Translations under genes and position numbers: made by a program | The notes under the pieces: generated by a model | The model's database searches: none | What the model saw: only the letters and a program-made list of their open reading frames with translations | Told to the model about the DNA's origin: nothing | In this document: one piece after another, positions 1 through 64,000 of the stretch | Layout: each line of letters begins with the position of its first letter | How positions within the stretch are numbered: position 1 is the stretch's first letter | Assembly (NCBI GenBank): GCA_965367815.1 | Contig: CBDUKN010000011.1 | Coordinates: 14,180 to 78,179, forward strand | DNA: 64,000 nt | Origin: an uncultured Thermoprotei archaeon | GTDB taxonomy: Archaea > Thermoproteota > Thermoprotei > Thermofilales > B15-G2 | Reading direction: 5' to 3'

Positions 1-1366
1 TACTTTCGATACTAATATTTAAGGGAACCACACTTCTCAAGTAAAGTCTAGGGCTTCCTCTAGCAGCCCATATTTTAAATTGAATTTTACTTTCTCTCAC
101 TCCAGTAAAAATCGGCAAAGCTTCCTCAGAGAAAAGGAGCAGAGGATACCCGCAGAGCAAAGTAATTTCCTCAAGGCCCGCTGCCTCCGCCCTCACTACA
201 TCGCTACGTAGATATTCGTAAAATATTCTCGCCGCCTTATCAGAATCTATCTGACCCGTCATTTTAATTATCCTCAATAGCGAAAAAATATCAAAGCAAG
301 ATAAATACTCATCAATATTACCCAAGTCACATGCTGCTTCCTGCCCTTCTAGATAATCAGCAAGTATTTTTGCATACAGAGAATCTATTTTACGGCACTT
401 TTTGTTCTCAGATAATTTAGTTAACAGCCTCCGATAAACCTCTCTTCCCTCATCACGAATAGTTTTTTTATTTAACAGATCTAATCCTATAAGTGCAAAA
501 ATTTCATCAATAGACTTTCCTTGTCTAAAATTAATTTTTCTACTTGAAGAAAAAATAACGTCTTTGATATAGTCGGGGAGAAACCCACTTCCACAAGAAT
601 ACATGTAACTATATACAGCTTCACGGACAAAATTAACTAAATCATATTCATTTATTCTTTTCAAGAAATATTTCTCGCTATTCTCAATAATTTTATATAT
701 TTTTCCATCATCAATTCTAATGTATCTCATTAATGGAGAAAAATCAAGTACATTCTCTCCTATAAAGATACTTACTGAAAAATATGCATTGCTCAACTTA
801 TCTATACTATGTGTTGTAAACTCTATAATAGTTTTTTCAGATTTAAGTCCTCGAATAATGGTTTCTACAGGAAAAACCTTTACTTTGTAAAAATCATAGT
901 CTACTTCCTTTAAACCATTTACTAAATTACTTAAGTAGAAAGTTACTTCATTTTCCTTGTTTCTTAAGCTAAAGCTTCTAGTACAGTATTTATATTCATA
1001 AAGATTCTGAGGCTGCTTTTTACCCTGAATTATTATTTCTATATCTTCAAGTGGTATGTTTATAACGAAAAGCGGGAGAAAATTCTCAACTACATATACT
1101 TCATCTACGGAATAGTAATAAAACTGTAAGTTTACACAATTATTAAATAACCTTAATACAATATGGGCTATTGTTTCATCCATTTCTGCACGACACACAG
1201 CCTTTAGACAGTATGTTTTTCTAATAATATTTTCAATAAATATTCGTCCACTAAAAAAGTATATTGGATAAACTTTCAAATCAATATTTTTTATAATAAA
1301 TCCATCTTTTTCAATTTCCAGAACTAGCTTACCTTTAGTCAACACATTTTCGGAGCGACTAATCAT
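1..1366 (-). CDS. Hypothetical protein, partial (>455 aa, runs off the left edge)
   Basis: Hand-translated: ATG at 1366 (MISRSENVLTKGKLVLEIEKDG...) stays open to base 2; missing from the ORF track because no stop lies in the window. Confidence 0.75.
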   Translation of the reverse strand, partial: MISRSENVLTKGKLVLEIEKDGFIIKNIDLKVYPIYFFSGRIFIENIIRKTYCLKAVCRAEMDETIAHIVLRLFNNCVNLQFYYYSVDEVYVVENFLPLFVINIPLEDIEIIIQGKKQPQNLYEYKYCTRSFSLRNKENEVTFYLSNLVNGLKEVDYDFYKVKVFPVETIIRGLKSEKTIIEFTTHSIDKLSNAYFSVSIFIGENVLDFSPLMRYIRIDDGKIYKIIENSEKYFLKRINEYDLVNFVREAVYSYMYSCGSGFLPDYIKDVIFSSSRKINFRQGKSIDEIFALIGLDLLNKKTIRDEGREVYRRLLTKLSENKKCRKIDSLYAKILADYLEGQEAACDLGNIDEYLSCFDIFSLLRIIKMTGQIDSDKAARIFYEYLRSDVVRAEAAGLEEITLLCGYPLLLFSEEALPIFTGVRESKIQFKIWAARGSPRLYLRSVVPLNISIES

Positions 1367-1390
1367 AGTGCCGGTTTACTTGACTCTGCT

Positions 1391-2101
1391 TTGGAAAAAA
1401 TATATTTCGTTATACTCAATTATCTTTACGTGATTATAGGGGTAGACATGAATTTAATTTTAAGAGCAATCGAAGAAAAAATAGCTGAAAAAAAGGTCAA
1501 AGGAGGCCTTGCATACGTGAAACTCAAAGACTCACCCCTCGACGAGGTATTTATAAGATCACAGCCAATATCATTTTCATTCGACGTAAAGCAGTCCTTC
1601 TTAGGTGTAGTGCGCATAGTTCCCTCAGTAAAAAGCGAAGAAGATGCAAATCTGTATAGATCTCTCAAAGGTCTCGAATGCTACTTAAAGTATAGTGGAC
1701 TCTTTAGGCGTAACGCGTTCTTCAATTCACGCGAAGAACTCAACACTCTAAAGGAAATGGTCCCCTCCATGGTTATAAGCGATAACCTAATTACTAGACT
1801 GAACAATGACCCTGAACTCAAAAAACTTATAATGGATATCAAACCTTCAGAACTCACAATACTTCTTAAATCCGTTCACGAAGAACTACTCCCCTTTGTG
1901 ACCTCAAAGGAGTATCTACTAAGAGCAGAAGCAAAATTCTATGAAAATCCGACAGAAGTAACTTGGTACATAACACTAACACACATGCTAATAAGAGGAC
2001 CTAAATTCACTAAAAATGTCAGAGGGATATTTGAAATAATGGAAATTATAGGAAAACATCTACGGGAGGTATCTAAGAAAACTAATAGTATTTCCGCGTA
2101 A
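1391..2101 (+). CDS. Hypothetical protein (likely start ATG 1448)
   Basis: 236-aa ORF, no recognised motif. Confidence 0.65.
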   Translation: MEKIYFVILNYLYVIIGVDMNLILRAIEEKIAEKKVKGGLAYVKLKDSPLDEVFIRSQPISFSFDVKQSFLGVVRIVPSVKSEEDANLYRSLKGLECYLKYSGLFRRNAFFNSREELNTLKEMVPSMVISDNLITRLNNDPELKKLIMDIKPSELTILLKSVHEELLPFVTSKEYLLRAEAKFYENPTEVTWYITLTHMLIRGPKFTKNVRGIFEIMEIIGKHLREVSKKTNSISA

Positions 2102-2498
2102 GAAAACGCTTCGCATATTCGAAGAGAAGAATACGGCTCCATCCCATATTTTCTAGCCTAATAGACATTCTCTTAAGAATACCTGGCACATACGACACAA
2201 GAGTCACATATTTTACTCTCCACGGAGCTTTAAGACTCATATACATTATACAAACCAAATACTGTCTCCTCTTACGCCCAACAACCATAATATACTCTTT
2301 TCTCCTACCTATGTCATCCGACCTACTTTTAATATACCTCTCTATTTCAGCAACAGCGTTCAATGCAACTCTAATTAAATTGCTTTTTCTTCTAACAACA
2401 GTATTTAAACCAATTGACTGCAGTTCTAACAGTACTACACTGTGATCTTTATCTACCTCAAATACAGCAACGCCCTTGACTCTAATTCCTCGTCTCAC
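2082..2498 (-). CDS. Hypothetical basic protein
   Basis: 138-aa ORF with a GAGGTGA RBS just upstream of the GTG. Confidence 0.65.
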   Translation of the reverse strand: MRRGIRVKGVAVFEVDKDHSVVLLELQSIGLNTVVRRKSNLIRVALNAVAEIERYIKSRSDDIGRRKEYIMVVGRKRRQYLVCIMYMSLKAPWRVKYVTLVSYVPGILKRMSIRLENMGWSRILLFEYAKRFLTRKYY

Positions 2499-2510
2499 AT
2501 AGTCACCTCA

Positions 2511-2565
2511 TTTCAGCAGCTTAGCTGTATCCTAATTATTGTCATCGTATTTAAGATTATCACCC
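2511..2565 (-). ncRNA. Degenerate box C/D sRNA candidate
   Basis: Minus strand GTGATAA-11nt-ATGA-CA-ATAATTA-16nt-CTGA; boxes imperfect. Confidence 0.3.
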
Positions 2566-2569
2566 GAAT

Positions 2570-2623
2570 AGTCAGCGTGAGATGGTTCAATCACAGCTCA
2601 TCTCTTCCCCATCTTCATCACGA
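2570..2623 (-). ncRNA. Box C/D sRNA candidate
   Basis: Minus strand GTGATGA-AGATGGGGAAGAG-ATGA-GC-TGTGATTGA-ACCATCTCACG-CTGA, about 52 nt. Confidence 0.7.
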
Positions 2624-2670
2624 CAATACAATTCACTTTCCTATCCCCCATTAATATCTTTAGCCTCTGA

Positions 2671-2725
2671 GCTCAACATGGCCTCTTTCATCACGAATCA
2701 GAACCCGTGTTCCCTATCATCGCCT
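2671..2725 (-). ncRNA. Box C/D sRNA candidate
   Basis: Minus strand GCGATGA-TAGGGAACACGGGTT-CTGA-TTC-GTGATGA-AAGAGGCCATG-TTGA. Confidence 0.6.
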
Positions 2726-2774
2726 ATTCATTTCTGGACTTCTATTAAAATAAATCTATTCCTCTGTCCCACAC

Positions 2775-2795
2775 ACCCCTTTATTTCCACTGGAA
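2775..2795 (-). promoter_or_regulatory. ORB1 (origin recognition box)
   Basis: Minus strand TTCCAGTGGAAATAAAGGGGT matches the archaeal ORB consensus with G-string. Confidence 0.85.
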
Positions 2796-2941
2796 AAATA
2801 TTTTTTTTAATTACATTTATTTATTATAAAATAATTATATTCTCCCATTTAAAAGAAAAAACAAAATATAAAAATTTTCATACAAAAGTTTTTGATATAG
2901 CGGTCTATTTTGTTTCTCCAAAATTTTTGAATTAGCTTTTT

Positions 2942-2962
2942 CTCCAGTAGAAGCGAAGGGGG
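2942..2962 (+). promoter_or_regulatory. ORB2 (divergent origin recognition box)
   Basis: CTCCAGTAGAAGCGAAGGGGG, inverted relative to ORB1. Confidence 0.7.
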
Positions 2963-3016
2963 ACTAGGGTTCTTGTGGAGAAAAAAGCCTAGAGTCTAAT
3001 ATTTAAGTACAAGTTT

Positions 3017-3229
3017 TTGGTGAAAAAGAATATGAGCAGAGATATTCTCGAGCTGGAGAAAACGCTATTATACCAAGTAGATCCGAGCGTAAAGCGTTTT
3101 CAAGTGATCTTTGCGCTAGCTTTTGTTGGATTTAGGAAGACGTTCGGTAAGGACAGGGATCTCTGTGAGCTATTTCTTAGAATAATGGTTGAGGCCAACA
3201 AAGGTCGTAACGAGCTTCTTCTTCGCTAA
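3017..3229 (+). CDS. Small hypothetical ORF between ORB2 and ORB3 (possible start ATG 3032)
   Basis: 70-aa ORF; GGTGA upstream of ATG 3032; may be non-coding. Confidence 0.35.
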   Translation: MVKKNMSRDILELEKTLLYQVDPSVKRFQVIFALAFVGFRKTFGKDRDLCELFLRIMVEANKGRNELLLR

Positions 3230-3231
3230 AT

Positions 3232-3319
3232 TCTACTTGTAGACACTGTATTTTCTACTGTTGATGTCTTTATCTACCGTAAAATGATGTAGATGTTACT
3301 ACTGTAGAATTCTTGTAGA
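3232..3319. repeat. Array of seven TCTAC/GTAGA pentamers in both orientations
   Basis: Copies at 3232, 3239, 3254, 3273, 3289, 3304 and 3315, including palindrome TCTAC-TT-GTAGA. Confidence 0.7.
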
Positions 3320-3339
3320 CCCCTTTGTTTCCACTGGAG
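3319..3339 (-). promoter_or_regulatory. ORB3 (origin recognition box)
   Basis: Minus strand CTCCAGTGGAAACAAAGGGGT. Confidence 0.85.
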
Positions 3340-3503
3340 AATTGTTTTAAGCAAAGATTTTATGAAAAGTGAATATATCGTTGTAGTTTTTTCTCTTTTT
3401 ATAAATATCAAATGAATTTTTCTTGAATAAGCTGTTTCTACAATTTTAATCCATTTCTTCAAATTATGTTATTTCTCAACTCTAAGCGCTACCGTTATAT
3501 ATT

Positions 3504-3947
3504 TTGAAGAAGGGTGTAGAAGTGGAAATGCCTAAGATAAAAATAGAAGATACGCTGCCTTCAGGGGAGAAGATCGTTATTACGCTTGAGGGTAGAGAGA
3601 TTTCTGAGAGGAGGGTACTTCAGGTTCTCGAGCTTCTTAAGATAATGTCTTCTGGAGGCCAGGAGTCTGAGAGCTGTATAAATGAAGGATTTTTGAGGTG
3701 TAAAGGGGGAAGTAGGGGTCGGCTTAAGGAAGTTATATGGGATGCGATTTTAGAGAACTTTGGTAGCGGTATATGGTTTTCTTCACGTGATTTGCAGGAG
3801 GTTTTGCGTAAGGCTGGAGTGGATGTTTCGTTGAATACTATAGCTACTTATTTACTTCGATTTTATAAGGCGGGGCTTCTTGATAGAGCTGGAGGAAAAT
3901 TTGATATGAGGTATAGAGTTAAGACTGTTGAGATTTCTGTTGACTGA
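3504..3947 (+). CDS. Winged-helix DNA-binding protein
   Basis: C-terminal wHTH pattern (WFSSRDL...SLNTIATYLLRF..AGLLDR.G....RYRV). Confidence 0.7.
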   Translation: MKKGVEVEMPKIKIEDTLPSGEKIVITLEGREISERRVLQVLELLKIMSSGGQESESCINEGFLRCKGGSRGRLKEVIWDAILENFGSGIWFSSRDLQEVLRKAGVDVSLNTIATYLLRFYKAGLLDRAGGKFDMRYRVKTVEISVD

Positions 3948-4518
3948 TTTTCCGTTCTTCTATCTGGTATGCGATGATATCGCTTTTTGTTATTATTCCT
4001 AAAAGTTTGTCTCCGTCCATTACTAGGACTGCAGGGACTCCTTTTGCGAGTAATTGTGTAACATTATCTACTGTTTCACTGGGAGGCACAATAGGAAGAA
4101 CAGGCCCCATTATCTCTTTAACTGGTTTAAATAGAGTGGATTCTTTGTTTGATAATAGCGAATTTATTATATTGTCTTCAAATATTGTTCCGATAACTCG
4201 CCCGTGTTTGTCCAGTACTGGTATTTGAGAAATTCCATTATCCCACATGATTTTTGCAGCTTTTTTCACGGGATCGTCTTCGTTTACTGTTATTACGGGA
4301 GATTTCATTACATCTCTAGCTTTTGGCAGTTTTTCTAGTGCCTCTTCAAGAACAGCTAAAATTTTCCTTAGTGTCGAAAGACGAGGGTCTACAGTTCCTG
4401 CCTCTATTCGCGCTATAAGAGATTGACTTACACCAGCACGTCTGGCTACTTCTTTTTGAGTTAGGCCGGCTTTTTTCCTCAAGGATCTAATATACTGAGG
4501 TGTTGGAAGAGAAGACAT
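3919..4518 (-). CDS. XRE-HTH + tandem CBS-domain transcriptional regulator
   Basis: LRKKAGLTQKEVARRAGVSQSLIARIE followed by two CBS repeats. Confidence 0.92.
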   Translation of the reverse strand: MSSLPTPQYIRSLRKKAGLTQKEVARRAGVSQSLIARIEAGTVDPRLSTLRKILAVLEEALEKLPKARDVMKSPVITVNEDDPVKKAAKIMWDNGISQIPVLDKHGRVIGTIFEDNIINSLLSNKESTLFKPVKEIMGPVLPIVPPSETVDNVTQLLAKGVPAVLVMDGDKLLGIITKSDIIAYQIEERKISQQKSQQS

Positions 4519-4561
4519 CGAGAAAAATATCGTGGGAGAAATTTATAAAATTATAATCATG

Positions 4562-5896
4562 TTAACTGTATTTCTTTAATATGTCGGCTATTATTTCTAA
4601 ACCTTTTTCAAGAAGATCTTCAGGAATGCTTAGAGGGGGGGCTAGTCTTAATGTAGATACTCCAGCTCCTATTACTAAGACTCCTTTCTTAAAGCACTCT
4701 GTTAGTATTTCTTGAAGTTCTTTTTTAGCTGGTTCTTTGGTTTCGCGGTTCTTTACGAGTTCTACGCCTATCATTAAGCCTTTTCCTCTGACATCGCCTA
4801 TTATTTTACACTCTTCTTTTAGGTCGTTGAAGAATTTCAGTGTTTTTTCTCCTAACTTTTCTGCACGAGCCAAGAGGTTCTCTTCTTCTATAACCTCTAT
4901 TACGGCGTTCGCTGTTGCACATGCTACAGGATTTCCTCCGAAAGTTGTCGCGTGAGAGCCTTTAGGAAGCGACATTACTTCTTTCTTTCCTATTATTGCT
5001 CCTAGAGGGAGGCCTGAGGCTATTGCTTTGGCTACACATATTATGTCAGGTACTATATTCCAGTGTTCTATGGCGAACCATTTTCCTGTTCGGCACATGC
5101 CGGCCTGTACTTCGTCGTCTATCATTAAAATTCCGTATTTGTCACAGAGTTTTTTTATTCTCTTCCAGTACTCTGGTGGCGGGACTATGTATCCTCCTTC
5201 TCCTAAAATAGGTTCAAAGACTATTGCCGCTATTTCTTCAGGGGAAATGTACTTATTGAAATACCACTCTTCTATGAAGTCTACGCACCAGTAGTTGCAG
5301 TCGGGAAAAGTTTGCTTCCACGGGCATCTATAGCAGTAGGGGTATGGAATATGCTCAACGCACGGAATTAACGGAGAGAAGTATTTCCTTTGAACAGGTT
5401 TGCTTGAAGTAAGTGACAGCGCGCCTAAAGTTCTTCCGTGGAAAGAGCCTATGTAGGCTAGAATATAGGGGCGTGCGCCTTTAAAGTATCCTCTAGCTAT
5501 TTTTAGGGCTCCTTCAATGCTTTCTGCTCCGCTGTTACAGAAAAATACCTTTTTATCGAAAGTGCCGGGTGTTATTTTGACTAACTTTTTAGCTAGTTTT
5601 ACTGGTTCTTCATAGTAGAAGTCTGTTAGGCTGTAATGGAGAAGCTTTTCGGCCTGTCTTTTTATTGCTTCGACTACTTTAGGGTGACAGTGACCTATGC
5701 TCATTACTGCGATTCCTGAGTTGAAGTCTATATACTCATTTCCATCGACGTCCTTTATGACAGCTCCCTTAGCTTCTGCTACAACTAGGGGATAGTATCT
5801 AACGAATGACTGCATGAGATATTTTTCGTCTTCTTTAATGATCTCCAAGGCTTTTGGTCCAGGGGGCTCGACTTTAATTAGAGGAAGATTTTTCAC
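4562..5896 (-). CDS. Class III PLP aminotransferase (acetylornithine/4-aminobutyrate family)
   Basis: NSGAES, FHGRT, DDEVQAGMCRTG, AKAIASG, TTFGGNP motifs. Confidence 0.92.
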   Translation of the reverse strand: MKNLPLIKVEPPGPKALEIIKEDEKYLMQSFVRYYPLVVAEAKGAVIKDVDGNEYIDFNSGIAVMSIGHCHPKVVEAIKRQAEKLLHYSLTDFYYEEPVKLAKKLVKITPGTFDKKVFFCNSGAESIEGALKIARGYFKGARPYILAYIGSFHGRTLGALSLTSSKPVQRKYFSPLIPCVEHIPYPYCYRCPWKQTFPDCNYWCVDFIEEWYFNKYISPEEIAAIVFEPILGEGGYIVPPPEYWKRIKKLCDKYGILMIDDEVQAGMCRTGKWFAIEHWNIVPDIICVAKAIASGLPLGAIIGKKEVMSLPKGSHATTFGGNPVACATANAVIEVIEEENLLARAEKLGEKTLKFFNDLKEECKIIGDVRGKGLMIGVELVKNRETKEPAKKELQEILTECFKKGVLVIGAGVSTLRLAPPLSIPEDLLEKGLEIIADILKKYS

Positions 5897-6124
5897 ATGT
5901 ATTTTCCGTTTTGATAGTTTTTAATGCTTGTGTAAAGATTGTTAAGTAGAAATTTTACATACAGCAGTCGATATTTAAATAAATGAAAGAGAAGCGCCAG
6001 GTCAATAGTAATTGTCATGAAAAAATTCTAGTTTGTTGAGAGATTAGAATGATTTTTTCTCTTTTTGAATTGTATTTGCTAGGATTAAAAAGCTTAATTT
6101 ACTTAAGTTGAGTAATATATCATT

Positions 6125-6697
6125 GTGGTGTTTTATAAAGAAGTTCGATGGCATGGAAGAGGAGGACAAGGTGCTGTTACTTCAGCAGAGCTCCTGGCTT
6201 CAGCTGCCGTAAAAAACGGACTTTACGCTGTGTCAATACCATTTTTTGGGGCTGAAAGGAGAGGAGCACACGTATTTGCCTTTAATAGGATATCAGATAA
6301 GCCTATACTGCTAAAGTCTATGATAAAAACTCCAGATTATGTAATTGTCTTAGACTCGAAACTGTTGAAGTTAAAGGAACATAGAGAAAAAGTGTTTGGG
6401 GGCTTGAAGGAAAATAGTATTCTTGTGGTTAATGCTACTGAAGAAGAGCTCAAGGGCCTGGAATGGAGTAAAGTAGCTTTTGTTGATGCTACGGGAATTG
6501 TCTTGAAGCATGGGTTAGTTTTAGCTGGAATACCGCTTACGAATACTGCTATGCTAGGAGCTTTTGCTAAGATTTTTGAGAAAATACCTCCGGAGAAATA
6601 TGAGGAAAGTATTGAAGACAAGTGGGGTGGAAAAAAAGCTGAAATAAATATTGAGGTGTTTAGAGAAGGATACCGTAATGTGAGGTGGATGAGATGA
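6125..6697 (+). CDS. porC: Pyruvate/2-oxoacid:ferredoxin oxidoreductase gamma subunit
   Basis: HGRGGQG, FGAERRGA. Confidence 0.92.
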   Translation: MVFYKEVRWHGRGGQGAVTSAELLASAAVKNGLYAVSIPFFGAERRGAHVFAFNRISDKPILLKSMIKTPDYVIVLDSKLLKLKEHREKVFGGLKENSILVVNATEEELKGLEWSKVAFVDATGIVLKHGLVLAGIPLTNTAMLGAFAKIFEKIPPEKYEESIEDKWGGKKAEINIEVFREGYRNVRWMR

Positions 6698-6969
6698 CTT
6701 CTAGGAGAAAAATTGAGCATGAGTTGTTAACTCCTATATCTCGGCCTAATGAGGGATCAGCTGGATTAACAGGATTTTGGAGAGTTTTTAAGCCGATTAT
6801 TGATAAAAACAGATGTAAGAAATGTCTCTTGTGTTGGCTTTACTGTCCCGAGGCAGCCATAACTGTTGACGAGAAGGGGTACCCTACTATAAACTACGAT
6901 TATTGTAAAGGATGCGGTATATGTGCTAATGAATGTCCTGTTAAGGCTATAAGGATGGTAGAGGAGTGA
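6685..6969 (+). CDS. porD: Pyruvate/2-oxoacid:ferredoxin oxidoreductase delta subunit (2x4Fe-4S)
   Basis: TGFWR, CxxCxxCxxxCP twice, YDYCKGCGIC. Confidence 0.93.
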   Translation: MDEMTSRRKIEHELLTPISRPNEGSAGLTGFWRVFKPIIDKNRCKKCLLCWLYCPEAAITVDEKGYPTINYDYCKGCGICANECPVKAIRMVEE

Positions 6970-6973
6970 GAGT

Positions 6974-8182
6974 ATGAAAATGGTTTTAACTGGAAATTAT
7001 GCGGCAGCTTATGCTGCTAAAGCAGCTCGAGTAGAAGTAGTTTCAGCGTATCCGATAACACCGCAGACGCAAGTTGTAGAAAAACTTTCTGAGTTCATTG
7101 AAAAAGGAGAAATGAAAGCGAAGTTTATTAGAGTTGAATCAGAGCACAGCGCCATGGCCGCCTGTATTGGAGCAGCTATGGCCGGAGCTAGAGTATTTAC
7201 AGCGACGTCAGCTCACGGCCTTATCTATATGAGCGAAATGCTCTGGTGGGCTGCAGGAGCGCGCTTACCTATAGTCATGGGAGTAGTTACGCGAGCAATG
7301 GCTCCGCCGTGGAGCATATGGTCCGATCACTGCGATATGCTTTCTTTGAGAGATATAGGATGGATAATTTTCTTCTGTGAAAATGCTCAAGAAGTCTTTG
7401 ACTCTATAATTCAGGCCTATAGAGTTGCTGAAGACGAAAGAGTTCTCTTACCGGTAATGGTCAGCTGGGATGCTTTCCAGACATCTCATACAGCAGAGCC
7501 TGTAAACGTGCTGACTGAAAAAGATATTGCAGAGTATCTTCCAGACAGAAGACCCATTCCCTATGTCATAAATTTCGATAAACCGTTTACTCATGGAAGT
7601 CTATGTTATCCAGACAAGTATATGGAGTTCAGATATCTCATAGACTACTCTATGTCTAAGGCAAAAGAAGTTATTAAAGAAGCTGATGAAGAGTACGGTA
7701 AACTATTTGGAAGAAAGTACGGAGGACTCTTCGAGGAATATAGGTGTAGTGATGCCGAAGCAGTAATAGTGACTATGGGTGCGATCTCAGGCGATGCGAA
7801 GTACGCTGTAGACCTGCTTAGAGAAAAGGGATATCGAGTAGGCTTACTCCGCTTGAGAGTTATCAGACCGTTTCCAGCAAGCGAGCTCAAAGAGAAGTTA
7901 AGTTCAAGAAAAATTGTATGTGTTATTGACCGAAATATTTCGCTAGGCAGAGGAGGAGTTATGGGAGTTGAAATAAAAGCACTTCTAAGAGATGTTCCTG
8001 TAGTTGATATTGTTGCTGGAATAGGGGGAAGAGATATAAGCTATGTAGATATTATTAAAATGTTTGAAAAAGCATTGAAAATAGTTGAAAGCGGGGAGAT
8101 CCCTGAGTATCTTTGGTATGGTGTAAATGTGGAGTATATTAAGAAAGCTGTAGGTGAGTACTATGAGTCACCCTCTATTTAA
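6974..8182 (+). CDS. porA: Pyruvate/2-oxoacid:ferredoxin oxidoreductase alpha subunit
   Basis: AYPITPQT, VESEHSA. Confidence 0.93.
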   Translation: MKMVLTGNYAAAYAAKAARVEVVSAYPITPQTQVVEKLSEFIEKGEMKAKFIRVESEHSAMAACIGAAMAGARVFTATSAHGLIYMSEMLWWAAGARLPIVMGVVTRAMAPPWSIWSDHCDMLSLRDIGWIIFFCENAQEVFDSIIQAYRVAEDERVLLPVMVSWDAFQTSHTAEPVNVLTEKDIAEYLPDRRPIPYVINFDKPFTHGSLCYPDKYMEFRYLIDYSMSKAKEVIKEADEEYGKLFGRKYGGLFEEYRCSDAEAVIVTMGAISGDAKYAVDLLREKGYRVGLLRLRVIRPFPASELKEKLSSRKIVCVIDRNISLGRGGVMGVEIKALLRDVPVVDIVAGIGGRDISYVDIIKMFEKALKIVESGEIPEYLWYGVNVEYIKKAVGEYYESPSI

Positions 8183-9065
8183 GACTGTTCCTAAGGAAGA
8201 GTACTTCTTGCCGGGAACTCCGGCCTGCCCCGGATGTCCGGCAGCTCTTGGACTAAGACTACTACTTAAGGCACTAGGGCCTAGAACAGTCTTGGTTATT
8301 CCGGCATCATGTTCAAGCATAATTCAAGGAGCTTACCCGAAGACTGCCATAAAGGTTCCTTTGATAAACATAGCCTTTGCCGCGTCAGCGGCCACTGCGT
8401 CGGGAATAGCTGAGGCTTTGGAGCTCAAGGGAGTAAAAGATGTAAATATTGTGGTCTGGGCCGGGGACGGAGGAACAGCAGATATAGGTTTGCAAGGGTT
8501 ATCAGGTGCAGCTGAGAGAGGACATAACATTATCTATGTATGTTACGATAATGAGGCCTACATGAATACAGGAATACAGAGGTCAGGAGCTACACCATAC
8601 ATGGCCTGGACAACAACTACACCTACAGGAAAACGTGAGAAGAAGAAAGATGTACCTCTTATAGTAGCTATGCATAAAATACCTTATGTTGCTACGGCTT
8701 CTCTGGCGTATCCTCACGACTATATTATGAAGCTGAGAAAGGCGGCCAGAAAGAAAGGATTTAAGTATATTCATCTGCTAGCTCCCTGCCCTCCTGGATG
8801 GAGATTTGATTCCAGTAAAACAATAGAAATCAGTAGACTGGCAGTTGAGACAGGAATGTGGATTTTATATGAAATTGAAGATGGGGAGTTCCGGCTAACC
8901 GGGCCAAGCAAAGCGCTCATCGATAAAAGCAAAAGAAAGCCAGTAGAACTTTACATCAGAGCGCAGGGAAGGTTCTCGCATCTGACTCAAGAAGATATAG
9001 CTGAGCTCCAGAAGGTAGTTGATGAAGAGTGGGAGTGGTTAAAGCGCTGGTTTGAAGCTAAATGA
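8154..9065 (+). CDS. porB: Pyruvate/2-oxoacid:ferredoxin oxidoreductase beta subunit
   Basis: CPGC, GDGG, DNEAYMNTGIQRS (TPP binding). Confidence 0.93.
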   Translation: MSTMSHPLFKTVPKEEYFLPGTPACPGCPAALGLRLLLKALGPRTVLVIPASCSSIIQGAYPKTAIKVPLINIAFAASAATASGIAEALELKGVKDVNIVVWAGDGGTADIGLQGLSGAAERGHNIIYVCYDNEAYMNTGIQRSGATPYMAWTTTTPTGKREKKKDVPLIVAMHKIPYVATASLAYPHDYIMKLRKAARKKGFKYIHLLAPCPPGWRFDSSKTIEISRLAVETGMWILYEIEDGEFRLTGPSKALIDKSKRKPVELYIRAQGRFSHLTQEDIAELQKVVDEEWEWLKRWFEAK

Positions 9066-10731
9066 GAGCTAGAACAAAGAGTGTAAACAGTAAAAGTATA
9101 GTTATTTTTACGGCCCGTGCTGTATAAGAAGAAACTTCATATACTTTCTCTCCGAGCACTCTACATTCTTTAGAAAAAACACTTAGTTTCGCTTTGACAC
9201 GAGTAATATTACCTAAAGCGTCTTCTACAGCTTTTTCTGTTAAACTAATTATAGTATTCAGATCTGTTTTTTCTCCAAGAGGACTGTAGCCTCTACCCTT
9301 TATGTGTCCAGTATATCTATGTGTGTCTGTTGAGCATATTATAACCTTACTAAAGCCGTATTTTTCCCGTAGATGCTCTTGCAGCTTTTTTCGAACTGAA
9401 AGTACAATATTGTTTGAATCGTAAACTACTATTAGTATTTTCTCGGTTCCATAGTCTAGTACTAATGCGCTAAGGCCTCCTTCGCATATCTCTCCTTTAG
9501 TTAAATAAAATATTTCAGGAGACCTTATTGAAGATGATCCGACAGAGAGAGTCTCGCTCGGTTTAAGTCTTTCTTCAAGTACACGAGTCAATGCTTTGAG
9601 CAGAACAGAATTAATATCTTGGGAACTTGTCTTTTCACTAAATGAGCTGTGGCAGTCTATGAGCAGAGCTTTTTCAGAGAGACTTGATTGCAGTGAATGA
9701 GGAATATCGTCAATTAATCCGCTGTTATCTTCTACAAAGACAATGTTTTTACTGAAATTCTTTTTCTGCGAAGAATCTATAATAGATGTATAGTAAAGCA
9801 CTATACCATTGTTTGATAGTGAAGCAAAGTGACTTAACAGTATCTCGGTACTTGATTCTGAAAGTAAATGCTCTGAAAGATTTTTGGCCATTTCTTCGGC
9901 TTCTCTCCTAGAGACTAGATCCAATGTGTGGTCGCATGCTCCGTGTAAAACTATTACCGGACAGGAAAGCTTACTGGATATACTGTCGATCAGCAAGTAT
10001 GGCAGTGAACTACTTCCAATGTTCCTAAAAGGCCCTGGATGTACATATGGGATTGTAATGACGCACTTTACCTTATTTTCATTTGATGTAAAGATTATGT
10101 TATATATTATTATTTCTGATAATTTACTTAATTTTAATAATTCTTGTTCAAATACTTCTGAATTTCCTGTAAGCCAGTAATTGAAAAATTTCTTTCCTAA
10201 TTTAAAAAGCTGTGCATTTGACTTAAGCAAACAATATGCAGCAGACACAACTACGGCTAGAACAAAGCATCGAAAAGCTATGGTATGAGCGTAGCTTGTG
10301 CCATAAGGTAAGCTAGAAAGAAATGCATTTAGCATAAAAGCTAATATAATGTATATAAATGAAAGAATGACATTGTATAATCCTATACTTATGATTATAA
10401 ATGGTATTACATATGATATTATCATTGAGTAAATGCTTATTTTTGAGAAAAATAAATATTCAATTAATGTAGCTAATAGAGAAAAGATAGAAGCAAATAT
10501 GCCTAATCCCAGCAATCTACGTTTATTAAATATTTTCGTCTTTGATAGATTATCTATAATTTTATGTAGAATATCGTATAGGAGAAGAAATAGCGGTATA
10601 AATGAATTAAAAATGTAAATAAGTATTATTAAAGGAATAGGGCGTATGATTAAAAGGATTTTCCAGTTTGGAAGAGAAAATAAGTATTTCTTATAGTATT
10701 GAACTAGTAGGTCGAGTTTTTCTCGCTGCAT
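9058..10731 (-). CDS. DUF2070-family membrane protein
   Basis: N-terminal TM segments; HPGPFRNIGSS, HGACDH, DCH, TDTH motifs. Confidence 0.8.
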   Translation of the reverse strand: MQREKLDLLVQYYKKYLFSLPNWKILLIIRPIPLIILIYIFNSFIPLFLLLYDILHKIIDNLSKTKIFNKRRLLGLGIFASIFSLLATLIEYLFFSKISIYSMIISYVIPFIIISIGLYNVILSFIYIILAFMLNAFLSSLPYGTSYAHTIAFRCFVLAVVVSAAYCLLKSNAQLFKLGKKFFNYWLTGNSEVFEQELLKLSKLSEIIIYNIIFTSNENKVKCVITIPYVHPGPFRNIGSSSLPYLLIDSISSKLSCPVIVLHGACDHTLDLVSRREAEEMAKNLSEHLLSESSTEILLSHFASLSNNGIVLYYTSIIDSSQKKNFSKNIVFVEDNSGLIDDIPHSLQSSLSEKALLIDCHSSFSEKTSSQDINSVLLKALTRVLEERLKPSETLSVGSSSIRSPEIFYLTKGEICEGGLSALVLDYGTEKILIVVYDSNNIVLSVRKKLQEHLREKYGFSKVIICSTDTHRYTGHIKGRGYSPLGEKTDLNTIISLTEKAVEDALGNITRVKAKLSVFSKECRVLGEKVYEVSSYTARAVKITILLLFTLFVLALI

Positions 10732-10743
10732 ATTGCTGTGCTA

Positions 10744-11892
10744 TTATTTGCTTCGTTTCTTCGGCTTTTTAGGTTCTTCTGCTTCGAGGGCTCTAACCCC
10801 TATTTTCATTAGTTTTTTCATAACGCTGTCTACGAATCTTATATTAGAGCCTCTTAGACCTATGAATGCTCCAAATGCTCTCTGGCGAACAAGTACTTGT
10901 AGCTCTGAGCCAGCAAAATCTGCGTCTACTATGTGTTTACCTATCCATGGTACTGGGTGAATTGCCGTTATAAGATTTCTTAGATCTAAAGTTAGCTCGA
11001 TACACCTTATTTTGAGTCCTACGTCTTCTTCTACTGCTTGAATTCTTTCGCCTCCTTTTCCAACAACTCTTCCGAGGTATTCCTCTTTTACTACAACAAG
11101 TGCTTCTGGAACGTTTTCTGCCTTTATTTCGAATTTTTCTTTTTCTTCCTTAAATTCTACTACTGTTATTACATCTGCGTCGGGTGCGTGAACTTTAATA
11201 GAGTCTAAGATTTTTCTTTCTGAGTCGCTTAGTGGTCTTTTTCTCATTCTCATCTCCAATGCTAGGCGTACACCTTTTCTGGCGCCGGGCCTTACGATGT
11301 CCTTGAGACCTAAGTCTATGACTATGGCTTTTTCTTCACCTAGAAGCAGTTCTCTTGAGAGTGTTGCTGAGTCTTTTTCTATTGAGGGGTCTTTTTGAAG
11401 AATAGGATCTCCGGCAATGATTAGTTTAGAATTTCTGCCAATACGCATTATTATTTCACAGACTACTTCCGGTACTACAGATTGTACGTCGTCGAGCAGT
11501 ATTATGGTATTATCAAACGTTCTTCCTCTCAGGAAGTGGGGGTCTACTATTACGATTTTTCCGTTTTCTTTAAGTTTGTTTAATTCCTCGTCAGAGATCC
11601 ATCCTGTTAGTATGTCTCTTAAGTACTCTCCTGCCATAGAGTAGAAGAGGTCTCCCAGTTCTACTGAAGTGTATTCTTTTCCTGTAGTTATATCTACTAC
11701 TGGTCTAGCTATGACGAATCGCTCGTACTCGTTGTTCATTATTGCTGAAATTCCGTAAGCACAGCTTAGTAAGCTTTTTCCTGTTCCTGTGGGACCAAAT
11801 ACTCCGACAATATCACAGTCTTTACTCTTCAGTGCATTGAGTAGTTTTTCTTGACCTGGAGTGAGAGGTTTAATTTTATCTAATATGGACAT
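10744..11892 (-). CDS. PhoH-like ATPase with C-terminal KH domains
   Basis: GPTGTGKS, LRGRTF, AGDP; GRVVGKGG and FIGLRG KH motifs. Confidence 0.88.
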   Translation of the reverse strand: MSILDKIKPLTPGQEKLLNALKSKDCDIVGVFGPTGTGKSLLSCAYGISAIMNNEYERFVIARPVVDITTGKEYTSVELGDLFYSMAGEYLRDILTGWISDEELNKLKENGKIVIVDPHFLRGRTFDNTIILLDDVQSVVPEVVCEIIMRIGRNSKLIIAGDPILQKDPSIEKDSATLSRELLLGEEKAIVIDLGLKDIVRPGARKGVRLALEMRMRKRPLSDSERKILDSIKVHAPDADVITVVEFKEEKEKFEIKAENVPEALVVVKEEYLGRVVGKGGERIQAVEEDVGLKIRCIELTLDLRNLITAIHPVPWIGKHIVDADFAGSELQVLVRQRAFGAFIGLRGSNIRFVDSVMKKLMKIGVRALEAEEPKKPKKRSK

Positions 11893-12038
11893 AAGTCCCC
11901 TACATTTGCTTTAGTAAGATGTACAAAAAGTTTTCTTCGAAAAAATACGCTGGAAGACATGGTATTCTATTTACGCGGAAAAGTCTGAGGTTTCGTAGTA
12001 AATTTTAATAATCTAAGGAAGGTCGAATAGAGTGGTCG

Positions 12039-13163
12039 ATGAAAAGGAGCCACTCAATTGCAATTATTGTATCTTTATTGTTCGTGGCTTTACTTAACGT
12101 AGATACTATTTTAAGCCTAATTACAGTGAGAAAGTATTGTTTAATAACTGAATGTGTTATAGAAAATATATCTAATAGAGATTTATTCATAACACCTTCA
12201 AATATCTTGAATTTCTATTTAATTCCTACAATCGAAGGATGGCAGAAGGTAGAGAAAATTAAGGTAGTAGTTAATGGTAAAGCTTTACAAAAATATAGTA
12301 TAAAAGAGGTCGATGGAAACAAGATAATAGAGGTTCCGCTTTTTCGACTTAAGCCTGGAGAAAAACTTAATGTGACTGTTTTTCAGGAAGTTACTGCATA
12401 TAGGTTTGTTTTTCCCGGATTTAAGAGAGAAGTCCGCGGACTAAGCAATGGCTTTCAGTATCCTCTTCCTTCGAGTAAATTTACTAAACTAAATAATTTC
12501 TACAAAAAAGGTAACTTTAGTAAAGTAGTTCAGTTAATAGAGAAAGTATATGGTGATGATAAAGAGATTTTATTACATTGCATTGAATTAATTTTAAATA
12601 AAATCAAGTATTCTAATTCCTCATACGGTATTACTCCTCCAGCAGCAACCCTAGAAAGAGGTTATGGAAGCTGCGGAGATATCTCAGCTCTACTTGTAGC
12701 TATGCTTAGAGCAAAACATATCCCTGCATATATTTGTTTTAGCTATGTTTATGAAGAAGGTCTAAAGGTGTCGGAGAGAACTCCTGTTCTGTCTGTCGAA
12801 TATAGAAACTTAGGACCACACGCATTCGTTATGGTCTATTTAGACTCTGTTGGATGGGTTCCTGTAGACATAGTGATCCATGCAGGTAATAGGCCTCAGG
12901 ATTGTGTAGAAAGTGCTGGAATAAATATTAATGAGCGGCTAATAGTCTATGGGAGAGCCATAGAAATGGATCCAAATATATTCCTAATTATTGCACCCGA
13001 AGACGGTACAAAGGTAAGTGTCACGTATGAAGGAGTACCTATGCCTATTGAAATAGACTACACAAAGATATTTTACTCTCTAATGATGGGAGTTTTAATC
13101 GGTTATATAGTGTACTTAGTCTTAGAGTCAGAAAGTAGTTATAAGAGCTTTTTAGAAAAATAA
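12039..13163 (+). CDS. Secreted/membrane-anchored transglutaminase-like protein
   Basis: Signal peptide, Cys-His-Asp triad (GSCGD, HAF, VPVD), C-terminal TM. Confidence 0.8.
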   Translation: MKRSHSIAIIVSLLFVALLNVDTILSLITVRKYCLITECVIENISNRDLFITPSNILNFYLIPTIEGWQKVEKIKVVVNGKALQKYSIKEVDGNKIIEVPLFRLKPGEKLNVTVFQEVTAYRFVFPGFKREVRGLSNGFQYPLPSSKFTKLNNFYKKGNFSKVVQLIEKVYGDDKEILLHCIELILNKIKYSNSSYGITPPAATLERGYGSCGDISALLVAMLRAKHIPAYICFSYVYEEGLKVSERTPVLSVEYRNLGPHAFVMVYLDSVGWVPVDIVIHAGNRPQDCVESAGININERLIVYGRAIEMDPNIFLIIAPEDGTKVSVTYEGVPMPIEIDYTKIFYSLMMGVLIGYIVYLVLESESSYKSFLEK

Positions 13164-13201
13164 GGAAGCTATTTATCAGTGAAAAGAGGAAAAGAACCAC
13201 T

Positions 13202-13414
13202 ATGAAATTTGAAGTGCATGTAATAGCGGATAGATGTAAGGAATGTGGAATATGTATAGAGGTTTGTCCGCGTCAAGTGCTAAAGATGGGCAATGAAATA
13301 AATAGGTATGGCTACAGATATCCTATAGTTGTTGCTGAGGATAGATGTATAGGTTGTAGGAACTGTGAATATCACTGTCCAGATTTCGCTATTTTTGTAA
13401 AGAAGGTAGAGTGA
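13202..13414 (+). CDS. korD: 2-oxoacid:ferredoxin oxidoreductase delta subunit / ferredoxin
   Basis: Two CxxCxxCxxxCP motifs; CPDFAI. Confidence 0.85.
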   Translation: MKFEVHVIADRCKECGICIEVCPRQVLKMGNEINRYGYRYPIVVAEDRCIGCRNCEYHCPDFAIFVKKVE

Positions 13415-13523
13415 AAACATAGTATTGGTAAAAGAAACCTTAATGTAAGTAAAAATAAAGCAAAGAAGTAGTCAAGGCTAGATTTAAAACCTTTGAATAA
13501 GGTATAAAGACAGTCTTAGGCGA

Positions 13524-14687
13524 ATGGAGGATATTATGTCAGGGCGCGTTGAGTTTGTACATGGAGACTATGCCTGCGCAATGGCAGCAATTGATGCAGG
13601 GTGCCGTTTTTTCGCTAGCTACCCAATAACACCTAGTACAGAAATAGCTGAATATATGGCTAGAGAGCTCCCTAAAGTAGGTGGAGTTTTCATACAGTTT
13701 GAAGACGAACTAGGATCTATTATGGCTATAATAGGAGCGTCCTGGGCGGGCCTTAAAGCTATGACAGCTACATCGGGGCCCGGCATATGTCTTATGGCTG
13801 AAGCTATAGGCTTTGCAGCTATGACTGAAACTCCTTGTGTAATAGTTGATGTGCAGAGAGCTGGGCCCGCGACAGGTGCAGCTACAAGGCCATGGCAAGG
13901 GGATCTTCAGCAAGTAAAGTGGCTTAGTAGCGGAGACTATGAAATAATAGCGCTTTACCCCTGGAGTGTTCAGGAAACATACTTCTTGACCATAGATGCT
14001 TTCAACTTGGCTGAAATGTATCGAGTGCCTGTTTTTTTTCTCTTAGATGCAGTTGTAGGTCATATGAGAGAAAAACTAGTTATTCCTCCAAAAGATCAGA
14101 TAAAAATAGTTAATAGAAAAAAGCCTAGCGGAGTTCCTGACGAAGAATCAAGGAAAAGGTTTAAGCCTTATGAGCCTGATCCAGAAACTCTTGTTCCGCC
14201 TATGGCCTGCTTTGGCGAAGGATGGAGAACTCGGTGCGAAACTAGTGCTCATGATGAGTGGGGACTGCCGGCAGACAACAAGTCTGATGTTCACGGCGCG
14301 CTTGTAAAGAGACTTTGCGATAAAATAAGGAAGAATAGAGATAAGATTGTAAAATGGGATATAGCGTTTTGTGAAGGAAGCTTAGACTATTTAATTGTTT
14401 CTGAAGGATTTATGGCAAGAATATGCAAGGCGGCAGTTCTAGAACTCAGAGAGAAGGGCCTCAAAATAGGTCTTTTTAGACCAATAACAATATGGCCGTT
14501 TCCAGATAAAGAACTGAGAGAAGTAGCTAGCAAGGTTTCGAAGAAAATATTCGTGATTGAAATGAATTATGGACAAGTTTACAAAGAGGTCACTAGATTT
14601 TCTGAAAATGTCGAATTAATACCGTGGTTATCTTATGAACCCCCTACCCCTCGAGATATTATCAATCTTATAAGGGAGAGAATATGA
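13524..14687 (+). CDS. korA: 2-oxoacid:ferredoxin oxidoreductase alpha subunit (KorA-like)
   Basis: YPITPS, EDE, ATSGPG, VQRAGP. Confidence 0.88.
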   Translation: MEDIMSGRVEFVHGDYACAMAAIDAGCRFFASYPITPSTEIAEYMARELPKVGGVFIQFEDELGSIMAIIGASWAGLKAMTATSGPGICLMAEAIGFAAMTETPCVIVDVQRAGPATGAATRPWQGDLQQVKWLSSGDYEIIALYPWSVQETYFLTIDAFNLAEMYRVPVFFLLDAVVGHMREKLVIPPKDQIKIVNRKKPSGVPDEESRKRFKPYEPDPETLVPPMACFGEGWRTRCETSAHDEWGLPADNKSDVHGALVKRLCDKIRKNRDKIVKWDIAFCEGSLDYLIVSEGFMARICKAAVLELREKGLKIGLFRPITIWPFPDKELREVASKVSKKIFVIEMNYGQVYKEVTRFSENVELIPWLSYEPPTPRDIINLIRERI

Positions 14688-15499
14688 AACATCCTCTTGA
14701 CGAGTATTTAAGAATAGAGGCATTTCCTACGATATGGTGTCCGGGCTGTGGAAATGGCATAGTGCTAGGGGCTATAGCTAGGGCTTTAAAGCGAGCTAAA
14801 GTAGACCCGGATAAAGTTGTGTTAGTTACAGGAATAGGGTGCGCTGGACGCATGGCTACGTATCTCTATACAGATAATGCACATGTTCTGCATGGAAGAG
14901 CTATACCTTTTGCTACAGGTGTCAAATTAGCCAAGCCTGATCTTGAAGTAATTGTTGTAGGAGGAGACGGCGATATACTAGCGATAGGAGGGAATCACTT
15001 AATACATGCAGCGCGGAGAAACATGGATCTGTTAGTGATAATGGTTAATAACCAGATTTATGGAATGACTGGAGGACAAGTGGCCCCGACGTCGCCATTG
15101 GGTGCCTATACTACAACAACGCCCTATGGGAATATTATTGAGAGACCATTTAATGCGGTTAAACTTGTTGCCGCAGCCGGAGCAAATTATGTTGCTCGAT
15201 GGACTGTAGCTCATCCCATACAGTTAACTCTTTCAATAAAGGAGTGTCTTAAGAAAAGAGGGTTCAGATTTATTGAAGTAGTATCTATCTGTCCAACGAT
15301 CTATGGCAGACTAAATAAGCTTGGAGGTGCACCAAATATGATAAAGCTATTGAGAAAAATTTCTGTCGTTAAAAAAGTTCCTCCAGAAGAAGCTGAAATA
15401 TCTGCTGATAAAATAGTGTGTGGAGTTTTTGTTAATAAAGATGAAGAGGGGTATATGGATAGATTAATAAAGTATAGAGAGAGGGCTCTGAGAACATGA
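14684..15499 (+). CDS. korB: 2-oxoacid:ferredoxin oxidoreductase beta subunit (KorB-like)
   Basis: WCPGCG, HGRA, GDGD, IGGNH, YGMTGGQ. Confidence 0.9.
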   Translation: MKHPLDEYLRIEAFPTIWCPGCGNGIVLGAIARALKRAKVDPDKVVLVTGIGCAGRMATYLYTDNAHVLHGRAIPFATGVKLAKPDLEVIVVGGDGDILAIGGNHLIHAARRNMDLLVIMVNNQIYGMTGGQVAPTSPLGAYTTTTPYGNIIERPFNAVKLVAAAGANYVARWTVAHPIQLTLSIKECLKKRGFRFIEVVSICPTIYGRLNKLGGAPNMIKLLRKISVVKKVPPEEAEISADKIVCGVFVNKDEEGYMDRLIKYRERALRT

Positions 15500-16041
15500 T
15501 TCAAATAATTATAGGTGGTAGGGGAGGACAGGGAATACAGTTTGCAGGACACTTGTTAGCAAGAGCTGCCTGCATATATATGGATAAGTATGTTGTCCAG
15601 GTAGAGTCTTACGGTGCTGAGGCGAGAGGAGGAGAGTCTAGGTCCGAGATAATCATAAGTGATACTGAGATATCACTGGTAGGTGTAGTGGAAGCCGACT
15701 ACGCTATAATGCTTTTTCAAAAAGCATACGATAGATACATTAAGAAAGTCAAAAAGAATGGTATAGTATTTATAGATAAAACATATGTAAGAAAATACTA
15801 TAAAAATATAAAAACAATAGCAATACCAGCGTATGAAGTAGCACTGAGCATAGGAAGCCCGATAGTAATGAACGTGGTTTCTCTGGGAGTTTTTGCAGGG
15901 TATACAGGGGTTGTTTCAGAGGAGGCATTACGAAGGGCTCTCGAAGACTTAGTTAAAAAGGAGTATGTAGACCTAAACATTGCAGCTTTGCGTAAAGGTG
16001 TGAAGATAGGAAGGGAGCTCAAAGAAAGTGAAAATCATTAA
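15496..16041 (+). CDS. korC: 2-oxoacid:ferredoxin oxidoreductase gamma subunit
   Basis: GRGGQG, YGAEARGG. Confidence 0.88.
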   Translation: MIQIIIGGRGGQGIQFAGHLLARAACIYMDKYVVQVESYGAEARGGESRSEIIISDTEISLVGVVEADYAIMLFQKAYDRYIKKVKKNGIVFIDKTYVRKYYKNIKTIAIPAYEVALSIGSPIVMNVVSLGVFAGYTGVVSEEALRRALEDLVKKEYVDLNIAALRKGVKIGRELKESENH

Positions 16042-16568
16042 TCTCTAAGTTTTCTTCCACAGTGAGGACAGAATATGTGAATATCTCCTAGAGGGAGATC
16101 TCCTCCACAATAGGGGCATGTTTTCTTAGAAGCTAGGGGGACCTCTTCTCTTTCTTCTCTACTAATTGAAGGAGTTATAGTTACTGGAGCTTCTGACTTG
16201 GTTGCAGCTACAGTCGTCGTAGGCCTTGCTGTAGGAGTTTCTACAACTTGTTCAGCAACAGCAGTAACTGCTGGAGCTTTACTTAAGAGAAGCTTTGACT
16301 CTATAAGTTTTCTGTAATGTTTACTGATCTCTACTTTGAGCGCCATGTATATTGATATAAATAAGGCCAATGAGGCTAAAGTCTCTAACATTTTTCTCAG
16401 AAATACTTCTTCTGAAAAGTTCTGATTAAGTAGGCTAGCTATTAAGGGTACTATGTATAAAATCGCGCCTATAATGATTATGTGTTTTGATGAGAAGCCC
16501 GAAGACTTCTTTTTCTTCTTTACTTTCCTTTTAGGAGGTCTTCTCTTAGATCTTCTCGCTTTAGGCAT
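16038..16568 (-). CDS. Two-TM membrane protein with basic N-tail and C-terminal zinc ribbon
   Basis: K/R-rich N-terminus, two hydrophobic helices, P/T-rich linker, CPYC..CPHC. Confidence 0.75.
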   Translation of the reverse strand: MPKARRSKRRPPKRKVKKKKKSSGFSSKHIIIIGAILYIVPLIASLLNQNFSEEVFLRKMLETLASLALFISIYMALKVEISKHYRKLIESKLLLSKAPAVTAVAEQVVETPTARPTTTVAATKSEAPVTITPSISREEREEVPLASKKTCPYCGGDLPLGDIHIFCPHCGRKLRD

Positions 16569-16577
16569 GTTTTCACC

Positions 16578-16649
16578 GTGATTCGCCGCTCATTACAAAC
16601 ACTATTCATTAGATCATAGCTTGGGCCCTAAATCATCGCGGCGAGTCAC
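16578..16649 (-). ncRNA. Box C/D-like RNA with 12-bp terminal stem
   Basis: GTGACTCGCCGC-GATGA-TTTAGGGCCCAAGCT-ATGA-TC-TAATGA-ATAGTGTTTGTA-ATGA-GCGGCGAATCAC. Confidence 0.6.
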
Positions 16650-16693
16650 TATCTACTTTTAAATACTATAATATTAATGTTTCGTTGAGGAAG

Positions 16694-18154
16694 CTATACT
16701 GTTAGTGATTTGATAAAATCTTTTAGGCAGTATTTTATTGAGAAAATCCACGGATTCTTTACTTGAAGCTGATTAATTTTTTCGAGTAGCGTTATTCTGA
16801 AAGCTATAGGTGGATGTGGGTCCCATAGTAGCCAGCTTCTAGTTCTTCCATATACTTTGATTTCTCTTAAAAGTCTACGCAAGCCTATTTTCTTAAGAGC
16901 TGCAGCGAGGGCAGAGCCTTTTCCGAGAACAACAGCTGACTCTATGTCGGCTCTTGTTTCTAAGAATTTTGCTACAAAGAATAAGGCTGTTAAAGATATG
17001 TATAGGTAAACTAGCTCAAAGAATACACCTAGTTTAAGTAGTAGTGGGAAGAGAATATATGTCAAAATATACACTCTAGTCAAGTACTCTACTGAGCTTA
17101 ACAAGTAGAATATGAGCGGGTCTTTATTTTTCATGTGGCTAGCTTCATGACCTATTACGGCCATTATCTCCTCATCGTTGAGTTTTACTAGTAAACCTGA
17201 TGTAATTAAAAGAACTGAATTAGAGCTTAGTACTCCACTAGCAGCGGCGTTCGGAATTATTATATTCGACAGTATTATTTTCGGCACCTTGAGATTGTAT
17301 TTTTCAAATACAGTGGTAACTAGTGAATATAAGTCAGTTATCCTGATCTTAATATGAAGTGGGTCTACTGATGCTCCATACTTTTCTAGTATACTAGCTA
17401 TTTTCTGGCTATTTTCTTCTGATGTGAAGTTTTTTGATATTACGTTATAGATTTCTCTTTTTATTTCATATTTGTATTTATTAAATATATTTTTTACAAA
17501 GTTATCATATTCATTGAATGGTAAAGAAATATCTACAATTACTACCAAGGGGAAATCTCTGGTTATTACCCAGTCGGTAAGTGCTTCTATTATTTGTGGC
17601 GCAAAAATAATGAGGGGAGTTTGAGATAATATTATTGCAATAGGTAAATATTCTAATGGTATGAATGCTGATAATAGTAAATAAATTCCTACTGATATTA
17701 ACATAGAGAATACAAATAAGTAAATCATATTTTCAAAGAACAGTCTCTCTACTATCTTATGTTTTCTTGTTAATTGTCTTAAGGGAATTATCGGCTGACC
17801 TGGTACGTATATAAAATACACATGACCGAAACCTTCTGTCTCTATGAAAAAGTAGGTGTATAGCTCGATTATTTGCGATATTTCATTTAATATCTCATGA
17901 CGTGCATGTAGACCGCTGATGCTGTATTTAGGATTTTTTGCTGCAAGTATTAGTACTTCAGTAGAAGCGCCAGGTGGTTGTGAAATTTTTACTAAAAGGC
18001 AGGGAGACATATTGTATGTTGATTTAATTGTGTATTCAAGGTAGTTTTTAAATCTAGTTTCGAAAACTTCTTTCATGAAATCTAAGTATTTATCGAATAG
18101 AGTATCCTTGAGCTCTACTTCTTTAAGTTCTCTCTGTAAAATAGTTATAGACAT
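16694..18154 (-). CDS. M48 (HtpX-like) membrane zinc metalloprotease with N-terminal extension
   Basis: PNAAA, HEASH, E.RAD, HPP motifs. Confidence 0.85.
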   Translation of the reverse strand: MSITILQRELKEVELKDTLFDKYLDFMKEVFETRFKNYLEYTIKSTYNMSPCLLVKISQPPGASTEVLILAAKNPKYSISGLHARHEILNEISQIIELYTYFFIETEGFGHVYFIYVPGQPIIPLRQLTRKHKIVERLFFENMIYLFVFSMLISVGIYLLLSAFIPLEYLPIAIILSQTPLIIFAPQIIEALTDWVITRDFPLVVIVDISLPFNEYDNFVKNIFNKYKYEIKREIYNVISKNFTSEENSQKIASILEKYGASVDPLHIKIRITDLYSLVTTVFEKYNLKVPKIILSNIIIPNAAASGVLSSNSVLLITSGLLVKLNDEEIMAVIGHEASHMKNKDPLIFYLLSSVEYLTRVYILTYILFPLLLKLGVFFELVYLYISLTALFFVAKFLETRADIESAVVLGKGSALAAALKKIGLRRLLREIKVYGRTRSWLLWDPHPPIAFRITLLEKINQLQVKNPWIFSIKYCLKDFIKSLTV

Positions 18155-18253
18155 CTCAAGAAAGGGTCTCCTAGCTAGTATAAAAGCTTAATTATTCTTT
18201 AAGGATAAAGAAAACGTTTATTAATAAATTTTCTACAAAATTTATTTAAATAT

Positions 18254-20257
18254 TTATTGTTCTTTTTCCTCTTCTATCGACTCCTCTATTTCGTTATCTT
18301 TACTCTTTTTCTTGACTAGGCGGGAGCTTGCGATTTTAATTAGTCCTGCCAGAGTAATCAGTGCTAATGCTACGCCTATTGTTTCTTTAGTTGTTAGTGT
18401 TAGATTTAGTAGTGGAGTATCTATGAATACATCTAGCTGAATTTTCTTTTCGAGAGGTTTGTCTACAGTTATTTTTATCGATGAAGATACACGTTTATAT
18501 CTAGCTATTAGTGTATATTCTCCTGCTGGTATTTGTTTGAACACACAAGTGCCTGTGTCATCTGTCACTAGGCTGTAGAGTTCTGTGTTAGTTGAGCTAT
18601 CGACTAGCAGTACTATAGCTCCACTTAGGCTTTGGCCTCTGGCACCTACTACTGTTACTTTTAAGTCGTATACTGAGCACTTTACTGTGAATGTTTTTTC
18701 GTAAAATGCTGGAATTATTGTTTTGTTTACTAGCTTTCCTTTGAAGTATACTGTTAATTCGTAAGTTCCAGGGACATAGGGGGTTAATTTCACTTGCCCT
18801 GATTCTGAAGTTTCACCTTTGAGTATCATTGCGCCGCTTTTTATTGTTACTTTGGCTCCTGGAATAGGATTGCCCTTATAGTCGACGACTTTCAAGTTTA
18901 TTGGGAGCCAGTCTACGTAAATTCTGTAGGAGCCTACTTCCATAATGTTCTTAGACTTTACTTGAATGTACAGTTCTCTTGAAGAGACGCTTACACTTCT
19001 GTTAGTAGAACCCCAGGCGATCTGGCTGCTGACGTACTTTGAGAATGTTATACCGGAGGGCGAGACTGCATCTCTTATTCTAGCGTTGGGTGGGAGCTGT
19101 ACTACTAGGTAGGCATACTCGGCGCCTTCAATGGCTTCGCTGCTGACTTCTGCGATTACTTCTTTAGGAGTCCACTTGCCTGTAGGCTTTATTGTTATAG
19201 GCATGTACAGGACATTTAGTGGTTCTTTGAGTCCATTTACTACTGTGAATTTTTCTCCGAATACTACGAACGCTTTAACCCAGAACTTGAATCTGAGAGG
19301 TGGAACAAGGTATGATGCTCCGTAAGTAACTATTTCTTGTGCCCGGTTAAATACTAGGTCCACTAAGTCTGATATCACTTTTACTTCAGCTTTAGTATAG
19401 CTTGGTTTCGGGATTACAGAGTAGAGAACTATTACATAACCTAAATGTCTCGCTGTTGTCTGCTGTCTCTCAGTAAAGCTCTTCTGAGACTGTGGCGGTA
19501 CAGAATCTTTAATGAACTTCTCATTTCTAACAATGAATGCTGAAGGGAGCTCTGCGTTTTCAAAGTACAGCAGCTTTATAGTGTATGTTCCTTCTCTAAG
19601 GTCTCTTGAGCTAAAGTCGAGCACAACGTGTTTTAGATCTACGCTAAATGCCGATGCAGAGATCTTGTTTGCAGATTCCAGCGCTATGAGAGAAGTTCCT
19701 TCAGGACCTATGACGTCGGATACTCTGTAGGGGGCGTAGTTGTCTATAGTTACTCTTATGGTTAAGTTTTTCAGCGTAAAGAGAGGATCCTCTGGTTTAG
19801 TTACATTAAATGATATTTCTTTAGTCTCAGGAGTTATCGGTATCCATGTTCTCTTTGCGTATATTGCTTCAACTACTATTGTTGTAGTGAAGTTCTTGGA
19901 AGCCGAGTTCACTATTTTAATTTTTCCGCTGAGTGAAATTACTGCCGAAAGTTTGTCTCCTTCTAGTATCTCCTTATCGTAGTTCATTATAGCGAGGTAT
20001 TTGGGTATATATTTCTGCGAAGTGGTTACTATCATGTACTCTAGCTTATAGCCCTCGGGTTCAGGAGGAGCTATTATTTCTCTTACTTCATTCGGTGCAA
20101 GTATAATGCTTACTTGTGTACGGCTCTTGAGGATATACTCTATCTCAATGTAGAAAGTCGTAGTGCTAGGACTGGCATAGACTTGAGCTAAACTAGCTAT
20201 TACAGGAGCTACTAAGATTAATGCAGCTATTATAGAAATAAGTGATTTGCATCTCAT
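18254..20257 (-). CDS. Cell-surface protein with carboxypeptidase-regulatory-like beta-sandwich repeats
   Basis: Signal peptide; VVDYKGNPIPGAKV and VVGARGQSLSGA repeats; C-terminal TM plus charged tail. Confidence 0.75.
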   Translation of the reverse strand: MRCKSLISIIAALILVAPVIASLAQVYASPSTTTFYIEIEYILKSRTQVSIILAPNEVREIIAPPEPEGYKLEYMIVTTSQKYIPKYLAIMNYDKEILEGDKLSAVISLSGKIKIVNSASKNFTTTIVVEAIYAKRTWIPITPETKEISFNVTKPEDPLFTLKNLTIRVTIDNYAPYRVSDVIGPEGTSLIALESANKISASAFSVDLKHVVLDFSSRDLREGTYTIKLLYFENAELPSAFIVRNEKFIKDSVPPQSQKSFTERQQTTARHLGYVIVLYSVIPKPSYTKAEVKVISDLVDLVFNRAQEIVTYGASYLVPPLRFKFWVKAFVVFGEKFTVVNGLKEPLNVLYMPITIKPTGKWTPKEVIAEVSSEAIEGAEYAYLVVQLPPNARIRDAVSPSGITFSKYVSSQIAWGSTNRSVSVSSRELYIQVKSKNIMEVGSYRIYVDWLPINLKVVDYKGNPIPGAKVTIKSGAMILKGETSESGQVKLTPYVPGTYELTVYFKGKLVNKTIIPAFYEKTFTVKCSVYDLKVTVVGARGQSLSGAIVLLVDSSTNTELYSLVTDDTGTCVFKQIPAGEYTLIARYKRVSSSIKITVDKPLEKKIQLDVFIDTPLLNLTLTTKETIGVALALITLAGLIKIASSRLVKKKSKDNEIEESIEEEKEQ

Positions 20258-20439
20258 TGTCTACCACCCTCTTCTTGAACCTTAAGCCATAACATAATGG
20301 CTTCTGTTAAAGCCTTTTCAAGAGCGCCTCTTCTTACGCCGTATTTTTCTGCTATTTTTAGGCGAAATCTTCTATCTAGGTCTACCGGAATCCTACATTG
20401 GATTGGTATTTTCTTTACACCAAGATTTCTTCTACTCAC
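20254..20439 (-). CDS. Ribbon-helix-helix DNA-binding protein
   Basis: IQCRIPVDLDRRFR...RGALEKALTEAIMLWL; overlaps the start of the surface-protein gene. Confidence 0.7.
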   Translation of the reverse strand: MSRRNLGVKKIPIQCRIPVDLDRRFRLKIAEKYGVRRGALEKALTEAIMLWLKVQEEGGRQ

Positions 20440-20652
20440 GGGGACTTATTCGGCTTATAAATAGTTAAAATATGCTAAGCTATTTTATCTGATATACTGA
20501 AATATTATCTAGCTAATATTCTGTAGTATATTTTTCATGTAATAATTGTTTCATAAAGAAATACCTTAGTAAACACATAATCTAAAGGACTCAAAATATT
20601 GTGTTTTTAGTAAAAAATGATTTGATAAATGTACTCTAGAGAATAGTAGTAG

Positions 20653-20758
20653 TGGACCGGCCGGGATTTGAACCCGGGTCCTCCGCCTCTCTTGGCCCGC
20701 GCAGTTCTGGGGAAGAGGCTCGCGAGGGCGGCATGCCTCCAGGCTACACCACCGGCCC
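20653..20758 (-). tRNA. tRNA-Ala(CGC) with 32-nt intron at 37/38 (20689-20720)
   Basis: Cloverleaf; G3-U70 Ala identity pair; anticodon CGC; BHB-like junction; no encoded CCA. Confidence 0.92.
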
Positions 20759-20863
20759 ACTATCTCCCTTACTTTTGTGTGAAATAAGTTTTTCTGCCCC
20801 AATATTGAAATTTAGTTTATCATAGTCAATAATAAATACCTCTTTTTGATGATAAAAGAATAG

Positions 20864-21223
20864 TTGCTTATGCCGAGAAAAAGAAGAAAAAGAGAGGAAG
20901 AAGTACCTTCTGTGACACTTTTTCAGTTTGTAGAAAGTAAAAAGGAAGAAGAAAGTAAGCGGGTAACTGCAGTAAAAGAGGTCAAAAAAGATACTGAATT
21001 AAAGGAGGTAAAAGTGGATGAACAGGGCTATGAGAGTTTAATATATAACTATATTCGGCAAAGAGGAAAAGTCAGTAAAGATGAAATTTATGTCTGGTCG
21101 AAGAGAAGAAAAATTTCTCCAGCAGAGCTATATAGGGCCATTATTTCCTTAGAGAAAAAGGGACTTGTTAGAAAGCGCTTTGATGGTGAAATGGGTCAAC
21201 TAGTATATGAGATAATCACTTAA
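20864..21223 (+). CDS. Hypothetical protein with C-terminal winged helix
   Basis: Charged N-half; ISPAELYRAIISLEKKGLVRKR. Confidence 0.65.
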   Translation: MLMPRKRRKREEEVPSVTLFQFVESKKEEESKRVTAVKEVKKDTELKEVKVDEQGYESLIYNYIRQRGKVSKDEIYVWSKRRKISPAELYRAIISLEKKGLVRKRFDGEMGQLVYEIIT

Positions 21224-21761
21224 ATGAGTACACTATTCTATTGTTTACTTTTTTCTTCTCTATAATGTTAATTAAACACATTATCTTTAATGCAAGTGAA
21301 GCTAAAGGCTTTGGCATATTTAGTTTAGTATAGAGATCTTTTAAAGAAAATTCACGGGGTAGTGTCTGCGAGTTTCTTTGAATTGCTTCTATTACTTTTT
21401 TATCAAGCCTTTTAACATAGATTCCTTTTCTTTTATTAATTAAGAGAATATAATATCTTTTATCTTCCATTAGTAAGAATTTTTCAGTATGTAAAATAAT
21501 ATTTAATTGGTTTAATATATTGGATATTACTGAGTCAAAAAGATCATTAAAGCAATACACTCCTTCTTCCTTCCTGTAAATTATATTCATTTTCATGAAA
21601 GGTCTAATATAACGTCTGATTATGGGAGTTTTTACTCCACCGCATGATTTGGCTAAATCAGGAAGTCTAAATTCTCTTAATTTTTGTGCATGTACAAGTA
21701 CTTCGACTAAGGCAGGATGTTTTCGAAGAAGATTTTTTAGTTCTTTTTCTAAAAGTTTCAT
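21216..21761 (-). CDS. Hypothetical protein (probable wHTH domains)
   Basis: 181-aa ORF with GGTGA RBS. Confidence 0.6.
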   Translation of the reverse strand: MKLLEKELKNLLRKHPALVEVLVHAQKLREFRLPDLAKSCGGVKTPIIRRYIRPFMKMNIIYRKEEGVYCFNDLFDSVISNILNQLNIILHTEKFLLMEDKRYYILLINKRKGIYVKRLDKKVIEAIQRNSQTLPREFSLKDLYTKLNMPKPLASLALKIMCLINIIEKKKVNNRIVYSFK

Positions 21762-21892
21762 AAGGTCACCCAGCAGTGTATGTATTTAGTGTTCTTTAGG
21801 CAGAATACATTCTACGCTATAAAGGTTATCTCAGCTGAAGGACGTGGTTTATCTGTGGAAAACCTTATGTTATAGGAGCAAGTAAAATACTC

Positions 21893-22285
21893 GTGAAATA
21901 CAGATTAGTGGACAAGTTAGCGTGTCCTATGTGTAAACATTTTCCGTTGCAGCTAATAGTAATAGAGAGGACTGAATATCCTGAAAGAACTTTGGAGGAA
22001 GAAAAGCCTCTCTGCGAGCTTTACTGCGGTTACTTAGGGAGAGATATAGGTGAAGATAAAAATATGCCGTGTGAAAAGTGTGTAAAGTATGAAGTTAAGG
22101 AAGGAGTTCTCTTCTGTAAAAACTGTGGAAGATGGTATCCTATAATCGACGAGATAGCAATTTTACTGCCGGACGACTTGAGAAAAGAGAAAGAGGACTT
22201 AGCGTTCCTCAATAAGTATAAGGATAAACTGCCCGAAGAAATAGTTTTTGAAGGAAAACCTTTTTCGCTTAGGAAGCAGAGCTAG
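21893..22285 (+). CDS. trm112: Trm112-family methyltransferase activator
   Basis: LACPMCK...EGVLFCKNCGRWYPIIDEI..LLPD. Confidence 0.9.
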   Translation: MKYRLVDKLACPMCKHFPLQLIVIERTEYPERTLEEEKPLCELYCGYLGRDIGEDKNMPCEKCVKYEVKEGVLFCKNCGRWYPIIDEIAILLPDDLRKEKEDLAFLNKYKDKLPEEIVFEGKPFSLRKQS

Positions 22286-24018
22286 TCGTGAATGTATATA
22301 AATTTATATTTATTTTCGCTAGCACTATCTAGTTTTACAAACCCGTACCTGATAAACTGTATTCTGTCGTTAACTGAAAGCAATTTTACACCAGGATCAG
22401 CAAGTCCTTCTTCTACTACAATACTATTTCCTTGAACTCTCATTACTTCGGCTTTAATATAATTATCTGCTGGCACCCACTGAATAATTTCACCGCCAAG
22501 GTCCTTTACTTCTTTAACATCTTCTCCGATTATATTTCCTTCAGCTACATTTTCCTCCACGCGAGATAAGCTAATGTTGATTAGCCCTATTAGTCTTAAA
22601 GGCTTACCCAAGTTCTTAATTGCATCGTTTCTACAAATATATACTCTTACTTTGCCTTCCACTGATTTTAAAACTATTTCTCTGGTACCTCTTTCTGGAA
22701 ATGATGGATGATAGTTTAGCTTAGCCACTAAGTCTTTATCAGAGGGTATCTCGAGAAGTATCGGATCATATACAAACATGTACCTGTTAGCTATAGGCTC
22801 GAGATATTTTCTATTTAAAGCACAGAGATTTATGAAGCTTATAGTTGCTTCGGAAGATTTTACACCCACTTCAAGTATTAAGTCCCATATACTTTCTGGA
22901 AGGAATCCTCTTTTACGTAGAGCCATTAATGTTCCTAACCTAATGTCATCAGGACCTATGTACAATCCCTTTTCTATTCCAGCACGTATTTTCGACTTGC
23001 TTAAGATAAATCCTTCAAGTTTCAATCTACCAAAATGTATTGCTTCCGGGTATTTCCATTTAAGATGCTCGTATAAAAACTTCTGCTTTATTGTGTTAGA
23101 TATATGCTCTTTTGCTCTTAATATATGCGTTATTTTCATTTCGTGATCATCTATGGCGCAAGCAAAATTGTATGTAGGCCATACAATATACTTGTCTCCC
23201 ACTATTGGGTGGGGATATTTACTTGTATCAATTACCCTAAATGCAATCCAGTCTCTTACTGAAGGATCAGGATATTTGGGGTCAGTCTTTATTCTTAGAA
23301 CAGCTTGTCCTTCCTCGAAAGATCCGTCAAGCATTTTATCCCATAACTCTAGTTGGTCTTCAGGAGCTTTTTCGGCACATGTGCAGCGGATTCCTTTAGT
23401 TCTGTATTCTCTTATTTTTTCAGGAGAACATGTACATATGTATGCATAACCTTTTTCGAGAAGCTTCTTAGCGTAATAGTAGTATATTTTCATTCTAAGC
23501 GATTGAATATATTCTTCATCCCATTTAATTTTAAGCCATTTTAAGTCCTCCTTTATCAAATCGTATGCTTCTGGTAAAGGTCTTTTTGTTCGAGGGTCGG
23601 TGTCCTCAAACCTTAATATGAATTTACCTTTATATAATCGAGCATACTCATAGCTTAATATTGCTGGCCTTGCATTACCTAGCGTCAACACAAAGTCTGG
23701 ATTTGGTGCGAACCTTGTTCTAATCTCTCTATACTTGTCAGCATTAGGTAGAGGCGGCAGACCTTTTTTGACTTCTTTCTTTTCTTCAACTATTGCTTCA
23801 GGAAACATTTTCTTAAGAAGTTCTTGCTGTTTCTCTAGACTCATCTTGTTGACTTCATTTACTATTTTTTCGGCTTCTTTTATTACCTCTTTAATATTTT
23901 TTCTTAGTGATGGATTTTCAGCGAGTACTTTGCCTATAACTGCTTTCAGTGAGGCGGTGCCTCCATACTTTATGGCATTAATAAGTGCGTACTTAAGTAT
24001 GGTTTTCTCTAAGGTCAT
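22282..24018 (-). CDS. gltX: Glutamyl-tRNA synthetase
   Basis: TRFAPNP, LRFEDTDP, LSKSK. Confidence 0.96.
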   Translation of the reverse strand: MTLEKTILKYALINAIKYGGTASLKAVIGKVLAENPSLRKNIKEVIKEAEKIVNEVNKMSLEKQQELLKKMFPEAIVEEKKEVKKGLPPLPNADKYREIRTRFAPNPDFVLTLGNARPAILSYEYARLYKGKFILRFEDTDPRTKRPLPEAYDLIKEDLKWLKIKWDEEYIQSLRMKIYYYYAKKLLEKGYAYICTCSPEKIREYRTKGIRCTCAEKAPEDQLELWDKMLDGSFEEGQAVLRIKTDPKYPDPSVRDWIAFRVIDTSKYPHPIVGDKYIVWPTYNFACAIDDHEMKITHILRAKEHISNTIKQKFLYEHLKWKYPEAIHFGRLKLEGFILSKSKIRAGIEKGLYIGPDDIRLGTLMALRKRGFLPESIWDLILEVGVKSSEATISFINLCALNRKYLEPIANRYMFVYDPILLEIPSDKDLVAKLNYHPSFPERGTREIVLKSVEGKVRVYICRNDAIKNLGKPLRLIGLINISLSRVEENVAEGNIIGEDVKEVKDLGGEIIQWVPADNYIKAEVMRVQGNSIVVEEGLADPGVKLLSVNDRIQFIRYGFVKLDSASENKYKFIYIHD

Positions 24019-24127
24019 GAAGTATCTACTACTAGGAGAAATTCAGCTGACTAAAATGTTTTCTGTTCGGATGGTCTCGAGTTTCAACGAAAAAGATAAA
24101 AAGGCTCTATCCATTAAAAACTAAGAT

Positions 24128-24457
24128 ATGAAAATACTATCGCAAAGAATGATTGCCTTACCTCAAGCTGCTAAAATAGTAGAGGAAGTTAAGGAAAAAT
24201 ATGGTTTATCTCAGTTACAAGAAAAAGTTTTAGACTATTTAAAGAAGTTTAGTAAAATAGATGAAGAAAAAGCAGTAGAGCTTCTAGAAAAACTAACTAA
24301 GAAGTATGGAGTATCCGAATTTTCGGCAGTACAAATAGTAAACATTATGCCTAGAACAGTAGATGAACTTAGAGCCATTCTAGCTAAGGAGACAACCAAA
24401 GTATTCTTACCCGAAGATTTGGAGAAAATGCTGTCTACTATAAATGAGTATCGGTGA
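24128..24457 (+). CDS. rpoF: RNA polymerase subunit Rpo4 (F)
   Basis: LDYLKKFSK...QIVNIMPRTVDELRAIL. Confidence 0.92.
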   Translation: MKILSQRMIALPQAAKIVEEVKEKYGLSQLQEKVLDYLKKFSKIDEEKAVELLEKLTKKYGVSEFSAVQIVNIMPRTVDELRAILAKETTKVFLPEDLEKMLSTINEYR

Positions 24458-25044
24458 ATAGAATGTTTTTCACAAGAAAATGTTATGAAGAATATGCATA
24501 TGTGTTAGACTATATTCCGACTCCTCTAAAGAGATACAAGGGGTATAGGGGCCCTGTAGCTCAAGTGATTGGAGAAAACTGCTTTACTTTACTTGAAGTT
24601 GCCCCATATCCAGGAGTAATATTGTCTGCGGGCGAAAGAATTTTCATAGGTAAAGGGATAAGAGATAAAGTTGAAAGAGTATTAAGAAGAATTTCTTACG
24701 AGGATCTCTCACCCCTAGCGCGTGATGAGTTACCTCGAATAGTGGAAGAAATAGTAACTAAACAGGAAGCAAGATTTGTCGAGTTTTTCAATAAGGCTCA
24801 GCCTTTAACAACAAAAATGCACAGTTTAGAGCTCTTAAGAGGAATAGGCAAGAAGACATTATGGAAAATCTTAGAAGAACGTAAAAAATCTCCCTTTACA
24901 AGCTTTGAGGACATAAAGAAGAGAATTAAATTGCCTGATCCCAAAAAGCTTATCATAGAAAGGATACTTGAAGAAATAAGAGGAGAAGAAAAATACTACA
25001 TATTTGTTGCTCCTCCTCCCAAGCCTTCGTTCTCGCGTATTTAG
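24454..25044 (+). CDS. DUF655-family RNA-binding protein
   Basis: EEYAYVLDY, FTLLE, HSLELLRGIGKK. Confidence 0.9.
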   Translation: MNRMFFTRKCYEEYAYVLDYIPTPLKRYKGYRGPVAQVIGENCFTLLEVAPYPGVILSAGERIFIGKGIRDKVERVLRRISYEDLSPLARDELPRIVEEIVTKQEARFVEFFNKAQPLTTKMHSLELLRGIGKKTLWKILEERKKSPFTSFEDIKKRIKLPDPKKLIIERILEEIRGEEKYYIFVAPPPKPSFSRI

Positions 25045-25069
25045 TCTTGATGAATATTTCTGTATTCAG

Positions 25070-25121
25070 TATCAGTACTCATAATCTTCTTCATCTATCA
25101 GATTCGAGGGGATCATCACTT
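25070..25121 (-). ncRNA. Box C/D sRNA candidate
   Basis: Minus strand GTGATGA-TCCCCTCGAAT-CTGA-TAGATGA-AGAAGATTATGAGTA-CTGA just 3' of aIF5A. Confidence 0.7.
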
Positions 25122-25130
25122 TAAGAGAAG

Positions 25131-25523
25131 TTACTTTGTTCTCATTATCTTTCTTCTACCTAATACTTCCCATACTTCTACTTCGATTCCAGGGGCTAGT
25201 CTTTTTCTTAAATCTTCGTCTTCTGGTAATGGGACTTCGTATACTTCATATGTGGATAGATCCATTAACTGGACAGAGTCTTGTAGTAGTGCTAATACTT
25301 GTGCAGTTTTTTTAGTAACAATAGGTACTTCTACTTTAGAGTCTGCTGGAACGACTATGCTTCGCTTATTTCTGTCAAAGAGACCTATTGCTACTATTCT
25401 GCATTTTGCTGAGCCGTGTTTTCCTGGTTTAGATTTCTCTATTTCCATTATTTTGCATGGTTCGTTGTCTATTACGATAAACGATCCTACTTTTAAGCTT
25501 CCTGCATCAACGGGCTTAGACAT
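25131..25523 (-). CDS. eif5a: Translation factor aIF5A
   Basis: SKPGKHGSAK hypusination motif. Confidence 0.97.
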   Translation of the reverse strand: MSKPVDAGSLKVGSFIVIDNEPCKIMEIEKSKPGKHGSAKCRIVAIGLFDRNKRSIVVPADSKVEVPIVTKKTAQVLALLQDSVQLMDLSTYEVYEVPLPEDEDLRKRLAPGIEVEVWEVLGRRKIMRTK

Positions 25524-25731
25524 AATGCCACCTCTATAACTACTTAACTATGTACATAAAAGAGTCTTAAATATTTGTTACGGTAAGTTCTTAAAAGACC
25601 TTATACGGCGGAAATGATGAAAACATTTTAGTGAAAACTAAATAAACTATGTTGCTAAAACTGTAGTTAAAGTGCTGCTCAAATATCCGAAGACCTTAAA
25701 TAAACTCACTAAGTAAGGCTTTTCGGGAATA

Positions 25732-26559
25732 ATGAAAGCTGGTATTGTAGTGTCTGACGATGAGAAAGCTGTACATGTTGCTTTAAATGCTATTAAAATA
25801 TTGGAGCAGCTGAGTATTGAGTATGTTGTATATAGAAGAGCATGCGAGCACTTACGGGTGTGTGCTAAATATTGTGATGAAGAAGAATTAAGTAGCGTTG
25901 ATTTTATTATGTGTATAGGAGGAGACGGTACAATATTAGAGACAGTAAGTGTTCTTAAGAAAGTGCCGCCAGTACTGGGAATTAATGCAGGCACCGTAGG
26001 TTTCTTGACAGAAATTGATGAAAGACTTATCGAGTGGGCACTCGAGAAAATTATTGAAAAGGACTATTTCATAGATAAAAGAGCACGTGCTAAAGTTACA
26101 GTAGGCAATAAAGCGTCATTTCTTGTTCTCAATGAAATAGTATTTACAGGAGAGCGTCCATTTAAGGTATTTAAGTACCGCGTGCTTGTTGACGGACATT
26201 TGGTTTATGAAGATAGGGGAGACGGAATCATAGTAGCTACTCCAACAGGGTCTACTGCATACTCTCTGTCTGCAGGTGGACCTGTACTGGATCCCGAGAT
26301 AAAGGCTCTTGTTTTGTGTCCCTTATGTTCCTACAATAGTTGGACAAGACCTCTTGTTGTTAGTGCTAGTAGAAAAATCACTCTTTATTCAGTTAAGCAA
26401 CCTGGGTTAGTAGTTTACGATGGCATCGGGTCTTATAGTGTTCGGCCTCGAGAAAAAATATCAGTAGAGCTCTCCGATAGTTACTCTGTAGAATTTATTC
26501 GGTTTACAAATAATCCTTTCAAAAAGCTAGAATACAGACTTAAAGGGGGAGCGTTATAG
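25732..26559 (+). CDS. nadK: NAD(+) kinase
   Basis: GGDGT, LNE, DG..ATPTGSTAYSLSAGGP. Confidence 0.94.
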   Translation: MKAGIVVSDDEKAVHVALNAIKILEQLSIEYVVYRRACEHLRVCAKYCDEEELSSVDFIMCIGGDGTILETVSVLKKVPPVLGINAGTVGFLTEIDERLIEWALEKIIEKDYFIDKRARAKVTVGNKASFLVLNEIVFTGERPFKVFKYRVLVDGHLVYEDRGDGIIVATPTGSTAYSLSAGGPVLDPEIKALVLCPLCSYNSWTRPLVVSASRKITLYSVKQPGLVVYDGIGSYSVRPREKISVELSDSYSVEFIRFTNNPFKKLEYRLKGGAL

Positions 26560-27053
26560 TGAAGAAGATAATAGTAGCTGATACTTCAGCTATAATTCAT
26601 GGTACTGCACTTCTTTGTAAAGACACAGTAGTTACTACTCCTAAAGTATTAGAGGAAGTTAAATCTAGTGTAGCTAGATATATTTTACTTACTTTGCTCG
26701 AAGGAAAAAAGATTAGCGTAGTCGAGCCTGAAAGAAAATACTTAACTAAAGCTATAAAAATAGCTAAAAAAATGGGATATTTACGCGATTTATCAGAAAC
26801 AGACATAAGTTTAATAGCTCTAGCAATTAAATATATATCTGAAGGAATAAGTGTTATAGTATATACGGATGATTATAAAATTCAAAGTATTTTAAGTAAA
26901 TTAAATATATCTTACAGTAGTGTTGTCCATAAGCCAATAGATAAATGCCGTAAAAAGATATACTATTGCAGTATTTGTGGAAAAACGTATACTAATGGAG
27001 ATTTTTGCCCTATATGTGGAAGTAAGCTTAGAAGTAAATATGTTAAGGCTTAA
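26559..27053 (+). CDS. nob1: Nob1-family PIN endonuclease with zinc ribbon
   Basis: DTSA, LSETD, TDDY, CxxC..CPICG. Confidence 0.88.
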   Translation: MKKIIVADTSAIIHGTALLCKDTVVTTPKVLEEVKSSVARYILLTLLEGKKISVVEPERKYLTKAIKIAKKMGYLRDLSETDISLIALAIKYISEGISVIVYTDDYKIQSILSKLNISYSSVVHKPIDKCRKKIYYCSICGKTYTNGDFCPICGSKLRSKYVKA

Positions 27054-28212
27054 GAAGCTTTGCTATAAAATAGCCTGGTGTTTCATGAATATGAGGTAGA
27101 AATCTCTGAACATATGTTAAGTGCAACTCAGGTAGAATTAATGATGAAGGCATACCTACTGTGATACTTTGTTTAAGTAGTTTTAGTCCAAGTTTATTTA
27201 TCGCGTAAAGAATATTCATTTCATTCTCCTCTACTGAAAGAGTGCACGTAGAGTATACTATTACTCCTCCTTTTCTAGTTATCTTGGTAGCTTCTTTTAG
27301 TAACTGTCTTTGGTAAGCAGCAGTCGCTAATATATCCTTGCACTTTTTATTTTCGTATATTTTAGGTCTAACACCTAATGCTGTGCAGGGAGGATCTAAT
27401 AGGACTTTATCAGCTACATTTTTCCCTAGTTCTTTGGAAAGATATCGAGAGTCGTAGACGAGAGTCTTGACGCATGTTACTCCTAGTCTTTCACAGTTTT
27501 CAATTAAGCGTTTAATTTTGTTTTCCGATCTGTCTACAGCTATGATATTAGATTTGTTTTCTGTGAGTTGTGCGATATGAGTAGTTTTTCCTCCTGGAGC
27601 TGCACACATATCAACTATTAATTCTCCCGGCTTTGGTTCGAGAACTCTAGAAGTGATCATTGCAGGAAGGCTTTGATCGTATATGAGTCCTTTCTTAAAT
27701 GTATATAGTTCTCTAACTTTGGGAGCTCTATATTTTGAATTTGTTACCTTTACAGCTATGCCATGTGATTTTCCGCGCATTTCTTTTGAAGACATCAGAG
27801 CTATTCCTTCAGCCACGAGATAGCCTTCCGGAGAGACTATGGAAACTATATCTCCTTCTTTAACGTTGTGCGCTTTAAGAACGCCCGGTATGTACACGTC
27901 AGCTCCTAAAAGCACACTTTCTGCAGTAAATTTATCCACTACAACTATCTTTTTATGTAGTCTTATTTTGAATGGTCCTCTTATAGGTACGCATATAGCC
28001 TCTGGTAGTATTTTGCTTTTAAAGGCTTTTATTCCCTCTTTAAGCAGACTCTCTAAGACTTCATCTCTAGTCGACTTGAGTGTATTTACTCTGATATAGT
28101 AGCGAGACGATGGAGATAAGAGAGCTTTAAGCATGCATAAGGTCTGACCTAAGCCAAACCATTTCGAAAGACAGGCCACGAGGTCTTTGTTTAAGTAAGG
28201 GAGATGTCTCAT
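27043..28212 (-). CDS. RsmB/NOP RNA m5C methyltransferase with PUA domain (NSun6-like)
   Basis: DMCAAPGGKT, DPPC, YSTCT; PUA domain. Confidence 0.9.
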   Translation of the reverse strand: MRHLPYLNKDLVACLSKWFGLGQTLCMLKALLSPSSRYYIRVNTLKSTRDEVLESLLKEGIKAFKSKILPEAICVPIRGPFKIRLHKKIVVVDKFTAESVLLGADVYIPGVLKAHNVKEGDIVSIVSPEGYLVAEGIALMSSKEMRGKSHGIAVKVTNSKYRAPKVRELYTFKKGLIYDQSLPAMITSRVLEPKPGELIVDMCAAPGGKTTHIAQLTENKSNIIAVDRSENKIKRLIENCERLGVTCVKTLVYDSRYLSKELGKNVADKVLLDPPCTALGVRPKIYENKKCKDILATAAYQRQLLKEATKITRKGGVIVYSTCTLSVEENEMNILYAINKLGLKLLKQSITVGMPSSLILPELHLTYVQRFLPHIHETPGYFIAKLLKP

Positions 28213-28227
28213 GGTCTATTGAAATAG

Positions 28228-28331
28228 TGCGGGGGGTGGGATTTGAACCCACGCAGGCCTGCGCCACGGGAGGTCTCGCCCTTTTTAGGGTCCTGAGTCC
28301 CGCCCCTTTGACCTAGCTCGGGCACCCCCGC
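28228..28331 (-). tRNA. tRNA-Leu(CAG) with 19-nt intron at 37/38 (28273-28291)
   Basis: GCGGGGGTGCCCGAG...; long variable arm; anticodon CAG; BHB-like junction. Confidence 0.93.
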
Positions 28332-28405
28332 ATGTGAGAATTTTCTGAGGAAGTATATAAAGTTAAGTTCTTATTCGCTAGATTTACGAAAGCTTTATCT
28401 GCATA

Positions 28406-28978
28406 TTGTTATTTCACAAACTAGTGACTGAAAAAGAGCTAGTTACTCCAGGAGATAAAGTGGCTGTAATTGAGGAGTATACAGCGGGAGAATATGTGTA
28501 CGAGGAAAACGGATTCCTGAGAGCAGCAGCACTTGGTGTGCTCAATGCTGATAGAGTGAACCATGTACTGTCAGTAATTCCGTCACGAAGACCATTAATA
28601 CCTAAAGCTAAGGACGCTGTATATGCTCAAGTATCATATGTGAGAAGTCTCTACGCTCTTGCACGAATATATGAAGTAGAGGGCAGAGGGCTACTACCGA
28701 TACCTTTTACAGGTATAATTCACGTAAGCTACGCTTTAAGCGAACCCGTAAGAGACATGCATGATCTTCTGAGAATAGGTGATATAATAAGAGCCAGAGT
28801 TCTTTCGGACGAAGGGCCGCCCTTCCACTTAACATTAAGAGGAAGAGAATTCGGAGTAGTATTATCTTGGTGTCCTAATTGTGTAAAACCGCTTTGTAAG
28901 CGTGGGAATTATCTCTTCTGTAGCATATGTAGGACAAGCTACCGCAAGAAAATTTCTTCACTTTATCTATCAATATAG
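28406..28978 (+). CDS. csl4: Exosome cap subunit Csl4
   Basis: VTPGD..IEEY, S1 domain, GVV, zinc ribbon ...RKKISS. Confidence 0.92.
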   Translation: MLFHKLVTEKELVTPGDKVAVIEEYTAGEYVYEENGFLRAAALGVLNADRVNHVLSVIPSRRPLIPKAKDAVYAQVSYVRSLYALARIYEVEGRGLLPIPFTGIIHVSYALSEPVRDMHDLLRIGDIIRARVLSDEGPPFHLTLRGREFGVVLSWCPNCVKPLCKRGNYLFCSICRTSYRKKISSLYLSI

Positions 28979-28990
28979 CGTGTCGAGACT

Positions 28991-29623
28991 ATGTATGAAA
29001 AAAGAGTAGCAATAAAGGTTGAAGACAGAGACGAATTAGAGGAGATTTTAAACGAAGTAAATAGAAGAATACGGAATGTAGTAGTCATAGTGAGAACTAG
29101 ACTAAATACTATAGACTTTGCGCTGCAAGGCGATAAGGAAGCAGTAAAGACAGCTGCAATTGAACTAAGAAGAATTGCTACCGAAATAAAGTATAAAAGG
29201 CGAAAAAACTACAGCGGATACTTTGCATATAGTCTGCGAAATATATTAAAGTCAATAAACCTATCAGTAGGCATTCCGATAAATGTGGCATTAGAAGTAC
29301 TTAAACTGAAAGGATATAAAGTAAATGTATCCAAAGGTTTTCTCCAAACAAATGCTGATCTAAGCACAACTATTGAAATTTTTAATAAACTAGGAAAAAT
29401 ATATGAAAAATTAACAAAAATGAATACTACTGCATCTGCTAGAAAGGCAATAACATATGTAGCTTTACTAATGAATAAAAATGTCGATGAAGCAATTAAA
29501 TTTTTAGAGGAAAATAAATGTATAGACTATCAAGACGAAAAAATTGTACTAACTAGAAATATTGAAGAAATTAAAACACTTATAAAATCTAGCTGTGAGA
29601 AAAACTCAAATAATACTTCTTAA
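28991..29623 (+). CDS. DUF2067-like protein
   Basis: Position between csl4 and rpoL; EVLKLKGY motif. Confidence 0.65.
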   Translation: MYEKRVAIKVEDRDELEEILNEVNRRIRNVVVIVRTRLNTIDFALQGDKEAVKTAAIELRRIATEIKYKRRKNYSGYFAYSLRNILKSINLSVGIPINVALEVLKLKGYKVNVSKGFLQTNADLSTTIEIFNKLGKIYEKLTKMNTTASARKAITYVALLMNKNVDEAIKFLEENKCIDYQDEKIVLTRNIEEIKTLIKSSCEKNSNNTS

Positions 29624-29634
29624 TTAATGGTTGC

Positions 29635-29943
29635 GTGAAACTTAAAATAGTAAGAGAGACAGAACATGAACTAGAGTTCATTTTAGAGGGTGAGGATCAT
29701 ACATTCTGCAACTTACTGGTAAACATTCTTCTTGAAGACCCAGCGGTAGAATTTAGCGCATATAAAATACCACATCCTCTCATTAGAAAGCCTATAGTCT
29801 ATGTGAAGACTAAAGAGGGGAGCCCTAGAGAAGCAGTTATTAGAGCATGTGATAAAATAGAAGAATTAATGAGAGTATTAAGAGACAGATTTAAGGAAGC
29901 TGTATCGAAGTATGAAAGTAGTAGTGTCCAAAGGACTAGCTAA
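29635..29943 (+). CDS. rpoL: RNA polymerase subunit Rpo11 (L)
   Basis: EGEDHTFCNLL, YKIPHPL. Confidence 0.96.
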   Translation: MKLKIVRETEHELEFILEGEDHTFCNLLVNILLEDPAVEFSAYKIPHPLIRKPIVYVKTKEGSPREAVIRACDKIEELMRVLRDRFKEAVSKYESSSVQRTS

Positions 29944-30262
29944 GCTTGGTGACGCTGTACTAAACTTTGTTGTATCTGCTGGTATAAGTATATCTTTGGG
30001 AAAACCTGAAGGAGTAAAAGTAGCCGATAAGATATTAAGGAAGAGCATATCCAAGGATCAAATAGAGAAAATTGTAAATAAAAGTAGTTTTAAAAATATG
30101 AAAATAGAGGATATAATTGAAGCATTAATAGCTTATGTATGGGTAAACGGTTGGATAACAATAGATGAATTAATAAGTGCTGCGGCTCAGGGCCGTACAG
30201 TGGAAGAGTCTACAAGAAAAGTTATTGAGAAAACCATTAATGTTATAAAAACTAAAATATAA
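29912..30262 (+). CDS. Archaeal RNase III-like family protein
   Basis: KGLAKLGDA.LNF..S, EALIAY. Confidence 0.8.
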   Translation: MKVVVSKGLAKLGDAVLNFVVSAGISISLGKPEGVKVADKILRKSISKDQIEKIVNKSSFKNMKIEDIIEALIAYVWVNGWITIDELISAAAQGRTVEESTRKVIEKTINVIKTKI

Positions 30263-31022
30263 TTTCGAAAACATATATAATAATATTGCCTATAAATAAG
30301 TATAACATATAGCCTATAAGTATGAATAAAATAAAAGGCAGTGTAGGGGATACCCATACTTTTTCTACACCTTTCTTTTCGAGAATGTCTATTATTTCAG
30401 TGCACTTATCTATATTATGAATATTTGTTTTTATTTTAATAGTATTTTGTGTCGACGATAAAATGAAATATTTGTGAGGATGCTTTTTCGCTTCTTTTAA
30501 ATCAACTATTGTTGCACTTAAAAATAAAATAATTTTCTTTAATATACTAATATTTTTGGGAAAGAATAATTTTGATTTAAATAATAGTATTGTATTGTTT
30601 ATAGCTATAATTATCATAGCGAAAATTGATAAAATAATGGAGTTCATAAATATACTTATGCCGGGGAACATTTTGCCTATATTAGCAGGTGCAGAAGGTG
30701 TTTCGAGAATACTTAGACATATATAGGCTTTTGCGTCGGCGCCTCCCATTAGCCCAAAATATGCTAAAGTTAAAGCTATAAGAAATGTTATAGCTATGGA
30801 GAGCAAGTATAGACTAAGAATACTTGCATTAGTCCAAATTTTTTCTACAGCATTTACTGCAATACCTACAAGTATTATAGGCAACCATATTTTGTCACTT
30901 ACCTCTCTTGTCTTAATATCTTGGAAAGAAGCTACAGATAGACAAATTATGGCAGTAAGTCTCTTTATGTTTTCAAGAAGACATAGAGTGTCGAGATTCA
31001 TTCTGTGAAATAAAGGATGCAC
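30252..31022 (-). CDS. Prepilin/prearchaellin peptidase (A24; PibD/FlaK-like)
   Basis: DIKTREV, GGADAK, VWVSPTLPF. Confidence 0.88.
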   Translation of the reverse strand: MHPLFHRMNLDTLCLLENIKRLTAIICLSVASFQDIKTREVSDKIWLPIILVGIAVNAVEKIWTNASILSLYLLSIAITFLIALTLAYFGLMGGADAKAYICLSILETPSAPANIGKMFPGISIFMNSIILSIFAMIIIAINNTILLFKSKLFFPKNISILKKIILFLSATIVDLKEAKKHPHKYFILSSTQNTIKIKTNIHNIDKCTEIIDILEKKGVEKVWVSPTLPFILFILIGYMLYLFIGNIIIYVFEIIF

Positions 31023-31135
31023 AAAAATATAAGCATAAAGTTCGCTGTCATCAAATTTTTGTCAAGGACGTATTTAGTCGAAATTAGGAATGTGCACAAA
31101 CCTTATATTTACGCGTATATGTTTTTTGTCTCGCT

Positions 31136-31474
31136 ATGCCTCGGCATTCAAAAGGCTATAGAACTAGAGGACGTAAACTTCTTCGAAAACACCCTAGAGC
31201 TCGAGGTAGACCTGGTCTAAGTAGACTCATGATTGAATACAAAGTAGGGGATAAGGTCTGTATAGATATAGACCCTACTTACATAAGAACTGCACCTCAC
31301 AGGCGCTATCAGGGATTAACTGGAACTATTGTCGGAAAGCGTGGAAGAGCGTATATCATTGAGATCTATTTGGGAGGCAAGAAGAAGACTATAATTACTA
31401 CGGCAGATCACATAAAGCCCTTTATGGGCGGCTCTGCTATGTCTACTACGTCTAGTTCTTCGCAGACAGCTTGA
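31136..31474 (+). CDS. rpl21e: Ribosomal protein eL21
   Basis: SKGYRTRGR, PHRRYQG.TG. Confidence 0.96.
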   Translation: MPRHSKGYRTRGRKLLRKHPRARGRPGLSRLMIEYKVGDKVCIDIDPTYIRTAPHRRYQGLTGTIVGKRGRAYIIEIYLGGKKKTIITTADHIKPFMGGSAMSTTSSSSQTA

Positions 31475-32775
31475 GCTCCGAGGATATTAGAGATATTGGG
31501 TCTAGTTCTCCCCTTATCTCCACTTATTAGCTCTTTGATATAGAGGCCTCCTTGACAGATTATAGTCAGTTCTAGTTTCCTCTTACCCAGTATTCTGCTG
31601 GTAATCTTGTATACTTTCTTCCGGCGTAATTTATCCGCTCTTCTGTGAAGGACTCTTAGGGGGGTTCTCTGCTCAATTATTATGTTATTGAAAACCTCCT
31701 CAATTTTCTTGAGGTCGTCTTCAGTAATGTCGCGGTTTACTGAAACTATAGCTCTATACGTTTTAATGGTGTACTCGGAATATACTTTGATCTTCTTGAT
31801 AGTATCACGTGTAGTATACTTCAAGTCAGAGACGTCTACTAATCCTTTTCCATGTTTATTTATTTCTTCTTGAACTTTTTTAAGATCAATTGTTCTTATT
31901 TTTGGATTTAAAATTTCTACAACAAAGGGGCGTCCTGAGCCAAGCATTCGTACATCAATATCTTCTCTTCCTGCTCCATGAAACTTTGTTTTTTCAGCCT
32001 TAAAGAGCTTAATTATTGGCTCTGATATTATTTCCTCTACAGAAGTCGGATATTTTTTACCTGTCCACGAGCACTCTTCACATCCCTTACCCCGGCAACG
32101 TGGACAAAGCCACTTATTTTGAGGAAGATTTCTGACATATTTTCGGTATCTTCCATAAATGAAGATAGGTGCAGAGTGCACACTTATTTTATTGTTAGGT
32201 ATATCGACCATGATAATAAGGTCTGGTTTCTTATAATCGACTACTTTGCCTGTTACTTTTTGAAATCGTTTTCCAAGGACTCTGGTCAAATCTGATTTGA
32301 AGCTTTCACTTATATTTTCGAGCCCATAAGTAATTTTAATTTCATCTTCTCGTTTAGCTATATCTCTTGGTATTCTCGCTCCTATTAGAAATGTATTAAA
32401 TTCGTAGTCACTGACCAAAGATAGTATTTCTTTTAAAATGGGGTCTATGTTTCTGATAAAAAAGTCTTCGCAGACATAGCATGGCACTGGATCTGGAACA
32501 CTATAGCCGTATTTCTGTAGTACTTCTTTTGCCGGATTAAAGTTTGTTTTAGCTAAATTTTCGAGAACTTTTATGCTTTTTTTCTTACTCTCATCGCTTT
32601 CTGTAGTCAATAACTCTAAGTGATGTTGCAGAGTTAAACACAATTTAATAGCATATCCGCGTTCATTATTGTCTAAGCCTCTACCAAGCTGAGCGAACAG
32701 CCTTCCTAAGCAATAGTCGCAGAGACAGTATTTGCTTACTATATTTTCAGCTTTTTCTAGAATGTCGAACATCAC
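31408..32775 (-). CDS. pus10: tRNA pseudouridine(54/55) synthase Pus10
   Basis: CDYCLGR, HGAGREDIDVRMLGSGRPF, GGLYIKELISGD. Confidence 0.96.
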   Translation of the reverse strand: MMFDILEKAENIVSKYCLCDYCLGRLFAQLGRGLDNNERGYAIKLCLTLQHHLELLTTESDESKKKSIKVLENLAKTNFNPAKEVLQKYGYSVPDPVPCYVCEDFFIRNIDPILKEILSLVSDYEFNTFLIGARIPRDIAKREDEIKITYGLENISESFKSDLTRVLGKRFQKVTGKVVDYKKPDLIIMVDIPNNKISVHSAPIFIYGRYRKYVRNLPQNKWLCPRCRGKGCEECSWTGKKYPTSVEEIISEPIIKLFKAEKTKFHGAGREDIDVRMLGSGRPFVVEILNPKIRTIDLKKVQEEINKHGKGLVDVSDLKYTTRDTIKKIKVYSEYTIKTYRAIVSVNRDITEDDLKKIEEVFNNIIIEQRTPLRVLHRRADKLRRKKVYKITSRILGKRKLELTIICQGGLYIKELISGDKGRTRPNISNILGAQAVCEELDVVDIAEPPIKGFM

Positions 32776-32892
32776 CGTCCCATAACTTCTACTCCTAAAA
32801 TATATAGTTTTATCGAAAAGAGGTATAGAACTTTATATAGATTTAATGAAATAATGTGAACATTGCTGTTAGAGTAAGTTATTGTAGGAAAT

Positions 32893-33459
32893 CTAATAGG
32901 GAGATAGTCTGCCAGTTATTCTATCAAGACATATATTAACTATGGCTATAATCTTGTCAGGAGATAAGTTGTATATTGACTTAGGAAAAACTAAAGGTAT
33001 CTTCTCGATATCTATATCTGCTAGAAAATCTGTAAGAGTTTTTCTATCAAGTGATAGCACATATAGTGCATTTTCTACTGAAGATAATTCGGGAATATCT
33101 TTGCCTTTAGTGTCTGGAAAGATAATTGAAGTAAAGGTTTTTGAAAGGAAACTCGCTATGTTAGTGTAGTAGACTTTTATTCCTGGGTGAATTACTTTTT
33201 TCCGAATCTTCTTCTCTAATGCTAGTCTTATTTTTCTGTAAACTCCTAAAAGCGATGCTTCGTCAGTAAATATTCTCTTGACTCTGCTGCCTTCTATTCT
33301 CACTATTACATTGTTTTCTTTGCATATAAAAAGGAGACATCTATCACGTCGGATATCGTGTGAGAGCATAAGTGTGGCGGGAATACACCTCATTAATATC
33401 GGTGAATATTTTTCGGATAGATGAGTTATCGAAGTAGCTATTGCAAAAGATACTACCAT
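32893..33459 (-). CDS. TrmY-like SPOUT protein (divergent)
   Basis: LSHDIRRD, DE, PGI, NICLD; next to pus10. Confidence 0.7.
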   Translation of the reverse strand: MVVSFAIATSITHLSEKYSPILMRCIPATLMLSHDIRRDRCLLFICKENNVIVRIEGSRVKRIFTDEASLLGVYRKIRLALEKKIRKKVIHPGIKVYYTNIASFLSKTFTSIIFPDTKGKDIPELSSVENALYVLSLDRKTLTDFLADIDIEKIPLVFPKSIYNLSPDKIIAIVNICLDRITGRLSPY

Positions 33460-34772
33460 AGTCTGCCGAGCCTAGACAAGCGAGTCCTTTTTCTACTTAA
33501 CTGCTTTATGTATCTTCTTGCGAGTTCATAGCTTTTTAAAAGTTCTTTTACATCGCGTGGAGTTACACCAGCTCCCTTAGATATTCTCCTTATTCTAGAG
33601 CTATTTAGAATACTGGGATTTAGTAGCTCTTCTTTAGTCATTGAGTCTAAGATAGCTACCCATTTCTTTATTTTATTTTTGTCAAGGCCTTCAGTGTCTA
33701 TAGTTAGCTGCATTTCTCCTGGAATAAACGATAGAAGTTTGCTTAAAGACCCCATTTTTTGCAGGTTTTTGAGTTGAATTTTCATATCATATAGTGTAAG
33801 TTTGCCTGTTCTCATGATTTTTTCTTGAAGCTTTATAAGTTCTTCATGGCGTTTGAATCGCTCTATGAGTGCTTCTAGATCACCTAACCCTAGTAGACGG
33901 CTTACAAATCTAGGTGGATTGAAGACTTCTATTTCATCTATTTTTTCTCCCACTCCAATGAACTTTATTATAGCTCCCGTAGAAGCTACAGCTGCTAGTG
34001 CTCCGCCACCTTTGGCGCTGCCGTCTAGTTTTGTTATAAAAATCGATGAGATAGGAACTTTTTTCTTAAAAGCTTTAGCCTGCTTTTTAGCTTGTTTGCC
34101 TATTGTGGCGTCGATTACGAACATTACTTCGTCAGGCTTTATTTTTTCAAACATAGCTTCCATTTCATTAAGTAGAGCTTCTTCTTGTTTATGTCTGCCT
34201 GCAGTATCTATTATTATTAAATTGTATTTCTTGGATTTAAAATACTCTACTCCGTTGACAGCTATTTCTACAGGGTCTTTGTTTTCTTGAAACCATACAG
34301 GTATATTTATTTTTTCTGCCAATTGCTTTAACTGAGTAAATGCCGCGGGTCTGTAAGTGTCAGCACATATTAGTCCGACTTTATATCCCTTATTTGAATA
34401 AAACCAAGCAAGTTTAGCTGCGCTCGTTGTTTTACCGGAGCCTTGTAGACCAACTAGCATTATAGTATAAGCTTTGTCTTTTGGCGGTAAAACTTCAGGA
34501 ATAGATTCTCCTCCTAAAAGCGAGATTAGTTCTTCGTAAACAGCTTTTAGAAGCACATCTCTTTTAGAGAATCCTGGAGGTATTTCGGCGTTTAAAACTC
34601 TATTCTTAATGTTTTCAGAGATTTTGAAAACTAAATCTACACTTACGTCTGCTTTAAGAAGAGCTCTTTGGATATCTCTTATTACTTCCTTAAGTGTCTT
34701 TTCGTCTATTAGTGGAGCTCCTTTTATTTTCTTGACTACTTTAATAAGTTCTTCAGAGAGAGTTCGTAGCAT
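33453..34772 (-). CDS. srp54: Signal recognition particle protein SRP54
   Basis: GLQGSGKTT, DTAGRH, TKLDGSAKGGG, M domain. Confidence 0.96.
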   Translation of the reverse strand: MLRTLSEELIKVVKKIKGAPLIDEKTLKEVIRDIQRALLKADVSVDLVFKISENIKNRVLNAEIPPGFSKRDVLLKAVYEELISLLGGESIPEVLPPKDKAYTIMLVGLQGSGKTTSAAKLAWFYSNKGYKVGLICADTYRPAAFTQLKQLAEKINIPVWFQENKDPVEIAVNGVEYFKSKKYNLIIIDTAGRHKQEEALLNEMEAMFEKIKPDEVMFVIDATIGKQAKKQAKAFKKKVPISSIFITKLDGSAKGGGALAAVASTGAIIKFIGVGEKIDEIEVFNPPRFVSRLLGLGDLEALIERFKRHEELIKLQEKIMRTGKLTLYDMKIQLKNLQKMGSLSKLLSFIPGEMQLTIDTEGLDKNKIKKWVAILDSMTKEELLNPSILNSSRIRRISKGAGVTPRDVKELLKSYELARRYIKQLSRKRTRLSRLGRLW

Positions 34773-34777
34773 CTATG

Positions 34778-35830
34778 TCAATATATGCTTGCTGCTGCTC
34801 TCTTAAACTTTTCTAGCGGACCAAGTATTACTATTCCTACACCGCTTCTTATTTCAAAGACATATTTGCACGGCTGAACAGGAGCCCAGCGGGCCTTTCT
34901 TATGTACATGACTCTATATATTTTTCCTGCTATTTCTTCTAGAGAAAGAACTATTATTCCTGAGGCTAAAAATTCTTCGACACCAAATCTGCTCAATTGC
35001 GTAGACCCTGTGGGTATTTCGCTTGTCATTATTGTGGTTACTGTGCCTAGTCTTTCTAGGGAAAATACTATTTCTCTAACGAATTCTCTAACGTATACTA
35101 CGTCTGAAGGAGATCCTCCATAGATAAGAGGTGCTATGGGGTCTATAACTAGACGCTTAGCTCTAATTTTCTTGATATTACTTATTATAGACTCTATAAT
35201 GTATTTTGGCTCTATTTTTCTTCTCTCTTCTCTTAAGTATATCTTACTGAAGTGAGTTCTCATATCGAGAAAGAGAAGTAATCCTTCTTCCTCGAGTTCA
35301 CTAACATCCCATCCGAATAGCCTTAAACCTCTTTTAACGTGCTCAGAAGGTTCATCTATAGCGAGATATATACCTGGTTCTCCTAAAGCAGCTCCTTTTA
35401 ACAAAAATTGCATAGAAAAAATTGTCTTTCCACAACCAGTTTCGCCTGCAATAAGATAAGTCTTTCCTCTAAGGAATCCTCCTCCAAGTACTCTATCCAA
35501 TTCAGGTATACCAGTCGGGGCATACATCAAAAGGGTCTTTTTTAAGGGGAAAGTGGGTTTAGGAGGAGGTGCTATCGATGAAGTTTCGAGAGTAGTTGTA
35601 GAGTCTGTATACTTAGTAGCTGTAGTTGGTGAAGGAGAGGTTTTAGAGAGAATTCTCGACAAGGAAGTTTCGACGGAAGTGGGTTTCAACGAACTATTGT
35701 CTCGTGAAAGTGAGCCTAGTGAACATGGAGGATTATCTGGGTCGACGACTTCTTTCCCTAGAATTCTACATATTCTGCGTGAAGCGTCATACCACGTGCA
35801 ATTTATACACTTCTTTGCCATAGTAACCAC
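34778..35830 (-). CDS. KaiC/RAD55-family ATPase with N-terminal Cys4 domain and S/T-rich linker
   Basis: TGIPELD..GG, GETGCGKT, RLVID, SRFGVEEF. Confidence 0.88.
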   Translation of the reverse strand: MVTMAKKCINCTWYDASRRICRILGKEVVDPDNPPCSLGSLSRDNSSLKPTSVETSLSRILSKTSPSPTTATKYTDSTTTLETSSIAPPPKPTFPLKKTLLMYAPTGIPELDRVLGGGFLRGKTYLIAGETGCGKTIFSMQFLLKGAALGEPGIYLAIDEPSEHVKRGLRLFGWDVSELEEEGLLLFLDMRTHFSKIYLREERRKIEPKYIIESIISNIKKIRAKRLVIDPIAPLIYGGSPSDVVYVREFVREIVFSLERLGTVTTIMTSEIPTGSTQLSRFGVEEFLASGIIVLSLEEIAGKIYRVMYIRKARWAPVQPCKYVFEIRSGVGIVILGPLEKFKRAAASIY

Positions 35831-35901
35831 TTTACACTACTAGGTCTCAATCGTGATTAAAATCTAGCAATCCAGTATATATTTATATGGCTTGAGTATT
35901 A

Positions 35902-37491
35902 TTAGAGCACCTTAGGTCTCAGCCCAATTCTTATTCCGAGTTTTCTACTCAGTCTCTCTAGTCTTTTACGGCATTTTTTACGTACATAGTTGTATATCTC
36001 TGTAGGAACTAGAACTTCAGCGTGAGTATCATGAATTATTATATCGAATTCAGCATCAGGCACGTATTTTCTTATAGTTTTTTCAATAAGAATTCTAGTC
36101 ATTTCTTTCCTTTCTGATTCTTTCTTCTTTAGTGGGACAACAAATGTTCTTTCGCCGAAGACATATAATTCGTATTCCGGCTCACCTGTAAAGAAGTCTT
36201 TTACTACTACTACAGGTCTGGCTAGGTCTTCTTCTTTCAAACCATAGGGTACCTTAACAACAGTCTCTAATTCGTAGACCTTTGCGACTTCACCGTCTTT
36301 AATGAATATTACAGTGTCTACTATAGAGGGAATCATCCCTAATTCTACTCTTCCTATAAAGCGTTGTATGGCGTCTATAGGAGTTGTTGCGTGAACTACA
36401 CCTATCATGCCTACGCCTGCTAGTCTAAGGTCAGCAAATAATTCGAAATCTCTAGTATCTCTCATTTCATCAAATACGGTGTAGTCTGGTCTAGATAAGA
36501 GTAAGACATCATGTATTTCCTCCGAGCTCGCGTAAGCCTTAGAATATTGGGTTATTTGCGGAGGCAAATGCATATCTCTGGGAGACTCTATTGTTTTAAC
36601 GACCTTGTTCTTTCTCATGTAGAACTCTGCTAGAGCTTGAGCGAATGTAGTCTTACCCATTCCAGGGGCTCCAGCTATTAAAATACCTTCAGCTCTTTTC
36701 TCAAGACGTTCTAGAAGTTTTTTAGGTAAGTTATAATCTTCAATACTTAACTTGACAAGTGGTCTAACTATAGTTAGCTCGTATCCATCAGAGAAAGGCG
36801 GTTTAGTTATTATGATACGATACTTCTTAAGCTGTACTATTGTTGATCCAGGCCTATCTATTTCTATGAATGCATCAGGCGAGCTACGAGCAGCCTCAAT
36901 TATTTCTCTTATCATACTTTCTAGCTCTTCTCTAGTTAAAGGCTCATCTCTTATCTTCACGAAGATCCATTTTCCAGGTTTTCCCACTTTTGCGTAAGGA
37001 ACAACGTTTTCCTTCAAGTGTAAAGACATAGCGTTCTCGGGAAACATTTTTTCAAAAATTAGTGCTTTTCCAGTTTCCGTTTTTAAGTAAATTACTTTAA
37101 CGTCTTCAGCTAAACATGTTTCGTACTGTGTTCTATCAGATGTTATGAGTGTGGCGTTCCAGTCCTTAGCTAATTCTCTCAGGATAGCGTCTATGCCTTC
37201 ATCTCTTAGCATTTGGTATCCTTGTGGGAGTTCTCGGCTTTCCTCTATAATTAGTTCTTCTTCGCTATACTTTTCTTTAATAATACTTCTTATTTTTCTT
37301 AATTCCTGTAAACCTAATAGACCTTGACTTTTCCCTTCTCTTAAAAGTTTTTCGAAGTGTAACACGAGCAGATTATGGATAATTATTTTACCTAAAATTT
37401 TTGGAGACCGTCTCTCAAGTGCAGTACTCAGAGTGCCTTTAATTATTACCGTTGTGTCTGGTATGTATATTTCTCTAAGCATTTTCACCAA
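35902..37491 (-). CDS. PIN-domain + VirB11-like ATPase (PINA family)
   Basis: IPDT PIN start, [24 protein letters not shown]. Confidence 0.9.
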
Positions 37492-37559
37492 CCTGATCCT
37501 TAGGGACTAGTGTGAAAACCAGCTTAAATATATATTTTTCTTACTAAGATTCTGCTTCA

Positions 37560-38012
37560 TTGAATATATTGTGGGGTCAAATATATTTTGATACTAGCTC
37601 CGTATTACTCTGTTTAATATGTTCTTTTTCTCAAAGTCTTATACTTATTAGTATTTTTGAAGAGAAAAGCGTGAAAGTAAAGAGTGTTGGTTTAGGGGAG
37701 ATACCTTATCGGGACTATAGAAAAGTAAGGCTTGCTGTAATAGAAGCGATGGGTGACCTAATTAAAAAGTCTAGAGGAAGCTGTGTTACGTTCACTTGCA
37801 AGAAACTTGCTACAATAGCTGGTTTACCGTCGCAGCCAGTTCTTTTAACAGTTATAAGAAGTATACTAGATGAGCTATGCGATAAAGGACTTATCACAAG
37901 ATACAGCAGATCTAGTCACGGAATAAAATATATGGCGACTAAGGAAAGTCCTATATGGGTTGCTTTTAAACACGGAGATCTAGAAACTCTTAGCAAAATA
38001 GTAGAGCTCTAG
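37560..38012 (+). CDS. Small wHTH DNA-binding protein, paralog 1 (likely start GTG 37671)
   Basis: Aligns with the next ORF: G.CV.F...+A.+AGLP...SP+W. Confidence 0.7.
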   Translation: MNILWGQIYFDTSSVLLCLICSFSQSLILISIFEEKSVKVKSVGLGEIPYRDYRKVRLAVIEAMGDLIKKSRGSCVTFTCKKLATIAGLPSQPVLLTVIRSILDELCDKGLITRYSRSSHGIKYMATKESPIWVAFKHGDLETLSKIVEL

Positions 38013-38021
38013 GGGCGGAGA

Positions 38022-38354
38022 ATGTCTGAGAAAAATAAAAGAAGTGAAGTATATGAGAAGGCGGTATGTGATGCACTTGTAGAGCTAATTAGTAAGGCTA
38101 AAGGCACATGTGTCTCCTTTGAGAGCATAGATATAGCTAAACTAGCGGGACTACCCATTAATGCTTATACTCTTTACTCTATTAAAAAGGTTCTATATAA
38201 ACTCATGAGAGCAGGAATGGTGAGAAGACTTAGAAGAAAAAAGGGACGTATATTTGTTGTTAATTGTGATTCACCACTATGGTCCGCTTGTAAAATAAAA
38301 GATAGAGAGATTGTTTTCGAGATTATATCTGAGTGTATAAAAAATAAAGATTAA
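38022..38354 (+). CDS. Small wHTH DNA-binding protein, paralog 2
   Basis: GTCVSF..DIAKLAGLP...KLMRAGMV...SPLW. Confidence 0.7.
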   Translation: MSEKNKRSEVYEKAVCDALVELISKAKGTCVSFESIDIAKLAGLPINAYTLYSIKKVLYKLMRAGMVRRLRRKKGRIFVVNCDSPLWSACKIKDREIVFEIISECIKNKD

Positions 38355-39067
38355 ATTTCAGCTAGTATTGAATCCTTGACATTGAGCACTTGGAATGCCC
38401 GATCTTCTGGAACACCGAAATAGTACTTTGCAAACTTGTAGATCATCTTGTCGGATGGCGCTGCTTTCGGCGAATTTATTTTCATACAAAGTGCTTGCTT
38501 AAGAGCTTCTTTTTCTAAACGGTTTTTTACAGTACCTTCTGCAATCTTTTTAGCTATTTCTATAGCTATATATATTTTGGCAAGTTTATGTAATTTTGGT
38601 GCATAGTCTGGGTAATTAGTTGCTAAAAGTGATATAACTTCTAAAAACTTATTATTTAATCCAAATCCAAGTAAAGACATTATTAGTCCGAATCTGGCAG
38701 TCTTCAATATAACTTCAGCAGACAGCTTTTTTTCTAAAGTGTTACTGCTGGATGAATTTTCAATAAGTTCATGATATAGTGAGTCGTATTCTTTTTCCTT
38801 GTAGAATACTTTTGATAATGAATTTATTTCATCTACGAGGTTTAGTCCATATTTTCCAACAATGTATAGCGTTATTATTTCTCTCTCGTAAAGTCCTGTT
38901 CTACTGTAGTCTTTTATAGGTTTTACTTTAAACTTATGATAGGCATCTTTAAGCATTTTTACAATTTTCTCTCTAGAGACTTTGTCGTTTTCGTTATTTA
39001 TAATATGGCTCCATACGTATATGCATGCCTCTATCATTCTCTTTATTCCTTGATTCACAGAAAACAC
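38351..39067 (-). CDS. DUF2192-like crenarchaeal protein
   Basis: LYEREIITLYIVGKYGL, IAEG....RLEKEALKQAL. Confidence 0.75.
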   Translation of the reverse strand: MFSVNQGIKRMIEACIYVWSHIINNENDKVSREKIVKMLKDAYHKFKVKPIKDYSRTGLYEREIITLYIVGKYGLNLVDEINSLSKVFYKEKEYDSLYHELIENSSSSNTLEKKLSAEVILKTARFGLIMSLLGFGLNNKFLEVISLLATNYPDYAPKLHKLAKIYIAIEIAKKIAEGTVKNRLEKEALKQALCMKINSPKAAPSDKMIYKFAKYYFGVPEDRAFQVLNVKDSILAEI

Positions 39068-39102
39068 CCTATTTTACTTAATTAATTTACTTGAATAGAT
39101 TG

Positions 39103-39624
39103 TTATTGAGCAGCTAGAAGCTCTACAACTATTCTACATGGTAAAGGTAGCTTTGATGCAGCACGTCTAAGGGCTTCTTTTGCTTTATCTATGTGCTCAC
39201 CGTTTATTCTCACATATATTACTGTTTGGTTCTCATATACTCTGGCGGCTCTTCCAATAGGCGTACCAAACGCTAGTCTCATTCCATCCTGGAGACGATC
39301 GGCGCCAGCCATGGCCATCATTTTATTTTCTCTTAAAACGTGATGTGGGTATACACATAATTTCATATGATAGTTTGCTTCGCCAACATTTTTGCTTAAA
39401 TATTTGTGTGCTATGACTCTTGCTGCTTCTAATGCATTTGCTCTGATTTGACCTCTTTCCTTGGTAATTAGCTTAACTATGTGTGTGAAGTTTCCTTTAA
39501 CATTCCCGAGGTCAAATTTTGGTATTTGTACATGTGGAGCTCCTTTAATATACTCTAGTCTAGTGTAAGGTGGTGTGTCGAACCGCCTATAGCATCTGCC
39601 TGGCCGCAGAGGCATAATTATCAC
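39103..39624 (-). CDS. rpl10e: Ribosomal protein uL16 (L10e)
   Basis: RPGRCYR, RENK, GADRLQDGMRLAFG. Confidence 0.97.
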   Translation of the reverse strand: MIIMPLRPGRCYRRFDTPPYTRLEYIKGAPHVQIPKFDLGNVKGNFTHIVKLITKERGQIRANALEAARVIAHKYLSKNVGEANYHMKLCVYPHHVLRENKMMAMAGADRLQDGMRLAFGTPIGRAARVYENQTVIYVRINGEHIDKAKEALRRAASKLPLPCRIVVELLAAQ

Positions 39625-39682
39625 TATATGTCTTCACGCTGATTTATAAAGATTGCTTAGTTAACTAAGTAGGAATTTAGAA

Positions 39683-40384
39683 TCAATTTTTACATAATAA
39701 AACATATATTTTTCTAATAAATAATAATATTGTTCTTAGTTCTTTTTCTGTAGAATTTGATTTATATATTATTTTCTTAAAAGCTAATATAATATTATCT
39801 TTTTTCATATCATGAAACTCTATATTATCGCATATTTTGGAAACATAATCAAGAAATAATGTAGCGTAATTTCTTGGAATTTTGTGTTCTTTTACAGCTC
39901 TTTTTCTCGTGGCCATGTATATCTCGTATAGAACTATGGCTACTGCATGAGAGAGGTTTAGAATAGGGTATTCGGGGTTCGCAGGAATAGTTACCATGTA
40001 GTCGCATAGTTTTATTTCTTCGTTTGTTAAGCCCGAAGGCTCTCTACCAAATAAAATCGCTACTCTTCCCTGAATAGAGCTAACTTTTTCGGCAAAAGTT
40101 CTCACAGAGAGGGTCTGTCTTAAAAGTGATGTATCTGATGTTTTTCCAGTTGTTCCGACAACTAACTCAGCGTCTTTAATAGCAGGATTTATAGAATCTA
40201 GTATTACTGCTCTTTCTAATACATCTCTTCCTTTCATAGCATAGCGTCTAGCAATACCACTTATTTGTGCTCTAGGTTTCACCAAGTAGAGTTCTTTGAA
40301 ACCAAAGTTTTTCATTACTCTAGCCACGTATCCTATATTAATTTCGTAGTACGGTTCGACTAATACTACTCTTATTGAAGGCAT
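39683..40384 (-). CDS. trmJ: tRNA 2'-O-methyltransferase, TrmJ family
   Basis: NIGYVARVMKNFG, FGREPSGLTNEE, YPILNLSHAV. Confidence 0.9.
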   Translation of the reverse strand: MPSIRVVLVEPYYEINIGYVARVMKNFGFKELYLVKPRAQISGIARRYAMKGRDVLERAVILDSINPAIKDAELVVGTTGKTSDTSLLRQTLSVRTFAEKVSSIQGRVAILFGREPSGLTNEEIKLCDYMVTIPANPEYPILNLSHAVAIVLYEIYMATRKRAVKEHKIPRNYATLFLDYVSKICDNIEFHDMKKDNIILAFKKIIYKSNSTEKELRTILLFIRKIYVLLCKN

Positions 40385-40521
40385 TCATTCAGTATTCTAT
40401 AGAGGTGTAATAAATATATACGGTCTTAGCAATGATCGATTGATTCTTGGAAAAATATAAGTAGACAAGACGAATTAAAGATTATATTTTTAGACATGAA
40501 ATGATATGAGGGGGGCTGGGG

Positions 40522-42762
40522 GTGCAGGATATAGTAAAAATATTGAGAATTATAGGTAATGAAGTTAGAATGCAAATAATTAAACTATTATATAATGAAG
40601 GAGAGTTATCTTATGGCGAATTAATGCAGAAGATCGGTATCGCAAGAGATAAAAGTGGAAAATTTGGTTATCATTTAAGACAATTAGTAGACAATAGAAT
40701 AATAGAAATAGATAGAAACACAGGAAAATATAGATTAACTGATCTAGGATTTAAGATATTTGATTTATTTAAAGAATTTAGGGAGTCTTATCTTGCTCTA
40801 CAAAGTAGAGACATGCTTGTTTCGACATCAAAATATGTAATGGAGTACTTTGATAAAAATAAAATAATAGATAGTCTAGTCAGAGAGACTGGTATCAAAA
40901 GGTCGCTGGCTAAGGAAGTAGCAGTTGATGTAGAGGAGAAACTTAAGAATGCAAATCTACGCTATGTTTCAACAAACTTAATAAGAGAACTAGTAATTGC
41001 TACGCTACTTGAGAAAGGATGTGAAGAATATATAAAGAAATATAGTAGATACGGTTTACCTGTCTACGATGTAAAAAATATATTTGAATCTTATGATTTA
41101 GTAAGACCTTACACTCCCAATGTTTTGCTAAGAATACTTGGGAGGTCGATAATCGAGGCTTATACAATGTCTCAGCTAATACCTCCTAGTGTTCTTGTTG
41201 CGCATTTAAACGGATATATACACATAGCGAACAGCAGTGATTGGTTTATTGGGGTTGAAGACATTAGACATGATTTATGTCTATGTTTGTCGAAAGAAAA
41301 TTTTATGGGAAATAAATTTTTTCCCGAGATAATCATACCTGCTCCGAAAAACTTTAGAGAGGCTCTTTTCTCAATGTATATTACATTAAATTATTTTAAA
41401 GATTATTATTATATTTCTCAAATCATAGACAACTTTAATTTTATTTTGTCACCTTTTATAAGTAAAGGTGATCAAGACAAAGTATCATTGGAATTACTCT
41501 ATTTTACTAAAATACTCAACATAAATAACTTAAGTTATAGAAACTATAGACCCGTAGCACTAGCTTGTGCGTTTTCTTTACCTAAAGAATACGAAGATAT
41601 TAAGATTAAATACAAAAATACAGGTTTATTCTCCTTTGTAGACTACATGGATGAAGCGCTACTATTAGCAAAAACATTGTTGAATGTTTTAGCAAATGTT
41701 AATAGCAAGTATCCTTCAAAAACTCCCATAGTAGTGCTCAAAGTAAATGACAGAGTCCTAAGGGATGATGATCTTCTAAGTACTATATATAAGGCGCTTG
41801 CATCAAGAGTTCCAATAACACTTGTTAAGGAAGAAAACTATGTTTCTACTTCTAGTGAAGGTATACAGCTCGAAAAACCTAAGGAAGTACCGATTCTGCC
41901 AGCTTACGGGATAATTTCCTCTATTGCTGTTAATTTGCCTTTAATAATGCTTGAAAGTCATACGGAAGAAAAGTTTTTTGACAAAATATATAACGTAGCA
42001 GATTCTGTGGCGCTGGCATTTAACAGCAAACATAGCTTTATTAAAGATATTGTAGCTAAAAGAAGGCTAAAACCGTTAACAGAGTATATACTTAAAGGAG
42101 ACTATTACTATAGGTGGGAATATTCGCGTTATTTAATTTCCTTTATAGGAGTATACTTTACAGCCTTTTTGCTAGCGGGTAACGATAACAAAGATCACAT
42201 CATATCAACTGCTAGAAAACTAGTAAAAGAACTGATCAAGGTATTTAGAGATGCTGTTAAAAACGAAGAGTATACAGTAGAGTTTTCTTTTATGTGTAAC
42301 GATAGAAACTTTGTAAGAGTAGTCAGTATTATTAGAAACGTACTAAGAAAAAAGAACATTCCAATAAAAAATCTAGAGCAATATTTCTCTCCACTAACAT
42401 TGATGCCCTACAATATAGCGGGGTCACTCGAAGAATACTTAAAGATTTATCATAGCGAACCATTTAGAGAACTTAAAGGAGGAGTTTTTCTACGGGTAGA
42501 TCCTATATACTTCACTAAAGACGACTTAGTTACTCTGCTAGACTACTTGCTTAAATACGAGAGGCCCTTAATGTTATCTCTGGACTATACTTATTGTCCA
42601 CGATGCCGAATAATCCTAGATGGTTTTCATCAATTTTGTCCAAAATGTTTAGCAATGATACCAATGGGAGCTCACTTTTCTAGAGTTTTTTCGGTGTATG
42701 AGCCAATAACCTATGTTCACAGCTTCTATCGAGATGAATACTTGAGCCGAAAAAATATATAG
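40522..42762 (+). CDS. ArsR-type wHTH + ATP-cone + NrdD-like (class III RNR) protein, apparently catalytically inactive
   Basis: N-terminal wHTH (SGKFGYHLRQL), ATP cone (FDKNKIIDSLVRETG..IRELV), GLPVYDV, AHLNGYIHI, CPRC..CPKC; SRVFSVY at the glycyl-radical motif. Confidence 0.8.
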   Translation: MQDIVKILRIIGNEVRMQIIKLLYNEGELSYGELMQKIGIARDKSGKFGYHLRQLVDNRIIEIDRNTGKYRLTDLGFKIFDLFKEFRESYLALQSRDMLVSTSKYVMEYFDKNKIIDSLVRETGIKRSLAKEVAVDVEEKLKNANLRYVSTNLIRELVIATLLEKGCEEYIKKYSRYGLPVYDVKNIFESYDLVRPYTPNVLLRILGRSIIEAYTMSQLIPPSVLVAHLNGYIHIANSSDWFIGVEDIRHDLCLCLSKENFMGNKFFPEIIIPAPKNFREALFSMYITLNYFKDYYYISQIIDNFNFILSPFISKGDQDKVSLELLYFTKILNINNLSYRNYRPVALACAFSLPKEYEDIKIKYKNTGLFSFVDYMDEALLLAKTLLNVLANVNSKYPSKTPIVVLKVNDRVLRDDDLLSTIYKALASRVPITLVKEENYVSTSSEGIQLEKPKEVPILPAYGIISSIAVNLPLIMLESHTEEKFFDKIYNVADSVALAFNSKHSFIKDIVAKRRLKPLTEYILKGDYYYRWEYSRYLISFIGVYFTAFLLAGNDNKDHIISTARKLVKELIKVFRDAVKNEEYTVEFSFMCNDRNFVRVVSIIRNVLRKKNIPIKNLEQYFSPLTLMPYNIAGSLEEYLKIYHSEPFRELKGGVFLRVDPIYFTKDDLVTLLDYLLKYERPLMLSLDYTYCPRCRIILDGFHQFCPKCLAMIPMGAHFSRVFSVYEPITYVHSFYRDEYLSRKNI

Positions 42763-42787
42763 TATCGGAATTAAAATAGACGAGGGA

Positions 42788-43150
42788 ATGCAGATGATCG
42801 GTACTGCTAAAAGATATCTTGAAGCTCTGCTTGAACCGAAATTTTTGTCCTATGTAATAATTTTCGTTGCAGCACTACTTTTAGGAGGAATCTTATACGC
42901 TCTTGTTGTAGCATCGCCGAGAGAGCTTCAGGCATTTATCATACAACACAATTTGTATCAGTCTTTAACAGAAGTCATAGTTACTGCAATTTCTTATATA
43001 TTTGGGGCATTCAGCATAGTTTACATGTATTCAGCGTTAAAAAAGAAAACTGAAGAGTCTTTAAAAATGGCTGGATTATCGGTGCTGCTTCTACTAATAA
43101 CATTTCTAATGTTAAGCTATCTATATTATCTAAAAATATATGCAAGATAA
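42788..43150 (+). CDS. Three-TM membrane protein, OST3/OST6/OSTC-like
   Basis: LLGGILY..V..P...FI....Q...E pattern plus three TM helices ending YLK. Confidence 0.55.
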   Translation: MQMIGTAKRYLEALLEPKFLSYVIIFVAALLLGGILYALVVASPRELQAFIIQHNLYQSLTEVIVTAISYIFGAFSIVYMYSALKKKTEESLKMAGLSVLLLLITFLMLSYLYYLKIYAR

Positions 43151-43679
43151 AGAAAGTGCTTTGAGAAAAATACTGGTGGAAAAAGGTCCTAGCCTACTAC
43201 TATATGATGTGAATTTACGAAAGTCTGTAGTAAACTCCTTTCTAAAATACATAAACAATACTGCAGAAAATTTCTTAATTATTTCACCTCTATTTGATGT
43301 TTTTGAAAATATTTTAAGTAAGAATAAGAATAAAGGATCTATTATAGTTGTAGATGATTTACTCAAATTACTGGTACTAGTTCACACATTAACCTCGCTA
43401 AAACATATGTTAAAAAAATATTTAATAATAGTTTCTGATATTGATATAGTATATAAATCAAGTATAATTAACTATAATTTAAATAAATGTATTTCGTGGC
43501 TAAATGAATTATTATCATTATTTAAAATTCATTTTAATAGAAGTATTGTATTTCAGCCTATCAGTAATAAAGAGTACTCATATAAAAGCCTTTATATGAA
43601 AATACTTTTTAGAAACGTAAAAAATATAGTTGAAATCGGTGAAGAAGGAGCTAATATATTAAGAAGTATTTACTCATAA
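43140..43679 (+). CDS. Hypothetical protein (possibly a degenerate RecA/RadB-like fold)
   Basis: 179-aa very AT-rich ORF in the operon; no Walker A. Confidence 0.5.
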   Translation: MQDKESALRKILVEKGPSLLLYDVNLRKSVVNSFLKYINNTAENFLIISPLFDVFENILSKNKNKGSIIVVDDLLKLLVLVHTLTSLKHMLKKYLIIVSDIDIVYKSSIINYNLNKCISWLNELLSLFKIHFNRSIVFQPISNKEYSYKSLYMKILFRNVKNIVEIGEEGANILRSIYS

Positions 43680-43689
43680 TAAAGCAAGG

Positions 43690-44319
43690 ATGGCTGAAAA
43701 GAATATACATGAAAATACCAGTAAATTTAGGAAAATAAACGTATATAAAAAAGCTATACGGTGTCTTGGAATAGCTGAAAGCTTTAGAAAAGAGAACAAA
43801 TATGCAGTATTAGTTGGAGTAGTTATGAGAAGTGACTTTCTAATAGATGGAGTCTACATAGAGAGAGTAACTGTAGGAGGAATGGATTCTACGAAAGCTG
43901 TTATAAGAATGTATTACAATACTGGGAGAAATGACATTAACTTTATTTTAATAAATGGTGTAATTATAAGCTACTACAACATAATAGATTTGAGCGAAGT
44001 ATTTAACTCAGTAAAAATTCCTGTAATATCAGTAACCTACAGAGAATCAAAAGGATTAGAGGAAATAATTAGAAAGAATTTTCCGGACTGGAAAGAAAGA
44101 GTAGAAGTTTACAGGAAAAATGGAAAACGAGTACCATTACCTCTTAGAACAGGACATATAGTCTATGTGAGATATTTTGGTGTTGACTTTAGAGAATGCA
44201 TGCATTTAGTTAATAAATTTACTGTAGAGGGAAAGCATCCAGAGCCAATTAAGGTGGCAAAAATGATTGCTAGAAGCATTAATAAGTATGTGTGTTGTAG
44301 TAGGGGGAGACTGCTGTGA
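43690..44319 (+). CDS. DUF99 (UPF0215; endonuclease V-like) protein
   Basis: LGIAESF, IDG, TVGGMDST, YNIID, PEPI. Confidence 0.88.
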   Translation: MAEKNIHENTSKFRKINVYKKAIRCLGIAESFRKENKYAVLVGVVMRSDFLIDGVYIERVTVGGMDSTKAVIRMYYNTGRNDINFILINGVIISYYNIIDLSEVFNSVKIPVISVTYRESKGLEEIIRKNFPDWKERVEVYRKNGKRVPLPLRTGHIVYVRYFGVDFRECMHLVNKFTVEGKHPEPIKVAKMIARSINKYVCCSRGRLL

Positions 44320-44993
44320 AGGAGCACGAGAAAGTGTACATATTGATGAAAATATCGCTAAAGGGAGGAATTTTTTCTCCGGTAAAAATAAGCACTAGTG
44401 AGCTAGCTAAGTATATCAAATGTTCTCAGCAGTCTGCGTCTCGTAAGTTAATAGAGTTAGAGCAAGAAAACTTAATTATTAGAAGAAAATCCATTGAGGG
44501 AACATATATTATGATAAGTGAAAAAGGTTTAAGTTTACTTTATAGCTACTATTTAAAGTTTAAGAAAATTTTCGAGAAAATTAATGAAGTAGTAATACTG
44601 AGAGGCACTGCTGTATCAGGATTAGGTGAAGGAGCCTACTACGTCTCATTACCCTTCTACTATAAGCAGTTTAAAGAAAAATTAGGATTTGAGCCTTATC
44701 CGGGGACCTTTAATGTTAAACTAGATAGTGATAGTATAAAAAGAAAAAATATTTTGAATTATATTAGCGGAATAAAGATAAGTGAACACTATAATGGTAA
44801 GAGAAAATACGGAGGAGCCAAGTGCTTTTATGCTATAGTAAATGATAAAGTTAAAGGAGCATTAATTCTTATAGAGAGAACACATCATGGGCCTGAGATA
44901 ATCGAGATAATAGCCCCCCTGTGTATTAGGAAAGTCCTCAATATTAAAGACGGAGATCCGGTAGTAGTAAAGGTTTACTTAGGACTATACTAA
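44316..44993 (+). CDS. ribK: wHTH + CTP-dependent riboflavin kinase (RbkR-type)
   Basis: SQQSASRKL; [19 protein letters not shown]. Confidence 0.92.
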
Positions 44994-45173
44994 CCTAACT
45001 CTGTTGTATTTCTTGTTTTGCCACGAATATCTGCGCATTCTTTTAGATCGACCAAAGCCGCAAGCTGCACAGTATTTCTTTCTCACGTGGTATGCGTGTC
45101 TTCCGCATCTTCTACATCTTATATGGGTTTTTCCTTTGCTCTTTTTACCAAATGAGGTTGTTCCTTTGACCAT
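44985..45173 (-). CDS. rpl37e: Ribosomal protein eL37
   Basis: [23 protein letters not shown]. Confidence 0.97.
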
Positions 45174-45174
45174 A

Positions 45175-45408
45175 CTACTTCACCGTTACCGATACAGGAC
45201 TTACAAGAACTACATTATCTCCTCTCACAATTATAGTTCCTAATTTTCTAGATTTTTTATCCTTAATTTCTTCTGCTTCATCTAATACTAGGTTTAAATG
45301 CTGATCGAAGCTTCGTAAAATTCCCCTAACTTCTCTTCCGCCTTTGAGTTTCACTAACACCATGTTACCTAGAGCTTCATTAAGCATTTCGCTAGACATG
45401 TAAAGCAC
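45175..45408 (-). CDS. Sm-like archaeal protein (SmAP1/Lsm)
   Basis: [17 protein letters not shown]. Confidence 0.95.
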
Positions 45409-45507
45409 CTTTGCAAAAGGTGTATTCTGTTCACTATTATAAAACTTGCGTTTTTATCAATTTAGTAAATAGATGTTTTCTAAGAATTTTTATGACTAAA
45501 AACAAAA

Positions 45508-47412
45508 TTATCTTACTCTTATAGCTTCAAGATTGCTCGGCGCTATTGCATGTATTTTTAATCTACTGTTGATGAATGAGGCTAAGCTCTGGGCTTTTGT
45601 TTTCTCTCCGTGACAGAGCACTATTTTCTCTGGTTTAGGAGTGACTCTATTCACATATCTAATTAGCTGTCTTCTATCGCTATGTCCTGAAAATCCTTCA
45701 ACTCTGTATACTTCTAATTGTAGCTTTACTAAAGATATTTTTCCGGTAGGGTCTACAGACTCTATTTCGCGCTGACCATCTAGTATTCTTCTACCGAGAG
45801 TGCCTTCTATCTGGTAGCTTACAAATACTAAGGAGTTCTTGGGATCACTGGCTAAAAGCCTTAGGTAGTCTAGGACAGGGCCCCCCATGAGCATGCCGGA
45901 TGTTGCGAGAATTATACAGGGCTCTCCTTCGGCTACTTCTATGCGTTTTTGAGGGTCGTCTACTGTAGTGAAGTATTCTGATAAGAATGGGTTTTCGTCA
46001 TGATATATTTTTTCTCTCATTTCTCTTGAGAGAAATTCTGGATATGCTAGGTGAATTGCTGTTACTTCTTTCATCATTCCCTCTATGTATACAGGTACTT
46101 CGGGTATGAGTTTATTTTTCATAGCATTACTTATGACAAGCATTATTTCTTGAGCTCTTCCAACAGCTAAAACTGGAATCAGAACTTTTCCTCCTCTTGA
46201 AAGCGTTCTATTTAATATTTCTATGAATTCTCTTTCTGTTTCTTCTCTTGAGCGTACTCGGTCTTCTCTACCGCCGTAAGTCGACTCCATTATAAGAACT
46301 TCAAGTCTAGGGAACTTGTAGTTTGCAGCTTCGAGAAGCGCTGTTCGTTCGAATTTGAAGTCACCTGTGTACACAATATTGCAAAGACCGTTACCTATGT
46401 GCAGGTGTACAATCGCAGACCCTAAGATGTGGCCAGCGTCGTGTAATGTTAGCTTAACATCAGGAGCTATGTCAGTTACTTCGCTGTACTCTAGAGTTAT
46501 TGTGTGTGATATTACATCGTAGATATCTTTTTTCGAGTATAATGGAGTTTTTCCTTCTTTAATAGAGACTTGAATGTAGTCTTCTTGTAGTAACTTCATA
46601 AGATCTCTTGTAGGTGCCGTACAGTAGACTGGGCCTCTATAACCGTACTTGAATAGATACGGTACTAGACCGCAGTGATCCAAATGCGCATGAGTTACAA
46701 TAACGGCGTCGAGTTGATCTATATCAAACTCCGGCATATATATGAACGGATATTCGTCTCCTGATAACGAGGGTTTAATTCCACAGTCCAATAGTATATT
46801 GCTTTCATCTGTTTGAACTAAAATGGCGCTCCTACCAACTTCCTGGAATCCTCCTAATGCTATTATTCTCACACGGCTTGTCTTGAAGAATGGCGATCTA
46901 TGTATTTTGGTGCCTAAGTCTCTGAGAAATCTCTGTCTTTCAGGAGATGTAGCTCTTAAAATATTTCTTACTTCTCTTATAGTTTTAGATTCGAGCGGAG
47001 GAGTTCTAACTACTCTAGGGCGCCAGCCTGTGAGCAGTATTATTTGCCTTAAGTTTTTTCCCTCCTTACCTATAACATATCCAGGTTTCAGAGCCTCTAT
47101 TTCAACTTCGCCTGTATTTTCGTCAAAGTACAGATGTTTAACCTCAGCTTCAGGAGGAATTATGTTTAATATTACTTCCTTTGCTTTTTCTTCAGGTAAC
47201 CGCGATTCAGGGTCTACTTTGATAATTATTCTTTTCTTGATGGTTTTTGCTACTCTTTTAATAATATCTTCGTTTTCTATGAGAGACTGTGGATTATCTA
47301 GTATTATTGCTATTTTAGGTCCTTCAAAATCTATTTTTACTTTTCCTACGTTTGGGGGAATATTTTTTAATATAGTTTCTCTTATATTTGCTAAAACAAA
47401 ATCTGTCGTCAT
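45508..47412 (-). CDS. fttA: Beta-CASP ribonuclease aCPSF1 (FttA)
   Basis: KH domains, HAHLDH, AGHILG, MESTYG, FSGH. Confidence 0.95.
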   Translation of the reverse strand: MTTDFVLANIRETILKNIPPNVGKVKIDFEGPKIAIILDNPQSLIENEDIIKRVAKTIKKRIIIKVDPESRLPEEKAKEVILNIIPPEAEVKHLYFDENTGEVEIEALKPGYVIGKEGKNLRQIILLTGWRPRVVRTPPLESKTIREVRNILRATSPERQRFLRDLGTKIHRSPFFKTSRVRIIALGGFQEVGRSAILVQTDESNILLDCGIKPSLSGDEYPFIYMPEFDIDQLDAVIVTHAHLDHCGLVPYLFKYGYRGPVYCTAPTRDLMKLLQEDYIQVSIKEGKTPLYSKKDIYDVISHTITLEYSEVTDIAPDVKLTLHDAGHILGSAIVHLHIGNGLCNIVYTGDFKFERTALLEAANYKFPRLEVLIMESTYGGREDRVRSREETEREFIEILNRTLSRGGKVLIPVLAVGRAQEIMLVISNAMKNKLIPEVPVYIEGMMKEVTAIHLAYPEFLSREMREKIYHDENPFLSEYFTTVDDPQKRIEVAEGEPCIILATSGMLMGGPVLDYLRLLASDPKNSLVFVSYQIEGTLGRRILDGQREIESVDPTGKISLVKLQLEVYRVEGFSGHSDRRQLIRYVNRVTPKPEKIVLCHGEKTKAQSLASFINSRLKIHAIAPSNLEAIRVR

Positions 47413-47424
47413 TATCAGATACCT

Positions 47425-48075
47425 CTACTTTGCGGTAGACAGTATTTTCTTAATTTCTTCTTCAGATAGCTCCCTATAACCTTTATCCTTAGATACATAT
47501 GCGACATCTATGCCTTCGCCGCTGCCGGGGTCTCTTTGCATTGCTGAAAAGACTGCTTTTACTGCCAGCTTAATGGCGTCTGATAGCGGTATATCTTTTG
47601 AATATTCTGATTCAAGAACTCCTAAAGCATAGGGAGAACCTGATCCTGTTGCAATGAATTTATCTTCTTTTGTTGTTGAGCCGAACCAGTCTACCTCATA
47701 TATGGCTGGGCCTTCGTTATCTACTCCTCCTATTATAAGCTGAACTACCATGACGAAAGGCCTTGCACTGAAAAGTAGAGATGATGCTATCGATGCTACT
47801 GACTTCAGTGGAATAGGCTTATTGTTTTCGAGCCGATATAGAGTAGCTTCGCTAGCGAGCCTATCTACGAGGAACTGTGCTTCTGCCACAACTCCTGCTA
47901 TTGTTACTCCTACATGGTCGTCTATTTTATGGATCTTCTTTCCTCTTTTATGCGAAATGTAGAAGCCGCTGGTTACTCTACGGTCGGTTGCCATTATCAC
48001 TCCGTCTTTGCAAACGATGCCTACAGTTGTTGTGCCTTTAAACAACTTATGTCTTATAAATTCAACCCCCAGCAT
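47425..48075 (-). CDS. psmB: 20S proteasome beta subunit
   Basis: KG/TTTVG propeptide site, ATGSGS. Confidence 0.96.
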   Translation of the reverse strand: MLGVEFIRHKLFKGTTTVGIVCKDGVIMATDRRVTSGFYISHKRGKKIHKIDDHVGVTIAGVVAEAQFLVDRLASEATLYRLENNKPIPLKSVASIASSLLFSARPFVMVVQLIIGGVDNEGPAIYEVDWFGSTTKEDKFIATGSGSPYALGVLESEYSKDIPLSDAIKLAVKAVFSAMQRDPGSGEGIDVAYVSKDKGYRELSEEEIKKILSTAK

Positions 48076-48143
48076 ATTATTAGCCTTACAATATTTCTCT
48101 TAAAAGTTAATTAATTTTTTCTACATTAAAAAACTAATAAAAT

Positions 48144-48932
48144 TCACTCAGTGGTGGCTGCTTTTTCTGACGCTGATTTTGATTCAGGTTTTTCTGGTTT
48201 CTCTTCTTCTTTTTTAGGTTTTTCTGCAGTTTCCCGTTCGAATGTAGCCTCAAATATTATTTTAACAGCAGAAATTTCTTTTATGTATCTATCTATATCT
48301 CTGATTATTCCTCTTAACGCTAAATTGATGTTAGAGTAAGATAGTAGATCTAGCGGTAATAATACCGTAGCTGTGTGGTCTTCTATTGTTACGTTTACCT
48401 TGTTTAAATCAATTAAATGTATTCTTCTTCTAATTAACTCTTTTATTTTATCTTCTGTTTTTTCTATTTTCTTTACTACTTTTACAGTATATACTAATGT
48501 TTTTCCAGCTAGAGGGTGATTAAAATCTAGGATTACTCTTCCACTACCTATTCTCTTGACTATAGCTGGCTTTCCGTCGAAATTTATTATTTCATTTATC
48601 TTTGGTCTAATGTTTCTCCGCTGTAGATCTCTTATTGAGACGACTCTTATTTTTGAAGGATCTCTTTGACCAAACGCTTTTTCAGGAGGTATTTCGAATG
48701 TTTTTTCTTCGCCAACGTTCATTTTCTTAATTTCTTCTTCTGCGCTCTTTAGTATCCAGCCTTCGCCTATTATGACTAGCTCTGGGCCATAGACTTTTCC
48801 TTCCTCGTATACTCCTGCCTTTTTAGCTTCTTCTTCTATTGTCGTATCTATAACGCGGTCGTCTTCCTTGACTTTTACTATGTAGTCGATTAAGATATAG
48901 TCTCCCTCGTTAAATGGCATAGTACCCATCAC
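48144..48932 (-). CDS. FKBP-type peptidyl-prolyl isomerase (long SlyD-like)
   Basis: PPEKAFG.RDP, LDFNHPLAGKTL. Confidence 0.92.
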   Translation of the reverse strand: MMGTMPFNEGDYILIDYIVKVKEDDRVIDTTIEEEAKKAGVYEEGKVYGPELVIIGEGWILKSAEEEIKKMNVGEEKTFEIPPEKAFGQRDPSKIRVVSIRDLQRRNIRPKINEIINFDGKPAIVKRIGSGRVILDFNHPLAGKTLVYTVKVVKKIEKTEDKIKELIRRRIHLIDLNKVNVTIEDHTATVLLPLDLLSYSNINLALRGIIRDIDRYIKEISAVKIIFEATFERETAEKPKKEEEKPEKPESKSASEKAATTE

Positions 48933-48984
48933 ATACTTTAGAAACTGCTTATAACTATTACTCTAGTTTCAGAAGGAGAATTAA

Positions 48985-49041
48985 AAGATCAGAGGATTTT
49001 TAGGTCATCATTTGTCAGCGCAGGTCAGTGACATCATCTCG
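48985..49041 (-). ncRNA. Box C/D sRNA candidate
   Basis: Minus strand ATGATGT-CACTGACCTGCG-CTGA-CAA-ATGATGA-CCTAAAAATCCT-CTGA; two 12-nt guides. Confidence 0.8.
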
Positions 49042-49054
49042 GGGCAAGATTACT

Positions 49055-49255
49055 TTAAACTTGTTCTCGCTCGGATAATTTAACCAAACGTGTTATGTAT
49101 CCGGCGACCCTATTGCGTACTCTTTTAGACTGAATATTTGTTAATTTAGCTACTAGCCTTTTATTTGCCTCAAAGTCTGTAGTGAATTTATCGGGATATG
49201 TTTCTAGTAGTTTTCGCGCTAGTCTTTTAATGAACCCCGGTCTAACTTTACCCAT
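49055..49255 (-). CDS. rps17e: Ribosomal protein eS17
   Basis: [23 protein letters not shown]. Confidence 0.97.
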
Positions 49256-49383
49256 ACACCAATCTTTGGTTTAAGGTATTAATATATTTGTTCCCGGCGT
49301 TTTATGTCTTTAAATGAGCAGTTTAACATGTATTATTTTAGATAAAGAGATAGTTTTATTGCTTAGGAAAGTGGAATAAAAAT

Positions 49384-49614
49384 GTGCCAGAGATACCTTT
49401 AGCTCCTGTAGATAGAATAATTCATAAGGCGGGAGCAGAGAGAGTAAGTAACGGGGCAGCTATAGTTCTTCGAGATGTACTTGAAGCGATAGCATATGAA
49501 ATAGCTAAAGAAGCAATAGAGCTTGCTAAACATGCAGGACGAAGAACTGTTACTGAAGAGGACGTTAAGCTAGCTGCGCGAAGATTAACTAAATGGATTT
49601 TACCTACTCTTTAA
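49384..49614 (+). CDS. Archaeal histone (HMf family)
   Basis: [20 protein letters not shown]...[17 protein letters not shown]. Confidence 0.95.
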
Positions 49615-49690
49615 CAATTTGTGCAGAAGTTTTTTATAGAAAAATTTAAATAGAAGTGCTAGTCGTAAATTCTGCTGAAGAGGTGATAGT

Positions 49691-51340
49691 ATGTCTCAGG
49701 CGCAGCCAGCTGTATTAACACAAATTGGTGGGGTGCCCGTACTGATACTCAAAGAAGGTACTACTAGAACTGTAGGCAAAGAGGCTATTAGACTCAACAT
49801 AATGGTCGCTCGCGCAATTAGCGAGACTATTAAAACTACACTAGGTCCTAAAGGCATGGACAAGATGCTTATTGATAGTCTAGGAGATATCACTGTAAGT
49901 AACGACGGAGCAACGATTCTCGACGAAATTGACGTACAGCACCCAATAGCTAAACTTCTTGTTGAAATATCAAAAGCACAGGACGATGAAGTTGGAGACG
50001 GAACAACGACAGCAGTAGTGCTTGCCGGAGCATTACTAAAGGAGGCTGAACACCTACTAAATAAGGACATTCATCCAACAATTATTATAAGCGGATATAA
50101 GAAGGCTCTTGAAAAGGCTATTGAGGTTTTAAAGAAGAGAGCAATAAAGGTAGACATAAATGACTATGACACTTTAAAGAAAGTTGCGCTAACAGCAATG
50201 CATGGTAAGGCTGTTGCCGGGGTCAAAGACTATTTCGCTGATATAGCAGTAAAAGCTGTTAAGCAGATAGCTGAAGAAAGAGACGGTAAATATGTGGCAG
50301 ACATCGACTACATTCAGATAATAAAGAAGCAGGGAGGCAGTTTATTCGATACTAAGCTCATTTACGGTGTTGTAATAGACAAAGAAGTAGTTCATCCAGG
50401 AATGCCGAAGCGTATAGAAAAAGCTAAAATAGCTTTACTTGACTGTCCACTTGAAATCGAGAAAACAGAAATAGACGCTGAGATTAGAATAAATGATCCA
50501 TCACAGATGAAGGCGTTCATAGAAGAAGAGGAAAGACTTCTAAAGGAAATGGTGAAAAAGATAAAAGAAACGGGAGCTAACGTGGTCTTTGTCCAAAAAG
50601 GAATAGATGATATTGCTCAACACTACTTAGCTAAGGAAGGAATTCTAGCAGTAAGGAGAGTAAAGAAATCTGATATGGAGAAGCTTGCTAGAGCAACTGG
50701 AGCAAGAATAGTGACAAGAGTTGATGATCTAAGCCCCAAGGACCTAGGTGAAGCAGAGCTAGTTGAAGAAAGAAAGGTCGCCGAAGAGAAAATGGTTTTT
50801 GTAGAGGGCTGCAAGAACCCCAAGGCAGTGAGCATACTCATCAGAGGAGGTTTAGAAAAAGTAGTAGATGAGGCAGAGAGGTCGCTAATTGATGCTCTGA
50901 GTGTAGTAGCTGACGTAATTGAAGAGCCATACATACTTCCAGGAGGCGGTGCACCAGAAGTAGAAATAGCTAAAGTGTTAAGAGAATATGCTGCTGAAAT
51001 AGGTGGAAAGGAGCAGCTCGCAATAGAGGCCTTTGCTAATGCAGTAGAAGTTATTCCAAGAGCTCTAGCAGAAAACTCTGGACTAGATCCAATAGACATA
51101 TTAGCTGAGCTAAGAGCTGCTCACGAGCAGCCTGAGGGATGGAAAATGGGTATTAATGTATATACAGGAAAAGTCTGCGATATGCTTTCAGAGGGAATAA
51201 TCGAGCCACTAATTGTCAAGACTCATGCAGTGAGATCAGCAGTGGAAGCAGCTAGCATGATACTAAGAATAGACGATATAATCGCAGCTAGCAGGCTTGA
51301 AGAAAAGGAGAAGGAGAAAGGAGAAAAGAAGTTTTACTAG
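49691..51340 (+). CDS. ths: Thermosome (group II chaperonin) subunit
   Basis: [30 protein letters not shown]. Confidence 0.96.
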
Positions 51341-51342
51341 CT

Positions 51343-52650
51343 TCAAAGAGGAAAACCGTAGATTTTAGTTTTTTCTGATAGATCTCCTCCAAGCTTTAAA
51401 TTACCAACATATATAAGTGCTATTTTTTCTGCCTCTACGTTTGTGAGAACTCTTACTATTTCTTTTTTGTAGTCTATTTCTGTCATTACTCCTATATCGA
51501 GGAATAATCCTTGGTCATCGTACAGTCCCACTATAAGTCCTTTTTCATATCCTTTATGCACTACTAACACATCGTTTTTGGAAAATTCTGTTTTTATCGT
51601 GTTCAATACTTCCTCGGGGACTCTTACTTTCTCATTTGTAACTATAAGCAAAGCATCGTAAGCGTCTTCAGCGTAGACTATTGATGCTTTTAGTAGGGCC
51701 TCTAGTCTGCTTATCTTGTCTTTGTCTAGCTTAAACCCCGATCCAAAAATAGTTCCCTTAAATCTGACTCTACTCCAACTAAGTGTCCGTATTTTTGATT
51801 TAGCTAATTTCCTTTTATATGCAGATTCCCTGTAAATTTTTCTGCTAGTGGGGTCTCTTGAAACAGCTTCTTTAATACTCGGTAATCTAATTATTTCTAC
51901 CCACTTTTGGGTTTCGTAAGCTCTCAAAATATGTTCTAATTCTCTAGTTGATTGAAGTGCTATAATATAGTCAGGACGAACTATGTCGATAAGGCTCCAT
52001 TTGTACTCCCTAGCTTCTTTTCCGTGAATCCAGCCGTCGGTATTAACTACTATTAAGTCTACATTTTGAGACATTGCTTTTTCTAAAAGAAAGGCTGAGG
52101 CTACCAGTATTCTGTGAATAAATCCTCCCGGAGATATCGATCCCACAAAGTAGGCGTAATGAGTTTTTACTTTGTGAAGTGAAGTAGTGGCTTTTTTCGT
52201 TATGACTAAACCTATTGTTGTCGGAGCACTTAAGGAGCTTTGACCGACATCTTTATCGAGAATAGCGACAGTATATCCTTTCTTTACAGCTAAGTTTGCA
52301 ATATAAGTTGCTAGCAAGTTTTTGCCTGTACCTACGTCGCCTAATATCATAATTTTTGTGGGCTTTTTCTTTAGCTCCGAAACTAGCGGCTCAATGAGAG
52401 TTCTCCAGTGATAAGGTACAGTTACGTCCTCAATCTCTTCTAATACTTCTATTTCAGCATCTTCCCCTAAATTGACTTCTAGTGAACTATTTTCGAGAAT
52501 ATTTATGAACGCTACTTTTCCAACGGGTATTGATATTCTTTCCTTTTCCCTTAAGGTTTTACCTAAGTATTCAACACTTCCTTCTCTTAGAACTACGGAA
52601 GCGGGTCCCTTGATTCTTATAATATTTCCTTTTTTAGCCTCCAGTCTCAT
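51343..52650 (-). CDS. Clp1/Grc3-family polynucleotide 5'-kinase
   Basis: GDVGTGK, DKDVGQ, VNTDGW. Confidence 0.88.
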   Translation of the reverse strand: MRLEAKKGNIIRIKGPASVVLREGSVEYLGKTLREKERISIPVGKVAFINILENSSLEVNLGEDAEIEVLEEIEDVTVPYHWRTLIEPLVSELKKKPTKIMILGDVGTGKNLLATYIANLAVKKGYTVAILDKDVGQSSLSAPTTIGLVITKKATTSLHKVKTHYAYFVGSISPGGFIHRILVASAFLLEKAMSQNVDLIVVNTDGWIHGKEAREYKWSLIDIVRPDYIIALQSTRELEHILRAYETQKWVEIIRLPSIKEAVSRDPTSRKIYRESAYKRKLAKSKIRTLSWSRVRFKGTIFGSGFKLDKDKISRLEALLKASIVYAEDAYDALLIVTNEKVRVPEEVLNTIKTEFSKNDVLVVHKGYEKGLIVGLYDDQGLFLDIGVMTEIDYKKEIVRVLTNVEAEKIALIYVGNLKLGGDLSEKTKIYGFPL

Positions 52651-52748
52651 GGTCTCTCCCGCGCGTAGTATTGATTAGTAAGGGAGAAAATTATACTTTA
52701 TCTCGGCTAGGCGTTAATGATTTTTAAAAGTGTTGAGAGTAATGACAA

Positions 52749-53144
52749 GTGGATAAAAGTAAGACTAGAAAACATCCGCTTCTGGCAGTCGACGTAGTTG
52801 TATTGAACAAGGAGGGCGCTGCCTGGAGGATTTGTAGAGTATGGTGAGCGTGTAGAGGATGCAGCGTTAAGAGAGGTGAAGGAAGAAACAGGATTTAAAG
52901 TAAAAATAAAGGGGCTTGTGGGAGTGTATTCTGATCCTGGAAGAGATCCGAGAGGACATGTTGTTTCTATAGCATATTTAGCTGAATTATCTGAGTCTAC
53001 AAAAAACCTTGTGAAGAGGAGGTACTAGAAGTAAAGTTCTTTAGAGAGATTCCTAAGACTTTGGCTTTTGATCATCTCCATATAATAAAAGATGCTTTAA
53101 CACTCGCTAAGAGACTTAGGATGAAGTGTCCACAATTTTCTTAA
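52749..53144 (+). pseudogene. Nudix hydrolase (ADP-ribose pyrophosphatase-like) pseudogene
   Basis: Three frames: [15 protein letters not shown] / [40 protein letters not shown] / EVKFF..LAFDH; two frameshifts and an internal deletion. Confidence 0.85.
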
Positions 53145-53937
53145 CTTTATCTTTATTGACAGCAACCACTTTGAAACCGCAGAATGGACAGTGTACTGCT
53201 TTCTGAGGAATTCTTGCTCCGCATTCGGGGCATATGCTTGATGATAGCTGAGCAGATATTATGCTCTTTGTATAGGCGTATATTTCATCAAGCAGCGGGG
53301 TAAGTTGTTCCTTAACGTAGATTAGCGAAGAGATTACGAATGACAGTGAGAACAGCATTATTACATATACAGGAAGTACTATAAGCGATGGGGATGACTT
53401 GAATAGAGTTGGTAGAGCTAAGTTATATACTATTTCACCGAAGTATTCTGTTGATTGAATATACGTTAATGTTATGAAGGCGGCTACTATACACAGTAAG
53501 CGCTTGACTAGTTTGTCTTCTTGGGATAGGAGCTCGTACATCTTCATGGCGGCTGGATCGCTGCGGTAGTCGCTTGTCTTAATGTTCTCTAGAAGAATAG
53601 TCCTTGAAGTTATTTTGGCTATTCTGTAGAGATCCCATCCCATGAACATTAGTCTAGATATACATACATAGAGAAGCGCAAACAATAAACCTACTTGGAG
53701 AAATCTGTAGAAAGCTTCTGCTGATGAAAGCTCTATAGGAAAGTATGTTCTGAAGATCCATGGAGTTATGAAAGTTATTATGGTAAATGCTGCGACTGTT
53801 ATTATTCCATCGATGAGATTATTGAAGGCTATTCTTTTTTGGCGCTCCATTGCGTCAAGTAATGCTGATATATCTAGAGTGTTATCCGACATTTTCTCTA
53901 CTAAGCTAGCATAATTTAGGTATATAAGTTTTCTCAA
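53116..53937 (-). CDS. Multi-TM membrane protein with C-terminal zinc ribbon
   Basis: About four TM helices, CPECG..CPFCG. Confidence 0.75.
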   Translation of the reverse strand: MRKLIYLNYASLVEKMSDNTLDISALLDAMERQKRIAFNNLIDGIITVAAFTIITFITPWIFRTYFPIELSSAEAFYRFLQVGLLFALLYVCISRLMFMGWDLYRIAKITSRTILLENIKTSDYRSDPAAMKMYELLSQEDKLVKRLLCIVAAFITLTYIQSTEYFGEIVYNLALPTLFKSSPSLIVLPVYVIMLFSLSFVISSLIYVKEQLTPLLDEIYAYTKSIISAQLSSSICPECGARIPQKAVHCPFCGFKVVAVNKDKVKKIVDTSS

Positions 53938-54047
53938 AGCCTTCTAGCTTTAGAGATTTTGAGGACTGAAGAAAAGTACCTATAACAAAAAGAACAGCAA
54001 TATAAAATGAAATATCTATATGGGTAGGCAACTCTCCTCTCAGGCAG

Positions 54048-55133
54048 GTGAGTCTGTTGGCTAAAATATCTTTGATAGTGCCTCTTAAAGGGAAGCCTCC
54101 GAAACCTGAGGAGTTGTATTTATCTATTCTTCAGCAAACACTAAAGCCTGATGAAATTATAATAGTATACCAAGGCGGATTTGACGAGATCTTTGAAAAA
54201 TACACAGCATCTGAAATAAAAATAATAGATGCTAGAGGAACTAGTGGTGCAAATTTAGCAAGAAATATTGGAATTAAAAATGCTTTGGGAGATATTCTAA
54301 TATTTACTGATAGTGATGTAAGGCTTACTGAAAATTGGGTCGAGAATATAATTAAGTTATTTGAAAAGTATCCAGATATCTATTGTGTAGCAGGGTCTAT
54401 GGTATCAGCAAATCCTGAGGCTTTTCTTTCAAAGTACTTAGACTACTCGATAATTTCGCCCACAAGAGCTGCTAAGGTTAATCTAGAGATAGTTAATATT
54501 GTAAATAAATTATTTAAAAATAATACTAAGGTTCAAATAATTGACGAAGGAGCTTTAATAGCAAATGATATACCATTATCTACTCTAATCGTTACATGTA
54601 ATTTTGCAATAAAGCGGAAAATAGTAGATAAAGTGGGTTTTTTCGACGAAGAGTATAAAGCTTATGGATCAGATGATATCGATTACGCGTATAGAATACT
54701 TAAGAGTGGTTACAAAATTTTATGTGTGCCAGAACTGGTGGTGTATCACTATCATAGAAATACTTTAGTGAAGTTATTAAAGAGATATTTTCAATACGGT
54801 CTCGGTTTTTCTATTTTCAAAAGAAAGCATCCAGAAAGTATATTTTCCAAGGCTTTAACTTATATATTGTTGTTTTTGTTATCGTATTTTGTTCTTAGTA
54901 TAATATTTCTACTACTCGGCTTCTACTTAGTTGGTTTTTCCATGTTTTTATTCTCTTATGGTGTGCTACTTTTGCATAATATCATTCGCCATAGAAAAAA
55001 AATAAGAGTGTCAGAAATAGTATCGTATGCTTTTCTCGATTTATTGCTAATAATAGTATCCTGCTTAGGGATTATTGCAGGGGATATGGTCTTCACATTA
55101 AGAAAATTTTTCAAAAAGCAGTCTGAAAGCTAA
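54048..55133 (+). CDS. Glycosyltransferase family 2 with C-terminal TM helices
   Basis: ARNIG, FTDSD, FDE..DDID, YG.G. Confidence 0.88.
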   Translation: MSLLAKISLIVPLKGKPPKPEELYLSILQQTLKPDEIIIVYQGGFDEIFEKYTASEIKIIDARGTSGANLARNIGIKNALGDILIFTDSDVRLTENWVENIIKLFEKYPDIYCVAGSMVSANPEAFLSKYLDYSIISPTRAAKVNLEIVNIVNKLFKNNTKVQIIDEGALIANDIPLSTLIVTCNFAIKRKIVDKVGFFDEEYKAYGSDDIDYAYRILKSGYKILCVPELVVYHYHRNTLVKLLKRYFQYGLGFSIFKRKHPESIFSKALTYILLFLLSYFVLSIIFLLLGFYLVGFSMFLFSYGVLLLHNIIRHRKKIRVSEIVSYAFLDLLLIIVSCLGIIAGDMVFTLRKFFKKQSES

Positions 55134-55176
55134 ATTTTATATATAGGTTTACATATATCTAAAATAGGGTATAACT

Positions 55177-55650
55177 ATGGAAAAAGGCCATATAAAATTG
55201 ACAGAAAAACAATTAACTATCTTAAAGTATCTACTTGAAAACAGCCAAGGAATGGAGATATTTATAGTGAACAAGTCTCAAAGTGAACTGGCAAAAGAGC
55301 TTGGAATTACACGACAGGCTCTAAATGTTCATCTGCGAAAACTACGAGAAGAAGGTCTCATAAAAACAGGAAGAGGCTTTATAATGCTTACAGAAAAAGC
55401 TCTAGAAATTCTAGGAATGAGGTCAGCTGAAGTATTTGTTCTAGTGAAGGTAGAGCCTAGAGCAAGAAACCAGACATATGCACGAATAGTTAAAACACTT
55501 CCCGTAGAGAAAGTATACAGAGTTACAGGAGAAATAGACCTTATTGTAGTAGTCAATCAGTCTAAATTAGATGAGTTCTTGAAGCAGATATCGAGAATAG
55601 AAGGAGTTAAAGAAACAGTAACTCATGTAGTTATAGAAACATTGAAGTAG
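55177..55650 (+). CDS. Lrp/AsnC-family transcriptional regulator
   Basis: wHTH (SQSELAKELGITRQAL) plus RAM domain (YRVTGEIDL, ETVTHVV). Confidence 0.88.
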   Translation: MEKGHIKLTEKQLTILKYLLENSQGMEIFIVNKSQSELAKELGITRQALNVHLRKLREEGLIKTGRGFIMLTEKALEILGMRSAEVFVLVKVEPRARNQTYARIVKTLPVEKVYRVTGEIDLIVVVNQSKLDEFLKQISRIEGVKETVTHVVIETLK

Positions 55651-55656
55651 TGACGA

Positions 55657-55672
55657 GAAAGAAACTTATATA
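55657..55672 (+). promoter_or_regulatory. BRE/TATA promoter of tRNA-Val
   Basis: GAAAGAAA-CTTATATA ending 22 nt upstream of tRNA G1. Confidence 0.6.
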
Positions 55673-55694
55673 GTAGTGACAATAGTAGAAACAT

Positions 55695-55766
55695 GGGCCC
55701 GTAGTCTAGCGGCAGGATGCCGCCCTCACGAGGCGGTGGTCCCGGGTTCGAATCCCGGCGGGCCCA
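55695..55766 (+). tRNA. tRNA-Val(CAC), intronless
   Basis: GGGCCCG...CTCACGA...TTCGAAT...CGGGCCCA cloverleaf. Confidence 0.96.
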
Positions 55767-55993
55767 CTTTTAACAAAAAGAGAATTCTCCTAATGATGTT
55801 TTCTGAGTGTTGCCAGATTGATGGGTGCGCTGGCAACTAGTCTTATATACGTGGGGAAGCTATTACAGTAACGGTGGGAGAAACTTCTTCTCAGAGAGAG
55901 ATCTATTACTTACTCTGACATCACTGAAGAAGGGTAGGAGAATTCTGAACTATGTTCTTGAAGCTAAGGAAGTTATTTATAAGTATTTAGGAT

Positions 55994-57526
55994 CTACCTT
56001 CTTTCTCCATTAGCTATTATTGCCTCTAGAGCCGGCTTCACCTTGGCCATATTCTTACGTATAGATGAAAGGAATAATTTTAGCACTAATCTGACAGGTA
56101 GCAATAGTGGCTCACGTATATAAAATCTATTCATTATATCTTCAGCCCACCGTACACTATGCCTTAAGCACTGAATCAGGACATCTACGTGTTCCTCCCT
56201 TAACCCGTGTGTCTTAAACCACTCTCTATTTTTGAAGGCACCCATTGGCACGAAAAACATCGGTACTATCAAGCTCCTGTAGGGCTTAAGCTTATCAAGT
56301 AATTCGGCAGTAGCTATTATGTCTTCTGGTTTCTCTTCTGGGAGGCCGAGTATTAGAGTTGCCGCTGGCACTATGTGATTTTCGTGCATTATTCTGAAGG
56401 CGTCCTCAACTACTTCCGGCCATTGCTCTGGTGAATATGGAGCAGCTTTCGCGGGCATAATTATCTTTGCTAGTCTCACGCTACCAGTCTCTATCCCGAC
56501 CTCAACGCCGATATACTTCTGCCTAGGTATGATCATGTCATTCATGAGCTTGGATATAAGCCTATATTTTTCTTCAGCGTACTTTGTCGCTGCTAGGCTT
56601 ATGTGAGCCCATGCTATTGAGCCAGGGGTTGTTTTCAAGACCGCTTCGTGAAGCCTCAGTACGGGTTCTGGTCTAGGCTTAACACCATCTGCGTAGTAGA
56701 GGAGTACGTCCTCGCTATGTAGTATTGCGTTCTTTACTCCAGCTCTCACGTTAACCTCTATCTCCTTAACTATGTGCTCTATGGGCATGAATCTCAAGGG
56801 CCTTAAGGTGACTGAACAGAAGCGGCAGCCTCTAGGGCACCCCCTCATTATTTCTACTAAGCCGTTCACACTAGCACCCTTAATTATGGGTATTTGCTCC
56901 ACAGAGGGCGTATCTGCTGGTCCAACATACACGTAGTCCGGTAAAGGCTCGTTATTCAGTGCGGCCTCAACGATGTCTGTGATTACTAGCTCCGCCTCAC
57001 CATCAATTACGCAGTCTACGCCCCATTTCTTCCACTCCTCCAGCGCCCAGAGCCATTGCCATGCAGCAGGTCCACCAACTATTATCTTAGCGCCTCTTCT
57101 CTCAGCCTCCCTGACAGCCGGGGATTCCATGAACTCGCGAAAAGATACTCTATTGACAGGTTCCTTACCGGTCAACATCCACCATTCACAGCTGGGTGGC
57201 CCATACGCGAAGAAGTCGTGGTGCCCTATCATTAACACCTTCATGCTATCTATGTGCTTGTGTATGTGATCTGGGTCAACTATTGCTGCATTGTACCCGG
57301 CATCTTGTAGTACTGCTTCGACCTTTCTAAGTCCGTAGGGTGCCTCGACGGGTCTCCCTAAACTATCAACCTTCATTTTGGGTGCTGCTATCCACATCCA
57401 GAGCCACTTGGGTAAACCGATAGCTGGCGCGGTAGTCATGAATCCTAGAAACTCTTTGCCGTGATGATTGCTCATCATAGTCCTGTCAGACGTGATAACT
57501 ATTTCAAAACCTTTGCATGAACTCAT
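55994..57526 (-). CDS. Radical SAM protein (uncharacterised archaeal family)
   Basis: RGCPRGCRFC; APYGLRKVEA; GIETGS. Confidence 0.88.
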   Translation of the reverse strand: MSSCKGFEIVITSDRTMMSNHHGKEFLGFMTTAPAIGLPKWLWMWIAAPKMKVDSLGRPVEAPYGLRKVEAVLQDAGYNAAIVDPDHIHKHIDSMKVLMIGHHDFFAYGPPSCEWWMLTGKEPVNRVSFREFMESPAVREAERRGAKIIVGGPAAWQWLWALEEWKKWGVDCVIDGEAELVITDIVEAALNNEPLPDYVYVGPADTPSVEQIPIIKGASVNGLVEIMRGCPRGCRFCSVTLRPLRFMPIEHIVKEIEVNVRAGVKNAILHSEDVLLYYADGVKPRPEPVLRLHEAVLKTTPGSIAWAHISLAATKYAEEKYRLISKLMNDMIIPRQKYIGVEVGIETGSVRLAKIIMPAKAAPYSPEQWPEVVEDAFRIMHENHIVPAATLILGLPEEKPEDIIATAELLDKLKPYRSLIVPMFFVPMGAFKNREWFKTHGLREEHVDVLIQCLRHSVRWAEDIMNRFYIREPLLLPVRLVLKLFLSSIRKNMAKVKPALEAIIANGERR

Positions 57527-57547
57527 GTCCCGTACCCCTTTCTTAGG

Positions 57548-57940
57548 CTAAATAACTATTACGTTCTTGTAGCCTATATCATCTAGTGCTTGAATGAAGT
57601 CCCTGCAAAGCCCAGCTATAAATACATCTGGGTTATCTAATTTCCTAATTAACTCTAAGAGATTCTCAGGTTTCGACCCAGAGTATCTTATACTCATGCT
57701 TAAACTTATGTTTTCTTGTATGAGTCTTCTAATCACCTCGAAATATTTTGGTCTACCTAGCGGTGATATTACATATATGAGTACCCTACGCTTACCCTCC
57801 CTTTTTATTTTCTTGGTTACCTCATTAACAAGTATCATAGTTTCTGCTGAGCTCACGCCGTCGCAGATAACCAACACTATTCTCTTGCTATTATTCTCTA
57901 TCCTTAATCTTGTCTTGATCGCTACCTGTTGTTTAACCAT
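57548..57940 (-). CDS. Hypothetical protein in operon with the radical SAM gene
   Basis: 130 aa; overlaps the upstream regulator; AGGTG RBS. Confidence 0.65.
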   Translation of the reverse strand: MVKQQVAIKTRLRIENNSKRIVLVICDGVSSAETMILVNEVTKKIKREGKRRVLIYVISPLGRPKYFEVIRRLIQENISLSMSIRYSGSKPENLLELIRKLDNPDVFIAGLCRDFIQALDDIGYKNVIVI

Positions 57941-58413
57941 CTTTCACATCTCTCTAACTTAGTCAGAAGTGAGTGTAACTCGCTTTCAAGCATGCATACA
58001 ATACTTAGAACGTCTTCATCTTCAAGCTCATTCATCACAGATCTCAAATATGTGTGTATTTTGCTTAAGTGTTCGTAAATCAGCATAATCAGCCCTTCAG
58101 TCTTTGCCTGGAAGAGGTGCTTCCTTCCGTGAACCCTTCTTCTCTCGATTAAATGCTTCTCTTCTAACAACCTCAGAGCTGAGGAGAGGTGACTTTTAGT
58201 GTATCCTGTAGCCTCAACGAGCTCGTTCAGTGCTAGGGGCTTTCTCTTGTGCATTAAGGTAGAAAACACTAGGGCGGCAGCGAATGGTAACCTAAGCATC
58301 ATAAGCAATTTGACTAGTGATTCCATTATTTCTCCCTTATGTTCGGTATATTCCGAACATTCTATATAAACATTACTACTAGTGACAATTAAGCTCGTAT
58401 ACAGGAAAATCAA
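57922..58413 (-). CDS. GbsR/MarR-like wHTH regulator (likely start ATG near 58326)
   Basis: LALNELVEATGYTKSHLSSALRLLEEKHLIER. Confidence 0.8.
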   Translation of the reverse strand: MIFLYTSLIVTSSNVYIECSEYTEHKGEIMESLVKLLMMLRLPFAAALVFSTLMHKRKPLALNELVEATGYTKSHLSSALRLLEEKHLIERRRVHGRKHLFQAKTEGLIMLIYEHLSKIHTYLRSVMNELEDEDVLSIVCMLESELHSLLTKLERCERWLNNR

Positions 58414-58602
58414 TGTACCACTGTCTGCAGTCAGAACCTATAAGACTTGAATGCTTATCCTCAAGTGAAGGTGCAGGCGTAGCAAGAGTAATCGATGCTG
58501 CATTGCAGCTCTAGTATCGTTTGAGCACCCTACTCCATTTGCGAAGTACTACATAGGTAATGTTCCCATAGTTTCTGGCGATAAGGAAGATTACATAGAG
58601 AG

Positions 58603-58800
58603 ATGCATTATATACTACACGACGAGATTAACTCTAATGATATTAAGATTCTAAGAAGAGAGAAACCTGCAGGAGGTAGAAGCGATGCGCTAGACCATGG
58701 AGCTGAAATCGCTGACGGCGAGTTTGTAATGATGTTTGATTCAGACCTCAAGATACCTGCAGAGCCCTGGATGACATGTGTGTCTTCGTGCCGAACTTAA
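58603..58800 (+). pseudogene. Glycosyltransferase family 2 fragment
   Basis: RREKPAGGRSDALDHG....DGEFVMMFDSD, then the frame breaks. Confidence 0.65.
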
Positions 58801-59478
58801 GCTGCCGGTAATAGTAGCTCCTTGGAAAAGGTATATTATGGAGCTGGGCTAAGTTTCTGAGATAATGATCTCTAGTGTAAATATAGTATTACTTCTCCTC
58901 TATAGGATAAGAGAGAGCAAGGTTTTTCCCTGTTTGGCTTAGAGACAACTGTAAGGAAAGATGTGCTTGAGGAGGTAGAGTATTAAGACTGATACTTTTC
59001 AGGACAATGTATAGACAGTTAAGCACTAAATTAGTACTGAGAGAATACTTCTTCTTCGTGTTTGAGAAAGGAGAAACTAAGGTACTTATGTCATCGAAAC
59101 TTCTCATGCTAAGAATCCAGTGAAGCCGCTGAGTGTACAAGCTTCCGAGGTTTATCAAGAGAGCTAAGTTCGCGACAACAATTAGGACTAGGCTGAGCAT
59201 TAAAATGGAAAGAGCTTTCCCTGAGCCTGATAGTAAAGTTTCCGTAATTAGAGCTTTGCTTGAACTAGAATTATTTACTGAAGTCAAGTCTACTTCAGCT
59301 AGACTTGATTTTCTTCTCGGGGCAGTAACTTTAGTCTTTGTTTAAATTCTTTTTAGCTAATGGCTGCAAATTTAACATCGTTATAGTTAATTGCTACTTA
59401 TAAAAGCGAACTTATGGTTTAAATTAAGGACTGGTGGATTATCGATCTAAAACAGTCAGCGAATAATGAATTAAAAGG

Positions 59479-59524
59479 TGGAGCCCCGGGCGGGATTTGA
59501 ACCCGCGACCAACGGCTTACAAGG
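59479..59524 (-). tRNA. 3' portion of tRNA-Thr(TGT), probable att site remnant
   Basis: CTTGTAA-GCCGT-TGGTC-GCGGG-TTCAAAT-CCCGC-CCGGGGC-T-CCA; no intact 5' half adjacent. Confidence 0.85.
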
Positions 59525-59792
59525 TCTCTACTCTATGTAAATTAAGTTGCATGAAGACAACTTAGGCGATACAACTTGAGTCTAGGGGCGTATTATACAC
59601 GCTGATAATACTCCATGCGAAATACAACACTAGAGTTCACAGCAAAACAACTGAACCAGAGTAATTATCTGCACTAGTATTATTTAAAGAGTTAAATGAG
59701 AGAGTACTATTGTACCAAGAAAAACTTAGGGTAAGAAAATGTAGCGAAATATCGGATTAAAAGCTTATAAAATTCTGTATAATTAGATAAAT

Positions 59793-59880
59793 GGGGAGCC
59801 GGGGCTCAGCCTAGCCCGAACTCGTCATTGTTCAGCGCCTGCCACGCCTTCATCATGTTTTCATCGCCCCGGCGACCCCC
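59793..59880 (-). ncRNA. Box C/D sRNA with GC-rich terminal stem
   Basis: GGGGGTCGCCGGGGC-GATGA-AAAC-ATGATGA-AGGCGTGGCAGGCG-CTGA-ACA-ATGACGA-GTTCGGGCTAGG-CTGA-GCCCCGGCTCCCC. Confidence 0.85.
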
Positions 59881-59885
59881 TCCTC

Positions 59886-61052
59886 CTAAAAGACTTTTAG
59901 TCTTCCTCGTTCGAGGAGGAGTCTTAAATCAGCGTTGACTATATTGTATCCTGCTAATATTACTAACATATTAGCTATGTCAGATGCAAGAATCTTCGTA
60001 AGCTCGGAGGAAGTGAGGCCTGGTAGTCTTATATCTAGTGTTTCGGCAGCTTCGCAAGCTATGTCTATTAAGGGAAAACCATAGGGATGTTGAAAGACTT
60101 CTCTTAGTAAACTTTTTAATCTTCTTATGACATAGCGGTATGCTTTAAAGGGGGGCTCGAGTTCTAAGTAAATGTAGTCGAAGTCCTCCCCTCTATTCTC
60201 TTCAAGTGCCTTTTTTATGTATATCCCTGCGAGCGTTATCCTCACCGCCGGGATTTCCTCTTTTCCTGGGGCCCTTTTCTTCCACGTCTTTCTCCTCAAG
60301 TACTCGTACGAAGCTAAATGTCCATATGCGTCTATGCCTAAAGCCCCCATGCCCATAATAAAATCTATTAAACGGGCAGCCCAAGACGATATTACCTTAC
60401 TAGCACTGAGAATAGGTTTTTTGGTCTTTGGGGACTTCTTCTTGACCCCCCTAACTAGGGAAAGGTATTCTTCAAGTCCTAGAAAAAATGATGGGATAAG
60501 GAACCTTTGTATAGAGTATAGTGAAAGCCACTTGTACCTATTCGCGAGCACGGCGAGTACTTTTTCAACAGTTCTTGTGCCGACAATATCTATAGATTCA
60601 AGAGCTACTTCCACACCCTGCTCCTTAGATAGCCTCTTCAGGGCGCTAAAAACTCCTGGAGAAAAGCTGTGTATCTTAACTTCCCCTGAAGATACTAGAA
60701 GTGAGGCTAACGTGTGGTAATAGTCTACAAGATCCAGCGGTTTTCTAGGCCACGATTCCTTAATCTTTTCCGCTTCGTCATACAATTTAGAGCTGGGGTC
60801 TAAGGTCACCTTCCCACGTAATAGTAAATACAGTGTAAGAGTCACCTGAACCTCAGCAGGAGTAGCTAGGACAAAGTCTGGGAGTATTTTTCTGAAGTAT
60901 TCGTCTAGTCCTTTTTCATACGTCCTTGGGCTCCACTCCTTTATTTTTAAATAATGTCTATAGAACTTAATGTAGTTAGTGCCCTTATCTATCAAAAAGG
61001 GTGTGAAGTACAACCTTAGTATAGATTCTGCGAGTTTATTTTTGCTAGTCAC
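59886..61052 (-). CDS. Uncharacterised 388-aa protein coupled to the upstream ATPase
   Basis: GTG start overlaps the ATPase stop; AGGTGA RBS; no recognised motif. Confidence 0.75.
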   Translation of the reverse strand: MTSKNKLAESILRLYFTPFLIDKGTNYIKFYRHYLKIKEWSPRTYEKGLDEYFRKILPDFVLATPAEVQVTLTLYLLLRGKVTLDPSSKLYDEAEKIKESWPRKPLDLVDYYHTLASLLVSSGEVKIHSFSPGVFSALKRLSKEQGVEVALESIDIVGTRTVEKVLAVLANRYKWLSLYSIQRFLIPSFFLGLEEYLSLVRGVKKKSPKTKKPILSASKVISSWAARLIDFIMGMGALGIDAYGHLASYEYLRRKTWKKRAPGKEEIPAVRITLAGIYIKKALEENRGEDFDYIYLELEPPFKAYRYVIRRLKSLLREVFQHPYGFPLIDIACEAAETLDIRLPGLTSSELTKILASDIANMLVILAGYNIVNADLRLLLERGRLKVF

Positions 61053-62628
61053 TTTTAATCACCTTTAATGTTGCTTCTTCTACTCTTGATAAAGCGGAAG
61101 CGTAGAAAAAGCGTTCATCATCTGAGAGATACCTCGCGTAGTCTGCCCCCTGTGCTGCTCTCGCTTTAAACACAGAGAACAGTTCATCTTCGTTTAATAT
61201 TACCTGTTCATAATTGAATGGTATAGCCGCAGCGAACGCTGATTTAACATTAAGAGGAAGTATACACACTACATTAACTTTCTCGGCGCGCCTCTTCTTA
61301 GTGTTTTTAGTTTCTGGCGTAGGAGATAAAATTCTCTCAATCCAAGAGACCGACTCCTTAGTAAGTCCAGTGAGCCTTAGCCAATACGATATTGTCGTCC
61401 CGTCGACTACAAGGTCATGGATCACAAATCCCCTGCGTTCGGATCTGAGTAGAGGCCCCCGTACACTATAGCCCTTGTTTGAGAGATTCCTGGAAAGAGC
61501 GGAAAGCAGTGTGAAAAGAGCCCTGCTCCAATCCTCAACGCTTGAGGGAGCGTAGTTGCCGAAGTATATTTCTCGTTCCTCGAAGGACATTTTCTCAGCA
61601 GTTATATTGATAGCAGTCTTCACTGCATGCGCAATATCACTTGGCTCGACGTTTGAAAGAGCGTCCCTAACTCCTTTTATATCTGAGGCGTCCTTAACCA
61701 AAAGGGCAGCTAGAGTAGACACAAGGTCTGTCACTCTTAAGACTCTGCTTCTCGAGGTGCCCCTTCTGGCGACTAAGCCAAGATATTTTCTGAAGCTCCT
61801 TACATAGCGAATGGCTTTCCTGACAGAGGGAGGTGCCCCTAGCCTCCTCAAGCATTCAACAGCTAAACGTTCCAGTTCTCCTAATCCTAGACTATCCATG
61901 ACCCTGAACTCAGAGTACGCGTAGACTCTCCTCATGAACGGGTCGTCCTCTTCAAGTCTTCTCCTTATTAGTAGGTAAGGTCTAGGCCCGTATGCAGTGG
62001 GAGTGTCAGGTACTAAAACGATTATTTTAAGGAAGGGGAGTCCGTCGTCGTGGAGCCTTCTTGCGACCCTTGCGAGATTAATCAGTATTTCTTCGTAGCC
62101 TTCCCCTCCCAATATTTCGTCGGACTCATCTAATACTACGAAATAATTTTTCCGCCCGAGTCCTTGTAATATCTGCTTTAAGCCTTCCTCCAAGTCATCT
62201 ACTTCTGCTGTCTCTTGGAGAGTTGATAGAACAGCTGTAGTCTCAGGTAGTTCTCTCTTCACTCCCATAGGATTGATTATAGTTCTATTGATTATCTTCT
62301 CAAGTTCCTGGGGTGAGGGTAGCCGTCTCCCCTCGAATAGATCTCGCAGTAACCCGAGTCTTATATAGGTGGCAGAGAAGGCCTTTGTTCTCATTGATGT
62401 GTGGTAAAACAGTGCACCAAAGGAACTCTTTCCTACGCCATACGCCCCCTCTATTACAAAAAACCCTTTGTCAAGCCACCTAAGTACATCGTGGAAGAGA
62501 GGGGTGTCCACTATTAGTGGGGGCTCAGGGGGTTTTTCTAGAAAACGGTAACTTACGATAAGCTTTTTTAAGTACTCCGAGACCATATAGTATACAGCGT
62601 CATTTTTTTCAAGTCCTTCAAGACTCAT
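61045..62628 (-). CDS. Uncharacterised P-loop (AAA+/STAND-like) ATPase
   Basis: Walker A GAYGVGKS, Walker B YFVVLDE, long unknown C-terminal region. Confidence 0.8.
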   Translation of the reverse strand: MSLEGLEKNDAVYYMVSEYLKKLIVSYRFLEKPPEPPLIVDTPLFHDVLRWLDKGFFVIEGAYGVGKSSFGALFYHTSMRTKAFSATYIRLGLLRDLFEGRRLPSPQELEKIINRTIINPMGVKRELPETTAVLSTLQETAEVDDLEEGLKQILQGLGRKNYFVVLDESDEILGGEGYEEILINLARVARRLHDDGLPFLKIIVLVPDTPTAYGPRPYLLIRRRLEEDDPFMRRVYAYSEFRVMDSLGLGELERLAVECLRRLGAPPSVRKAIRYVRSFRKYLGLVARRGTSRSRVLRVTDLVSTLAALLVKDASDIKGVRDALSNVEPSDIAHAVKTAINITAEKMSFEEREIYFGNYAPSSVEDWSRALFTLLSALSRNLSNKGYSVRGPLLRSERRGFVIHDLVVDGTTISYWLRLTGLTKESVSWIERILSPTPETKNTKKRRAEKVNVVCILPLNVKSAFAAAIPFNYEQVILNEDELFSVFKARAAQGADYARYLSDDERFFYASALSRVEEATLKVIKSD

Positions 62629-62762
62629 AAAGGTCTCGTCTTATTTATTACTTAGTATTATTTAAACCTTTCGCCCCGAAGCTCCTGGTTAGTTTTACAG
62701 GTAGTAAGGTGTTGTACAGTTAAAATAGCGCAGACTACTAAGAATGAAAAAATAGAATTTGA

Positions 62763-63491
62763 TTAAGTGACGCCGAGCAGAATGTCTTCTACTGTGTTGA
62801 AGCCTCTTTTCTTTAGTTCGTCGACGAGCTCGTCTACTTTCTTTTCTATGAGCTCGAAGATGTCTACTCCGCCTGTCTTCTTTCTGAGCTCCTCTATCAG
62901 CTTTATGTAGTAGTCTTCTGAGCCTAATAGCTCTTTGATGGCCTCCCTCCCGACCCTCAAGTACTTCTCTGGGGGGAGCTTCTCCGCCCGCAGTGTGCTC
63001 TCTATTACGCTGAACGCCGCTTTACCATAAGTGATCACGAGTAGGGGTCTGAAGCCGTGGCCTTCGGCCTCCCGGGCTTTCTGCGCGAAATACCTTACTT
63101 GGTCGGCGTCCATATCGGCCGGCCCGCTCTTAATTGAGATGACTATTTTTTCCTGCGGTACTACTACGTCCCACCACTCTATCCACTGCCCGTAGAGTTT
63201 CTTCGCTTGTTTACCTGAGATGCCCCCAGCGAACGCCCGGAACACTTTCTCTATGACGTTGCCGAAGGACGTCCCCAGAGACCTCTCGACCCTCCTGTAG
63301 ACGAAAAGCCTTACGACTTCCTTGAGGTCTTTTAGCCCCAATGAGGCGACAATATAGGGGTTTATACCGCCCTCCTCGAGCAAGTTTTCTACAGATATTT
63401 TCTCGACGAGCTCCTTTGCCCTCCTAGAGAAGTCTAGCAGGTACTTCAGCCCTGCCCTGAGCTTTTGTTCGGGGGAAGGGGGCACGAGCAT
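62763..63491 (-). CDS. Type II restriction endonuclease-like protein (PmeII/EcoO109I-like)
   Basis: INPY, ERSLGTSFGNVIE, WD, ISIKSGP..MD..Q, YG motifs. Confidence 0.75.
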   Translation of the reverse strand: MLVPPSPEQKLRAGLKYLLDFSRRAKELVEKISVENLLEEGGINPYIVASLGLKDLKEVVRLFVYRRVERSLGTSFGNVIEKVFRAFAGGISGKQAKKLYGQWIEWWDVVVPQEKIVISIKSGPADMDADQVRYFAQKAREAEGHGFRPLLVITYGKAAFSVIESTLRAEKLPPEKYLRVGREAIKELLGSEDYYIKLIEELRKKTGGVDIFELIEKKVDELVDELKKRGFNTVEDILLGVT

Positions 63492-63672
63492 ATGTATCTC
63501 CCGAGGCCTCTACAGATACTTATATTCCGTATGGGATATAAACCTTAATAAAAGGTGCCTAACTAGACATGCTATCCTATACTGGTGTGCAGCTAGTGCC
63601 TTAAGGCCTGTAGATAGGGCGGTTTTGTGAACGTAAGGTTAAAAAGGGTAGCATGTAAAAGTACATGTAGAG

Positions 63673-63855
63673 GTGCATGCTGTGGAGAGGGAGCTCGGGA
63701 GGACTAGGGTGTGGGGCAGGTGGTACACCACTATACCCGTGACTGTCCGCCGTGTACTCGGGCTGAAGCCCGGCGACGAGATAGAGTGGATCCTGACCGA
63801 GCAGGGCATCGTCGTAAGGAAGGCTCAGGTGAGAGGAGATGACGGCGGGGTATAA
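63673..63855 (+). CDS. AbrB/MazE/SpoVT-family DNA-binding protein
   Basis: TTIPVTVRRVLGLKPGDEIEW...IVVRK. Confidence 0.88.
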   Translation: MHAVERELGRTRVWGRWYTTIPVTVRRVLGLKPGDEIEWILTEQGIVVRKAQVRGDDGGV

Positions 63856-63928
63856 GGAACTAAAGGTAAGGGCCTGGAGGTTCACCAAGAAATTCGACGG
63901 CAGGCCCGGCTTTGGCCTAGGGGACGCC
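63839..63928 (+). CDS. Partial ORF coupled to the AbrB gene (truncated)
   Basis: GAGGAG RBS then MTAGYKELKVRAWRFTKKFDGRPGFGLGDA, cut by the adapter. Confidence 0.55.
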
Positions 63929-64000
63929 CTGTCTCTTATACACATCTGACGCTGCCGACGAATTAGACGGTGTAGATCTCGGTGGTCGCCGTATCATTAA
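63929..64000 (+). other. Illumina Nextera adapter read-through (artefact)
   Basis: CTGTCTCTTATACACATCT-GACGCTGCCGACGA-index ATTAGACG-GTGTAGATCTCGGTGGTCGCCGTATCATT. Confidence 0.99.

Follow-up and report, generated by a model that had tools for sequence, protein, structure and literature searches.

An RNR-like protein with a predicted DNA-binding head

Within a 64,000-nt stretch of an uncultured Thermofilales genome (the window), we analyzed a 746-aa open reading frame that begins with GTG and runs to its end free of stops and frameshifts (Table 1). Its product matches three Pfam models above their cut-offs: a winged helix-turn-helix (wHTH) domain, DUF7347 (44.2 bits); an ATP-cone (38.0 bits; PF03477 cut-off 25.8); and NRDD (67.8 bits). 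With TIGR02487, the model for the class III ribonucleotide reductase (RNR) NrdD, the protein scores 62.2 bits, below the curated cut-off of 326.35. In an AlphaFold model (pLDDT 91.7), the NrdD-like body is predicted to retain the ten-stranded alpha/beta barrel of RNRs. Indeed, the best Foldseek matches were all class III RNRs (E 2e-20), and a VIA comparison with NrdD structures gave a best Z of 30.2, with an rmsd of 3.0 over 510 aligned residues. A phmmer search of the PDB with the 746-aa query returned wHTH proteins only.

Table 1. Features of the wHTH/ATP-cone/dead-NrdD gene and its upstream region, in positions of the window.
Feature	Position	Strand	Basis
Possible site of self-regulation, weak, between this gene and a divergent trmJ-like gene (suggestive only)	40386..40403	.	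Ranks 16 and 44 of 1505 with two matrices; not the best match with the third
Another candidate site, weaker still, 25 nt ahead of the start codon	40479..40496	.	Rank 280 of 1505; not significant
wHTH/ATP-cone/catalytically dead NrdD gene, 746 aa	40522..42762	+	ORF, Pfam, TIGR02487 score, AlphaFold
wHTH (DUF7347; ArsR/SmtB superfamily), aa 8-80; 9/9 family key positions kept	40543..40761	+	Pfam, profile, structure match
ATP-cone, VRTS type, aa 100-177; 17/19 family positions kept	40819..41052	+	Pfam, family alignment
Class III RNR barrel and C-terminal domain, aa 196-744, fold kept	41107..42753	+	Pfam, AlphaFold, Foldseek, VIA, hmmsearch
Substrate site, degenerate: HIAN in place of HxHD (aa 234-237), D247 in place of the first catalytic Cys	41221..41262	+	Alignment
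Finger-loop position, S445/E446 replacing the CC pair of true NrdD	41854..41859	+	Alignment
CxxC...CxxC zinc site (C692, C695, C706, C709), intact	42595..42648	+	Alignment
RVFSV at the former glycyl-radical loop, Gly column occupied by Ser	42682..42696	+	Alignment to true NrdD

The sequence and fold of the N-terminal head are those of ArsR/SmtB-type regulators. The model of aa 2-95 resembles BigR and CadC (TM 0.69-0.77), the nearest solved wHTH structures are of the BigR and HlyU types, and the wHTH profile of the family matches HlyU (E 1e-8); scores against the curated ArsR models fall below cut-off (PF01022, 15.3 versus 22 bits; NF033788, 27.4 versus 55). While HlyU, BigR and CadC are small stand-alone metal or redox sensors, the domain is here free of Cys and fused to 650 further residues.

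For the residue comparison, we aligned the protein to the true NrdD of the same genome (19% identity), which was anchored to solved structures by phmmer; the family profile was anchored by hmmsearch. The roles of the HxHD, NxN, TPAE and Cys motifs in NrdD are treated in PMC11226230. The glycyl-radical motif RITGY reads RVFSV, with S724 in the Gly column and RxxGY absent, and YQCC of the finger loop becomes STSSE, with the thiyl-radical Cys gone and no Cys anywhere between aa 350 and 591. The first active-site Cys (PFC in the true NrdD) is absent as well, HxHD is degenerate, the Glu of TPAE is D594 and the NxN flap reads P196/T198. The zinc site, in turn, keeps all four of its Cys. The protein resembles NrdD (TIGR02487, PF13597; PDB 9d3x, 8p23, 4u3e, 1h78; Z 28-30, rmsd about 3 Å over 465-540 residues) in its ATP-cone, barrel and Cys4 zinc site, but differs in lacking the glycyl Gly, the finger-loop Cys, HxHD, NxN and the TPAE Glu, in its added wHTH, in its TIGR02487 score (62 versus 326 bits), and in belonging to a family that is kept in genomes without NrdG. 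The original prediction, made from the sequence alone, had described an intact 746-aa frame with an ArsR-type wHTH, an ATP cone, a full-length NrdD-like body and a C-terminal CxxC..CxxC site, and had reported neither a radical Gly nor Cys at the catalytic positions; all of this held up, with the Gly and Cys still absent on alignment to the true NrdD.

A wide and old family under purifying selection

A word-indexed homologue search found only 7 proteins, and a full HMMER scan revealed the family, which we aligned in 258 rows (181 non-redundant at 70%). The protein is a member of this wide, old wHTH/ATP-cone/dead-NrdD family by its one-chain architecture, its lack of RxxGY and its placement in a single clade (support 100/100) that spans Thermofilales, Bathyarchaeia, Nitrosopumilaceae and Asgard archaea. 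In the tree, the family shares ancestry with archaeal NrdD carrying the VRTS-type cone, and its Thermofilales members sit on long branches; a grouping of the 746-aa protein with the NrdD of its own genome was rejected (p-AU 3e-43). The catalytic residues are lost family-wide, as a census of homologues showed: none of 130 wHTH-bearing representatives has R[IVLP]xGY, and across the 258 rows Cys is not among the common residues at either catalytic column, the loop CC pair does not occur and RxxGY is found once. Two sequences binned as true NrdD (P0006 and P0007) are dead copies without the wHTH, which the true-NrdD counts of 20/22 reflect.

The gene is under purifying selection. Between a sister strain and the window, it shows 25 silent and 11 missense differences (pN/pS 0.12, or 0.22 on transition sites), and its frame is without indels in four sister-strain assemblies. 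In four Nitrosopumilaceae-type pairs, dN/dS was 0.016-0.084, lowest in the N-terminal 190 aa; it was saturated in 2 of 3 Thermofilales pairs. Neutral decay, one of the outcomes that the original prediction had named as refuting its reading, is argued against by these values.

Conservation within the family is concentrated in the cone, where 28 of 78 columns are conserved at ≥80%, compared with 13 of 73 in the wHTH and 10 of 450 in the barrel. The cone columns V/R/F/E/R/E/Y/R/R are held in 221-246 of the 258 rows. The canonical Lys-Arg phosphate pair of StNrdD (K19, R20) aligns with Thr-Ser in the family, and nucleotide binding by the VRTS-type cone is therefore an assumption. Two near-invariant Arg of the cone, present in 237 and 227 of the 258 rows, are S101 and I171 in the window protein, a loss that the original prediction had overlooked. 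All three sequences of the window's lineage keep 17 of the 19 family cone positions; the 20 other Thermofilales copies keep only 4-10, and their cones are degenerate throughout, with the wHTH (median 9/9 key positions) and the zinc site (20/20) intact. Among Thermofilales, then, the sensor domain decays as the DNA-binding head and zinc site persist, and the nucleotide switch of the copy in the window may be weakened.

Gene neighborhood and RNR complement

The gene is divergent from the trmJ-like gene, and no nrd or pyr gene adjoins it. As the original prediction had noted, nrdG is not adjacent: an NrdG2 match above cut-off lies elsewhere in the genome, on contig C5, and so does the true nrdD, the active RNR gene that had been proposed as a search target, on contig C4. 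NrdR (TIGR00244, E<=1e-10) was not found in this genome, and was found in only 5 of 78 genomes.

Elsewhere in the family, the neighbors are often genes of nucleotide metabolism, although kin are not independent, so that synteny is partly inherited and p-values are overstated. In Bathyarchaeia, nrdD, nrdJ or pyr genes neighbor 53 of 80 loci against a baseline of 1.4%, and the dead-NrdD gene often lies directly upstream of nrdD. Among 20 mixed loci, 13 have such genes within 3 ORFs (4 of the 20 were chosen since an NrdD match had already been seen beside them), and in 14 of 15 further Nitrosopumilaceae-type loci nrdJ is directly downstream. Nucleotide genes neighbor none of the five loci L073-L077, and only 1 of the 20 other Thermofilales loci has a piece of nrdD nearby, the surroundings being housekeeping genes.

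A candidate operator at RNR promoters

De novo searches in three lineages found a 16-bp palindrome, R-T-n-n-A-W6-T-n-n-A-Y, at RNR promoters. Its near end is about 15, 27 or 38 bp from the TATA box on the upstream side, which places the palindrome beyond BRE/TATA and helically phased with it; the Nitrosopumilaceae spacing comes from the unconstrained search, considering that the sites in that lineage's cross-validation were re-picked to have a TATA-like box 26-40 nt away, which makes spacing there circular. Because the shuffle control of the first search destroys homology and is an unfair test, we relied on cross-validation, genome ranking and held-out promoters. The motifs of Bathyarchaeia and lineage f18 cross-validate, and first and second place among 288 other promoters went to the pair of nrdD promoters withheld from training. 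Of 13 held-out RNR promoters, 8 beat shuffles at p<0.02 (two of these overlap the TATA box) and 5 failed. The Nitrosopumilaceae motif did not cross-validate (p 0.24-0.32), and its matrix alone picked no nucleotide promoters beyond its own lineage, either in this genome or in L038-L057. What connects the palindrome to the protein is co-occurrence only.

In the genome of the window, the region upstream of nrdD ranks 25-52 of 1505 upstream regions, and two of the three matrices place both it and the dead-NrdD gene's own upstream region among the highest 1-3.5%. The promoter of the redoxin-nrdD operon, pyrB, pyrH and nrdG showed no scoring sites, and a de novo search across 20 nrdD promoters from Thermofilales yielded no motif (p 0.03 and 0.10 in comparison with 11 promoters from genomes that lack the dead-NrdD gene). 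A 20-nt identity with genome G001 upstream of nrdD lies inside the redoxin coding sequence and was discarded as support; a sigma-70 promoter scan was disregarded as unsuited to archaea.

A putative nucleotide-sensing regulator

We favor, at a probability of about 65%, the reading that the dead-NrdD protein is a dimeric nucleotide-sensing transcription factor for RNR genes, and probably also for pyrimidine genes and its own gene. The dead body would supply the dimer, by homology, and hold two cones; ATP or dATP in the cones would move them as in true NrdD, where in the S. thermophilus enzyme they are reported to shift by about 40 Å between the two states (PMC12662201). This movement would reposition the two attached wHTH domains on the 16-bp site, with the ATP state leading to activation and the dATP state to release. 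Given a site on the upstream side of BRE/TATA that is helically phased with it, we lean, by a narrow margin, toward an activator over a repressor. At the level of the family, the pseudo-enzyme and DNA-binding regulator proposed by the original prediction is supported by comparative signals, namely neighborhood, conservation pattern, selection and the candidate operator; we are less sure of nucleotide sensing and an RNR target for the copy in the window, given its lost cone Arg, weak sites and trmJ-like neighbor. A bolder version is tentative: an ancient TACK-Asgard activator built from a whole RNR, in which the cones, perhaps with the dNTP specificity site at the dimer interface, would drive the two wHTH heads on a TATA-phased 16-bp site, and which would act as chief regulator of the supply of deoxynucleotides and pyrimidines in Bathyarchaeia, ammonia oxidizers and Asgard archaea, with this copy still in that role.

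The loss of the cone across the other Thermofilales suggests that the whole Thermofilales family, this copy included, might have been repurposed into a protein of DNA-binding wHTH and zinc site that neither reads ATP/dATP nor controls RNR. The long branches, the housekeeping neighborhood, S101 and I171, and the motif-free nrdD promoters fit such a change, which we nevertheless consider rather unlikely: this lineage largely keeps its cones, its genome shares with operator-bearing lineages an NrdD type that has a redoxin upstream, and nrdD and the gene's own upstream region rank high with two matrices. The zinc site that persists where the cone is lost, and the likeness of the wHTH to BigR and HlyU, would also suit a transcription factor that senses redox state or zinc through its Cys4 site, with a structural cone, as might be expected where an oxygen-sensitive enzyme is controlled; the probable N. 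maritimus member, Nmar_1628, is reported as less abundant in oxygen-producing mode (bioRxiv 10.1101/2021.04.01.436977). We find this improbable, as about 38 of the 258 rows are without Cys4 (some being truncated), conservation is highest in the cone, Cys is absent from this wHTH, and the zinc finger of NrdD is described as probably structural (PMC9669993).

The original prediction had also raised a regulatory partner, which would be a non-catalytic subunit bound to true NrdD that tunes or tethers the enzyme and in which the wHTH is secondary. The conserved dimer-helix region, the position upstream of nrdD in Bathyarchaeia and the presence of a true NrdD in this genome speak for it, but the persistence of relatives where neither NrdD nor NrdG is found argues against it: all five complete Nitrosopumilaceae-type genomes keep the gene under strong selection beside class II nrdJ with no NrdD or NrdG above cut-off. 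With the wHTH also conserved everywhere, we give this role little credence. Least credible are a paralogue in decay and an enzyme that is still active through an unconventional radical chemistry. The low identity to the genome's NrdD could be read that way, as could 4 of the 258 rows that combine a loop-proximal Cys with Gly in the radical column (RVLGY in one of them) and C592 at the former TPAE loop of this lineage; the constrained, indel-free gene, the age of the clade, a family without conserved Cys, Gly or substrate motif, and the presence of Cys at the C592 position in just 17 of 258 rows stand against both.

As a putative nucleotide-sensing regulator, the protein invites comparison with the RNR-specific repressor NrdR (TIGR00244; PMC9110341), which likewise joins an ATP-cone to a DNA-binding domain and has palindromic sites at RNR promoters (candidate sites here), with self-regulation probable. 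NrdR is, however, a small protein with an N-terminal Zn ribbon, whereas members of the dead-NrdD family have a wHTH, measure 600-770 aa, include a whole dead enzyme and are present in lineages for which no NrdR turned up (73 of 78 genomes). The "NrdR analogue" of the original prediction holds for the proposed job; as to mode, NrdR boxes are described as often overlapping the polymerase site (PMC9110341), and a site upstream of BRE/TATA would suit activation no less than repression. The Nudix-related NrtR, as described in PMC2330246, similarly combines an enzyme-derived effector domain with an HTH, was annotated as an enzyme, was found by co-localization with pathway genes and has a motif that differs between lineages; it differs in enzyme fold, domain order, ligand (ADP-ribose) and pathway, and is bacterial.

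NrdR is reported to be rare in archaea (PMC9110341), and for the coupling of RNR transcription to dNTP pools in most archaea the family supplies a definite candidate: its hosts include cultured organisms, and both a site and a ligand are predicted. If the favored reading is true, an RNR pseudo-enzyme serves as a transcription factor; we found no description of such a protein or of the family in the literature searched, although arCOG or RNRdb tables may label it. Members in aerobic ammonia oxidizers and Asgard genomes are annotated as "anaerobic ribonucleoside-triphosphate reductase", a label that misleads inferences on metabolism and oxygen tolerance and that our analysis corrects.

A winged-helix protein built on a probably inactive NrdD fold

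The original prediction had read a wHTH, an ATP cone and an NrdD-like body in one intact frame, and Pfam, a structural model and the uninterrupted ORF all agree with it. The query matches the DUF7347 winged helix (aa 8-80), the ATP-cone (100-177) and NRDD (196-744), each above cut-off, and scores 62 bits with the NrdD equivalog TIGR02487 (cut-off 326). The AlphaFold model, for which a family alignment of 109 rows was the input, has high confidence (pLDDT 91.7, pTM 0.85); with this predicted fold, class III RNR structures rank first in Foldseek (E 2e-20), and VIA gives Z 30.2 and an rmsd of 3.0 Å across 510 residues against them. The first 95 residues, modelled separately, form an ArsR/SmtB-type wHTH, which the full model predicts to be joined to the cone via one long helix (H74-96).

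The query was aligned to the true NrdD of its own genome, anchored to the NrdD chains of T4, T. maritima, P. copri and S. thermophilus. The glycyl position is S724, the finger loop S445/E446 and the first Cys D247, which upholds the claim that the glycyl Gly and catalytic Cys are missing. HIAN replaces HxHD, D594 replaces the TPAE Glu, NxN is absent and the Cys4 zinc site is retained; the motif comparison uses T4 residue labels. Functional roles of HxHD and NxN are described in PMC11226230. The search for an active RNR in this genome, which is 99% complete, located a true NrdD, bearing PFC, YQCC, TPAE and RITGY, on contig C4, and gave no match to class I/II RNR or NrdR. In agreement with the original prediction, no nrdG adjoins the query gene: the NrdG2 match above cut-off lies on a separate contig, C5. 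A glutaredoxin-like CxxC gene immediately precedes the true nrdD, an arrangement shared with many Bathyarchaeia, and probably encodes an electron donor.

Coordinates of the features discussed
Feature	Sequence	Position	Strand	Source
Query gene, 746 aa, frame intact	window	40522-42762	+	window sequence
wHTH-riboflavin kinase gene	window	44316-44993	+	Pfam
Short tandem ORF	window	37560-38012	+	
Short tandem ORF	window	38022-38354	+	
Glutaredoxin-like CxxC gene	L001 (contig C4)	763-1059		
Family member with RVLGY	L098 (Thermofilales)	4242-6515	-	
NrdD-like gene without wHTH	L040	4179-6083		

Distribution and conservation of the family

A full HMMER scan returned 108 clusters at E ≤ 1e-30, rising to 1016 at E ≤ 0.001; 130 of the best 150 carry the wHTH at the N-terminus, and R[IVLP]xGY occurs in 0 of these 130. 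The sources, by name, are Thermoprotei, Thermofilum (of the same order as the window's organism), Bathyarchaeia, Nitrosarchaeum, Nitrosopumilus, Nitrosotenuis, Culexarchaeum and, within Asgard, Jord-/Freyr-, Atabey-, Baldr- and Lokiarchaeota; existing labels read 'ArsR regulator' or 'anaerobic ribonucleoside-triphosphate reductase'. Trees computed with the wHTH left out separate the family from the remaining rows by a branch with full support (36/51 rows, SH-aLRT 100; 14/21 rows, 100/100), and grouping the query with its genome's own NrdD is rejected (p-AU 3e-43, 21-row tree). A second look at 42 genomes whose first family match was weak or absent gave full-length family-type matches in genome family f36 (3/4) and, in divergent form, in two Thermofilum-type genomes; in the rest we call the family not found because matches were partial (NrdD-body or wHTH-only) or none.

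The catalytic losses predicted for the query extend to its homologs. In the catalytic columns of the 258 aligned rows (181 of them non-redundant at 70%) residues are scrambled, with RxxGY in one row, CC in the finger loop in none, and a Cys near the loop together with Gly at the radical column in four. Columns at least 80% conserved number 28/78 in the cone, the best-kept part, 13/73 in the wHTH and 10/450 in the barrel, and the four zinc Cys are present in 218-221 rows; such a pattern would be expected for a sensor plus DNA-binding protein. Two features of the alignment call for caution about the sensor reading: the query has S101 and I171 at cone columns that are Arg in 237 and 227 of the 258 rows, and the family cone is of the VRTS type, common to one archaeal NrdD clade, with Thr-Ser at the position of Lys19-Arg20, the phosphate pair of the S. 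thermophilus NrdD cone (PMC12662201).

In the Thermofilales family member of L098 the radical loop is RVLGY and a Cys lies close to the finger loop, with HxHD absent and the cone degenerate. Further dead-NrdD lineages may exist: P0006, P0007, P0065, P0094, P0096, P0110, P0111, P0125, P0134 and P0156 are NrdD-like proteins without RxxGY or wHTH, P0006 and P0007 lying on a separate long branch, and a similar gene in L040 immediately follows a family member. Loci L229-L233, from genomes without the family, encode 390-435-aa proteins bearing the same DUF7347 wHTH; in the three scanned, the C-terminal part lacks any Pfam hit at E ≤ 0.001.

Gene neighbourhoods

We examined 20 loci across the phylum, four of them included because an adjacent NrdD match was known beforehand. 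In this mixed set an RNR-type gene adjoins the family member or is one gene away in 8 (three have nrdD above cut-off, one an NrdD-like gene scoring below it, and four nrdJ), pyrB, pyrI, pyrH or pyrE lies within 3 ORFs in 7, and either type is found in 13. Among 15 further Nitrosopumilaceae-type loci, nrdJ directly follows the family gene in 14, and the 15th stops at a contig edge; RNR/pyr-type neighbours were found in 0 of 5 loci of other lineages examined alongside. In Bathyarchaeia, nrdD or pyr genes lie within 3 ORFs in 53/80 loci (44 pyr, 15 nrdD-like), an enrichment of which much is inherited synteny; the baseline in the window's genome is 32/2361 ORFs (1.4%). Nmar_1628 of N. maritimus adjoins the nrdJ gene Nmar_1627 (PMC4303638), and from this gene order we infer that it is a family member; it was seen in the proteome as 'transcriptional regulator' and dropped in oxygen-producing mode (bioRxiv 10.1101/2021.04.01.436977). 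NrdR was found in 5 of 78 genomes, and these five belong to one family (f21, 5/5) that carries the dead-NrdD gene too.

Most Nitrosopumilaceae-type loci (L051-L072) have, upstream of the family gene, a conserved ORF of ~55 codons that encodes two CxxC motifs. Ornithine carbamoyltransferase adjoins the family gene in L054, L056, L057 and L099, where other lineages have aspartate carbamoyltransferase.

A candidate operator upstream of RNR genes

Symmetric-motif searches upstream of RNR units identified one motif in each of three lineages: RTAYARAATTYTRTAY for Bathyarchaeia (16 promoters), TATCWA-W5-TTAAAY for genome family f18 (13/13 promoters; in L047, the single locus seen, the family gene does not adjoin nrdD) and GTGTCAA-N5-TTGA(A/C)C for Nitrosopumilaceae. 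Placing the three in a single register brings out the common pattern R-T-n-n-A-W6-T-n-n-A-Y. The TATA-like box lies 13-15 nt past the site end in 13/16 Bathyarchaeia and 14-18 nt past it in 13/13 f18 promoters; relative to the Nitrosopumilaceae 21-mer it stands at +26 in 8/17 and +37 in 3/17 cases, the spacing steps being about one helical turn. With one lineage left out at a time, the symmetric matrix recovered the motif in Bathyarchaeia (p 9e-9; best match the own site in 10/16) and f18 (p 3e-4; 9/13), and not in Nitrosopumilaceae (p 0.24; 5/16).

In Bathyarchaeia loci, the top two of 288 other promoters are two nrdD promoters omitted from training, and scores of at least 8 are reached by 8/65 family-gene, 5/32 pyrB and 8/182 other promoters. 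Of 13 held-out RNR promoters, 8 score better than shuffled sequences at p<0.02; three of these 8 are closely related to training rows, and in two the site overlaps the TATA box. In the window's genome, the three matrices rank the nrdD upstream region 52, 52 and 25 of 1505 and the query gene's own 16, 44 and 280, with no standout score for the redoxin promoter, pyrB, pyrE, pyrH or nrdG; 20 nrdD promoters from Thermofilales, most of them belonging to a different NrdD type, yielded no motif. A candidate site lies between the family gene and a divergent transketolase gene in four Bathyarchaeia loci and in L042. In the single f21 locus seen (L097), canonical nrdR is immediately upstream of nrdD, the dead-NrdD gene is also in the genome, and the candidate site is absent from the nrdR-nrdD promoter.

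Proposed mechanism and alternatives

The cones of S. thermophilus NrdD dimerise with dATP and swing ~40 Å apart with ATP (PMC12662201). By analogy, an ATP/dATP cone switch in the query would determine how far apart two DNA-reading wHTH heads stand, each wHTH being tied to its cone by one long helix in the model. Archaeal activators bind just upstream of BRE/TATA, in phase with it. Since the candidate site is so placed, we lean towards activation in the ATP state and release in the dATP state; repression instead is nearly as likely. For the query copy itself, we put the nucleotide-switched mechanism at a probability of about 0.65.

Repurposing of the family in Thermofilales is unlikely, though the likeliest of the alternatives. 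The 20 other Thermofilales copies keep 4-10 of 19 scored cone positions, yet retain the wHTH and the zinc site (20/20); the query keeps 17, and the median is 19 in Bathyarchaeia and Nitrosopumilaceae. The Thermofilales gene, window included, is surrounded by trmJ, rpl10e and rps26e-like genes, and an nrdD piece lies two genes away in 1/20 loci. It is improbable that the query senses redox or zinc, with its Cys4 site retained and the cone the best-kept part of the family. Somewhat less probable still is a role as partner of NrdD: the query's genome has a true NrdD, and in 5/5 complete Nitrosopumilaceae-type genomes the family member is the sole NrdD match, with no NrdD or NrdG above cut-off. 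Least credible is a decaying copy or odd enzyme. Against a sister strain (public contigs), 40 of 79 rows are listed, 36 of them coding (25 silent, 11 missense), and pN/pS among the rows listed is 0.12 (0.22 on transition sites alone); dN/dS is 0.016-0.084 in four Nitrosopumilaceae-type family pairs and 0.15 in one Thermofilales pair, two further Thermofilales pairs being saturated. These values are not the neutral ones of simple decay, and the query gene is maintained and old.

Relation to known systems and neighbouring genes

By the tests applied to its sequence, the query is neither an NrdD nor an NrdR. The proposed archaeal analogue of NrdR holds for the predicted job, which is alike (PMC9110341), and not for identity; in build the query resembles NrtR (PMC2330246). 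The available sections of PMC9669993 and PMC4390871 do not mention such a family among HTH, inactive or pseudo forms, and a description was not found in a literature search with subscription papers and supplements outside its reach. New here are the Thermofilales member, a cross-lineage candidate site tested on held-out promoters, the interpretation as an activator and the decay of the cone.

In the window, 1.5 kb from the query gene, a wHTH is fused to a CTP-dependent riboflavin kinase; this matches the known archaeal regulator RbkR and is a second enzyme-plus-wHTH regulator near the query. The two short tandem ORFs, with no useful Pfam match, resemble winged-helix proteins, and Thermofilum loci L108, L110-L112 and L117 apparently have similar pairs.
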